Source: Mycobacterium sp.
Lineage (GTDB): Bacteria > Actinomycetota > Actinomycetes > Mycobacteriales > Mycobacteriaceae
NCBI GenBank assembly: GCA_051306235.1
Contig: JBPPMV010000474.1
Span: forward strand, 1-50,994
Reading direction: 5' to 3'
DNA length: 50,994 nucleotides
The position numbers and the translations under genes are program-made. Positions within the stretch are counted from its first letter, which is position 1. Each line of letters starts with the position of its first letter. Below, piece by piece: positions 1 through 50,994 of the stretch. Under the pieces are notes generated by a model, which saw nothing but the letters and a program-made list of their open reading frames with translations, had not been told where the DNA came from and ran no database searches.

Positions 1-2366
1 AGGTCCAGGCCGGTGTCGTATTCGGTGTGCGCGGTCGCGGCCACGATCGCCGAGAGCGCGGGCTGACTCGTGGTGCCCGCCAACGGCGAGGACGCTCCGT
101 CGACTGCCGACGCCCCGGCCTGCCAGGCCGCCAGATAGGTCGCCAGCTGCCCGCCGGGGGTGTCATGGGTGTGTACGTGGATCGGCAGGTCGAACCGCTC
201 CCGCAGCGCGGTCACCAGTTTCACCGCGGCCTGCGGACGCAACAGCCCGGCCATATCCTTGATGGCCAGCACGTGCGCCCCGGCATCGACGATCTCCTCG
301 GCCAGGCGCAGGTAGTAATCCAGCGTGTAGAGATCCTCGGCCGGGTTGCTCAGGTCACCGGTGTAGGACATCGCGACCTCGGCGACCGCGGTCCCGGTGT
401 CGCGCACCGTATCGATCGCCGGGCGCATCGAATCGACATTGTTCAGCGCGTCGAAGATCCGGAAGATATCGATCCCGGTCGCGGTGGCCTCGTCCACGAA
501 CGCCTTGGTGACCAGCTCCGGGTACGGGGTGTAGCCCACGGTGTTGCGTCCGCGCAGCAGCATCTGCAGACAGATGTTCGGGATCGCCTCCCGCAGCGCG
601 GCCAACCGCTCCCACGGGTCTTCCTTCAAAAAGCGCAGCGCCACATCATAAGTCGCGCCACCCCAGCACTCCACCGACAACAACTCCGGGGTCATCCGGG
701 CGATGTGCGGCGCGACCAGCAGCAGGCCATTGGAGCGCACCCGGGTCGCGAGCAACGACTGATGGGCGTCACGGAACGTGGTGTCGGTGACCCCGAGCGC
801 GGGCGAATCCCGCAGCCACGCCGCGAAACCCGTCGGCCCGAGTTCCTCGAGTTTCTGCTTGGAACCCGCCGGCGGTGCCACGCTCACGTCCAGTGGCGGC
901 AGCTTGTCGTGCGGGTAGACCGTGGAGGTCCGCTCACCGTGCGGCTTGTTGACCGTCACCTCGGCCAGATAGTTCAGGATCTTGGTGCCGCGATCGGCCG
1001 GGGTGCGGGCGGTCAGCAACTGCGGGCGCTCATCGATGAACGATGTCGTCACCCGGCCGGCCCGGAAATCCGGATCATCGAGAACGGCGAGCAGGAACGG
1101 AATGTTCGTGCTCACACCGCGGACCCGGAACTCCGCCAACGCGCGACGCGCGCGCGTTGCGGCCATCGCGAAATCCCTACCGCGACACGTCAACTTCACC
1201 AGCATCGAGTCGAAATGCGCGCTGATCTCCGCACCCGTGTGGGTGCCACCATCCAGTCGGATACCGGCACCACCCGGGGACCGGTAACCGGTGATGCGCC
1301 CGGTATCGGGACGGAAACCATTGGCCGGGTCCTCGGTGGTGATCCGACACTGCATCGCCGCACCACGGATCTGAATCGCATCCTGGCTCAGCCCCAGATC
1401 TTCCAGGGTCTCCCCCGCCGCGATCCGCAACTGCGAGGCCACCAGATCCACATCGGTGATCTCCTCGGTCACCGTGTGCTCCACCTGGATCCGCGGATTG
1501 CACTCGATGAACACATGATGGCCACGCTCATCGAGCAGGAACTCGATGGTGCCCGCACAGAAGTAATTGATGTGCCGCGCCAGCGCGACGGCGTCGGCGC
1601 AGATCTTCTCCCGCACCGCCGCATCCAGATTCGGGGCCGGGGCCAGTTCGATGACCTTCTGGTGGCGGCGCTGCAGGCTGCAGTCGCGCTCGAACAGATG
1701 GATCACATTCCCGGCACCGTCGGCCAGGATCTGCACCTCGATATGGCGCGGGTTGATGACCGCCTGCTCCAGATAGACGCGTCCGTCACCGAACGCCGAC
1801 TCCGCCTCACGCGACGCCGCTTCGATCGCCTCCGCCAGTCCGCCGGCTTCGGCGACACGGCGCATACCGCGGCCACCACCACCGGAGACCGCCTTGACGA
1901 ACAACGGGAACGTCATCGACTCGGCCACCGACACCAGCTCATCCACCGAGGCGGAGGGCTCCGAGGACGCCAGCACCGGCAACCCGGCCTCCCGCGCCGC
2001 GGCGATCGCCCGCGCCTTGTTACCGGTCAGCTCCAGCACATCCGAGCCCGGGCCCACGAACGTGATGCCCTCGGCCGCGCACGCCGAAGCCAGCTCCGGG
2101 TTCTCCGACAGAAAGCCATAGCCGGGATAGACCGCGTCCGCGCCGGCATGCTTGGCGACCCGGATGATCTCGGGCACCGACAGATACGCCCGCACCGGAT
2201 GGCCTTCGTCACCGATCTGATAGGACTCATCAGCCTTCAGCCGGTGCAACGAGTTGCGATCCTCGAACGGGTACACCGCGACCGTCGAGATGTTCATCTC
2301 GGTCGCCGCGCGGAAAGCGCGGATGGCGATCTCGCCGCGATTGGCCACCAGGAGTTTGGAAATCAC
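1..2366 (-). CDS. pyc: Pyruvate carboxylase (3' part lies outside the window)
   Basis: Absent from the ORF track because no stop lies in the window. The minus strand from GTG at 2366 reads VISKLLVANRGEIAIRAFRAA...GGGGRGMR...FIECNPRIQVEH (biotin carboxylase), then TDTTFRDAHQSLLATRVR...WGGATYDVALRFL (carboxyltransferase). Confidence 0.97.
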   Translation of the reverse strand, partial: MISKLLVANRGEIAIRAFRAATEMNISTVAVYPFEDRNSLHRLKADESYQIGDEGHPVRAYLSVPEIIRVAKHAGADAVYPGYGFLSENPELASACAAEGITFVGPGSDVLELTGNKARAIAAAREAGLPVLASSEPSASVDELVSVAESMTFPLFVKAVSGGGGRGMRRVAEAGGLAEAIEAASREAESAFGDGRVYLEQAVINPRHIEVQILADGAGNVIHLFERDCSLQRRHQKVIELAPAPNLDAAVREKICADAVALARHINYFCAGTIEFLLDERGHHVFIECNPRIQVEHTVTEEITDVDLVASQLRIAAGETLEDLGLSQDAIQIRGAAMQCRITTEDPANGFRPDTGRITGYRSPGGAGIRLDGGTHTGAEISAHFDSMLVKLTCRGRDFAMAATRARRALAEFRVRGVSTNIPFLLAVLDDPDFRAGRVTTSFIDERPQLLTARTPADRGTKILNYLAEVTVNKPHGERTSTVYPHDKLPPLDVSVAPPAGSKQKLEELGPTGFAAWLRDSPALGVTDTTFRDAHQSLLATRVRSNGLLLVAPHIARMTPELLSVECWGGATYDVALRFLKEDPWERLAALREAIPNICLQMLLRGRNTVGYTPYPELVTKAFVDEATATGIDIFRIFDALNNVDSMRPAIDTVRDTGTAVAEVAMSYTGDLSNPAEDLYTLDYYLRLAEEIVDAGAHVLAIKDMAGLLRPQAAVKLVTALRERFDLPIHVHTHDTPGGQLATYLAAWQAGASAVDGASSPLAGTTSQPALSAIVAATAHTEYDTGLD

Positions 2367-2424
2367 GGCGCTACCCTAACTTCGCTGTTGTTACCTGGAT
2401 GTAACACCCGCGTCGCCGCCAGGG

Positions 2425-3078
2425 TCACACCAGGGTCGACCAATAATTCCAGAAACGCACCAGGATCATCAGCAGCACCGCGGTGAACCACAGCGCCACC
2501 AACGACCATCGCCACTGGTAGATCGCAGCCGCCACCCCGGTACGGGTGTCGGCGCGCAGGGCGATCGAGCTCACGATCACCAACAAGGGGATGGTCACCG
2601 CCCAGACCACCATGCAGTAGGGGCACAGCGCCCCGATGCGATACAGGCTCTGGAAGATCAGCCAATGCACGAACACCACGCCCAGCGCGGTGCCGATGGC
2701 CAGCCCCGCCCAGTACCAGCGCGGCAGATTCACCCGCGCGACGGCCAGCACACCGGTCACCAGGACCGCGGTGAACGCGATGATCCCGATCAACGAGTTG
2801 GGGAAACCGAAGACCGAGGCCTGCGGGGTCGTCATCACCGACCCGCAGGACAGCACCGGATTCAGGCTGCACGACGGGATGTAGCTCGGATCGATCAGGA
2901 TCTCGATCATCTCGATGGTCAGCGTCGCGGCCGCGAGGAGTCCCACGACGCCGGCGACGAGCACGCCGATCGCGCTGGACCGGCGCACACCGCTCTGCTC
3001 GGCCGAAGCTACGGCCGGGCTGTGCTGATCCCCCGGGTCGCTTCGCTCCTGCCCGCCGAGAGGCGCTGCGACGGTCAC
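2425..3078 (-). CDS. Vitamin K epoxide reductase family protein (VKOR, DsbB-equivalent)
   Basis: Membrane protein with loop cysteines (SCSLNPVLSCG) and a CPYC motif; overlaps the dsbA stop codon. Confidence 0.93.
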   Translation of the reverse strand: MTVAAPLGGQERSDPGDQHSPAVASAEQSGVRRSSAIGVLVAGVVGLLAAATLTIEMIEILIDPSYIPSCSLNPVLSCGSVMTTPQASVFGFPNSLIGIIAFTAVLVTGVLAVARVNLPRWYWAGLAIGTALGVVFVHWLIFQSLYRIGALCPYCMVVWAVTIPLLVIVSSIALRADTRTGVAAAIYQWRWSLVALWFTAVLLMILVRFWNYWSTLV

Positions 3079-3803
3079 GATGCTTCGGGCAACCCGGGCA
3101 CGTCGCCGACGATCTCCTTGACCTTCGTGACGAGCTCCTCGGGGGTGCTGTACTGGTAGTCCTCACCGTTGATGCGCACGGTGGGCGTCGCGTTGATCTC
3201 GGTCGCCGCGGCCATACCCGAAGCCATCTCGGTGTAACGGCCCTTGTCGATGCACTCGGGGACGGTGCCCGAGGCGCCGGCCTGGCGGGCCGTCTCGATG
3301 AGCTGCGCGTCGGTCGGGTACATGCCGCCGGTCTCGCTGGGCTGCTGGGCGTAGAGCGCGGCGTGGAAGCGGCGGAACGCCTCGGTGGACTCATCGGCGA
3401 CGCAGTACGCCGCACCGCTGGCCCGCGACGAGTAGTTCTGATTGCCTGCGCTGTTCAGGATGCCGACCATGTAGTAGTCGACCGCGATCGCACCGCCGTC
3501 GATGAGCTTGTTGATGGTCGGGCCGAAGGCCTTCTCGAATGCGCCGCAGTGCGGGCAGAGCGGGTCCTCGTACACCGACAACACGAGCTTGGGCTCGATA
3601 CCGTCGTCCTTCTTGACCACGTTGCTGGACTCGATCCGAACCGAGCGGGCCTCACCGGCCTCGGGCTTGGTCTCGCCCGACAGCACGATCCAGAGCACCA
3701 GCGCGACCGCGAAGAGCACCACGACCGAGGTGAGCCCGATCTGAACGAAGAGATTTCGCTTGCGGTCAGCGGCCTTGAGGTCGTATTTGGGTTTGTTCGC
3801 CAC
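3075..3803 (-). CDS. dsbA: Membrane-anchored DsbA-family thiol-disulfide oxidoreductase
   Basis: N-terminal TM helix, YEDPLCPHC active site, cis-Pro motif ATPTV; adjacent to VKOR as in other mycobacteria. Confidence 0.9.
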   Translation of the reverse strand: MANKPKYDLKAADRKRNLFVQIGLTSVVVLFAVALVLWIVLSGETKPEAGEARSVRIESSNVVKKDDGIEPKLVLSVYEDPLCPHCGAFEKAFGPTINKLIDGGAIAVDYYMVGILNSAGNQNYSSRASGAAYCVADESTEAFRRFHAALYAQQPSETGGMYPTDAQLIETARQAGASGTVPECIDKGRYTEMASGMAAATEINATPTVRINGEDYQYSTPEELVTKVKEIVGDVPGLPEAS

Positions 3804-3812
3804 GGATGCAGC

Positions 3813-4895
3813 CTACCGGCTCAGATGAGCCCGTAGTGCTGAGGTCAGGTCGGTGAGCGCGACCTCGCTACCGCCGCCCAGTGGGAAGAAGTTGGCGAAC
3901 CCGTGCGTCAGCGAGCCGTACTCGCGCAGGTCGACCGGAACGCCGGCCGCTGCCAGAGCGTCGGCGTAGGCGGCGCCCTCATCGCGAAGTGGGTCGAACC
4001 CGGCGGTCAGCACCAACGCCGGCGACAGCCCTGACAGATCATCGGCGCGCAGCGGCGCGACCCGGATATCGGTCGGCGAGATGTCGGAGCCACCGATGTA
4101 GTGCGTGTTGAACCAGTCGATATCGGCCTTGGTCAGGAAGTAGCCGTCGGCGAACAGCGTCCTGGATACGGTCTCGCCGCCCGGGTCGACCATCGGGTAG
4201 ATGAGCAGCTGCAGCACCGGCAACGCCAAGCCGGTGTCGCGGGCGGCCTGGGTGACCACCGCGGCGAGGTTCCCGCCCGCGCTGTCCCCACCGACGGCCA
4301 CCCGCTGCGGGTCGGCGCCGAGATCACCGGCATGCTCCACGGCCCAGCGGTAGGCGGCCAGGCAGTCCTCACCGGCGGCGGGCGCCTTGTGCTCGGGGGC
4401 CAGCCGGTAGTCGACGGACAGCACGTGTACGCCGGCGTCGCGGCAGATCCGCCGGCAGAGACCGTCGTGGGTGCCGAGGCTGCCGACCACGAATCCGCCA
4501 CCGTGCAGGAACACCAGCAGCGGCGCTCCGGGCTCGGCGGCGTAGTGCCTGACGGTCAGCTCGCCGGCCGGTCCCGGGATCGTGACGTCACGCGTCGGGA
4601 CGACGACCGGGGTCGTCAAGGCGGCGGCGACGCTGTCGAGCTGGTTCCTTGCCACGACGACATCGTCGCTGGCCACGAGGCCGCCGACCCCGGAGACCCG
4701 TTGCGCATTGAGCATCAGCTGCAGGGTGGTGTCCAAGGTGTTGCCCGCGATGGTCACCGAACGCCTGCCCAGCAGCACCCGCTTGACGGGGTCCGGAATG
4801 CGCGCCATGACTGGCAACGACAGCCGGCTGGCGACGTTCGCGAACTTCAACCGCACCGGGCTCGGGTCCCGCCGTGCTGGCAGACTCTGCGTCAT
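3813..4895 (-). CDS. lipN: Hormone-sensitive-lipase family alpha/beta hydrolase (LipN-like)
   Basis: HGGGF oxyanion motif, GDSAGGNL nucleophile, DPLRD and HGF motifs. Start placed at MTQSLP (4895). Confidence 0.85.
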   Translation of the reverse strand: MTQSLPARRDPSPVRLKFANVASRLSLPVMARIPDPVKRVLLGRRSVTIAGNTLDTTLQLMLNAQRVSGVGGLVASDDVVVARNQLDSVAAALTTPVVVPTRDVTIPGPAGELTVRHYAAEPGAPLLVFLHGGGFVVGSLGTHDGLCRRICRDAGVHVLSVDYRLAPEHKAPAAGEDCLAAYRWAVEHAGDLGADPQRVAVGGDSAGGNLAAVVTQAARDTGLALPVLQLLIYPMVDPGGETVSRTLFADGYFLTKADIDWFNTHYIGGSDISPTDIRVAPLRADDLSGLSPALVLTAGFDPLRDEGAAYADALAAAGVPVDLREYGSLTHGFANFFPLGGGSEVALTDLTSALRAHLSR

Positions 4896-5733
4896 GACTG
4901 GCCTTTCGCATCCGACACTGTTGCTGAACGACGGTAATTCCATTCCTGCGGTTGGGTTGGGAGTCTGGCAGACCCCGGCCGAGGAGACCCGAGGGGCCGT
5001 CGAGGCCGCGCTGTCGACAGGTTACCGGCATATCGACACCGCCGCGGCCTACAAGAACGAAACCGAGGTCGGTCAGGCGCTCAAGGCCAGCTCCGTGCCG
5101 CGCGAGGATGTGTTCCTCGTCACCAAGCTGTGGAATGCCGAGCACGGATATGACAAGGCCCTCAAGGCGTTCGACGACAGCGCCAAGCGCCTCGACGTCG
5201 ACTACGTCGATCTGTATCTGATCCACTGGCCGATGCCCGAGGTCAACCAGTTCGTCGACTCCTTCAAGGCGTTGACTGCCCTGCAATTCGAGGGCCGGAT
5301 CAAGTCCATCGGTGTGAGCAATTTCGCGCCCGAGCATCTGCGAACCCTGGTGGACGGCACCGGGATTGTGCCCGCCGTGAACCAGGTCGAGTTGCACCCG
5401 CGGTTCCCCCAGCAGGAGTTGCGGGAAGTGCACGCCGAGATGGGTATCGCCACCGAGGCGTGGAGTCCGCTCGGACAGGGTGCGTTGCTGAGCGACCCCA
5501 CGGTGGTCGCAGTGGCCGAGTCGCACCACAAAACCCCAGCCCAGGTGCTGATCAGATGGCATCTGCAGCTGGGTAATATCGTCATTCCGAAGTCGGTGAA
5601 CCCCGACCGGATAGCGAGTAACTTCGACGTGTTCGATTTCGAACTGAGCGCGCAGGACATCGAGTCCATCGCGACACTCGATGACGGCACACGACTGGGT
5701 CCCGATCCGCGGACCTTCAACTGGACAGGCTAG
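4894..5733 (+). CDS. Aldo/keto reductase (2,5-DKG reductase-like), copy 1
   Basis: [45 protein letters not shown] and IPKS motifs; 279 aa from MTGLSHP. Confidence 0.93.
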   Translation: MTGLSHPTLLLNDGNSIPAVGLGVWQTPAEETRGAVEAALSTGYRHIDTAAAYKNETEVGQALKASSVPREDVFLVTKLWNAEHGYDKALKAFDDSAKRLDVDYVDLYLIHWPMPEVNQFVDSFKALTALQFEGRIKSIGVSNFAPEHLRTLVDGTGIVPAVNQVELHPRFPQQELREVHAEMGIATEAWSPLGQGALLSDPTVVAVAESHHKTPAQVLIRWHLQLGNIVIPKSVNPDRIASNFDVFDFELSAQDIESIATLDDGTRLGPDPRTFNWTG

Positions 5734-5739
5734 GTAGAC

Positions 5740-6579
5740 ATGACATCGGCAGCCGCGGCGCCAAACATCGGTTTGAGCGACGAGAACACCATTCCCGCTC
5801 TCGGGATCGGAGTGGGCGGACTCTCGGACACCGAGGCCGAGCACGCGGTCGCCGCAGCACTGAAAATCGGTGTCCGCCTTATCGATACCGCGGCCGCCTA
5901 TGGCAACGAGGAAGGCGTCGGCCGGGCCATCGCGGCCTCCGGTGTGCCGCGCGCCGAGATCTTCCTCACCACCAAATTGGACATTGCGGATCTGGGATTC
6001 CAGGCCTCCCAGGATGCCGCGAGGGCCAGCCTGGCGCGGCTGGGCCAGGAGTACGTCGATCTCTATCTCATCCACTGGCCCGGCGGTGAGGGCGGTAAGT
6101 ATGTGGACACCTGGGGTGGACTCATGCGCGTGCAGGGCGACGGGCTCGCCAAATCGATCGGCGTCGCGAATTTCACCCCGGAGCACCTGTCCACCATCAT
6201 CGACCTGACCTACGTGGTGCCGACGGTCAACCAGATCGAGCTGCACCCCCAGCTGGTCCAGACCGAACTGCGGGCCGCGCACGCCGAGCACGGCATCGTC
6301 ACGCAGGCCTACAGCCCGCTCGGCGTCGGCAAGCTGTTGGAGCACCCGACGGTCACCTCGGTCGCAGGCGAGTACGGCAAGACACCCGCGCAGGTGCTGA
6401 TCCGCTGGAACCTGCAGCTGAACAATTCGGTCGTGTTCCGGTCGTCCTCACCGGAGCGCATCTCGCAGAACTTCGACGTGTTCGACTTCGAGTTGGCCGC
6501 CGAGCATCTGGCGGCGCTGACCGGTCTCGACGACGGCACCCGGTTCCGCCCGGATCCGAACACCTACATCGGCGAGTAG
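5740..6579 (+). CDS. Aldo/keto reductase, copy 2 (Rv2971-like)
   Basis: [18 protein letters not shown] and NQIELHP motifs; 279 aa. Confidence 0.93.
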
Positions 6580-7699
6580 CGATTTCGGCGCGCCCACCGA
6601 ACGTCAGCGCCGCAACGGCGCTAAGGCCGGCGATGACGAAACACAGTGCGGTGTACCAGAGACTGCCGATCGGATCGCCGTTGTCGGTGACGCCGTCGAC
6701 GGCGCCGAAGTAGGCGGGCAGCGCGGTCACCCACAGCACCCCCATGACGGCCAGGTAGGCCAGACCGAAGCGCACCATCAGTGGACTGCTGTAGCGGGAT
6801 TCGGTGGCGCCGGCCGGCGTGCTGCGCAGCCGTTGCCATTGTTTGAACAACACCGGCGCCGCGACGACGGCGATCACCACGAGTTCCAGCGCGTACACCA
6901 CGCCCATCACGGTGACGTTGGTGAACGACCCGATGATCGTCGCGGGCGAGGGCAGCAGCACCGTGCCGATGGACGCGAGCACCCCGATGACGATGGTGCG
7001 CCACACGATCTGCACACCGGTGAACCGCTGTCCCCGGTCGACATGCTTGCCGACGAAGAACTGCACGCAGAAGGCCAGCGACATCGGCCACAGTGCGGCG
7101 AACACCACGACGCTGGGCAGCGGTACCGACGCCAGGAACGGCTGGTTCATCGGGTGGTCCAGGGTCCACTCCCACCAGCGCAGCTGCGGGCCGAGGTGAT
7201 CGAAGATCTCGTAGAAGGCGTGGTGCACGAATCCCACGCACACGGCCCCCACCAACGTCCCGTAGCGGCGGAACACCCCCAGGTTACGGACGATCTCGAA
7301 GGCGATCGTCGCCACCATCGGATAGATCGCGACGATGTAGAGCGGCAGCCGCCCCCAGAGGAATTCGACCGTGAACACGTTGTGCGCGAACATCGTGTCG
7401 ACGTACTGGTCGATGCCGAACTGCGCCGGGAAGTACAGCGGCGGTTCGATGATCAACAGATAGGCGATGGCGCCGAACCACAGCGCGATGTTGGTGGCGT
7501 CACCGTGCCGACGCAGCCGGATGACCGCGTACACCAGTGCCAGGATCGCGCCGAGGATCACCGTCAGCTCCAGCACCGGCAGCGTCCAGTTCTCCAGGCC
7601 GAACGGGCTACGCAGTTCCACCAGCCCGCCGGCCTCGGCACAGGAGAAGCCCAGGCGCTCGGCGAGTTGCTCGAACGTCGGCGCACACAGATCAGACAT
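6353..7699 (-). CDS. Multi-pass membrane protein of unknown function; the C-terminal tail reads antisense through AKR2
   Basis: Starts MSDLCAP, overlapping the upstream stop at 7692-7694; about 9-10 hydrophobic segments. The first in-frame stop is at 6353, so the functional end is uncertain (~6590). Confidence 0.75.
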
Positions 7700-8621
7700 C
7701 GGCTGCCTTCTTGTTGTCGGCGGTGTACCAGTTGGTGACGTCGTAACCGGCGTCGAACCGATCGAACCATTCCGCGGCCAGCGCGGGCAGTGTTTCGTGT
7801 TCCGGGTCGTGGCCGGGGATCTGACTGCGCACGATGCCGACCATGGCGGCGGCCATCTCCCGCTTGGGCAGATGGGCGAAGGCGTTCTGCAGCGGGCCGT
7901 AGTCGGGTCGGCGCCCAAAGCGGGTCAGCAGAGCGTTCTTTCGCCGCTCAATGGCAAAGGTGGACACCGCGTCGACCTTGCGCACCTCCAGCGGGATGTG
8001 CTTGTTGAAGCCGTCGCATGCCAGTCGAACCACGTCGAGGACATGCTTGAAGATCGAGGGCGCCACCCGCATCCGGTACCAGGGATCGTCGACGAGTCCG
8101 TCGTAGATGATCAGCGCGGAGCTGCGGTGCTCGACCTCTTCGACGAAGTGCCAGAGGAACAGGGAGGCCACCCGGTCATCGCCGGGAGCGAACAGCGTGT
8201 CGTCGTGGTCGAGCATGAGCTTGAACACCGGGGTGAAGGTCGCCTCGAGATCGGCGGTATAGGCGAGCCGGTACTTGAGCGGCTTGTTGTCGACGAGGTC
8301 GTCGAACGCGGCGATCACCTCGTCGAGGGTTTCCTTGAGTGCCGGGTACGCCTTGATCAGCCCGCGGGCGTGCTGCCGGTGGGCCATCGAATGCTGGCCC
8401 TCCTGACGCGTGAAGGCGTCGGCCTCTTCGGCAATGATCGGGTCGGTGAGCAGCGGTTTCGCCTCGGCCATGGTGGTGACGATCATCTTCTCGAACGCGA
8501 TCGCGAGGAAGGACACCGCGTTGGCCATCGCGGAGAAAGCCGGGTAGGTCTCGTTCCACAAAAACGGCACGTCGTGATCGGCGAAGCCGAAACGCATCTT
8601 GCGCACCTGCAGGTTGGTCAT
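7692..8621 (-). CDS. 'Metal-dependent hydrolase' family protein (PF10118-like; ExxH di-metal motifs)
   Basis: MTNLQVRKMRF start; FTRQEGQHSMAH and LFLWHFVEEVEH motifs. Confidence 0.85.
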   Translation of the reverse strand: MTNLQVRKMRFGFADHDVPFLWNETYPAFSAMANAVSFLAIAFEKMIVTTMAEAKPLLTDPIIAEEADAFTRQEGQHSMAHRQHARGLIKAYPALKETLDEVIAAFDDLVDNKPLKYRLAYTADLEATFTPVFKLMLDHDDTLFAPGDDRVASLFLWHFVEEVEHRSSALIIYDGLVDDPWYRMRVAPSIFKHVLDVVRLACDGFNKHIPLEVRKVDAVSTFAIERRKNALLTRFGRRPDYGPLQNAFAHLPKREMAAAMVGIVRSQIPGHDPEHETLPALAAEWFDRFDAGYDVTNWYTADNKKAADV

Positions 8622-8641
8622 GACCGGTAAAACTATCACAG

Positions 8642-8673
8642 GATCATACGCCTGAACGTCTGACTGTATGATC
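8642..8673. promoter_or_regulatory. Inverted repeat GATCATAC-N16-GTATGATC containing two back-to-back TATGAT -10 elements (divergent promoter / probable TetR operator)
   Basis: Perfect 8-bp arms between the divergent hydrolase and TetR genes; each arm reads TATGAT facing outward. Confidence 0.6.
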
Positions 8674-8717
8674 GCTCGTGCGTGCTAACGTCGCGTACCG
8701 CCGAGAGGAAGTTGGTC

Positions 8718-9344
8718 ATGGCACGCAGGCGCGGCTGGGGCGGCAATCCACCCCAGACCGACGAAGAGGCCACCCAACGCATCATCACGGCCGCTGTCGA
8801 CCTGATCAGCGCCACCGGGTCGGCCATCTCACTGGCCGATGTCGCCAACTCACTGGGCATCATCCGCCAGACCGTCTACCGCTACTTCCCCACCTCCGAT
8901 GCCCTCATGCACGCCGTCGCGATGGGTTCGGTCGACACCTTCCTGGATCGTCTCGCCGACAGTGTCCGCGGCCTGCACGACCCGGCCGATGCGCTGACCG
9001 AAGGCACCCTGTTCACCCTCGACGAGGTCAGCCGGACGCCACATCTGGGCATCCTGCTCTCAGAGTCCTACCCGCACAACCATACTGACGACCTGACCTC
9101 CGAGGAGGCCCGCGCCATCGGGATGCGGATGGTCGACCGGTTCGACGTCGACTGGGCCGCGCACGGCTACGACGAGGCCAGCCTGCAGGAGCTCGTCGAG
9201 TTCACCCTGCGGATCATGCTGTCCTTCTTCGTCGCCCCCAACGATGCCCACCGGTCACCGGCAGAGCTCCGAAAATTCCTGCGGCGCTGGCTCGGTGGCG
9301 CGGTCGCCGCCCAACGGGACCAGATCACGGACGTCGGTTCATGA
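8718..9344 (+). CDS. TetR/AcrR family transcriptional regulator
   Basis: MARRRGWGG start; HTH SLADVANSLGIIRQTVYRYF. Confidence 0.92.
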   Translation: MARRRGWGGNPPQTDEEATQRIITAAVDLISATGSAISLADVANSLGIIRQTVYRYFPTSDALMHAVAMGSVDTFLDRLADSVRGLHDPADALTEGTLFTLDEVSRTPHLGILLSESYPHNHTDDLTSEEARAIGMRMVDRFDVDWAAHGYDEASLQELVEFTLRIMLSFFVAPNDAHRSPAELRKFLRRWLGGAVAAQRDQITDVGS

Positions 9345-10000
9345 CCGCCCCCGACGAACCCCGCCGCACGCTGCGCAAGGACGCCGAACGCAATCGGCAA
9401 CGCGTGCTGGATGCCGCCCGCGATCTGTTCGCCCAGCGCGGACTCGAGGCCACTCTCAACGATGTGGCGCACCACGCGAACGTCGGCGTGGGCACCGTGT
9501 ACCGGCGATTCGCCACCAAACAGGAGCTCCTGGACGCGATCTTCGAGAGCGCCATCGACCGGATGGTTGCGCTCGCAGAATCTGCTCTGCAACAAGAGAA
9601 CTCATGGAATGGATTCGTCTGGTTCGCCCAGCAGCTCTGTGAGCTGACCGCCACCGATCGCGGCCTGCGTGAGATGGTCTACAGCACGGCCTACGGCGGT
9701 CACCCGGTCGAATGCGCACGGCTGCGGCTGGTGCCGCCCATCTCGAAGGTTGTGGAACGGGCCCGCGCCGACGGCTACCTGCGCCGGGATGCCGAGCACA
9801 CCGATATGCCGATTCTGAGCCTGCTGGCCGGTACCGTCAGCGAATGGGCCGGTCACGTCGAACCCGAGTTGTGGCGCCGTTACGTCGCATTGCTGCTCGA
9901 CGGTCTCCGCCATCGCGACGGACAAGCTCACCTGCCCGTCGACGCCCTCGATGACGATCAGATGGACACTGCGATGAACGGATGGCAGCCGGCGGGCTGA
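9341..10000 (+). CDS. TetR/AcrR family transcriptional regulator
   Basis: LRKDAERNRQRVL...TLNDVAHHANVGVGTVYRRF; ATGA overlap with the upstream TetR. Confidence 0.93.
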   Translation: MTAPDEPRRTLRKDAERNRQRVLDAARDLFAQRGLEATLNDVAHHANVGVGTVYRRFATKQELLDAIFESAIDRMVALAESALQQENSWNGFVWFAQQLCELTATDRGLREMVYSTAYGGHPVECARLRLVPPISKVVERARADGYLRRDAEHTDMPILSLLAGTVSEWAGHVEPELWRRYVALLLDGLRHRDGQAHLPVDALDDDQMDTAMNGWQPAG

Positions 10001-10003
10001 TCC

Positions 10004-10819
10004 TCAGGGCCCGAGCAGGATCCGGGCCAGCTCGGTGGTCGTCTCGACGCCGTCGCCATAACCGCCCTGTCCGGCGAGGCTGTTCATGATGGCCAGGGTG
10101 TAGCGCTGGTTCGGGCCGGCGAAACCGACGGAGTTGACGACCCAGCCGCCCTCCTCCTGCGACCAGCCGTTCTTGTTGCCCGGGGACATTGCGGCGCCTG
10201 CGCCCCAGACCCCCCATTGTTGCGAGCTGTCGACGCGTCGCATCTCGGCGACCACCCCCGCGGCGTTGGCCGGTGTCAGTCCGGTCAGCACGTAGTTCAT
10301 CAGCGCATCGAAATCGTCGGCGGTGCCCTTCTGGAACCCCCAGTACGGGTAGACATCACCGAACCCGGGTTGCGGCCGGACATTCGTCATCCCGAGTCGG
10401 GCGAAGTTCGCGTTGAAGACGTTGGCAGTACCTCCGTAGCGCGACCACAGCGCGTCGGCGGCGTCATTGTCCGAACGCCGCAGCATCGCGACCATCTGAT
10501 CCCGGTCGGTGGCCGTCAGGCGCACCGTCCCGGCCTGTTCACGGATCAGCAGATCGGCGACCATCGCCAGTTTGATCGTCGACGCGGTCCAGATCGGCGT
10601 GCCCGCCGCCGCGCTGCGGTAGCGGGTGCCCGTCACCCGATCACGCAGCACGAAAGCGATGGTGCCCGGACGGGAGTCGATGTATTCCTCGGAGGCGGTA
10701 ATCCGCTGCTGCAGAGCGCATTTCGAATCCCCGACCGCGCATTCGGCCGAGGCCGGCGGGGCCATCGTCAGGCCTGCGCACAACAACCAGGTCACCACCA
10801 GGGCGAGGACCCGGTTCAC
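10004..10819 (-). CDS. Secreted penicillin-binding / class A beta-lactamase-like serine hydrolase
   Basis: Sec signal ending ASA-E; SxxK (ASTIK), SxN (RSDN) and K-x-G (NKNGW) motifs. Confidence 0.8.
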   Translation of the reverse strand: MNRVLALVVTWLLCAGLTMAPPASAECAVGDSKCALQQRITASEEYIDSRPGTIAFVLRDRVTGTRYRSAAAGTPIWTASTIKLAMVADLLIREQAGTVRLTATDRDQMVAMLRRSDNDAADALWSRYGGTANVFNANFARLGMTNVRPQPGFGDVYPYWGFQKGTADDFDALMNYVLTGLTPANAAGVVAEMRRVDSSQQWGVWGAGAAMSPGNKNGWSQEEGGWVVNSVGFAGPNQRYTLAIMNSLAGQGGYGDGVETTTELARILLGP

Positions 10820-11475
10820 CCCAGCGCGCTGTCGATGGCTTTACGAAGATCGTCGTAGCGCTGCAAGGCGACCTGCTCACCGTTGACGAAGAACGTGGGA
10901 GTGCCCATCACACCGAGCGCCTCGCCGTCGCGCTGATCGACCCGGATGCGCTCCAAGGTGGCGGGATCGTCGTAGGCCGACTCGAAGGCCCCCATGTCCA
11001 GGCCCAGGTCCGCGGCGAAGCCCTTGAACACGTCATCGGCGGGGGTGCGCTGCTCACCCCACTGCTCCTGCGTGTCGAACATCTTCCGGTACATGGCTTC
11101 GAGTTGGCCTTGCTGCGCGGCGGCTTCCACCGCACGGGCGGCACGTTCGCCGTTGAAGTGGCCCGACAACGGGAAGTACCGCAGCACGAATTCGACGCGG
11201 TCGCCGTACTCGGCCCGCAACTCCTCGACGATGGGATAGGCGGCGCGGCAGCCCTCGCATTCGAAGTCCAGGAATTCGACGAACGTCACCCGCGCGTCCG
11301 GCGGATCGGTCAACCGGTGACTGCTGTCACGGACCACCTGCACCGCGCCGGTGTCCGTGGGTTCGGCGCTGCGGGCGCCCTCACCGCGGGTGATGAGCAG
11401 AACCATCCCCACCGCGAGGATCAGCAGGACCGCGAAGGCGGTCACCCAGGCGCGTCCGGCACGGGTCTTCAACAC
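10816..11475 (-). CDS. Second DsbA-family thioredoxin-fold protein
   Basis: TM anchor, EFLDFECEGC active site and GTPTFF. Start placed at GTG 11475 behind a GGGGGAG Shine-Dalgarno (the ORF extends to 11529). Confidence 0.88.
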   Translation of the reverse strand: MLKTRAGRAWVTAFAVLLILAVGMVLLITRGEGARSAEPTDTGAVQVVRDSSHRLTDPPDARVTFVEFLDFECEGCRAAYPIVEELRAEYGDRVEFVLRYFPLSGHFNGERAARAVEAAAQQGQLEAMYRKMFDTQEQWGEQRTPADDVFKGFAADLGLDMGAFESAYDDPATLERIRVDQRDGEALGVMGTPTFFVNGEQVALQRYDDLRKAIDSALG

Positions 11476-11529
11476 GAATTCACTCCCCCGATGCGGCTCA
11501 CGACGCCCCGAATGGACGTTGACGTGCAT

Positions 11530-11548
11530 CTACGTAGTTACTACGTAG
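11530..11548. promoter_or_regulatory. Perfect palindrome CTACGTAGT-T-ACTACGTAG; putative BlaI/MecI/CopY-family operator
   Basis: 9-1-9 perfect inverted repeat between divergent dsbA2 and ldt, overlapping a TAGGAT -10-like hexamer (11546-11551). Confidence 0.6.
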
Positions 11549-11591
11549 GATGTTAGCGCAATGGCCCTTTCGCGCAGGACAGGACACATCG

Positions 11592-12821
11592 ATGGTTTCA
11601 CCGGCATCACCACGGCGGTCGGCATCTCGGCGGTACGCGATCAGACTGACGCTGGCGCTGATCACCGTGGTGGCGCTCGCCGTGGGGTTGACGGCGTGCG
11701 GCACATCTACCGCACCCCCGTCCGCGCAGCCCGTCATCGACAAGGGCACGCCCTTCGGTGACCTGCTCATCCCGAAACTGCAGGCATCAGTCACCGACGG
11801 CGATATCGGGGTCTCGGTCGACGAGCCGGTCACCGTCAGCGTCGAGGCCGGCGTGCTCGGCGAGGTGACCCTGGTCAATGCGCAGGGCCGGGTCGTCGAC
11901 GGGGAGCTGAGCCCCGACGGCGTCAGCTGGCGTTCGGCGGAACCGCTGGGATACAACAAGGAATACACCCTCGATGCCGATGCCTTCGGCCTGGGCGGGG
12001 TGACCCACACCAGCGCCACCTTCGAAACCCATTCGCCGCAGAACCTCACCATGCCCTACGTCGTGCCCGCTGACGGCGCGGTGGTCGGCGTCGGTCAGCC
12101 CATCGCGGTGAGCTTCGATGAGGTCATCCCCAATCGGGTGGCCGCGCAGCGCGCCATCACCGTCACCACCACACCCGCCGTGGAGGGCGCGTTCTACTGG
12201 CTCAACGGACGCGAAGTCCGATGGCGCCCCGCGCAGTACTGGAAGCCCGGTACCACGGTGGAAGTGCAGGTGAAAACCTACGGTGTCGATCTGGGCGACG
12301 GACTGTTCGGCCAGGACGATGTCACCTCCCGGTTCACCATCGGCGATGAGGTCATCGCGACCGCCGATGACGCCACCAAGACTCTGACGGTCCGCGTCAA
12401 CGGCGAGGTGGCCAAGACGATGCCGATCTCGATGGGCAAGAACTCCTCCCCCACCGATAACGGCACCTATATCGTCGCCGAACGCCTCGCCGACATGGTG
12501 ATGGATTCGTCGACGTATGGCGTGGCGGTGAACTCACCCGATGGCTACCGCACCGAGGTCAAGTGGGCCACCCGGATGTCCTACAGCGGGATCTTCGTGC
12601 ACGCGGCGCCCTGGTCGGTGGGCAGTCAGGGCCGCACGAATGTGAGTCACGGCTGTCTCAACGCGAGCACCGAGAACGCGAAATGGTTCTACGACAACAC
12701 CAAACCCGGTGACATCGTCGACGTGGTCAACACCGTCGGGCCGGCGCTGCCGGGCACCGACGGCCTGGGCGACTGGAACATCCCGTGGGAGCAGTGGAAG
12801 GCGGGTAACGCCGCGGCCTAG
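11592..12821 (+). CDS. L,D-transpeptidase lipoprotein (LdtB/LdtMt2-like)
   Basis: Lipobox LTAC, Ig-like domains, catalytic [21 protein letters not shown] and C-terminal [10 protein letters not shown]. Confidence 0.93.
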
Positions 12822-12840
12822 TGGCCGTCTCACCCGGTGA

Positions 12841-13755
12841 TCAGTGATGGCAGATCAGGTTGATGACGAGCGGCGCGCCGGAGATCACCGCGATGGTCGT
12901 CCACACCATCAATCGGTGACGCTGCAGACTCGCCCGTCCAGCCGGGACGAGTAGCCGGTTGGCCCGTAAGGCAATTGCGGTGGCACCGACTGCCAGACCC
13001 GCCGGTTGCACGGGGCCGGCCAACTCCAGCATTCCTGCGACCAGGGCACGGCTGCCGTGCCGCCGGGCGGCGATGTCATCGGCGCACATCTCCAGCAGAG
13101 CGGCGACCGCCAAAGCACCGCGGGTGAACAACGGTAGGCGCGACAAAGTGCCGGACAGTGCGCGCAGGATCATCAGTGTCTGATGATGACGTCCGGCGAT
13201 ATGGGCGTTCTCGTGGGCCAGCACCGCGTTCAGCTGCGGTTCGGTCAGCCGCTGCACGGCCGCGGACGTCACCACGATGGCATTGGGGCGGCCGAGGACG
13301 CAGTAGGCCGCGGGACGTTCCGCGGTGAGCACGAAGACATCCGGGCGCTCGGTGGGCAGACCGAGCAGCCTTGCCGCGTCCGCATGCTCATGGCTGCGGG
13401 AACGCAGACCCAGCACCGCGCGAACAACTTTCAGGCCCACGGCGGCGGTCAGGATCACTCCGCCGGTGATCAACATGAGCAGGCCGGGCAGCCCCGGGGT
13501 GGCGATCTGCTCGGGGAGGCCGAGCAGTTCCAGGCACACGACGAGCACCGGTGAATCCGGAAGGCCCCGTAGCCCGTTGACGACGATGAGGGATACCGCC
13601 ACCGTCCACGCCACCAGGACGCCGGCGATCGCGGTCAACCAGGCCGCTGCGCCCAGGCGCGGGTTCAGGCCGGTCCGGGTGAGCCGGGTCAGCAGCGGCG
13701 GTGCCAGCCAGGTCACCATCACCCCGTAGAGCAGCAGATAGACCGCAGCGGTCAT
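12841..13755 (-). CDS. M56/M48 family membrane metallopeptidase (BlaR-like, no sensor domain)
   Basis: TM segments, AVLAHENAH (HExxH) and LLEMCADD; coupled to BlaI. Confidence 0.9.
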   Translation of the reverse strand: MTAAVYLLLYGVMVTWLAPPLLTRLTRTGLNPRLGAAAWLTAIAGVLVAWTVAVSLIVVNGLRGLPDSPVLVVCLELLGLPEQIATPGLPGLLMLITGGVILTAAVGLKVVRAVLGLRSRSHEHADAARLLGLPTERPDVFVLTAERPAAYCVLGRPNAIVVTSAAVQRLTEPQLNAVLAHENAHIAGRHHQTLMILRALSGTLSRLPLFTRGALAVAALLEMCADDIAARRHGSRALVAGMLELAGPVQPAGLAVGATAIALRANRLLVPAGRASLQRHRLMVWTTIAVISGAPLVINLICHH

Positions 13756-14135
13756 CGGCGGCGCTTCTGGGTGCTCGACGACCGCAAAACCGCCTTCAGT
13801 TGGGCGGATTCGTCGGGCGACAGATGCTCGATGAAGAAGGCCAGAACGGTCTCGGGCTTGCCACCGGACTCGAACGCGGCCCGCATCAGGTGGGCCGAAC
13901 GCTCCTCACGGGTCATGGTCGCCCAGTACCGGTAGGCCTTCCCCTCGCGCTCACGGCGCACCCAGCCCTTGCGGTGCAGATTGTCCAGCGTCGAAAGTAC
14001 GGTCGTATAGGCGATCTGCCGTGCGTCGGCCAGTTCCTCGAACACGCCACGGACGGTGACACCGTCCTCGCGGTCCCACACCCGGTCCATCACCGTGGCC
14101 TCGAGGTCGCCGAATCCTCGTTGCTGCATGCGCAC
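13752..14135 (-). CDS. BlaI/MecI/CopY family transcriptional repressor
   Basis: GDLEATVMDRVW...AYTTVLSTLDNLHRKGWVRREREGKAYRY. Confidence 0.93.
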   Translation of the reverse strand: MRMQQRGFGDLEATVMDRVWDREDGVTVRGVFEELADARQIAYTTVLSTLDNLHRKGWVRREREGKAYRYWATMTREERSAHLMRAAFESGGKPETVLAFFIEHLSPDESAQLKAVLRSSSTQKRRR

Positions 14136-14251
14136 CTCCAGCCGGCCCTCGTGCCGGTCTGCGAGGCACCGGCGTGAGTACCCAATCTATCGTGAAATCG
14201 GTTCGCATATTCAGCACCGGTTCGCCCTGCCGGTGGCCTAACCTCCAGAAG

Positions 14252-15106
14252 ATGGGGAACTGGGAACACCAGGTGCAGTTCGGTGTGACCACGCCCGGGG
14301 GCCCATGCGCCACCGAGCAGATCGACGCCGTCACCACCCTGCTCGACAGGGTTCCTCAATACCTACTCTGGTACCAGGATTTCGCGTCTACACCGCCGGG
14401 GAAAGAGCTCGATGCGGCCGGGCGACTGGGTGCCTACCCGGTCATCACGTGGGAACCGTGGACGGGTGCCGACCGCGGGCCCGACACGATGCGCCGATTG
14501 GCCTCCGGCGCGCTGGACGAGTATGTGCACGAATGGATCACCACGCTGCGAGATTGGCAACGGCCGGTTTATTTGCGATTCGCGCACGAATTCAACGGTG
14601 ACTGGTATCCCTGGAGCCCTGCGGGCGGCACTCCGCCCGATGCATACCTGTCGACGTGGCGTCGAGTGCACGACATCTGCACCGACACAGCCGCGACCAA
14701 CGTGCAGTGGATGTGGTGCGCGGATGCGGGCGGACCACACCAAAAACACCTCCTCGACTGGTATCCCGGCGATGAGTTCGTCGACTGCTTTGGTGTGGAC
14801 GGCTACAACTGGGGCACATCTCAGCCCGGCACGTCATGGCGGGAAGCCGCGGATATCCTCGACAACGCGTTGGCGCAGACGGTGGGCTTGGCCGATGGCC
14901 GACCCGTTCTGATCTCGGAGGCCGGCTGCGCCGAATCCGGTGGCAGCAAACCGAACTGGATCATCTCCTTCGTCGACTACGTGCGCCGCCATCCCGCCGT
15001 GGCGGGCTTCATCTGGTTCGATCACGACAAGGAAACCGACTGGCGGATCGGCAGCACTCCGCAGTCGGCGGCCGCGATGCGCAGCGCGTTGAGGGAGCGA
15101 CGATGA
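14252..15106 (+). CDS. Glycoside hydrolase family 26 (beta-mannanase-like), no signal peptide
   Basis: ITWEPW, LRFAHEFNGDWYPW (acid/base Glu), YPGDEFVD..GVDGYNWG and ISEAG (nucleophile Glu). TAACCT lies 7 nt upstream of the ATG at 14252. Confidence 0.85.
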   Translation: MGNWEHQVQFGVTTPGGPCATEQIDAVTTLLDRVPQYLLWYQDFASTPPGKELDAAGRLGAYPVITWEPWTGADRGPDTMRRLASGALDEYVHEWITTLRDWQRPVYLRFAHEFNGDWYPWSPAGGTPPDAYLSTWRRVHDICTDTAATNVQWMWCADAGGPHQKHLLDWYPGDEFVDCFGVDGYNWGTSQPGTSWREAADILDNALAQTVGLADGRPVLISEAGCAESGGSKPNWIISFVDYVRRHPAVAGFIWFDHDKETDWRIGSTPQSAAAMRSALRERR

Positions 15107-16341
15107 GCGATCCATCCTTCGGAACCCGCTTTGTGCTGCCGCCCGAGGTGGAGGCCGCGCGGGTACACGCGGTGGATCAGCTCTATCTGCTGGACTCTCC
15201 CCCCGAGGACCGGTTCGCCAGGGTGACCAGCATGGCGCGTTGCGCTCTGGGCGTGCCGATGGCGGCGGTGTCCTTGGTCGCAGCCGACCGGCAGTGGTTC
15301 AAGCAGGCAGATGGCCTGGACCTCGACGGCAGCATCCCGCGCGATCAGACGATCTGTCAGGCCACCATCGCACGAACCTACGATGACGATCTCGATCCCT
15401 TGCTCGTCATAGAGGACACCCGCCGGTCCGAGTTCGCCGAACTGCCGGCGATCCGCGCCGAGGGCGGTATCCGGTTCTACGCGGGGTATCCACTGCGCGG
15501 CCCGGGCGGCCATGCGGTCGGCACTCTCTGCGTCTATGACACCTGCCCGCGCACGCTCGACGCCGGGCAACGGCGCACGTTCGTCGAGCTGGCGGGCTGG
15601 GCTGAACGCGAACTGCACAGTTCGGATGATCTGGAACGCGCCGCCGCCGTGCAACGTCAACTGCTCCCGCCGCCGCTCGCCGATCTGCCCGGCTACACGG
15701 TGCACGCGCTGTGCCTGCCGGCCTTCGCGGTCGGCGGCGATTTCTACGACCACTACCTGGTGCCCGGCGGGGTCGTGTTCACCCTTGCCGATGTCATGGG
15801 CAAGGGTCTGGCCGCTGCCATCCTCACCGCGACGGTGCGCTCGGCATTGCGCGGAGCGTCCCGTGTTGTCGAACGATCGGGTGCCCACGCAGATATCGCC
15901 GACGCGGTGAACGCGGTGGCCCACCAAATCTCCGACGACTTGAGCTGCACGGACAGCTTCGTGACCCTGGTGCACCTGATGCTGCGCACCGAGGACGGCG
16001 TACTGGATTATGTCGACGCGGGCCACGGGTTCGCACTCCACGTCCGCGGCGACGCGACGGTGGCACAGTTACCCGGCAGCGGACTTCCGCTGGGCGTGAT
16101 CCCGGACGAGATCTGGACATCGCGACGGGTGCACCTCGCACCCGGCGAGAGTGTCGTGCTGGCCTCCGACGGCGTGCTGGATCTGGTCAGCGACGGTTGC
16201 GATATCGGGCCTGCCCTGAGCTTCGTCGCCGAGCATGCCGATCCGGCCGAGTTGTGTGCCCGGATCCGCGCCTTGTCGGCTGCGCGCCCCGCGCTCGATG
16301 ACGTAACCCTCGTCGCCATCCGCCGGGAGCCGCTGACATGA
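15103..16341 (+). CDS. GAF-domain PP2C/SpoIIE phosphatase (RsbU-like)
   Basis: GAF (IRFYAGYPL..GTLCVYD) plus VGGDFYD, ADVMGKG, AGHG, LASDGV and DDVT motifs. Confidence 0.92.
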   Translation: MSDPSFGTRFVLPPEVEAARVHAVDQLYLLDSPPEDRFARVTSMARCALGVPMAAVSLVAADRQWFKQADGLDLDGSIPRDQTICQATIARTYDDDLDPLLVIEDTRRSEFAELPAIRAEGGIRFYAGYPLRGPGGHAVGTLCVYDTCPRTLDAGQRRTFVELAGWAERELHSSDDLERAAAVQRQLLPPPLADLPGYTVHALCLPAFAVGGDFYDHYLVPGGVVFTLADVMGKGLAAAILTATVRSALRGASRVVERSGAHADIADAVNAVAHQISDDLSCTDSFVTLVHLMLRTEDGVLDYVDAGHGFALHVRGDATVAQLPGSGLPLGVIPDEIWTSRRVHLAPGESVVLASDGVLDLVSDGCDIGPALSFVAEHADPAELCARIRALSAARPALDDVTLVAIRREPLT

Positions 16342-18329
16342 CGCACCGCCATCCGGACGCCGAGGTCGGCCGATACCCGTCACCGTGGCTGCGACTGCTG
16401 ATCCTGTGCACGGCGCTGCTGGGCATCAACTACATCATCTGGCGGTGGACATCCTCGCTGAACTGGTCCGCGTGGTGGATAGCGGTGCCACTGGTACTGG
16501 CCGAAACCTACAGTGTCATCGACTCGCTGCTGTTCGCCATGACGATGTGGCGGGTGCTGCGCCGCCATCCACCACCGCCACCTCCTGAGGGCGCCACCGT
16601 CGATGTACTGATCACCACCTACAACGAACCCATCTCGATGGTGCTGGACACCGCGCGAGCTGCCCAGGCCATCCATTATCCGCACAGCACCTGGATTCTC
16701 GACGATGGCAATCGGCCCGAACTTCATGCCGCTGCAACGGAACTCGGCGTGGGTTACGTCACCAGATCGGCAAGTTGGGATGACAAACCGCGCCATGCCA
16801 AAGCGGGCAACCTGAACAACGCGCTGTTCGAGACGGACGGCGAATTCATCCTCGTCCTGGACGCCGATCAGGTGCCAGACCCCCGCATTCTGGACCAGAC
16901 GCTGGGGTATTTCCGTGACCCCCAAATGGCGCTGGTACAGACACCGCAGTACTTCCACAACGTGCCCTTCAGCGATCCGCTGGGCAGTCAGGCACCGCTG
17001 TTCTACGGACCGATCCAGCAGGGCAAGGACGGCTGGAACGCAGCCTACTTCTGCGGATCGAATGCGGTGCTGCGACGCGAGGCACTGATACAACTCGGGA
17101 TTCGCGGCTATGTCCAGGCGGTCGAGGATGGCATCAAACGCACCCTTTATGCGGCCAGAAAGATGCTCAAGACTGCTGCATCGCAGGCAGATTCAGACCA
17201 TCCCGCAGTGCGGGCAGCGCTACAGTCGGTGCGCGAAGCGACCGCCGATGCCCGCAGGCAGCTGCGCGACAAGCGCGAACTGGCCGATATCACCTACGAG
17301 TTCCAGCAGCGGGTGGATGCCGCCGCACGGTCGGTGGTCGACGCGGATGTGACGGCGATGCGCGCCGATCTGGAAGTGATCACCGCGCTGCGGGACAACC
17401 CCGAACACACGTCCACCGCAGTCATCTTCGACGACGCCGCACTCACTTCGCTGGCGGGCCGGGAGTGGTCACCGCTGGGTGCCATCGAATCCATCGGCGC
17501 CATGGTCCGCGCAGTGGACGTCGGACGCGACGACGAGGCACAGCCCATCCTTCCGATGGCCACCATCTCGGTGACCGAGGACATGGCCACCTGTATGCGA
17601 CTGCACGCGCACGGCTGGAAATCGGCGTATCACCACGAAGTGCTGGCGCGCGGCCTGGCTCCTGACGATGTGCGCACCATGATGACCCAACGGCTGCGCT
17701 GGGCCCAGGGTACGGTCCAGGTGATGCTGAAGGAAAACCCCTTGGTGCAAAAGGGTTTGAGCATCGGCCAGCGCCTGATGTATTGGTCCACGATGTGGAG
17801 CTACTTTGCCGGTTTCGCCGCCCTGGCCTATATCGCCGCGCCCGCGATCTATCTGATATTCGGCATCATGCCGGTATCGGCGTACAGCTGGGACTTCTTC
17901 GGTCGGCTCATACCCTTTCTGATCCTGAATCAATTGATGTTCGTCATCATCAGCCGTGGCACTCCGACCTGGCGGGGCCAGCAGTACAGTCTCGCGCTCT
18001 TCCCGGTGTGGATCCGGGCGTGTGTCACCGCGTTCCGCAACGTCTACTTCGACCGGCCGTTGGGATTCGCGGTGACACCGAAGACGAAGCAGACGGTCGA
18101 CTCCATCCCGTGGCACCTGGTGAAATGGCAACTGGCAGCCATCGCGATGCTCGTGGTGGCATCCGCGATCGGCATCGCGAATCTGTACTTCGGCGCCATC
18201 TCGGTTCTGGGCGTCGGTGTCAACCTGTTCTGGGTGATTTTCGACATCGTCATCCTGAGCGTGGTGTTCCAGGCCGTCCGCTATCGGGGCCATGAACCCG
18301 AGGTCACCGACAATGAAGGAGTGCCATGA
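16338..18329 (+). CDS. Cellulose-synthase-like processive GT2 glycosyltransferase with an internal helical insert
   Basis: DVLITTYNE, DDG, HAKAGNLN, DAD, QTPQ, TED, QRLRW and FAVTPK gating loop; TM helices at both ends; no PilZ tail. Confidence 0.9.
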   Translation: MTHRHPDAEVGRYPSPWLRLLILCTALLGINYIIWRWTSSLNWSAWWIAVPLVLAETYSVIDSLLFAMTMWRVLRRHPPPPPPEGATVDVLITTYNEPISMVLDTARAAQAIHYPHSTWILDDGNRPELHAAATELGVGYVTRSASWDDKPRHAKAGNLNNALFETDGEFILVLDADQVPDPRILDQTLGYFRDPQMALVQTPQYFHNVPFSDPLGSQAPLFYGPIQQGKDGWNAAYFCGSNAVLRREALIQLGIRGYVQAVEDGIKRTLYAARKMLKTAASQADSDHPAVRAALQSVREATADARRQLRDKRELADITYEFQQRVDAAARSVVDADVTAMRADLEVITALRDNPEHTSTAVIFDDAALTSLAGREWSPLGAIESIGAMVRAVDVGRDDEAQPILPMATISVTEDMATCMRLHAHGWKSAYHHEVLARGLAPDDVRTMMTQRLRWAQGTVQVMLKENPLVQKGLSIGQRLMYWSTMWSYFAGFAALAYIAAPAIYLIFGIMPVSAYSWDFFGRLIPFLILNQLMFVIISRGTPTWRGQQYSLALFPVWIRACVTAFRNVYFDRPLGFAVTPKTKQTVDSIPWHLVKWQLAAIAMLVVASAIGIANLYFGAISVLGVGVNLFWVIFDIVILSVVFQAVRYRGHEPEVTDNEGVP

Positions 18330-18661
18330 GCCAGTTCGCCACCCGCACCGCAGCATCGGGCGTCACCGTGGTCAAACCCGCAGGACGTCTCAACATGGTC
18401 GCCGCGCCCACGCTTCGCAAGGAACTGCATACGATCGTCGACAGTGGACAGAGCCGTGTGGTCGTCGACCTCAGCGAGGTCGACTTCATCGACTCATCTG
18501 GCCTCGGTGCCCTGATCTCCGGGCTGAAGATCGCCCGCCAAGCCGGCGGTGATCTCCGCATTGCCGCCCCCACACTTCAGGTGATCACAGTCCTCGAGCT
18601 CACCAACCTGAACCGTGTTCTGCGTGCACATCCCGACGCCGACAGCGCCTTCGATGACTGA
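18326..18661 (+). CDS. STAS-domain anti-sigma factor antagonist (RsbV/SpoIIAA-like)
   Basis: VVVDLSEVDFIDSSGLGAL with the conserved phospho-acceptor Ser. Confidence 0.93.
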   Translation: MSQFATRTAASGVTVVKPAGRLNMVAAPTLRKELHTIVDSGQSRVVVDLSEVDFIDSSGLGALISGLKIARQAGGDLRIAAPTLQVITVLELTNLNRVLRAHPDADSAFDD

Positions 18662-19064
18662 CCCCGACGCGGTGGTGCTGGACACCGTCACCGGAGCGGA
18701 CACCTTGGCCGCCATTCAGCAGACCCTGGACACGGTGTGGAAGCACAACGAGATTCCGGAAATGGTGCGCCTGCATATGGATCTGGCGGTGGGCGAGATC
18801 GCCGCCAACATCATCGAACATTCCGGCGACGGGCAGCCCGTACATCTACGGATGACCATCGAACTGACCACCGACACCATTCGTGCCGTTTTCACCGACG
18901 ACGGGCACCCCACACCCATGGACCTGAGCCGCCTGCAGATGCCCGACGAGACGTCCGAGCGTGGACGCGGACTCGCGATCGCCTACCGGGTGCTCGATGA
19001 ACTGTCCTATCGTCGCGACTCCGAGGGAAACCATTGGACGTTGGTGCACAGCCGCGCGGAGTGA
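18654..19064 (+). CDS. Anti-sigma-type serine kinase / HATPase_c ATP-binding protein (RsbW-like)
   Basis: LAVGEIAANIIEH (N box), TDDG (G1) and ERGRGL (G2). Confidence 0.9.
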   Translation: MTDPDAVVLDTVTGADTLAAIQQTLDTVWKHNEIPEMVRLHMDLAVGEIAANIIEHSGDGQPVHLRMTIELTTDTIRAVFTDDGHPTPMDLSRLQMPDETSERGRGLAIAYRVLDELSYRRDSEGNHWTLVHSRAE

Positions 19065-19069
19065 ACCCC

Positions 19070-19774
19070 TCAGCCGGTCGGGCAGGTCGCCGACGCCTCC
19101 CGCAGCACCCGTGCCGACGGCGCGTCGACGGGCAGCCCGTACCCGCGCAGCACCGCGGCGAACTGCACCGCGTACGCGCACCAGAACGCCCGGTTGGGCG
19201 GCATCCACACGGCGGGCTCGCTGTCACCCTTGTTCTGATTCGTCGGACCGTCGACGGCGATCAGGTTGGCCGGATCGTTGGCGAACCGCAGACGCAGCTC
19301 GTCGGTCCAGTTGCGGGCGCCCAGATCCCAGGCCAACGACAGCGGGACGATGTGGTCGATCTGCACCGACGCCCCGATCTGATTCCCGCGCACGAAGGCG
19401 ATGGTGGCGTTGGTGTAGGGATCGATCAACGTGCCGGTGGCGACCGCGGTGGGACACCGCTTGATGGCCACATAGGACTTCTCGACGAGATCGCGATCCA
19501 GGATGTCATTGCGGGTATCGCATCCGTTACGGCCGCCGGGGGCATCATTGTCGTCATCCCAGGACTCCCCGAACGCGTCACGCCGATAGTCGTAACCCGG
19601 CATGCGCACCGGGATCTCGATCACCCCGGCCAGCACATCGACCCCCGGGGCGACGATGGGGGTATCGGCCTCGGCCACATAGCGTGCGGAGCCGGCTCCC
19701 GGCTCGGTCGTCACCTGTACCGCGACCAGCACCGCCAGCGCGACACCCCCGGCCAGCAGGCCGAGCCGTTTCAC
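19070..19774 (-). CDS. Secreted HNH endonuclease family protein (DUF1524; Rv2972c-like)
   Basis: Signal/TM, CDTRNDILDRDL, VQIDHIVPL and FANDPANL...NQNKGD. Confidence 0.88.
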   Translation of the reverse strand: MKRLGLLAGGVALAVLVAVQVTTEPGAGSARYVAEADTPIVAPGVDVLAGVIEIPVRMPGYDYRRDAFGESWDDDNDAPGGRNGCDTRNDILDRDLVEKSYVAIKRCPTAVATGTLIDPYTNATIAFVRGNQIGASVQIDHIVPLSLAWDLGARNWTDELRLRFANDPANLIAVDGPTNQNKGDSEPAVWMPPNRAFWCAYAVQFAAVLRGYGLPVDAPSARVLREASATCPTG

Positions 19775-21999
19775 GACTTGTCCAGGTACTGAACGCGGTC
19801 GCTGTTGGAGAAGGGGGTGGCCAGCACGGTCAGCCCGGGCTGGTTCGGATCCTCCAGATACGCAGCCTCACAGAAGTTGCGGGCGTCCTGGATGATCCCC
19901 AGATGGTCGGCCAGCGACAGGAAGCGCAGGCTGGAGAGACGGCCGGACTGGTTGTAGCCCAACACATCTCCCTCGGAACGTTCCCTGAGATCGAGATCGG
20001 CCAGCGCGAACCCGTCCAGCGTGCCAGCCACCGCGCGCAACCGCTCACCGGCTCGGGAGCTCTCCGGCATCCGGGTGACCAGCAGGCACAGGCTCGGGTG
20101 CTGACCGCGGCCGATGCGCCCCCGCAGCTGATGCAGCTGACTGATGCCGAACCGGTCGGCGTCCATCACCACCATCATGGTGGCATTCGGCACGTCCACC
20201 CCGACCTCGATGACGGTGGTGCAGATCAGCACGTCGATCTCGCCGGCCCGGAACGCCGACATCACCGCGTCCTTCTCCTCGGGCGCCAGCCGGCCGTGCA
20301 TCAGGCCCAGCCGCAATCCGGCCAGCGGCCCGGTGCTCAGCCGTTCCAATACCTGCAGGACGGTGACCGGCGGCGGACCGTGCTCGTAGGCGTTCTTCTT
20401 GTCTGGCTCCTCGTCGATGCGTGAGGCCACCACATAGGCCTGCCGACCGGCAGCCACCTCCTCGATGATGCGGGCCCAGGCCCGGTCCAGCCAGGACGGT
20501 TTGTCCTTGGTGAACACCACATTGCTGGCGATGGGTTGGCGCCCTCGCGGCAGCTCACGCAGCGTCGAGGTTTCCAGGTCGCCGAACACCGTCAGCGCGA
20601 TGGTGCGCGGGATGGGTGTCGCCGTCATCACCAGCAGATGCGGGGTGATCCCGCCGACAGCCTTGGCGCGCAACCGGTCCCGCTGCTCGACACCGAAACG
20701 ATGCTGCTCGTCGACCACGACCATGCCGAGCTGACCGAACTCCACCGATTCCTGGATGATGGCATGCGTTCCGATCACGATTCCCGCTGTACCGGAATAG
20801 ATCTCGTCACGAGCCTGGCGCTTCTGCTGCGGCGACATCGAACCGGTCAGCAGGGTGATGGCGGTGGCACCGTCGGCAGCACCCAGCTCACCGGCCATCG
20901 CGAACGGTCCCAGCACCTGACGGATCGAGCGGTAGTGCTGGGCGGCAAGCACTTCGGTGGGAGCCAGCAGTGCGCACTGCAGACCCGCATCGACCACCTG
21001 CAGCATCGCCAGCAGCGAGACGATGGTCTTTCCCGAGCCGACCTCACCCTGCAGCATCCGGTTCATCGGCCGGGTCTGGCCGAGCTCACCGGAGATCACC
21101 CCGAGCACCTCGCGCTGCCCGCCGGTCAGCTCGAACGGCAACTGTTTGAGCAGAGCCGCTGCCAGACCGTCGTCGCGCAGCGGTGCGACCGGGCCGGTCT
21201 CACCGAGCTCGCCGTAGCGCCGTGAAACCAGGGCCCACTGCAACCCGATCGCCTCGTCGTAGGTCAGGCGTTCCTGTGCGGCCGCCCGCTCAAGAGCGTT
21301 CTCGGACACGTGGACCCCGCGCAGCGCGGCATCCTCGGAGATCAGATCCCATTGCCGCAGAAAGGATTGCGGTAGCAGCTCGGGGATCGGGTCGAGCACA
21401 GCCAGCACCTGGCAGATGCAGGCGTAGATATCCCAGCTCTGCAACTTCTTGCTCGCCGGGTAGATCGGGAAGAAGTCCTTCTCGAAGGCCGCCAGCACAT
21501 CCGAGCCCGACTCCCCCGACGCATCGGCGATCTTCTTGAAGGATCGGGTGCCGATGGTCCGTCCACCGCCGCCGTCGATGACCAGGAACGCCGGATGCGA
21601 GAGCTGGACCGTTTTCCTGAAGTAGCCGATCTCACCGGAGAGCATCACCCTGGTGCCCACGACCAGGCTGCCGATGAGGTAGTCGGCATTGAAGAAGGTC
21701 GCCGTGATCGGTGGGTTGCGCTCGCCGAGGGTGACGCGCAGCATCTTGCGGGGCCGCTTGCCACCTTGCGGTTTCATCTGCCGAACGTCGGTATCGGTGA
21801 TCGTGTCGACGAAGGTCACATGGGTGCCCTCCTCGAGTTCGATCTCCTCGCCCTCCTCGCGGACGTTCATCCCATCGCTGTACTTGCGCGGATAGTGCCG
21901 CAGCAGGTCGTTGACGGTGCGGATATCGAAGGCCTCCTCGAGCTTGTCGGCGGCCTTTGCACCGACGATGGGGGCCAGCAGATCGTTGAGCGCGACCAT
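19771..21999 (-). CDS. recG: ATP-dependent DNA helicase RecG
   Basis: LQGEVGSGKT, DEQHRFGV, MTATPIPRT and QLHQLRGRIGRG. Confidence 0.97.
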   Translation of the reverse strand: MVALNDLLAPIVGAKAADKLEEAFDIRTVNDLLRHYPRKYSDGMNVREEGEEIELEEGTHVTFVDTITDTDVRQMKPQGGKRPRKMLRVTLGERNPPITATFFNADYLIGSLVVGTRVMLSGEIGYFRKTVQLSHPAFLVIDGGGGRTIGTRSFKKIADASGESGSDVLAAFEKDFFPIYPASKKLQSWDIYACICQVLAVLDPIPELLPQSFLRQWDLISEDAALRGVHVSENALERAAAQERLTYDEAIGLQWALVSRRYGELGETGPVAPLRDDGLAAALLKQLPFELTGGQREVLGVISGELGQTRPMNRMLQGEVGSGKTIVSLLAMLQVVDAGLQCALLAPTEVLAAQHYRSIRQVLGPFAMAGELGAADGATAITLLTGSMSPQQKRQARDEIYSGTAGIVIGTHAIIQESVEFGQLGMVVVDEQHRFGVEQRDRLRAKAVGGITPHLLVMTATPIPRTIALTVFGDLETSTLRELPRGRQPIASNVVFTKDKPSWLDRAWARIIEEVAAGRQAYVVASRIDEEPDKKNAYEHGPPPVTVLQVLERLSTGPLAGLRLGLMHGRLAPEEKDAVMSAFRAGEIDVLICTTVIEVGVDVPNATMMVVMDADRFGISQLHQLRGRIGRGQHPSLCLLVTRMPESSRAGERLRAVAGTLDGFALADLDLRERSEGDVLGYNQSGRLSSLRFLSLADHLGIIQDARNFCEAAYLEDPNQPGLTVLATPFSNSDRVQYLDKS

Positions 22000-22001
22000 C
22001 G

Positions 22002-23600
22002 CTACTCCACCCCGATCAGCAACGCGTCGCCATCGTGATCGGTGCGGTAGCTGACCAATTCGACCCCCAGGTGCTGCTGGTGGACGTGATCACGCAACCG
22101 CTCGCCGACACCGGCGTCGATCCCCGCGCCGATCAGCACGGTGATCAATTCGCCGCCGGCCGCGAGTAGCAGGTCGACCAGACCCGCGCCGGCCGAGGCC
22201 ACATCACGCCCGACGATCAGCACCTCATCACCGGCGATACCGAGGCCGTCACCGCGTTTGCAGGAGCCCGCCCAGGTGAGTGCGTCCTCGGTGGCCACCC
22301 GCACCGAACCGTGCCGGGCCCCCGCCGCGGCCCGCGCCATGGTGTAGCCATCATCCACACCCTGGCGGCCGGCATCGTGCACGGCCAACGCCGCCAAACC
22401 CTGCACCATGGACCCGGTCGGCACCGGCACGACCTCGATACCCCAGCCGGTCGCCGCGGTGCAGCCGGCCACCAGTTCCTCGGCGGCGATGAAACCGTTG
22501 GGCAGCACCATGATCTGCGCGGCATCGGCATCGACCAATGCGCGCAGCAACTGCTGCGCGCTGATCGGCGCCCCGTCATGCGGGCGCAGCACGTGGGCAC
22601 CCTCACCAGCGAAAAGTGTTGCGGCACCGTCACCGTCGACGGCGGCCAGCACCGCACGGTCGCGACCGGCGGTGGCCACCGGACGGGCACCGGTGAGCAC
22701 CGTGATCTGGATGTTGCCGGGAGTACCGACCGCCAGACCGGCCTCGACGGCACCGCCGGCATTGTCGGTGTGCACATGCACCGAATGGGTGCCGCTGCGG
22801 CCTGCGGTGATGGCCACCGAGTCGCCGAGCGCGTCCAGCGCGGTGCGCAGCCCCTCGACGGCATCGGGCCGGCAGCCGGTCAGCAGGTACATCACCTCGA
22901 ACTGCGGCGGCGCCGCGGAGGTGATCACGGGCTCGGGCCCGCCGATGGCCGGTTCATAGGTGTCACGCCGGGGGGCGCTGCCCACCAGGGTCGCCGTCAG
23001 CGCATCGAGCAGGACCAGCAGACCCCGTCCGCCGGCATCGACCACACCCGCCTCGGCCAGGACGTCGAGCTGGCCGGTGGTGCGTTCCAGGGCGGCGACC
23101 GCGGCGGTGGCGGCAGACGCGACGACGGAGGCGATATCGGCATCCTCGGCGGCGATCTTTTCGGCGGTATCGGCCGCCGAGCCGAGCACCGAGACGATGG
23201 TCCCGGGTACCGCCTCACCCATCGAGGCCACCACCAGCCCCTCGGCGCAGCGCAGTGCGGCGGCAAAAGCCGGCCCGTCGATCTCGGTCTCACGGCGCTC
23301 GGCGGTGACGTCGGCGAGGCCGCGCAGGATCTGGGACAGGATCACCCCGGAGTTGCCACGGGCCCCGCGCAGCGCGCCGTCGGCCAGACAGGCGGCCAGC
23401 GCGACCAGGTCCAGATCCTCGCGGCCGTCCAGCGCGGCCACCGCCGAGCGCATGGTGAACAGCATGTTCGTGCCGGTGTCGGAGTCCGCGACCGGGAACA
23501 CATTGAGACGGTTGATCTCGTCGGTGTGGGTGATGAGCTGCCCGACGGAGGTGTGGGCCCAACGCCGCAACGCCGATGCGTCGAGCCGCGCAGCCGACAT
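22002..23600 (-). CDS. DAK2-domain protein (FakA/YloV-like)
   Basis: INRLNVFPVADSDTGTNM, GARGNSGVILSQ and GVVDAGG. Confidence 0.92.
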   Translation of the reverse strand: MSAARLDASALRRWAHTSVGQLITHTDEINRLNVFPVADSDTGTNMLFTMRSAVAALDGREDLDLVALAACLADGALRGARGNSGVILSQILRGLADVTAERRETEIDGPAFAAALRCAEGLVVASMGEAVPGTIVSVLGSAADTAEKIAAEDADIASVVASAATAAVAALERTTGQLDVLAEAGVVDAGGRGLLVLLDALTATLVGSAPRRDTYEPAIGGPEPVITSAAPPQFEVMYLLTGCRPDAVEGLRTALDALGDSVAITAGRSGTHSVHVHTDNAGGAVEAGLAVGTPGNIQITVLTGARPVATAGRDRAVLAAVDGDGAATLFAGEGAHVLRPHDGAPISAQQLLRALVDADAAQIMVLPNGFIAAEELVAGCTAATGWGIEVVPVPTGSMVQGLAALAVHDAGRQGVDDGYTMARAAAGARHGSVRVATEDALTWAGSCKRGDGLGIAGDEVLIVGRDVASAGAGLVDLLLAAGGELITVLIGAGIDAGVGERLRDHVHQQHLGVELVSYRTDHDGDALLIGVE

Positions 23601-23801
23601 TTACACCTCCCGAACATCGCACCAGCCGTGCGCGCCAGAATAGCCATCGTCGCCGACAGTGCGGCTGCTGCTGCACAGGTTGTGGACAATCATCAGCATC
23701 GTTTTGGAGATCCGTTCCTCGGGCCGGTATCCTGGTCCAGTTGTCGGGTCACCCGCTTTTTGGTTGTTGGCCCCCAAGTACTGATATGAGGAGTTCCAGA
23801 C

Positions 23802-23996
23802 ATGGCTGCCGTGTGCGACATCTGCGCTAAGGGCCCCGGCTTCGGCAAGTCGGTGTCGCATTCCCATCGCCGGACCAACCGTCGCTGGAACCCGAACATC
23901 CAGACCGTCAACGCCGTGACCCGCCCCGGCGGTAACAAGCAGCGTCTGAACGTCTGCACCTCCTGCCTGAAGGCCGGCAAGGTCGCACGCGGTTAA
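23802..23996 (+). CDS. rpmB: 50S ribosomal protein L28 (Zn-binding, two CxxC)
   Basis: MAAVCDIC...SHSHRRTNRRWNPNIQ...VCTSCLK; GAGGAG Shine-Dalgarno. Confidence 0.97.
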   Translation: MAAVCDICAKGPGFGKSVSHSHRRTNRRWNPNIQTVNAVTRPGGNKQRLNVCTSCLKAGKVARG

Positions 23997-24019
23997 TTCC
24001 GCTTCACCGCGCCTGCCTT

Positions 24020-24703
24020 TTACGGCAGGCGCCACTCGATCGGCTCGGCACCTGCCTGCGTCAGCAGCTCATTGGTGCGGCTGAAGGGTTTCGATCCGAA
24101 GAATCCTCTCGACGCCGACAGCGGTGACGGGTGCACCGATTCGATGACGGCGCATCCACCCTCGGTCAGCATGGGCTTCAGCGTCTGCGCATCGCGTCCC
24201 CACAGCACCGCGACCAGCGGCTGCGGGCGCGCCACCAACGCCCGGATCGCACACTCGGTCACGGCCTCCCAGCCCTTGCGGCGATGCGAGGCGGGCGTGC
24301 CGGGGCGCACGGTGAGCACTCTGTTGAGCAGCATCACACCCTGCTGCGCCCACGGGCTCACATCACCGTTGGCCGGCACCGGATAACCCAGGTCGGTTCC
24401 GTATTCGGTGAAGATGTTCGCCAGGCTGCGCGGCACCGGCCGCACATCAGGGGCCACCGAGAAACTCAACCCGACCGCGTGGCCTGGTGTCGGGTACGGG
24501 TCCTGGCCGACGATCAGCACCCGCACGGCGTCGAAGGGGAACGTGAACGCCCGCAAGACGTTCTCGCCGGCGGGCAGATACTGATGCCCGGCGGCCAGTT
24601 CGGAGCGGAGGAACTCCCCCAACTCGGCCACCTGCGGGGCCACCGGCTCGAGCGCGCGCGCCCAACCGGGATCGATGAGATCGGTCAGCGGGCGTGGTGT
24701 CAC
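24020..24703 (-). CDS. ung: Uracil-DNA glycosylase
   Basis: GQDPY, GLSFS and HPSPLSA motifs. Confidence 0.96.
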
Positions 24704-24730
24704 GAGGGCCAAAACTAGCGTGCCGCCGGT

Positions 24731-25681
24731 TCAGTAGGACTGCCAGCCCGCGTTTCCGTGCCAGGCCCGGCCGTCGACGAGCACTGCGGGCGACCCGTCG
24801 CGCACCCGGCCGATCACCCGCCATCCGGCCGGCACCGCACCGGGGAAGGTGGCCACCAGCGCGTGGTCCTCGCCACCACCGAACACCCAGTCCCAGCCGT
24901 CATCCCCGGTGACCGACGCGGCATCGGCCAACGCGGCATGGTCGGAGGACAACGCGTCCCGGGACAGCTCGATGACGACGCCGGACGCGGTGGCGATATG
25001 GCCCAGGTCGGCCAGCAGCCCGTCGGACACATCGGTCATCGCGGTGGCCCCGGCATCGGCCGCGGCCCGGCCCTGGCCGTAGGGTGGCTGCGGCACCAGA
25101 TGACGCGCACGCAGCTCGGCGGGTTCGCTGATCCCATTGAGCCACAACGCATATCCGGCCGCCGAACGACCGAGGTCACCCGCGACGCCCACGGTGTCAC
25201 CGGGCCGCGCGGTATCGCGGCGCACCGGGGCGCGCCCACCCAGATCGCCGAGCACCGTCACCGACACCACCCACTGCGGGGCGCTCACCAGGTCGCCGCC
25301 GGCGATCCCGGCTCCGCACCGCTGCGCCTCCTCCCACATCCCGTCCGATAACGCCTGCGCCGCCGCGGCCGGGGTGTCCGGCGGTGCACCGAAGGCCACC
25401 ACGAACGCCGTCGGCGTCGCACCCATCGCCTCGGCATCGGCGGCGTTCTGGGCGATGGCCTTGCGGCCGATGTCATGCGGCGTCGACCAGTCCAGCCGGA
25501 AATGCCTGTCCTGCACCAGCATGTCGGTGGACACCACGGTGCGTCCGTCAGCGGTGGTGATCACCGCGGCATCGTCACCGGGGCCCAGCGTCACCGCCTC
25601 GGGCTGGCGACGACCGGCGTTGATCCGGTCGATGACGCCGAACTCCCCGACCTGCGCCAAGGTGGGCCCACTGTCGCTCAT
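24731..25681 (-). CDS. thiL: Thiamine-monophosphate kinase
   Basis: GEFGVI, GPGDDAA, STD, DVSDGL and GGEDH. Confidence 0.95.
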   Translation of the reverse strand: MSDSGPTLAQVGEFGVIDRINAGRRQPEAVTLGPGDDAAVITTADGRTVVSTDMLVQDRHFRLDWSTPHDIGRKAIAQNAADAEAMGATPTAFVVAFGAPPDTPAAAAQALSDGMWEEAQRCGAGIAGGDLVSAPQWVVSVTVLGDLGGRAPVRRDTARPGDTVGVAGDLGRSAAGYALWLNGISEPAELRARHLVPQPPYGQGRAAADAGATAMTDVSDGLLADLGHIATASGVVIELSRDALSSDHAALADAASVTGDDGWDWVFGGGEDHALVATFPGAVPAGWRVIGRVRDGSPAVLVDGRAWHGNAGWQSY

Positions 25682-25787
25682 CTCACCGTCCTGCCTAGGG
25701 ATTCTGGACCTGAACACTCACGCGACCTGCGGTACGTTTGGTCCCTGCGGCGCCGAGTCTATGCAGCGGAAACGGAGGACACACCCA

Positions 25788-26030
25788 GTGGCAGATGCAT
25801 TCATGCTGATTCAGACCGAGGTGGGCCGCGCCGAGGTCGTCGCGAAACAGCTGGCCGGACTGCCCGGGGTGCGCTCCGCGGAATATGTGACCGGGCCCTA
25901 CGACGTGGTCGCCCGCGTCGGCGCCGATACACCCGAGGAACTGCAGCGAAACGTGGTGGACAAGGTGCAGGTGGTCGCGGGGATCACCCGGACCCTGACC
26001 TGCCCGATCGCCGAAACGCAGCATCCCTAG
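25788..26030 (+). CDS. Lrp/AsnC ligand-binding-domain-only protein
   Basis: VADAFMLIQT...VTGPYDVVAR...GITRTLTCP; GGAGG Shine-Dalgarno. Confidence 0.85.
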   Translation: MADAFMLIQTEVGRAEVVAKQLAGLPGVRSAEYVTGPYDVVARVGADTPEELQRNVVDKVQVVAGITRTLTCPIAETQHP

Positions 26031-26040
26031 AGTTACCGGT

Positions 26041-26583
26041 GTGACACAGCCCGATGAGCACGACGGCCCACCCCGGTCGTTGATCATCGCGGCCGTCGGA
26101 GTAGCCGTCGCCGCCGTGATCGTGTTGCTGACCTTCGCCGCGACCCGGCAGGCCGCACCCCCGGCCAAGCCGGTGGCCATCGCCGCCGCACCCGCCCCAC
26201 AGGCCGACAGCCCGCAGTGCGCCGCGCTGCTCGAAGCTCTGCCCGAGCAACTCGGCGATTACCGCCGCGCCGAGGCCGTCGAACCCGTGCCGGCCGGCGC
26301 CGCCGCCTGGCAGGCCGATCCCGAGGCCGATCCGGTGATTCTGCGATGCGGCCTGGACCGTCCCATCGACTTCGTGGTCGGAACCCCGCTGCAGGTGGTC
26401 GACGAGGTGCAATGGTTCGAGGCCAGCGCGAACGGCTCCAGCACCTGGTTCGCCGTGGATCGCGGCACCTATGTGGCGTTGACGCTGCCCTCGGGTTCGG
26501 GACCGACGCCGATCCAGCTGGTGTCCAAGGCACTGGCAAAGACGATGCCGGCCCAGCCGCTGGATCCCGGTCCGCCGCGCTAA
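26041..26583 (+). CDS. DUF3515 membrane-anchored protein (Rv2980-like)
   Basis: TM helix, [19 protein letters not shown] and WF..VDR. Confidence 0.82.
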
Positions 26584-27677
26584 CGCAGGCCGGTACCGCG
26601 GGCGACCGCCGTGTCGACCATGGTCGCGAGCAGCGTCGGGTAATCGACTCCACTGACCGACCACATCCGCGGATACATGGAGATGGTGGTGAAACCGGGC
26701 ATGGTGTTGATCTCGTTGATCACCGGCCCGTCCTCGGTGAGGAAGAAGTCGACACGGGCCAGGCCCTGGCAGTCGATGGCCCGGAACGCCCTGATGGCCA
26801 GCGTCCGCAACGCGTCGGCGATATCGTCGTCGACCTTGGCCGGCACATCGAGTTCGGCGGCGTCATCGAGATATTTGGTCGCGAAGTCGTAGAAGGTGTC
26901 TTCCCGGTCCCGGACCCCGGCGACCCGGATCTCGCCGATCTCACTGGCCTCGACGCGGCCGTCCGGAAACTCCAGCACACCGCATTCCAGTTCGCGTCCG
27001 ATGATCGCGGCCTCGACGATGACCTTCGGGTCGTGCCGGCGCGCGTCGGCGATCGCAGCGTCCAGCTGATCCCAGGCCGTGACCCGGCTGACCCCTATCG
27101 AGGAGCCGCCGCGGGCCGGCTTGACGAACACCGGGAGACCAAGTCGGGCGCGGCCATCGAGGGAGACGGTGTCCTGGTGGGCCCGCAGCACCACATGGTC
27201 GCCGATCGGCAGCCCATCGGCGACGAGCAGCTTCTTGGTGAATTCCTTGTCCATCCCGGTGGCGCTGGCCAGCACCCCGGCCCCGACATAGGGCACACCG
27301 GCCAGTTCGAGCAGGCCCTGGATGGTGCCGTCCTCGCCGTAGGGGCCGTGCAGCACCGGGAACACCACGTCGACGGCGGCCAGCACCGCCCCGGCGCCCT
27401 CCCCCAGTGACAGCAGTTCACCCTTGCGCACGGGGTCGGCCGCCAACGCGAGCGCGGTGCCGTCGACCACGGTGGGAAGCTGCCCACCGGTGATCGCCAG
27501 GGTCTCGGGCCGGCCGTCGGTGAGCACCCAGGATCCGTCCGGGGTGATACCGACGGCGACGACCTCGAATCGCTGCGGATCGAGATTGCGCAGGATGCTG
27601 CCTGCGGAAACACAGGAAATCCCGTGCTCGGAGCTGCGTCCGCCATAGATGACGGCGACTCGGGTACGGGCACTCAC
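26580..27677 (-). CDS. ddl: D-alanine--D-alanine ligase
   Basis: [27 protein letters not shown] and NEINTMPG. Confidence 0.97.
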
Positions 27678-27729
27678 AACCTGCAGAGGTTACCGGCTGC
27701 GGGCCGAGACCGGCTTGTCAGGGATTGGC

Positions 27730-28827
27730 TCAGGCCAGCGCGCGGTCGATATCGGCGACGATATCGTCGGTGTCCTCGATGCCCAACGAAATTCTGGCGA
27801 ACCCGTCTGGCACCGGGTCGCCCCAACGCGCCCGACGGTCGACGCAGGTGTGGATACCGCCGAAACTCGTGGCCGCGACCAGCAGTGCACTGCGTTCGAC
27901 GAGTCCGTGCACCGCGGCGGCATCGGCGAGTTCGACGGAGACCAGGCCACCGAAACGCTTCATCTGCTCGACCGCGATCGGATGCGACGGGTCTTCGGGA
28001 AGGCCCGGGTAGCGCACCGAGCGCACCGCCGGATGATCGCGCAGCATCAGCGCCACCGCCTGCGCATTGCGGCACTGCCGTTCGATGCGCAGCCCGGCGC
28101 TGCCCAGACTGCGCAGCACCAGCCAGGCCTCGAAGGTGCCGAGCACCGGTCCCGCGAGCAGTCGGTCGCGTTCCACCGCGGCCATCAGTTCAGGGTGACA
28201 TCCGGCGACGTACCCGGCGAGCAGGTCACTGTGCCCCGACAGCGCTTTGGTGGCGCTGGCCACCACCAGGTCGGCGCCCAGCGACAATGGCTGCAGGCCC
28301 AGCGGGGTGACGGTGGTGTTGTCGACCAGCAGGGTGGCGCCGCGGGAGCGGCAGATGGTGGCCAGCCGATGCAGGTCCACCACATCCAGCGTCGGGTTCA
28401 CCGGCGTCTCGGCGAGCACCACATCGGCATGGGCGGCCGCCTCACACATCTGGGCGGCGGCGGCCTCGACCACGGTGACGCCGAGCGGCGCCAGGTATTC
28501 GGCGGCGTACCGGCGGACCTGGTAGTAGCCATCGGACGGGATCAGCAGTGTCGTGCCCGGTGTGGCCAGCACCCGCAACGCGGCGCTGATTGCCCCCATG
28601 CCGGAGGCGAAGGTCAGCGCCGAGGACGCGCCCTCCAATGCGGCGAACGCCGATTCCAGCTGCCGCCAGGTCGGATTCGATACCCGGCCATAGGTGTCCA
28701 GCGGCTCGGATTCGTCGGCGGAGAGGTGAAAAGCCGAGGCCGGAACCGGCACCGGAGCCACCGGAGATCCTGGAATTGCATGCACACCAACAGCATTCAC
28801 GCTGCGGGTGGAGTCTCCATAATCCAC
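27730..28827 (-). CDS. Cystathionine gamma-lyase/synthase family PLP enzyme
   Basis: YGRVSNPT, FASGMGA, ETPVNP, VDNT and SATKALSGHSD (PLP lysine). Confidence 0.9.
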   Translation of the reverse strand: MDYGDSTRSVNAVGVHAIPGSPVAPVPVPASAFHLSADESEPLDTYGRVSNPTWRQLESAFAALEGASSALTFASGMGAISAALRVLATPGTTLLIPSDGYYQVRRYAAEYLAPLGVTVVEAAAAQMCEAAAHADVVLAETPVNPTLDVVDLHRLATICRSRGATLLVDNTTVTPLGLQPLSLGADLVVASATKALSGHSDLLAGYVAGCHPELMAAVERDRLLAGPVLGTFEAWLVLRSLGSAGLRIERQCRNAQAVALMLRDHPAVRSVRYPGLPEDPSHPIAVEQMKRFGGLVSVELADAAAVHGLVERSALLVAATSFGGIHTCVDRRARWGDPVPDGFARISLGIEDTDDIVADIDRALA

Positions 28828-28855
28828 GCTGACCTCGTTTCCCGTCGCTTCGCTC

Positions 28856-30558
<1,703 letters not shown>

Positions 30559-30605
30559 GCCGGTCCGCACTGGAATGCACGGTGGCGATAGGCAATGATC
30601 GAGGG

Positions 30606-32777
30606 ATGACCGACGCCGAGACAACGACTACTGACACCGAGTGGACGGCGACGGACGTCGTGGACTCGGCACCGGACGCGCCACCGGCGGAGACCGCCGC
30701 AGCCATCGAGGACGCGCTCCCCGAGGACCGCTACCTCAACCGGGAGCTGAGCTGGCTGGACTTCAACGCCAGGGTGCTCGCCCTGGCCGCGGACACCTCG
30801 CTGCCGCTGCTGGAGCGGGCCAAGTTCCTCGCGATCTTCTCCTCGAATCTCGATGAGTTCTACATGGTGCGGGTGGCCGGCCTGAAGCGACGCGACGAGA
30901 TGGGCCTGTCGGTGCGCTCGGCCGACGGGCTGTCGCCGCGGGAACAGTTGCGCCGCATCGGTGAGCGCACCCAGCAGATCTCCAGCCGGCATTCCCAGGT
31001 CTTCACCGAATCGGTGCGGCCCGCGCTCGCCGAGAAGGGCGTACTGATCGTCTCCTGGTCGGATCTGGATGAGGACGAACACGCGACGCTGTCCACCTAC
31101 TTCCACGAGCAGGTGTTCCCGGTGCTCACACCGCTGGCCGTGGACCCGGCGCACCCGTTCCCGTTCGTCAGCGGCCTGAGCCTGAATCTGGCCGTCACGG
31201 TTCGCCAGCCCGATGACCGCACCCAACACTTCGCCCGAATCAAGGTGCCCGACAACGTCGACCGGTTCGTCGAGTTGCCGCGCCGCGAGAGCGAGGACGG
31301 CGTGCCCGGCCCGGTGCGTTTCCTCCCGCTGGAGGAACTGATCGGCGCATTCCTGTCGGTGCTGTTCCCCGGCCTGGAGGTGGTGGAGCAGCACGCGTTC
31401 CGGATCACCCGCAACGCCGACTTCGAAGTCGCGGAGGATCGCGACGAGGATCTGCTGCAGGCGCTGGAACGCGAACTGGCCCGGCGCCGCTTCGGTTCGC
31501 CGGTGCGTCTCGAGGTTGCCGACGATATGACCGAGCACATGCTCGAGCTGTTGTTGCGCGAACTCGACGTCCATCCCGGCGATGTCATCGAGGTGCCCGG
31601 GCTTCTGGACCTTTCGTCGCTGTGGCAGATCTACGGTGTCGACCGGCCAGACCTCAAGGACCGTCCGTTCGTGCCCGCCACCCCGGCCGCGTTCGGCGAG
31701 CGTGAGACACCGAAGAGCATCTTCTCGACGCTGCGTGACGGTGACGTACTCGTCCACCATCCCTACGACTCGTTCTCCACGACGGTGCAGCGCTTCATCG
31801 AGCAGGCCGCAGCGGACCCGAACGTGCTGGCCATCAAGCAGACTCTGTACCGAACCTCCGGTGACTCGCCGATTGTCAACGCGCTCATCGACGCCGCCGA
31901 GGCCGGTAAGCAGGTCGTCGCGCTGGTGGAGATCAAGGCCCGCTTCGACGAGCAGGCCAACATCAAATGGGCCCGCGCGCTGGAACAGGCAGGCGTGCAC
32001 GTGGTCTACGGCTTGGTCGGTTTGAAGACACACTGCAAGACCTGCCTGGTGGTCCGCCGCGAAGGCTCGACGATACGGCGGTACTGCCATATCGGCACCG
32101 GCAACTACAACCCGAAAACCGCGCGGCTGTATGAGGATGTGGGCCTGCTGACCGCCTCACCCGATATCGGCGCCGACCTGACCGACCTGTTCAACTCGCT
32201 GACCGGGTACTCGCGCAAGGTGTCCTACCGCAACCTGCTGGTGGCTCCGCACAGTGTGCGCAAGGGCATCATCGGGCGCATCGAGCAGGAGACGGCCGCG
32301 CATCGGGAGAACGGGCAGGGACGAATCCGGCTGAAGGCCAACGCACTGGTCGACGAGCAGGTCATCGATGCGTTGTACCGGGCCTCGCAGGCCGGGGTAC
32401 GGGTCGAGGTGGTGGTCCGCGGGATCTGCGCGCTCCGCCCGGGCCAGGCCGGACTGTCCGAGAACATCGTCGTCCGATCGATTCTCGGCCGGTTCCTCGA
32501 ACACTCCCGAATTATTCACTTCAATGCCATCCAGGAGTTCTGGATCGGCAGTGCGGACATGATGCATCGTAATCTGGACCGCCGGGTGGAAGTCATGGCA
32601 CAGGTCAAGGATCCGCGGCTGACAACCCAATTGGACGAGATGTTCGAGTCCACCATGGATCCGGCGACCAGGTGCTGGGAGCTCCAGCCCGATGGTCGAT
32701 GGACGGCGCTACCGCTCCCCGGCCAGACGGTGCGCGATCATCAGGTCGCACTGATGGCGAAACACCGTTCACCGTAG
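30606..32777 (+). CDS. ppk1: Polyphosphate kinase 1
   Basis: [31 protein letters not shown] and GRFLEH. Confidence 0.97.
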
Positions 32778-32816
32778 AGCCACGATCTGTCGGCCACTGA
32801 CAACTGAGGAGTTGAT

Positions 32817-33737
32817 GTGTCGGACAGCTCGCCCCGCACGAAGGTGACGACGGTGCATGCCGCCGGGGCGGTGTTGTGGCGGGAGCACGCGGGACACCAT
32901 GAGGTGGCCATCGTGCACCGCCCACGCTATGACGACTGGTCCCTGCCCAAGGGCAAGGTCGATCCCGGAGAGGCCCACCCGGTCACCGCGGTCCGGGAGA
33001 TCAGTGAGGAGACCGGCTTTCAGAGCCGGCTCGGCCGCAGGCTCGCCGTGATCAGCTATCCGGTGGACGGCAGCATCAAGCGGGTCGTGTACTGGGCCGC
33101 CGGCGCCATCGACGGTGAGTTCAGCGCCAATGACGAGGTGGATCGGCTGCTCTGGCTGAGTCCGAAAGAGGCGATGAAGCGATTGCAGTATGCGCAGGAC
33201 CGGAAGGTGCTGCGACGCTTCACCAGAGCGCCGGCCGATACCCAGACCACGATCATCGTGCGGCACGCGCGGGCCGGCTCCAGGTCCAAGTACAAAGGTG
33301 AGGATTGCAAACGACCGCTGGACAAGCACGGTCGGGCGCAGGCGGAATCGCTGGTGGGCCAGCTGCTCGCCTTCGGCGCCAGTGAGCTGCACGCCGCGCC
33401 GCGAGTACGCTGTCAGCAGACTCTGGAGCCGTTGGCAGAAGAACTCGGCGTGGGCATCGACATCGAAACCGCCCTCACCGATGAGGCATACAGCGACGAC
33501 AAGAAGTCCGCTCGCAGCCGGGTTCTGGAGATCGCGTCCGGTTCAGCCGATACGACACCGGTCATCTGTACCCAGGGTGCGGTGATCCCCGATCTGATCG
33601 CCTGGTGGTGTGACCGCGACGGCGTACGCCCCGACAAGTCCCGTAACCGCAAGGCCAGCACCTGGGTGCTGTCATCGGCCGGGGGCACCCTGATCGCCGC
33701 CGACCACATCAGCAGTCCGTTGGCCATCCGGGACTGA
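32817..33737 (+). CDS. mutT1: Nudix hydrolase / histidine phosphatase MutT1
   Basis: Nudix box PKGKVDPGE...REISEETG plus C-terminal RHARA phosphatase domain. Confidence 0.92.
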
Positions 33738-33746
33738 CCCGCTACA

Positions 33747-33788
33747 CGCAAAAGCACCCCAAAACTGATGTTTTGGGGTGTTTTTGCG
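33747..33788. terminator. Bidirectional intrinsic terminator between convergent mutT1 and hupB
   Basis: CGCAAAAGCACCCCAAAAC-TGAT-GTTTTGGGGTGTTTTTGCG long hairpin. Confidence 0.85.
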
Positions 33789-33802
33789 GTATGAGCCGAG
33801 AA

Positions 33803-34366
<564 letters not shown>

Positions 34367-34570
34367 GCAAACCCTCCGAAGTCCAGTGGTCCACTTTGGA
34401 CCGACTAGAGGACACGGTAAACCCATTAGGCGCATATTTCCAAGAGCCACGCGCAGTTTCATGCGTAGCTGACGATTATTTTCTAATCCGGTTGGCCCAC
34501 TTGGACAGTGGTACCGGCGTCCGAGAATGGGGTTGCCGGGCCATAATTGGGGGGCCCGGATGCGCCCGAA

Positions 34571-35164
34571 TCAGGCCGGGAGCGTCCGCGGTTTGAAGCT
34601 CGGACGACTCTGCTCGAAAGCTTCGATGTCATCCTGTTTGCGCAGCGTAAGGCCTATATCGTCGAGTCCCTCGAGCAGGCGCCAGGCGGTGTAGTCATCA
34701 ATCGTGAACGGCAGCAGGACCGTTCCGGCGGCGATGGTCCGATCTTGAAGATTCACAGTAATTTCCAAGCCCGGATTTTGCTCGATCAGCTTCCAGAGAA
34801 GTTCGACATCGTCATGAGTGACTTCGGCCGCAACCAGACCCGCTTTGCCCGCATTGCCCCGAAAGATATCGGCGAACCGCGGTGAGATGACGACTCGGAA
34901 GCCGTAGTCCATCAGCGCCCAGACGGCGTGTTCGCGCGAGGATCCGGTGCCGAAATCGGGGCCAGCCACCAATACCGACCCTTTATCGAAGGGCGCCAGA
35001 TTCAAGATGAAGGCCGGATCATTGCGCCATGCCGAGAACAGACCGTCCTCGAAACCCGTTCGGGTGACCCGCTTCAAATAGACGGCTGGAATGATCTGAT
35101 CGGTGTCGACATTGGAGCGGCGCAGCGGGACGCCGATTCCGGTGTGGGTGCGAAAAGCCTGCAT
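34571..35164 (-). CDS. leuD: 3-isopropylmalate dehydratase small subunit
   Basis: [19 protein letters not shown] and FADIF. Confidence 0.97.
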
Positions 35165-35223
35165 GTCCTACTACTCCTGGTATTTCGGGGGGCCTGCGTT
35201 TCGACGGGCCCGGTATTCGGGGG

Positions 35224-36675
35224 CTAGCGGCCGGCGGTGACGGGTTCGAGATCGGCGGGGGAAGACAGCGTGCCGCGCACCGCGGTGGCGGCGGCGACGG
35301 CGGGTGACACCAGATGAGTGCGCCCGCCCTTGCCCTGTCGGCCTTCGAAATTGCGGTTCGAGGTCGATGCGCAGCGCTCACCGGGAGCGAGCTGATCGGG
35401 GTTCATCCCCAGACACATGGAGCAGCCGGCCTGGCGCCATTCCGCGCCGGCGGCCGTGAAGATCGCTCCCAGGCCCTCGGATTCGGCCTGCTGACGCACC
35501 CGCATCGAGCCGGGCACCACCAGCATCCGCACCCCGTCGGCCAGTGTGCGGCCGTCCAGGATCTCGGCGACCACCCGCAGATCCTCGATGCGCCCGTTGG
35601 TGCAGGACCCGACGAACACCGTGTTCACCGGAATATCGCGCATCGGGGTACCGGCGCGAAGATCCATATAGGTCAACGCTTTCTCCGCCGCCTGCCGCGC
35701 GTCATCGTCGTGCATCATCTCGGGGTCGGGCACCGCCCCCGAGAGCGGCACACCCTGGCCGGGGTTGGTCCCCCAGGTGACGAATGGGCTCAGCGTCGCG
35801 GCGTCGATGTAGACCTCGGTGTCGAATTCGGCACCCTCGTCGGTGCGCAACTGGCTCCAGGCCTGCACCGCGGCATCCCAATCGGCGCCGGTCGGCGCGT
35901 GCGGACGCCCCTTGAGGAACTCGAACGTGGTGGCATCCGGTGCCACCATGCCGGCCCGGGCACCGGCCTCGATGCTCATATTGCAGACCGTCATCCGGCC
36001 CTCCATGGACAACGATTCGATGGCGCTGCCCCGGTATTCGATGACGTGGCCCTGCCCGCCGCCGGTCCCGATCTTGGCGATGACCGCCAGAATGATGTCC
36101 TTGGCGCTGACCCCGTCCGGCAATTCACCGTCGACATTGATCGCCATCGTCTTGAAGGGTTTGAGCGAAAGCGTCTGGGTCGCCATCACATGCTCGACCT
36201 CGGACGTGCCGATTCCCATCGCGATCGACCCGAACGCACCGTGGGTCGAGGTGTGGCTGTCACCGCAGACCACCGTCATACCCGGCTGGGTCAGCCCCAG
36301 CTGCGGCCCGATGATGTGAACGATGCCCTGCTCGGCATCGCCCATCCGGTGCAGTCGGATTCCGAATTCCGCGCAGTTGCGGCGCAGGGTGTCCACCTGG
36401 GTGCGCGACACCGGATCGGCGATCGGCTTGTCGATGTCGACGGTCGGAACATTGTGATCCTCGGTGGCGATCGTGAGATCGGGCCGACGCACCGGGCGCC
36501 CGGCCAGACGCAGTCCGTCGAAGGCCTGCGGACTGGTGACCTCATGCACGAGGTGCAGATCGATGTAGATCAGATCGGGTTCCCTGGCTTTGCCTTCACC
36601 GGGGCCATAGGACACGACGTGCTCGTCCCACACCTTCTCCGCCAGAGTTCTGGGCTTGAACTGCTCCATGGGCAT
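35224..36675 (-). CDS. leuC: 3-isopropylmalate dehydratase large subunit
   Basis: [29 protein letters not shown] and [12 protein letters not shown]. Confidence 0.97.
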
Positions 36676-36715
36676 CTCGATTCGACTCGGGCGTCCTGCC
36701 GTGACGGGCTGGCTA

Positions 36716-36730
36716 TCTCACGATGCGGGA
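36716..36730. promoter_or_regulatory. Imperfect palindrome TCTCACGATGCGGGA; probable operator of the adjacent IclR regulator
   Basis: Lies between divergent leuC and IclR, just upstream of the TAGTAT -10 (36734-36739); a 12/15 copy lies at 42782-42796. Confidence 0.6.
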
Positions 36731-36745
36731 CGCTAGTATCTCCCT

Positions 36746-37447
36746 GTGAGACAGGATAGCGGTATCGGCGTCCTCGACAAAGCGGTGGGCGTCCTGCATA
36801 CGGTGGCCGAGTCACCGTGTGGTCTGGCCGAATTGTGCGAGCGCACCGGGCTACCCCGGGCCACCGCACACCGGCTGGCCGCAGGCCTGGAGGTGCACCG
36901 CCTGCTCGCCCGCGACAACGAGGGTCGTTGGCGGCTGGGGCCCGCGCTGACCGAACTGGCCGGGCAGGTCAACGATCCGCTGTTGGCCGCCGGTGCGGTG
37001 GTGCTGCCGCGATTGCGTGAACTCACCGGGGAGAGCGTCCAGCTCTACCGCCGAGAGGGCACCGCGCGGGTGTGCGTGGCATCACTGGAGCCCCCCGTCG
37101 GGCTGCGCGATACCGTCCCCGTCGGCACCCGGCTGCCGATGACGGCCGGTTCCGGCGCCAAAGTGCTACTGGCCTACAGCGATAGCGCCACCCAACAGTC
37201 GGTGCTCCCGACGGCGAAGTTCACCGAACGCACCCTGGCCGAGGTGCGCAAACGGGGCTGGGCGCAGAGTGCGGCCGAACGCGAATCCGGGGTCGCCAGT
37301 GTGTCGGCCCCGGTGCGCGACGGCCGTGGCGCGGTGATCGCCGCGGTGTCGGTGTCGGGCCCGATCGACCGGATGGGCCGACGGCCAGGAGCCCGCTGGG
37401 CTGCTGACCTGCTGGCGGCATCTGAAGCGCTGACCCGGCGCCTCTAG
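36746..37447 (+). CDS. IclR family regulator (Rv2989/NdgR/LtbR-like)
   Basis: SGIGVLDKA, GLPRATAHRL HTH, TGESVQL and SVSAPV; divergent from leuC. Confidence 0.93.
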   Translation: MRQDSGIGVLDKAVGVLHTVAESPCGLAELCERTGLPRATAHRLAAGLEVHRLLARDNEGRWRLGPALTELAGQVNDPLLAAGAVVLPRLRELTGESVQLYRREGTARVCVASLEPPVGLRDTVPVGTRLPMTAGSGAKVLLAYSDSATQQSVLPTAKFTERTLAEVRKRGWAQSAAERESGVASVSAPVRDGRGAVIAAVSVSGPIDRMGRRPGARWAADLLAASEALTRRL

Positions 37448-37538
37448 CAAACATCCTGTCCTGGCCCTATCCTCATAGCCAAGAGCGCATCCGCGCTGGC
37501 CGGGGGTACTGACCACGAGTTCTCAATCGCCGCAATGG

Positions 37539-38822
37539 TTGGCCACCGCACGAATGTTGCGGAGGTCCGGTTTTGGCACCACCGGAACCGAAGTCGATTC
37601 CGTGGTCCAACGGGACTGGTCGGCCTATCTGGACGAGGCGCTGGGAGCGAACCCGGACGCAGATCCCGGAGCCGTCGCCACTCCGATGGGCTCCTACTCG
37701 ACCCCCGCGCTGCCCGCGAGCGAAGCCACCACAGCGCCCTTTGTGAGCAGCATGCTGGCCCAGATGCAGGACCTGTCCGGCTGGTGGATACGTCGGATGG
37801 TCGCCGTGCGCCAACCGATCCACGAGAAGTTGACCTTTGCCTGGCACAACCATTTCGCCACCTCGGCCGAGAAAGTGGTCGCCGCGGAATTCATGGCGGC
37901 CCAGAACCAGACCCTGCGCACGCACGCCCTCGGCGACTTCCGCGATCTGGCCTACGCCATGCTGACCGACTCCGCGATGCTGCGCTGGCTCGATGGTCTA
38001 GGCAATACCAAAGAGGCGCCGAACGAGAACCTCTCCCGGGAGTTCATGGAACTCTTCGCCCTCGGCCATGACCACGGCTACACCGAAGCCGATGTGCGCG
38101 AGGGAGCGCGGGCACTCACCGGTCGATTCGCCACCCTCGGGAGCGGAACCACCTTGTTGGCAGCGCATCACGACAGCGGTTCCAAGACGGTTCTCGGCGT
38201 CACCGGCCCACTCGGAGACACCGAATTCTGCGATATCGTCCTGGCCCACCCCGCCTCGGCACGCTTCGTGAGCACGAAACTGTGGCGCCTGTTGGCCTCC
38301 GACACGAACCCCGGCCAGGCCGCCTCGGACCGACTGGTCGCCGCCTACGGCCCGAACCGGGATCTGAAAGCCTTAACCAAGGCCATCTTTCTGGACCCCG
38401 ACTTCACCGCCGCTGCCGGTACCGCGGTCGTCACACCCGTGGATTGGCTCGTCGGGATGCTGCGTTCGTTATCGGTGCCACTCGACGGCCCGGACACGCT
38501 GACCGCCTGCGATGTCGTACTCAAGGTGATGGGCCAGCGCCCCTTCTCGCCACCGGATGTCGACGGATGGCCGCAGGGCCGGGTGTGGCTGTCCAATACG
38601 AGTGCGGCCGCGCGGGTCTGGGCGGCCGACCGATTCGTCACAAGGGGTGACCTCTCGCCGGTGGCCGACGCCTCCCCCGTCGACCGTGTCGATGCCGCGG
38701 GCTACCTGCTCGGGATCGGCGCCTGGTCCGACACGACCGCCGGGGCGCTCACACCGCTGGCCGGCGATCCGGAGCGCCTGCTCACCGCCGCGGTCAACAC
38801 ACCCGAATATCTGACGGTGTAG
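37539..38822 (+). CDS. DUF1800 family protein
   Basis: RRSGFG, WW.RRM, EKLTFAWHNHFATS, M..WLD, PNENLSREFMELFALG, YTE.DV and PPDVDGW. The start codon is uncertain. Confidence 0.85.
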   Translation: MATARMLRRSGFGTTGTEVDSVVQRDWSAYLDEALGANPDADPGAVATPMGSYSTPALPASEATTAPFVSSMLAQMQDLSGWWIRRMVAVRQPIHEKLTFAWHNHFATSAEKVVAAEFMAAQNQTLRTHALGDFRDLAYAMLTDSAMLRWLDGLGNTKEAPNENLSREFMELFALGHDHGYTEADVREGARALTGRFATLGSGTTLLAAHHDSGSKTVLGVTGPLGDTEFCDIVLAHPASARFVSTKLWRLLASDTNPGQAASDRLVAAYGPNRDLKALTKAIFLDPDFTAAAGTAVVTPVDWLVGMLRSLSVPLDGPDTLTACDVVLKVMGQRPFSPPDVDGWPQGRVWLSNTSAAARVWAADRFVTRGDLSPVADASPVDRVDAAGYLLGIGAWSDTTAGALTPLAGDPERLLTAAVNTPEYLTV

Positions 38823-38831
38823 AGGACGAGC

Positions 38832-40037
38832 ATGCCGGATATCAATCGCCGCAGATTCCTGATCGCCAGCGCGGGGGCCGCAGGCCTGGCCGCGGCCGCC
38901 GGCGCGGCCGTCGCCCTGCCCCAGATGTTCGAGCGGGCCCAGCAACAGCCGTTGCCCGCCGACGCCGGGATCCTGGTGATCATCACCCTCTACGGCGGGA
39001 ATGACGGTCTCAACACCGTGATTCCGTTCACCGACAACGCCTACTACGACGCGCGTCCCGATCTGGCGTTCGCACCGGAGACCGTTCTCGATCTCGACGG
39101 TGAGGTCGGACTCAATCCTGCGCTGACCGGTCTGGCGACAGCGTGGCGCAACGACAACCTGGCCATCATCCGCGGGGTCGGCTACCCGAAACAGGATCGA
39201 AGTCACTTCCGCTCCATGGACATCTGGCAGTCGGCCTCCCCCGAGGATCCCACCGCAACCGGGTGGATCGGCCGTTGGCTGGACGCGGGCGGGGACGATC
39301 CGCTGCGCGCCGTGAACATCGGGACGGTGCTTCCGCCGATGGCCATTGGTCAAAAGCACACCGCCGCCGGGCTTTCCGCGACCATCCCGAGGATGCCCGA
39401 GGGTATCCCCGTCGTCCTGGACGCGATGAGCGCACCCGATGAACACGACACCCCCGCCATGGCGGCCGTCCGCGCCGACTACCGGGCCTACCGGAGGACC
39501 GATGACACCTTCCGCACCTTCACCGACAGTCCGCTGCCGCCGACCGCGGCCACCGATATCGCCAAGCAGCTGGCCGACGATCTGGAACTTGTGGCCCAGT
39601 GCGTGCGGGCCGGGGTTCCCACCAAGGTGTACATGGTCTCGCTCGGCGGTTTCGACACCCACGCCAACGAGCGCGGCGACCAACAGCACCTGCTGACAGC
39701 TCTCAACGATGCCATCACGCCGTTCCTCAAGCAGATGCGCAACAGTGCCTACGGCAGGCATGTGGTGACCATGATCTATTCGGAGTTCGGCAGGCGCGTG
39801 GCCGCCAACGCGACTCAGGGCACCGACCACGGCACCTCGGGGCCGGTGTTGGTGATCGGCGAGTCAATCCGGGGCGGGTTCTACGGTGACGCGCCGAGCC
39901 TGACCGACCTTCGCGACGGCGATCTCAAGACGACGACCGATTTTCGTGACGTCTACCACGAACTGCTCGGACAGACGCTTCGCACCGACCCGGAGCCGTC
40001 TGTCGGACCCGGACGGCGCGATATCGGCTTTCTGTAA
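38832..40037 (+). CDS. DUF1501 family protein with Tat signal
   Basis: INRRRFL twin-arginine motif; GGNDGLN, RSHF, GWIGR, GGFDTH, SEFGRR, GTDHG and DFR motifs. Confidence 0.88.
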   Translation: MPDINRRRFLIASAGAAGLAAAAGAAVALPQMFERAQQQPLPADAGILVIITLYGGNDGLNTVIPFTDNAYYDARPDLAFAPETVLDLDGEVGLNPALTGLATAWRNDNLAIIRGVGYPKQDRSHFRSMDIWQSASPEDPTATGWIGRWLDAGGDDPLRAVNIGTVLPPMAIGQKHTAAGLSATIPRMPEGIPVVLDAMSAPDEHDTPAMAAVRADYRAYRRTDDTFRTFTDSPLPPTAATDIAKQLADDLELVAQCVRAGVPTKVYMVSLGGFDTHANERGDQQHLLTALNDAITPFLKQMRNSAYGRHVVTMIYSEFGRRVAANATQGTDHGTSGPVLVIGESIRGGFYGDAPSLTDLRDGDLKTTTDFRDVYHELLGQTLRTDPEPSVGPGRRDIGFL

Positions 40038-40057
40038 TCCGGCAAGGACACACAAAA

Positions 40058-40085
40058 GAAGTCCCAGGATTTCTCCTGGGACTTC
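40058..40085 (-). terminator. Intrinsic terminator downstream of tRNA-Glu
   Basis: Minus strand GAAGTCCCAGGA-GAAA-TCCTGGGACTTC followed by TTTTG. Confidence 0.85.
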
Positions 40086-40090
40086 GCTTG

Positions 40091-40163
40091 TACCCCCGAT
40101 GGGATTCGAACCCACGCTACCGCCGTGAGAGGGCGGCGTCCTAGGCCGCTAGACGACGGGGGC
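40091..40163 (-). tRNA. tRNA-Glu (CTC)
   Basis: GCCCCCGTCGTCTAGCGGCCTAGGACGCCGCCCT-CTC-ACGGCGGTAGCGTGGGTTCGAATCCCATCGGGGGTA; CCA not encoded. Confidence 0.97.
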
Positions 40164-40224
40164 TTAGAACTTCCGGTGAGCCAGCATAGCTCAGGAGCGT
40201 ATGCAGACCTAATCATCAGAACCG

Positions 40225-40296
40225 CTGGGGTACCAGGACTCGAACCTAGAATGAGGGAATCAGAATCCCTAGTGTTGCCAATTACACCATACCCCA
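40225..40296 (-). tRNA. tRNA-Gln (CTG)
   Basis: TGGGGTATGGTGTAATTGGCAACACTAGGGATT-CTG-ATTCCCTCATTCTAGGTTCGAGTCCTGGTACCCCAG; CCA not encoded. Confidence 0.97.
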
Positions 40297-40412
40297 TTTG
40301 ATACCCATCACCGCAGGTCAGGGCATCATTTAACCCAATCAGCGCTCCGGAGGGATGCTCCGGTGTGCTTTTCGGGCCGACGAGCAGACTATCAAAGATT
40401 CGGACCCACTTT

Positions 40413-41876
40413 TCACACCCGGTCCCTCGTGGCGCGCAACCGGGCCAGGCTGCGCTCGCGGCCGAGCAGTTCCATCGACTCGAACAGCGGCGGGCTGATG
40501 CTCGCTCCGGTGACGGCCACCCGGATAGGACCGAAGGCCTTACGCGGTTTGAGCTCCAGACCGTCCAGCAGCGCCGTCTTCAGCGCGGCCTCGATCGACT
40601 CCGTCGACCACTCGGATCCGTCACCGAGGGCCTGCAGGGCACCCAGTGCCGCATCGAGCACCGGCGCCGCCTCGGGCTTGAGTTCCTTGGCCGCCGACTT
40701 CTCGTCGAGAACATAGGAGTCATCGTCGAAGAACTTCAACAGATCCCACGCATCCCCGAGCACCACGATGCGGGTCTGCACCAGGGCGGCGGCCTCCGCG
40801 AAGCCGGCGTCGTCGAGGTTGGTGTCATGCCCGTGCGCGTCCAGGTAGGCCCGCAGCCGCACCGTGAAATCCTCGGGAGCCAGCAGCCGAATGTGCTCGG
40901 CGTTGATGGCGTCGGCCTTCTTCTGGTCGAACCGGGCCGGATTGGAGTTGACGTTGACGACGTCGAAAGCGGCCACCATCTCATCGAGGCTGAACAGATC
41001 GTGATCATCGGCGATCCCCCAGCCCAGCAGCGCCAGGTAGTTGAGCAGCCCCTCCGGGATGAATCCGCGGTCGCGGTGCAGGAACAGGTTGGACTGCGGG
41101 TCGCGCTTGGACAGCTTCTTGTTGCCGTCGCCGAGAACGCTTGGCAGGTGCCCGAATTCCGGGATGCTGTCGGTGACGCCCACCCGGATCAGCGCCTGAT
41201 AGAGCGCGATCTGTCGCGGGGTCGACGGCAGCAGGTCCTCCCCGCGCAGCACGTGGGTGATCCTCATCAGCGCGTCGTCGACCGGATTGACCAAGGTGTA
41301 CAGCGGATCTCCGCTGGCGCGGGTGATGGCGAAATCGGGCACCACCCCGGCGGCGAAGGTGGTCGGGCCGCGCACCAGATCGGTCCAGGACAGGTCCTCG
41401 TCGGGCATCCGTAGCCGCAGTACCGGTTTGCGCCCCTCGGCGGTGAAGGCCGCCCGCTGCTCATCGGTGAGATCGCGGTCGTGATTGTCGTAGCCGAGTT
41501 TGGGGTTGCGCCCGGCCGCGATGTGGCGGGCCTCCACCTCGTCGGGCGTGGAATACGCCTCGTACACCTCGCCGGCGGCAAGCAGTTTGGCGATCACATC
41601 GCGGTAGAGTTCGGAGCGCTGCGACTGCCGGTAGGGCTCGAACGGGCCGCCGATCTCGGGGCCCTCATCCCAGTCCAGGCCGAGCCAGCGCAACGCATCC
41701 AGGATCGCCTCGTAGCTCTCCTGGCTGTCCCGGGCGGCGTCGGTGTCCTCGATGCGGAAGACGAAGGCGCCGCCGGTATGCCGCGCGTAGGCCCAGTTGA
41801 ACAGCGCGGTGCGCACCAGCCCGACGTGCGGGGTGCCCGTCGGCGAGGGGCAGAAACGAACTCTGACATCGGACAT
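40413..41876 (-). CDS. gltX: Glutamate--tRNA ligase
   Basis: [24 protein letters not shown] and KKLSKR. Confidence 0.97.
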
Positions 41877-41885
41877 GGGTACCCT

Positions 41886-42698
41886 CTACTTCTGCTTGCG
41901 CACAACAGGATTGGAGAGGGTGCCGATACCCTCGATGGTGATGCTGACGATATCGCCGTCCTCGATCGGACCGACTCCCTCCGGCGTCCCGGTGAGGATG
42001 AGATCTCCGGGCAGCAGGGTCATGACCGCCGAGACCCATTCGATGATCTCGCCCACACCGTGCAGCAGCAATGCGGTGTTGCTGTCCTGACGGACCTCGA
42101 TCTCGCCGACCGAACCGTCCTCGGTCGGGTGGATGACCTCGGTGCGCAGGTCCAGATCGGACGGGTCGACGGCCGTCTCGATCCAGGGGCCGACGGGGCA
42201 GAAGGTGTCATGTCCCTTGGCCCGCATCCACTGGCCGTCGTGCTGTTGCTGATCACGCGCGGAAACATCGTTGGCGATGGTGTAGCCGAGGATGTAATCG
42301 GAGGCCTTGCCCGCGGGCACATCCTTGCAAGGCCGTTCGATGACGACCACCAGCTCGCCCTCGTGGTGGACCGGGTGCGCGTCGGCGGGCAGCTGGATGG
42401 CCACATTGGGGCCGATGATCGCGGTGTTGGGCTTGAGGAAGATCACCGGATCTTCTGGCGCCTCGCCCCCCATCTCCAAAGCGTGCGCGGCGTAGTTCTT
42501 GCCCATGCAGACCACCTTGCTGGCCAGGATGGGCGCCAGCAGCCGCACATCGGCCAGTGGCCAGCTGCGACCGGTGAAGGTGGGATTGCGCGACAGATAC
42601 TGTTCGGCGATCTCGCGGCAGACCGCATCGGAGTTCGAGTCGCCTTCGATGACCACGAAGGCGACCCCGTCAGGACTGGCGATTCGACCGAGGCGCAT
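41886..42698 (-). CDS. Fumarylacetoacetate hydrolase family protein
   Basis: GKNYAAH, HHEGEL, NDVSARD, KGHDTF and GDLILTGTP. Confidence 0.93.
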   Translation of the reverse strand: MRLGRIASPDGVAFVVIEGDSNSDAVCREIAEQYLSRNPTFTGRSWPLADVRLLAPILASKVVCMGKNYAAHALEMGGEAPEDPVIFLKPNTAIIGPNVAIQLPADAHPVHHEGELVVVIERPCKDVPAGKASDYILGYTIANDVSARDQQQHDGQWMRAKGHDTFCPVGPWIETAVDPSDLDLRTEVIHPTEDGSVGEIEVRQDSNTALLLHGVGEIIEWVSAVMTLLPGDLILTGTPEGVGPIEDGDIVSITIEGIGTLSNPVVRKQK

Positions 42699-42781
42699 TC
42701 GCCCAGCCTAGTGAGGTCTCACGGCCGGGCACACGGGACCCATACGCCGTCGCGCCGACGTTCGGACACCTCGCCTTTGCC

Positions 42782-42817
42782 TCCCATATCATGAGATACA
42801 AGTTCAATATTTTGGGA
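42782..42817. promoter_or_regulatory. Two tandem IclR-type palindromic sites upstream of the MFS gene
   Basis: TCCCATATCATGAGA (reverse complement TCTCATGATATGGGA, 12/15 to the leuC site) and the weaker TTCAATATTTTGGGA. Confidence 0.55.
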
Positions 42818-42838
42818 CGGCCATGGCACGATGGCGTC

Positions 42839-44041
42839 ATGTCGACGGCCTCGATCAGCACCGCACGCCGCTGGTCGATGCTGGTGATCGCGCTCACCGC
42901 GACCACCTGCGCCAACGTCTTCATCAACGGCGCGGCCTTCCTCATTCCCACTCTGCACACCGAGCGCGGTATCGATCTCGCCGCCGCCGGACTGCTCTCG
43001 GCCATGCCCAGTTTCGGCATGGTGCTGACGCTGATCGCCTGGGGTTGGCTGGTCGACCGCGTCGGCGAACGGATCGTGCTGACCGTCGGCTCGGCACTCA
43101 CCGCGGCGTTCGCCTTCGGCGCCGCATCGGTGCAGTCACTGTGGGCGGTCGGGGCGTTCCTGCTGCTCGGCGGAATGGCCGCGGCCAGTAGCAATTCCGC
43201 GAGCGGTCGCGTGGTGGTCGGCTGGTTCCCGCCGGAACAGCGCGCCCTCGCGATGGGCATCCGCCAGACCGCCACTCCGCTGGGTGTGGGCCTGGGCGCG
43301 TTGGTGATTCCGCGGGTCGCCGAGAGCCATGGCGTGGGAACCGCTCTGCTGTTCCCGGCGGCGGTGTGCGTGGTGTCGGCCGTCATCTGCGCGATCGGCG
43401 TACTGGACCCGCCGCGGCCGCCCCGGGCGGAGGCACCGCCGGAGGACCTGGCCAATCCGTACCGCGGATCGTCCGTGCTGGCCCGCATCCACGCGGTCTC
43501 GGTGCTGCTGGTCATCCCCCAGGGTTTCGTGTGGACCTTCATGCTGGTGTGGCTGATGACCGAGCGCGGATGGTCGGCCGCGTCGGCGGGCCTGCTCGTC
43601 ACCGCGTCTCAGGTCCTGGGCGCTGCCGGCCGGATAGCGGCGGGCCGGTGGTCCGATGTGCTGGGCCTGCGACTGCGGCCCATCCGGTACATCGCCGCGG
43701 CCGCCTCGGCGACGATGGCATTACTCGCCGTCACCGATGCGCTGGGTTCTCCGGTCAGCGTCGCGCTGATCGTCATCGCCTCGGTGGTGACGGTGTCCGA
43801 CAACGGTTTGGCCTTCACCGCCATCGCCGAGATCGCCGGCCCGTTCTGGAGTGGGCGTGCACTGGGCACCCAGAACACCAGCCAGCATCTGGCCACCGCG
43901 ATCGGATCCCCACTGTTCGGCGGGCTCATCGCCATCGCAGGTTTCCCGGTGGCGTTCGCGGTGTGCGCACTGTTCCCGGCGGCGGCGATATCCCTGGTAC
44001 CCGCCGATCCAGAGCGCGATGCCGTCCCGCACGTGAAATAA
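42839..44041 (+). CDS. MFS transporter (Rv2994-like)
   Basis: About 12 TM segments; motif A GWLVDRVGER and GRWSD. Confidence 0.92.
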   Translation: MSTASISTARRWSMLVIALTATTCANVFINGAAFLIPTLHTERGIDLAAAGLLSAMPSFGMVLTLIAWGWLVDRVGERIVLTVGSALTAAFAFGAASVQSLWAVGAFLLLGGMAAASSNSASGRVVVGWFPPEQRALAMGIRQTATPLGVGLGALVIPRVAESHGVGTALLFPAAVCVVSAVICAIGVLDPPRPPRAEAPPEDLANPYRGSSVLARIHAVSVLLVIPQGFVWTFMLVWLMTERGWSAASAGLLVTASQVLGAAGRIAAGRWSDVLGLRLRPIRYIAAAASATMALLAVTDALGSPVSVALIVIASVVTVSDNGLAFTAIAEIAGPFWSGRALGTQNTSQHLATAIGSPLFGGLIAIAGFPVAFAVCALFPAAAISLVPADPERDAVPHVK

Positions 44042-44116
44042 CGGACCCGCGCACGACTTTCAGCCGCACATCTGCTCGAACCGCCGCGCCGGCCGCCCCA
44101 TCCACCTGGGGTCGAT

Positions 44117-44135
44117 CGAGGTTAGCCTAACCTTA
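44117..44135. promoter_or_regulatory. IdeR/DtxR iron box
   Basis: CGAGGTTAGCCTAACCTTA matches 17/19 of the consensus TWAGGTWAGSCTWACCTWA and contains a TAACCT -10-like hexamer ~60 nt upstream of the acyltransferase. Confidence 0.8.
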
Positions 44136-44196
44136 CTGTTACGCTCCCCGACAGGAACCGCACAGGTGGTTCACAGAGTGAGCAGGGGCAGGGCGG

Positions 44197-45444
44197 GTGG
44201 CGGTAGCAGTCGGTGCCACTCACGGTGAACGGCACGACACTCAGACCCCGCCACCCCGGAACCGCCGCCCCGATATTCAGGGCCTGCGCGCCGTCGCGGT
44301 GCTGGTGGTCATCCTCGACCACCTCGGCGTGCCGGGTTTCCCAGGGGGTTTCGTCGGAGTCGACGTCTTCTTCGTGATCTCCGGTTACGTGATCACCCGG
44401 ATGCTCCTGCGGAAGCCGACCCAGCCGCGGAGCGCATGGTTCCTCGACTTCTACGCCAAACGGGCCCGACGGATCGTCCCCGCCGCCACTCTGGTGATCA
44501 GTCTCACCGTCATCGCGACGTTCGAAGTGACCAATTTCCTTCGGGGAGCCCGGGTGCTGCCGGACGCGACGGCCGCGTCGCTGTTCCTGGCGAACTTCCA
44601 CTTCATCGAGACCGGCACCGACTACGCCCGGCTCAATGCCGATCCCTCTCCCCTGCAGCACTATTGGTCACTGGCCGTGGAGGAGCAGTTCTACCTGTTG
44701 TGGCCGCTGCTGATGCTTGTGTCGATCGCCGTCGCGGCCCGATGGCGCCGGGCCACGCAGCGGCAGGTCTTGTTCGGGTTCCTGGTCGTGATCGTGGCGG
44801 CAAGCTACCTCTATTCGATCCTGCTGACCTCCGCCAACGGAGTTGACGCGTTCTTCTCTCCTCTGACCCGGGCGTGGGAGTTGGCGATCGGTTGCCTGAT
44901 CGCCGTGGCCCAACCCTGGTTGGCCGGCAGGATCGCGGCGAGGCCGATCATGGCCGGCGCCCTGTCCTGGTCCGGTATCGCCGCGATCACCTGGTCGGTC
45001 ATCTTTCTCGATCACAGCAGCCGTTTCCCGGGGTGGATCGCCGCGATCCCCGTGTTCGGTGCCGCGGTGATCCTCATTGCCGGGATGCGCGCCCGGCCCT
45101 CGGTCCCGACCACCGTGTTGGGCAGTCGGGTTTTCAGCTACATCGGCGATATCTCCTACTCGCTCTACCTTGTGCACTGGCCGCTGTTCACCATCACCGC
45201 CGCCCGCATCGGCGACGACCTCTCCTGGCCGGTGCAGGTGCTCCTGCTCGGAGCGACCTTCGCCGGTGCCGCGGTCATGTACCACGCATTCGAGAATCCG
45301 ATCCGCCGGTCCCGTGCGCTCGCGACGCGTCCGTGGCTGAGTCTGGCCATCATCCCGGTGAGCATCGCCATCGTGTTCGCGGTCGCGGCCTTCGAGCGAT
45401 ACCGATGGGCCCTGCCGGTTCCTCTTGTCCAGCAGTTGTTCTGA
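44197..45444 (+). CDS. Acyltransferase-3 (OafA/OatA-type) membrane O-acyltransferase, stand-alone
   Basis: RPDIQGLRAVAV, GVDVFFVISG, RARRIVP, HYWSLAVEEQFY and GDISYSLYLVHWP. Confidence 0.92.
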   Translation: MAVAVGATHGERHDTQTPPPRNRRPDIQGLRAVAVLVVILDHLGVPGFPGGFVGVDVFFVISGYVITRMLLRKPTQPRSAWFLDFYAKRARRIVPAATLVISLTVIATFEVTNFLRGARVLPDATAASLFLANFHFIETGTDYARLNADPSPLQHYWSLAVEEQFYLLWPLLMLVSIAVAARWRRATQRQVLFGFLVVIVAASYLYSILLTSANGVDAFFSPLTRAWELAIGCLIAVAQPWLAGRIAARPIMAGALSWSGIAAITWSVIFLDHSSRFPGWIAAIPVFGAAVILIAGMRARPSVPTTVLGSRVFSYIGDISYSLYLVHWPLFTITAARIGDDLSWPVQVLLLGATFAGAAVMYHAFENPIRRSRALATRPWLSLAIIPVSIAIVFAVAAFERYRWALPVPLVQQLF

Positions 45445-45467
45445 GTGTTCTGCGAAAGGATTGTCTG

Positions 45468-46466
45468 ATGGCTTTGCGCTTCACCGTCAAAACCGTTGCG
45501 GCCGTGGCAATGTGCGCTGCAATGATGTCGGTCGGATGCCAGGCGGTCGCCGAGCAGCCGGCACCGGCCACGGACCGGGAAGCAGCATCAGCGCCCGCCC
45601 CGGCAGCGGTGCCACAGGCCGACGTACTGAGCGCGGTGCAGGCCGCAACCGAATTGCGGGCGCTTCCTGCAGAAATCACCAATGACGAGCTGCTGGGTGC
45701 CAGCGGCGACTACTCCGATCAGTGGTCCATCGAGGGATGCGAACCGTCGTTGGCGCAGACCCGGCTCGACGATATCGGGCCGTGCACCCTCGGTGACACC
45801 AACGGCGAGCGCACCATGGTGCTGATCGGCGACTCCGCGGCTTCGATGTGGCACGGAGCCCTCGATCTGATCGGTCAGCGCAACGGTTGGCGGGTGATCG
45901 TGTTGGCCAAGAGCAACTGCGGCCCCGCGTCGCTGACCTACTACCAGTGGCAACTCAAGCGCGACTACACCGAATGTGATGCCTGGCAGCAGTGGCGGAC
46001 GGAGATCATCGCTCAGGAGAAGGCCGAGATCGTGGTGATGGCCGGTTGGTATGACGGCGGCAATCAGGGACCCGACCGCGATACGACCCCGCAAATCTGG
46101 AGCGACGCCCTGGTCAAGACCATCCGTGGACTACCCGAGGGCGCAAAGGCCTTCCTGCTGGGCAGTATTCCGCGTCCGTCGGAGAGCCCGTCCGAGTGCG
46201 TGGCCAACAATCCCACCGATCTCACCCGGTGCGCGGTGCCGGCCGCCGAGGCCCTGCCGAACCAGGCGGGCTGGGCGAGCGCCGCACAGGACGCGGGCCA
46301 GACCTACATCGATGTCGATCCGTGGTTCTGCACCGAGGTCTGCCCGGCCGTGATCGCCGATCAGCTCGTCTACTCGGGCAGCTATCACATCACCACCCAG
46401 TACGCCCAGTACCTTTCGGGATCCATCGAGGAGATCATGGCGCCGGCATTGAACGCGCCGCGCTGA
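45468..46466 (+). CDS. SGNH-hydrolase-domain lipoprotein (AT3-associated type)
   Basis: Lipobox SVG-C; C..GD...MVLIGDSAA, K.NC, paired Cys and CPAVI...VY...H.T. Confidence 0.82.
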   Translation: MALRFTVKTVAAVAMCAAMMSVGCQAVAEQPAPATDREAASAPAPAAVPQADVLSAVQAATELRALPAEITNDELLGASGDYSDQWSIEGCEPSLAQTRLDDIGPCTLGDTNGERTMVLIGDSAASMWHGALDLIGQRNGWRVIVLAKSNCGPASLTYYQWQLKRDYTECDAWQQWRTEIIAQEKAEIVVMAGWYDGGNQGPDRDTTPQIWSDALVKTIRGLPEGAKAFLLGSIPRPSESPSECVANNPTDLTRCAVPAAEALPNQAGWASAAQDAGQTYIDVDPWFCTEVCPAVIADQLVYSGSYHITTQYAQYLSGSIEEIMAPALNAPR

Positions 46467-46491
46467 CCCGCCGACCGATGTGGCGCCGTGG

Positions 46492-47109
46492 TCAGTCGCC
46501 GTCGACCGCAGCCATATCCCCGGTTGCCGGTATGCCCTCGGTGAGCCCGTACTGCAGGTATACCGACCCCTTCGGGCCGGCGACCGGCGGTTGCAGCAGT
46601 GTGAGATTCGTCGGCACCACTCCGCCGTCGAAAATCTTCTTACCGACGCCGAGCATGATCGGGTGTAGCCACAGGTCGATGCGGTCGAAGAGCTTCTCCC
46701 GCAACAGGGTCTGGACCAGATTCAGGCTCCCGACGACCTTCACGTGCTCGTGCCGCTCCCGGATCTCCCGCACCGCTGCCACCAGATCGGGGCCCAGCCG
46801 GCTGGAATTCGCCCACGACAGGTCGGGCCTGCCGCAGGACGCCACATACTTCGGGATGCGGTTGAACAGCGCCGCGAACTCGTCATCCTGGTGCGGCCAG
46901 TGTGCGGCGAAGATGTCGTAGGTCCGCCGCCCGAGCAGCAGCGCGTCGGTGCCCTCGTACGCCGCGGCCACCTGCGCCCCGGCGATATCGTCGATCAGCG
47001 GTGCCTGCCAGCCGCCGAACGGGAACCCGATCGGATCCTCGTCGGGGGCGCCGGGTCCCTGCCCGACCAGATCCAGCGTTGCGAACAATTCGATGTCGAT
47101 GAGTCCCAT
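46492..47109 (-). CDS. Dihydrofolate reductase / RibD C-terminal family protein
   Basis: MGLIDIELFATLD, GFPFGGW, LLLGRRTY, PKYVAS, GSLNL and P..LG.GK. Alternative coupled start at 47142. Confidence 0.87.
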   Translation of the reverse strand: MGLIDIELFATLDLVGQGPGAPDEDPIGFPFGGWQAPLIDDIAGAQVAAAYEGTDALLLGRRTYDIFAAHWPHQDDEFAALFNRIPKYVASCGRPDLSWANSSRLGPDLVAAVREIRERHEHVKVVGSLNLVQTLLREKLFDRIDLWLHPIMLGVGKKIFDGGVVPTNLTLLQPPVAGPKGSVYLQYGLTEGIPATGDMAAVDGD

Positions 47110-47141
47110 ATCGGGTAGACCCGGCAGCGCCGACGAACTCA

Positions 47142-47702
47142 TCACCTCGGCAGGACCAGCAGCGCCGCGGCCAGGAAGCACAGGGCGCCGACGAAGGTAC
47201 CGAGGTTGGCCAGCGGCTGGTTCACCGTGACACCGGTCCGGAACACGAATGCCGCCGCCGCCGACACCCCGAAGGCCACACAGCCGATCAGGTTGATCCA
47301 TCCCGCCTGCCAGTCAACCGATCTCGGCGCCCACCGGCCGACGACCATGACGGCGAGCACACCGCTGATCAGGAACGCCAGGGAGCCGGTGGCATCCGGT
47401 GCCCACACCTCACGGCGCTCGGCGTGGACCGTGTGCGCCCACACCGATGCCCCGGTGCTGACGTTGAACAGGACGGTGCCGGCGAACTGGCTGGCGGCCG
47501 ACCACCAGCCGATCCCCTTGTCGGACCGTGTGAGTTGCATCCAGGCGGCCGTGGTGAAGAACCACGACCCGATGAAACACAGCGTGTTGGATACGCCAGA
47601 CCCGATGACCGTGGCGAAACCCGGTGCGGTGGCGACGGCGAAGAACGTCGAACCGATCGCGAAGAACCAGCACTGCCGGCTCAGCGTCGCGAAGGCGGCC
47701 AC
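47142..47702 (-). CDS. Small multi-pass membrane protein (YrhK-like)
   Basis: FAIGSTFF, FIGSWFFT.A..Q, QFAGTVLFN and W.PD..GS..F; starts 5 nt after the leuB stop. Confidence 0.7.
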   Translation of the reverse strand: MAAFATLSRQCWFFAIGSTFFAVATAPGFATVIGSGVSNTLCFIGSWFFTTAAWMQLTRSDKGIGWWSAASQFAGTVLFNVSTGASVWAHTVHAERREVWAPDATGSLAFLISGVLAVMVVGRWAPRSVDWQAGWINLIGCVAFGVSAAAAFVFRTGVTVNQPLANLGTFVGALCFLAAALLVLPR

Positions 47703-47706
47703 CCGT

Positions 47707-48717
47707 CTACAGCAGGGACAGGATCCGGTCGCCGACCTCGCTGGTCGACTGCGTCGCGTCGCCGCGGGTCGCCAGATGTTCGGCGACCGCCTTGTCCACC
47801 GTGGCCGCGGCCTCGGTCTGGCCGACGTGGTTGAGCAGCAGTGCCACACTCATCACCGCGGCCGTCGGATCGGCGATGCCCTGGCCGGCGATATCGGGTG
47901 CGCTGCCGTGTACCGGTTCGAACATCGACGGGTTGGTCCGCGTCGCATCGATATTGCCGCTGGCGGCCAGCCCGATGCCACCGCACACCGCGGCGGACAG
48001 ATCGGTGATGATGTCGCCGAACAGGTTGTCGGTCACGATGACATCGAAGCGGCCCGGATCGGTCACCATGTGGATGGTCGCGGCGTCGATGTGCTGGTAG
48101 GCGACCTCGACATCGGGGAATTCCCGGCCGACCTCGCTGACCACCCGGGACCACAGGCTGCCTGCGAAGGTCAGCACGTTGGTCTTGTGGACCAGCGTCA
48201 GATGCTTGCGGCGGTTCTGCGCGCGGGCGAACGCATCGCGCACCACGCGCTCCACGCCGAAGGCGGTGTTGACGCTGACCTCGGTGGCCACCTCATGCGG
48301 TGTGCCGACCCGCAGCGCGCCACCGTTGCCAGTGTAGGGGCCCTCGGTGCCCTCGCGGACGACCACGAAGTCGATACCGGTCACACCCGAGAGCGGGCTG
48401 CTCACACCGGGATAGAGCCGGCCGGGACGCAGGTTGACGTGATGATCCAACGCGAACCGCAGCTTGAGCAGCAGCCCGCGTTCGAGCACCCCGCTGGGCA
48501 CCGACGGATCACCGATCGCGCCGAGCAAGATGGCGTCATACCCGCGCAGTTCCTCGATCGTCGCCTCGGTCAGCAGTTCCCCCGACGCGTGATAGCGCCG
48601 CGCGCCCAGGTCGTACTCGGTGCGGTCCACGCCCGGCAGCACGGCGTCGAGCACGCGCAGCGCCTGATCGATGACCTCGGGACCGATACCGTCACCGGCG
48701 ATTACAGCGAGTTTCAT
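47707..48717 (-). CDS. leuB: 3-isopropylmalate dehydrogenase
   Basis: [29 protein letters not shown] and [12 protein letters not shown]. Confidence 0.96.
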
Positions 48718-50300
48718 GACAGATCGACCACTTCCAGTGTGGTGGCGCCGACCGCCGAGGCGATCGCTGCGCGCACATCCTCGGGCACATCGGTGTCCAG
48801 GCGCAGCATCACGGTGGCGTTGTCACCGCTGGCGTCCTGGCTCATCTGGGCGGCCAGCACGTTGACGTCGGCGCCGCCGAGCAGGGTGCCGATCTTGCCG
48901 AGCGCCCCGGGCTGGTCGCTGTAGTTGACGACGAGGTTGTATCCCTCGGCGCGCAGATCCAGGTTCCGGCCGTTGATCTGGACGATCTTCTGCACCTGCT
49001 GCGGCCCGGTCAGCGTGCCCGCCACATTCAGCGAACCGCCGTCGGCGTAGACGGCACGCACATCGACCACGCTGCGGTGGTTGGGGCTCTCGCTGGCCGT
49101 GCTGATCTCGGCGACCACACCACGGTCCTTGGCCAGCGCGGGGGCGTTGACGAACGTCACCTGCTCATCGACGACGGCGGAGAAGAGCCCACGCAATGCC
49201 GACAGCCTCAGGATCTCGACATCCTCGGACGCCAACTCGCCGCGGACCGCGACGGTCAGCGACACCGGAGCGGCCTCGGCCAGCGAACCGACCAGCAGGC
49301 CCAGCTTGCGCACCAGGTCCAGCCAGGGCGCCACTTCTTCGCCGACGGCTCCGCCACCGACATTCACGGCGTCCGGCACGAACTCGCCGGCCAGCGCCAG
49401 CTTCACGCTGGCGGCCACATCGGTGCCGGCCCGGTCCTGGGCCTCGGCGGTGGAGGCGCCCAGGTGCGGGGTGACGACGACCTGCGGCAGGTCGAACAGC
49501 GGGCTGTCGGTGCACGGTTCGGTGGCGAACACGTCGAGACCGGCGCCGCGGACGTGTCCGCTGTTGACGGCATCGGCGAGTGCCTGCTCGTCGATCAGGC
49601 CACCGCGGGCTGCGTTGACGATGATGACGCCGGGCTTGGTCTTGGCCAGGTTCTCCTTGCCGAGAAGACCCGCGGTCTCCTTGGTCTTGGGCAGGTGCAC
49701 CGAGATGAAGTCGGCCCGGCTCAGTAGCTCGTCGAGGCTGACCAGCTCGATGCCGATCTGCGCCGCGCGGGCCGTGGAGACATAGGGGTCATACGCCACG
49801 ATGTGGGTGCCGAACGCCGCCAGCCGCGCCGCGACGAGCTGACCGATGCGGCCCAGCCCGACGACGCCGACGGTCTTGCCGAAGATCTCGGTGCCCGAGA
49901 ACGAGGATCGCTTCCAGGTGCGTTCGCGCAGGGTGGCGTCCGCGGCCGGGATCTGCCGGGCGGCCGACAGCAGCAGCGCCAGTGCATGCTCGGCGGCGCT
50001 GTGGATATTGGAGGTCGGCGCGTTGACCACGAGCACACCGCGTGCGGTGGCCGCGTCGACGTCGACGTTGTCCAGGCCGACGCCGGCGCGCGCGACGATC
50101 TTGAGTTTGGGCGCGGCGGCGATGACCTCGGCGTCCACCGTGGTGGCGGAACGCACCAGCAGGGCATCGGCCTCGGCCACGGCGGCCAGCAGTTTTGGAC
50201 GGTCGGGGCCGTCCACCCAGCGGACTTCGACCTGGTCACCGAGAGCGGCGACGGTCGACTCGGCAAGCTTGTCGGCGATCAGTACAACGGGAAGACTCAC
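48714..50300 (-). CDS. serA: D-3-phosphoglycerate dehydrogenase
   Basis: [30 protein letters not shown] and a C-terminal ACT domain. Confidence 0.97.
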
Positions 50301-50409
50301 CCGGTCAGACTAATAGGTGCCCTGCGCGCTACCACACACCCCATTGTGGTCACCTTCCTTCTCGGGTATCCGCCGTCCGTCGCCGCTACCGATGGGGTCT
50401 ACTGGAGTC

Positions 50410-50994
50410 GTGGACGTCACCGTCGTCGGAAGCGGCCCGAACGGGCTGACCGCAGCCGTCATCCTCGCCAGGGCCGGATTGTCGGTGCGCGTCGTCGAGG
50501 CGCAATCGACCGCGGGCGGCGGTGCGCGCACCCTGCCCGACCCGGAATTCGGCGGCGTCAGCCACGACATCTGCTCTGCGGTGCACCCGCTGGCGCTGGC
50601 ATCCCCGTTCTTCTCCGCCTACGACCTGCAGGCGCGCGGCGTCCGGTTGTCCGTACCGGAGATCTCCTACGCCAGCCCGTTCACCGATCGACCCGCAGCG
50701 ATCGGCTACCGCGATATCGACCGCACCTGCGCCGAGCTGTCCGACGGCCAGTCGTGGCGGCGACTGCTCGGACCGCTGGCGGCCGATTGTGACGGCGTGG
50801 TGGGGCTGCTGCTCGGAGACAAGCGCTCCCTGCCACCGTCGATCACCGCGGCGCTCAAGGTGGCGCCCCGGCTGCTGACCCAGGGCAGTCCGCTGTGGGG
50901 CGCCTTGAAGGGCGAGGACGCCCGCGCACTGTTCACCGGCGTTGCCGCACATACGATCTCGACGATGCCCTCGCTGGTCTCCTCGGGCGCGGGC
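50410..50994 (+). CDS. FAD-dependent oxidoreductase, phytoene-dehydrogenase-like (Rv2997-like), runs off the window end
   Basis: VDVTVVGSGPNGLTAA...GGGART...HDICSAVHP. Confidence 0.88.
   Translation, partial: MDVTVVGSGPNGLTAAVILARAGLSVRVVEAQSTAGGGARTLPDPEFGGVSHDICSAVHPLALASPFFSAYDLQARGVRLSVPEISYASPFTDRPAAIGYRDIDRTCAELSDGQSWRRLLGPLAADCDGVVGLLLGDKRSLPPSITAALKVAPRLLTQGSPLWGALKGEDARALFTGVAAHTISTMPSLVSSGAG

Follow-up and report, generated by a model that had tools for sequence, protein, structure and literature searches.

Activation by c-di-GMP is described as widespread among polysaccharide systems that depend on a synthase, among them that of BcsA, which is autoinhibited until released; according to the same review no bcsA homologue has been reliably identified in M. 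tuberculosis (PMC8892547). Polysaccharide production can also be placed under a phosphatase, a kinase and a STAS protein. In Vibrio fischeri the free STAS protein SypA promotes, when unphosphorylated, a polysaccharide biofilm at a level below transcription, and its kinase-binding face has been proposed to contact another partner (PMC10120452). In Anabaena PCC 7120 the HenR/All4160/Alr3423 system combines a SpoIIE phosphatase, an RsbW-type kinase and a STAS domain without a sigma factor, and All4160 is active with a non-phosphorylatable STAS (bioRxiv 10.64898/2026.04.08.717354). The rsfB-rsbW2-rsfR locus of M. smegmatis contains no sigma gene either and governs SigF from afar (PMC10950880).

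The window, i.e. the whole stretch of 50,994 nucleotides of Mycobacterium sp. DNA that was analysed, contains five genes on the forward strand: a GH26 hydrolase (14252..15106, Pfam PF02156), a GAF-PP2C phosphatase of the SpoIIE/RsbU type (15103..16341), a BcsA-like processive GT2 synthase of 663 aa (16338..18329), a single-domain STAS protein (18326..18661) and a HATPase_c_2 kinase, a GHKL serine kinase of the RsbW/SpoIIAB type (18654..19064). The hydrolase was assigned by its Pfam and PDB 2bv9 matches and an N-terminus survey, the phosphatase and STAS protein by domain and motif checks, the synthase by domain, motif and fold searches, and the kinase by domain, profile and motif checks. Consecutive genes overlap by ATGA at 15103, 16338 and 18326, and the STAS and kinase genes share ATGACTGA at 18654-18661, in agreement with the chain of four stop/start overlaps described in the sequence-only reading. 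With our own gene caller comparable overlaps were found for 826 of 3284 co-directional neighbours in this genome (25%), so that four in a row are expected by chance at about 0.4%, and the chain marks an operon and not an exotic feature. A promoter and terminator scan gave signals at chance level. Genes of the blaI/blaR-like and L,D-transpeptidase kinds flank the cassette here, but of 80 loci only 2 (L060 and L091) have them beside it, and they were excluded as parts of it.

The set of switch proteins said to surround the synthase is complete, and all three members have intact motifs: GGDFYD, DVMGKG, SDG and DD in the PP2C phosphatase, D56-S57-S58-G59 in the STAS protein, where Ser57 (codon 18494-18496) is the predicted phosphoacceptor, and E48/N52, DxG and GRG in the GHKL kinase, which gave no match in a single-sequence PDB search and was recognized as RsbW in a profile search. 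The three protein types and the phosphoacceptor motif are shared with RsfB-RsbW2-RsfR/RsfS of M. smegmatis and RsbU/V/W of B. subtilis, and the rsfB locus likewise has no adjacent sigma gene, but those systems end on SigF or SigB, whereas the set in the window is tied to a synthase and also occurs in genomes without a SigB/F/G-type match. No cognate sigma gene was found on the contig, and profile searches gave no sigma70_r2 or GGDEF match there, as had been noted before. The same genome has, however, a usfX-sigF pair (C2), an rsfB-rsbW2-like locus (C394) that is separate from the cassette, and 20 GGDEF matches elsewhere, and the absence of such genes near the cassette alone therefore proves little. 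The sequence-only reading had overlooked these loci as well as an insertion of 153 residues in the synthase.

In the reading that we consider most probable, at roughly 0.65 for the whole of it, this insertion of the PilZ-less synthase would receive the STAS protein whose gene lies directly behind. The unphosphorylated STAS protein would bind the insertion and turn on synthesis of the presumed beta-glucan, phosphorylation of Ser57 by the kinase would turn it off, and the GAF-PP2C phosphatase would restore it on receiving a signal. Phosphorylation would break the contact, so that the STAS protein swaps between kinase and synthase, and binding may activate by a shift of the adjoining TED finger helix. 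At the sequence level this reading builds on the intact catalytic motifs, the insertion, the gene linkage and the existence of fused and serine-less variants; the STAS-synthase interface containing Ser57 is predicted by modelling, and we infer the polarity and the product. The kinase and phosphatase are thus likely to act directly on polysaccharide synthesis and not via a sigma factor. The wider proposal is one that we favour by a little: a widespread BcsB-free family of beta-glucan synthases in actinobacteria, some mycobacteria included, in which the insertion and a phosphorylation-gated STAS activator would replace c-di-GMP and PilZ, so that the partner switch ends on a processive membrane polymerase, possibly one for a mixed-linkage glucan. 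No paper describing such a STAS-gated BcsA-like synthase was found in our literature search. If the reading holds, control of a BcsA-type synthase would lie with a small partner phosphorylated on serine, and not with c-di-GMP, through an interface predicted at residue level.

BcsA (E. coli 7lby/9b8v, R. sphaeroides 4p00) is the closest solved sequence to the synthase (E 9e-66). A model of the synthase (pLDDT 73) has the BcsA membrane and glycosyltransferase fold, with 9b8v as the best Foldseek match (E 2e-26, TMq 0.66). The catalytic and gating-loop motifs DDG, DxD, TED, QRLRW and FxVTxK are all kept, and each BcsA-type motif (with QxxRW in the general form) is present in 76-80 of 80 homologues. 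Unlike BcsA, the synthase has neither PilZ nor RxxxR and is not accompanied by BcsB or BcsC. The domain search bore out the lack of PilZ; only about 12 residues follow the last helix, and in homologues with tails of 6-36 aa a C-terminal RxxxR was seen within the last 35 aa in just 4 of 80. The reported lack of bcsB extends beyond the locus, since neither BcsB (PF03170) nor PilZ was matched anywhere in the 91%-complete genome.

The second difference from BcsA is the helical-bundle insertion itself (residues 255-407, 17100..17558). It is located between the FxGS and TED motifs, just ahead of the catalytic TED helix, a position at which about 2 residues are present in E. coli BcsA. It matches no Pfam family, Foldseek gave no relative at E<=0.001, and the fold search returned nothing but helical bundles of a generic kind (best Z 9.9, rmsd 5.2 over 130 aligned residues). 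Plant CesA fragments came up in the ESM Atlas at 0.81, which is under the reliable range. We take the site to correspond roughly to that of the plant CesA class-specific region, a comparison of position alone and not of homology.

The association of synthase, STAS protein, kinase and phosphatase is conserved across 80 GTDB loci with varied flanks: the STAS gene follows the synthase in 79, and kinase and PP2C are each present in 78, the STAS and kinase misses being contig ends. Locus L047 (genome G183) was excluded from all counts. The sequence-only reading had spoken of a system in a mycobacterium; it does occur in Mycobacterium, but its distribution is pan-actinobacterial and patchy. An adjacent downstream STAS gene was found for 129 of 133 insert-bearing synthases (frames with at least 400 nt of downstream sequence), and for 0 of 22 homologues without the insertion, a zero that could hide remote STAS genes, since the profile is biased towards this family and missed the STAS gene of L272. 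That gene was found by a separate search, L046 has a STAS gene in divergent placement, and L207 and L248 are insert-bearing without a following STAS gene. L199, where the kinase directly follows the synthase, was dropped from this count for its short flank. The STAS gene keeps its place where kinase and PP2C are rearranged (L102, L196 and L246), fused (L228) or fitted with another sensor. In the tree the insert-bearing synthases all fall into a single clade (support 0.79), as do the serine-less and fused forms (support 1.0), and the counts thus represent retention after about two evolutionary events and not independent trials. The STAS and kinase trees agree with the GT2 tree at 11 of 11 and 9 of 11 supported splits, which shows co-inheritance only and was not counted as support for binding.

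The modelling of the STAS protein with the synthase that had been suggested gave a predicted complex with a score of 0.66, the best of three controls reaching 0.00; the runs shared at least 98% of contacts and the partner pLDDT was 84. The score is a model confidence obtained from our own alignments, for which the calibration (mark reached by 116 of 157 solved pairs and 2 of 215 mismatched pairs) holds only roughly. The STAS protein, Ser57 included, is predicted to sit on the base of the insertion, the interface including STAS residues 56-58 and synthase residues 247-263 (17076..17126, with G254 and Y258 near-invariant), 312-320 (17271..17297) and 394-404 (17517..17549, directly before the TED finger helix). 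Three natural variants with a short insertion, which the predictor had not been supplied with, lack as many as about 65 residues of the insertion and keep all 21 interface residues that lie inside it, but such deletions could spare the base for purely structural reasons. (A gap of 54 in L242 was mis-measured, and this locus has the full insertion.) The predicted STAS surface presumably overlaps the kinase-binding face as in SpoIIAA, and contact with the kinase would then explain its conservation equally well.

Synthase and STAS protein are fused in frame, with all membrane helices intact, in three Mycobacterium genomes and in further database proteins, the STAS domain being at the C-terminus, the place of PilZ in BcsA. 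These domains match Pfam weakly (E 6e-8, 6e-8 and 0.005) with Ser58 kept, and a contig edge is close in two of the three loci. The fusions and a sister group with free STAS have Pro or Ala at the Ser57 position, are accompanied by neither kinase nor PP2C in the loci retrieved, and keep the active site, two GH26 genes and once a galU-like gene. A switchless enzyme that retains a non-phosphorylatable STAS points to the unphosphorylated state as the active one, a polarity that would match, by analogy, the reports on SypA and All4160. If so, the fused forms would be compact, single-chain glucan synthases free of a second messenger. Five singleton database fusions (P0208, P0209, P0215, P0216 and P0238) were rejected as frameshift artefacts of overlapping genes, their last membrane helices being replaced out of frame, and P0210 and P0184 look likewise frameshifted or chimeric.

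The HenR/All4160/Alr3423 set controls a polysaccharide enzyme with no sigma factor involved, but All4160 belongs to the Bac_transf type of glycosyltransferases and carries its STAS fused at the N-terminus, whereas the enzyme in the window is a processive BcsA-type GT2 with a dedicated insertion as predicted docking site and a separate STAS protein, C-terminal fusion being confined to the sister clade. SypA is likewise a free STAS protein active when unphosphorylated; SypE, however, unites kinase and phosphatase in one protein, as in L228, where the window has two genes. Here a target is named and modelled, which would provide a concrete model for what STAS proteins such as SypA act on in polysaccharide control below transcription.

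A different logic, in which the unphosphorylated STAS protein inhibits the synthase or STAS is a constant structural subunit tuned by phosphorylation, we regard as unlikely. The docking prediction does not tell activation from inhibition, a site lying against the finger helix could clamp that helix, and autoinhibition until release is described for BcsA (PMC8892547). Against it, kinase-less variants keep or fuse a Ser57-less STAS beside an intact active site, and with a permanently tethered inhibitor the fused enzymes would be dead; SypA and All4160 are also active when unphosphorylated.

In canonical partner switches the kinase is the output, and in L199 it directly follows the synthase, so that the kinase might be what holds the synthase; or the STAS protein might act on a third protein such as a diguanylate cyclase, for which we take Pseudomonas SiaC-SiaD as the model. 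An effector of either kind is very unlikely in our estimate. Among the core parts the kinase shows the lowest conservation (31% in distant pairs, against 40% for the phosphatase domain and 54% for STAS), moves or fuses to the phosphatase (L246, L228) and is lost where STAS stays. The GGDEF matches of this genome and a GGDEF gene in one cassette locus (L240) would suit a third protein, but the 80 GTDB cassette loci yielded no GGDEF gene. Independence from c-di-GMP, as proposed earlier, is weakened by the 20 GGDEF matches of the genome, and an upstream c-di-GMP input may exist.

Least probable of all is that the module feeds in trans, as an additional input, into SigF or some other sigma factor and that the synthase is simply a co-transcribed target: this has the M. 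smegmatis precedent (PMC10950880), the SigF of this genome (308 bits) and SigB/F/G-like scores above primary-sigma level in 39 of 53 distinct cassette genomes on its side, but 14 of the 53, among them two complete chromosomes and a pair of 100%-complete assemblies, have no SigB/F/G-type match (TIGR02980 score above primary-sigma level, a survey of those classes only), the genome already has its separate usfX-sigF and rsfB-rsbW2-like loci, and the insertion-STAS correlation, the predicted interface and the fusions would be left unexplained. A sigma match within about 8 kb was seen in 3 of 80 loci, on the opposite strand. Post-translational control without a sigma factor, as proposed earlier, thus came through the checks of conserved association, sigma absence, predicted docking and fusions.

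For the product of the STAS-gated synthase we infer a (1,4)- or (1,3;1,4)-beta-glucan, which the GH26 hydrolase would trim. The closest solved relative of this hydrolase is the Clostridium thermocellum lichenase CtLic26A (PDB 2bv9, E 3e-42, against E>=4e-9 for mannanases), to which the catalytic glutamates E113 and E223 align. CtLic26A is a degradative beta-1,3/1,4-glucanase (PMC10470212), whereas the GH26 of the window belongs to a biosynthetic operon and had no signal peptide in the N-terminus survey. By this proximity in sequence the hydrolase may have beta-1,3/1,4-glucanase activity, and with such a neighbour the product may be mixed-linkage rather than (1,4)-beta-glucan. GH26 is an accessory part, absent from many cassettes. 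A short, acylated, envelope-bound OPG-like glucan instead of a long biofilm fibre, which would be compatible with the STAS-gated synthase, seems possible if rather doubtful. A GH26-like/OpgC acyltransferase fusion lies beside the cassette in eight loci, in six of them directly behind the kinase (cluster 21; Pfam on one), no export gene is conserved with the cassette in mycolic-acid genera, and the Mycobacterium GH26 copies have no signal peptide; the synthase, however, retains the full BcsA translocation fold, and long secreted cellulose is also modified by acyltransferases (PMC7710045).

In 25 of 300 Mycobacterium genomes, about 8%, this family provides a homologue of BcsA. The phosphatase sensor varies among relatives; the GAF domain proposed as input is present in the window and in 8 of 14 phosphatases but is not universal, 4 having a receiver domain and 2 neither.

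The cassette at window 14252–19064 lies in a host genome of 5.6 Mb that is 91% complete, and its closest named relatives are found in Mycobacterium aurum and Mycolicibacterium bacteremicum. Gene and domain calls confirm five co-directional genes encoding GH26, a GAF-SpoIIE phosphatase (PP2C), a GT2 synthase, STAS and a HATPase_c_2 kinase, and the overlapping stop and start codons between them are located exactly as the sequence-only reading had them. With our own gene caller, 25% of the co-directional neighbours in this genome are joined by similar overlaps, and these therefore mark an operon and nothing more. The catalytic motifs are intact in all the enzymes. The STAS protein carries the motif D56-S57-S58-G59, and Ser57 is its predicted phosphoacceptor by analogy with SypA of Vibrio fischeri, where it is the first serine after the aspartate according to a primer table and text in PMC10120452. 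The GT2, STAS and kinase genes (16338–19064) have a GC content of 62–63% compared to 67% for the genome, which fits the patchy and probably mobile distribution. Divergent from the operon (11550–14135) are an L,D-transpeptidase gene and a BlaI-like repressor and M48 peptidase (BlaR-like) pair, a group common only to the two closest relatives, and a DUF1800-DUF1501 gene pair is located between iclR and gltX (37539–40037).

Two blocks of the GT2 protein can be aligned with E. coli BcsA, residues 13–254 with BcsA 193–447 and 408–642 with 450–684. An insertion of 153 residues thus separates the FxGS motif from the TED motif, and the protein ends without PilZ. The insertion is predicted to fold as a helical bundle, matched no Pfam family, and gave no clear structural relative in fold searches. 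Its position resembles that of the class-specific region of plant CesA, a likeness of place with no homology claimed. A profile of the insertion found 82 matches among 1.84 billion representatives, and the 38 that were scanned are 33 GT2 proteins, three proteins without family and two unrelated repeats. Two full-length insert-bearing paralogues (P0129 and P0132), grouping with the Mycobacteriales clade, have altered TED and QxxRW motifs and are possible pseudo-synthases.

The suggested association of GT2 with PP2C, STAS and kinase is conserved. In the 80 best GTDB loci, out of an estimated 1300 or so stored stretches matching the cassette patterns, STAS follows GT2 in 79, the kinase is present in 78 (the two loci without it, L128 and L134, stop at a contig end) and PP2C in 78, being absent from L079 and L129, broken in L063 and moved in L087 and L102. 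Another 80 loci, from metagenomes, were added via divergent homologues, giving 187 GT2 frames, of which 25 have no measurable gap, 11 lack the insertion, one was mis-measured and 150 carry it. Among the 133 insert-bearing frames with at least 400 nt downstream, a few from duplicate loci (e.g. L041/L123), 129 have an adjacent STAS. In L046 the three regulators are inverted yet adjacent, in L272 the STAS is present and was overlooked by the profile, and in L207 and L248 no STAS was found; L199, among the dropped rows, has a kinase immediately 3' of GT2. None of 22 insert-less homologues with flanking sequence (L048–L059, L259–L262, L264, L265, L267, L269–L271) has a STAS detectable with this family-biased profile, and one has a weak kinase match. 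The insert-bearing synthases form one clade, so the co-occurrence reflects long retention of a single association.

STAS is the best-conserved regulator, and the regulators are mobile: the order is PP2C-kinase-GT2-STAS in L246, and in L228 (4911–6977, on a contig of 59% GC) a single PAS-PAS-PP2C-kinase polypeptide, similar to the bifunctional SypE, precedes a short-insert GT2 and STAS. The GAF domain proposed as input is present in the window phosphatase, but is not constant in the family, where relatives use GAF, receiver or membrane inputs. A second STAS-kinase pair precedes the phosphatase in L225, L229, L241 and L256; two pairs flank the cassette in the first three, and L256 ends inside GT2.

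Three Mycobacterium genomes (G802, G709 and G828) encode genuine GT2-STAS fusions of 760–771 residues: the insertion is shortened, the membrane helices are all present, and a linker leads to the STAS domain at the C-terminus. The same architecture is found in three further database proteins, one 92% identical to L276. A synthase of the same short type, unfused but with a free STAS encoded behind it, occurs in three genomes from another genus. In the six loci with fused or free STAS the D-S-S-G motif is changed to T-P-S-G/A or G-A-S-G, with Ser57 lost and Ser58 kept, and no kinase or PP2C was found in the fetched DNA, two of the loci ending near contig edges. These synthases form one clade in the tree. 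A STAS retained after kinase loss would thus be kept for the synthase in a non-phosphorylatable form, which favours the unphosphorylated STAS as the active state. Five other apparent fusions in public databases (P0208, P0209, P0215, P0216 and P0238) were frameshift artefacts; a Streptomyces record labels one of them an anti-sigma factor antagonist.

The complex prediction proposed earlier, made with full GT2, STAS and 46-row alignments, passed with a score of 0.66 against 0.00 for the best control, with at least 98% contact agreement and a partner pLDDT of 84. Among solved pairs 116 of 157 reach the pass mark, compared with 2 of 215 mismatched ones, rates that hold only roughly for the alignments used, and we know of no solved STAS-synthase complex for the predictor to copy. 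Predicted contacts are GT2 residues 164, 167–169, 247–263, 312–320 and 394–404, placing the interface at the insertion base beside the TED helix, and STAS residues 24–28, 56–58, 60–72, 76, 78 and 92–100, which include Ser57. Within the insertion, conservation is higher at interface positions than elsewhere (0.63 vs 0.51, p 0.008, 90 sequences), a partly circular comparison, and three short-insert variants absent from the predictor input lose none of the 21 interface residues.

Within about 8 kb, 3 of the 80 best GTDB loci have a sigma factor match and none has GGDEF. The missing sigma gene is weak evidence, because the rsfB-rsbW2-rsfR locus of M. smegmatis is sigma-less and yet controls SigF, according to passages of PMC10950880. 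The genome of the window has usfX-sigF on contig C2, and its contig C394 carries an rsfB-rsbW2-like locus, both named from similar arrangement. Whole cassette genomes were therefore searched for SigB/F/G-type factors with TIGR02980 (54 genomes, from 47 of the 80 GTDB loci and seven other handles); 22 exceed the cut-off, and 15 (14 of 53 distinct) have no score above about 139 bits, the level of primary sigma factors. Two of the latter are complete chromosomes of Pseudarthrobacter, and two more are assemblies of 100% completeness. A sigma factor of the SigB/F/G class is unlikely to be the general output, a result that covers this class of sigma factors. The window's genome has 20 GGDEF matches, unusually many cyclases for a mycobacterium, and no PilZ match.

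The cassette would work like two STAS-controlled polysaccharide systems, SypA/SypE and All4160/HenR of Anabaena PCC 7120. It falls outside the canonical Bcs systems, lacking PilZ and BcsB, and outside the sigma partner switches, lacking a cognate sigma factor. A literature search, mainly of openly readable papers, found no account of such a cassette.

Motifs and nearest structures suggest that the product is a UDP-glucose-dependent beta-glucan; a galU-like gene adjoins one GT2-STAS fusion. Compared with mannanases, the lichenase CtLic26A is by far the closer relative of GH26, and GH16 flanks several cassette loci, making a mixed-linkage glucan plausible, if somewhat short of an even chance. 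GH26 is accessory, and also flanks insert-less synthases in 6 of 12 genome controls. The copies in Rhodococcus, Gordonia and Dietzia look like lipoproteins, and no signal or lipoprotein peptide was found in those of Mycobacterium (window 14252–15106, L060–L074 and L091). A GH26-like/OpgC acyltransferase fusion of ~730–850 residues lies behind the kinase in six loci (L043, L094, L099, L105, L125 and L137) and beside the cassette on the opposite strand in L104 and L118, which suggests that the glucan is acylated.

The synthase family is patchy across genomes. Within the window's genus, a search at E<=1e-60 finds it in 25 of 300 genomes, of which 23 have the full insert and two only the fused form, and phylum-wide a full-length copy is present in 4 of 400. 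The 80 best GTDB loci come from Mycobacterium, Rhodococcus, Gordonia, Williamsia, Dietzia, Geodermatophilus, Nocardioides, Arthrobacter, Microbacterium and Acidimicrobiia, with varying flanking genes. One locus, L081, titled Kitasatospora arboriphila, shares its gene map with Williamsia muralis (L076 and L082) and is possibly mislabelled or contaminated.
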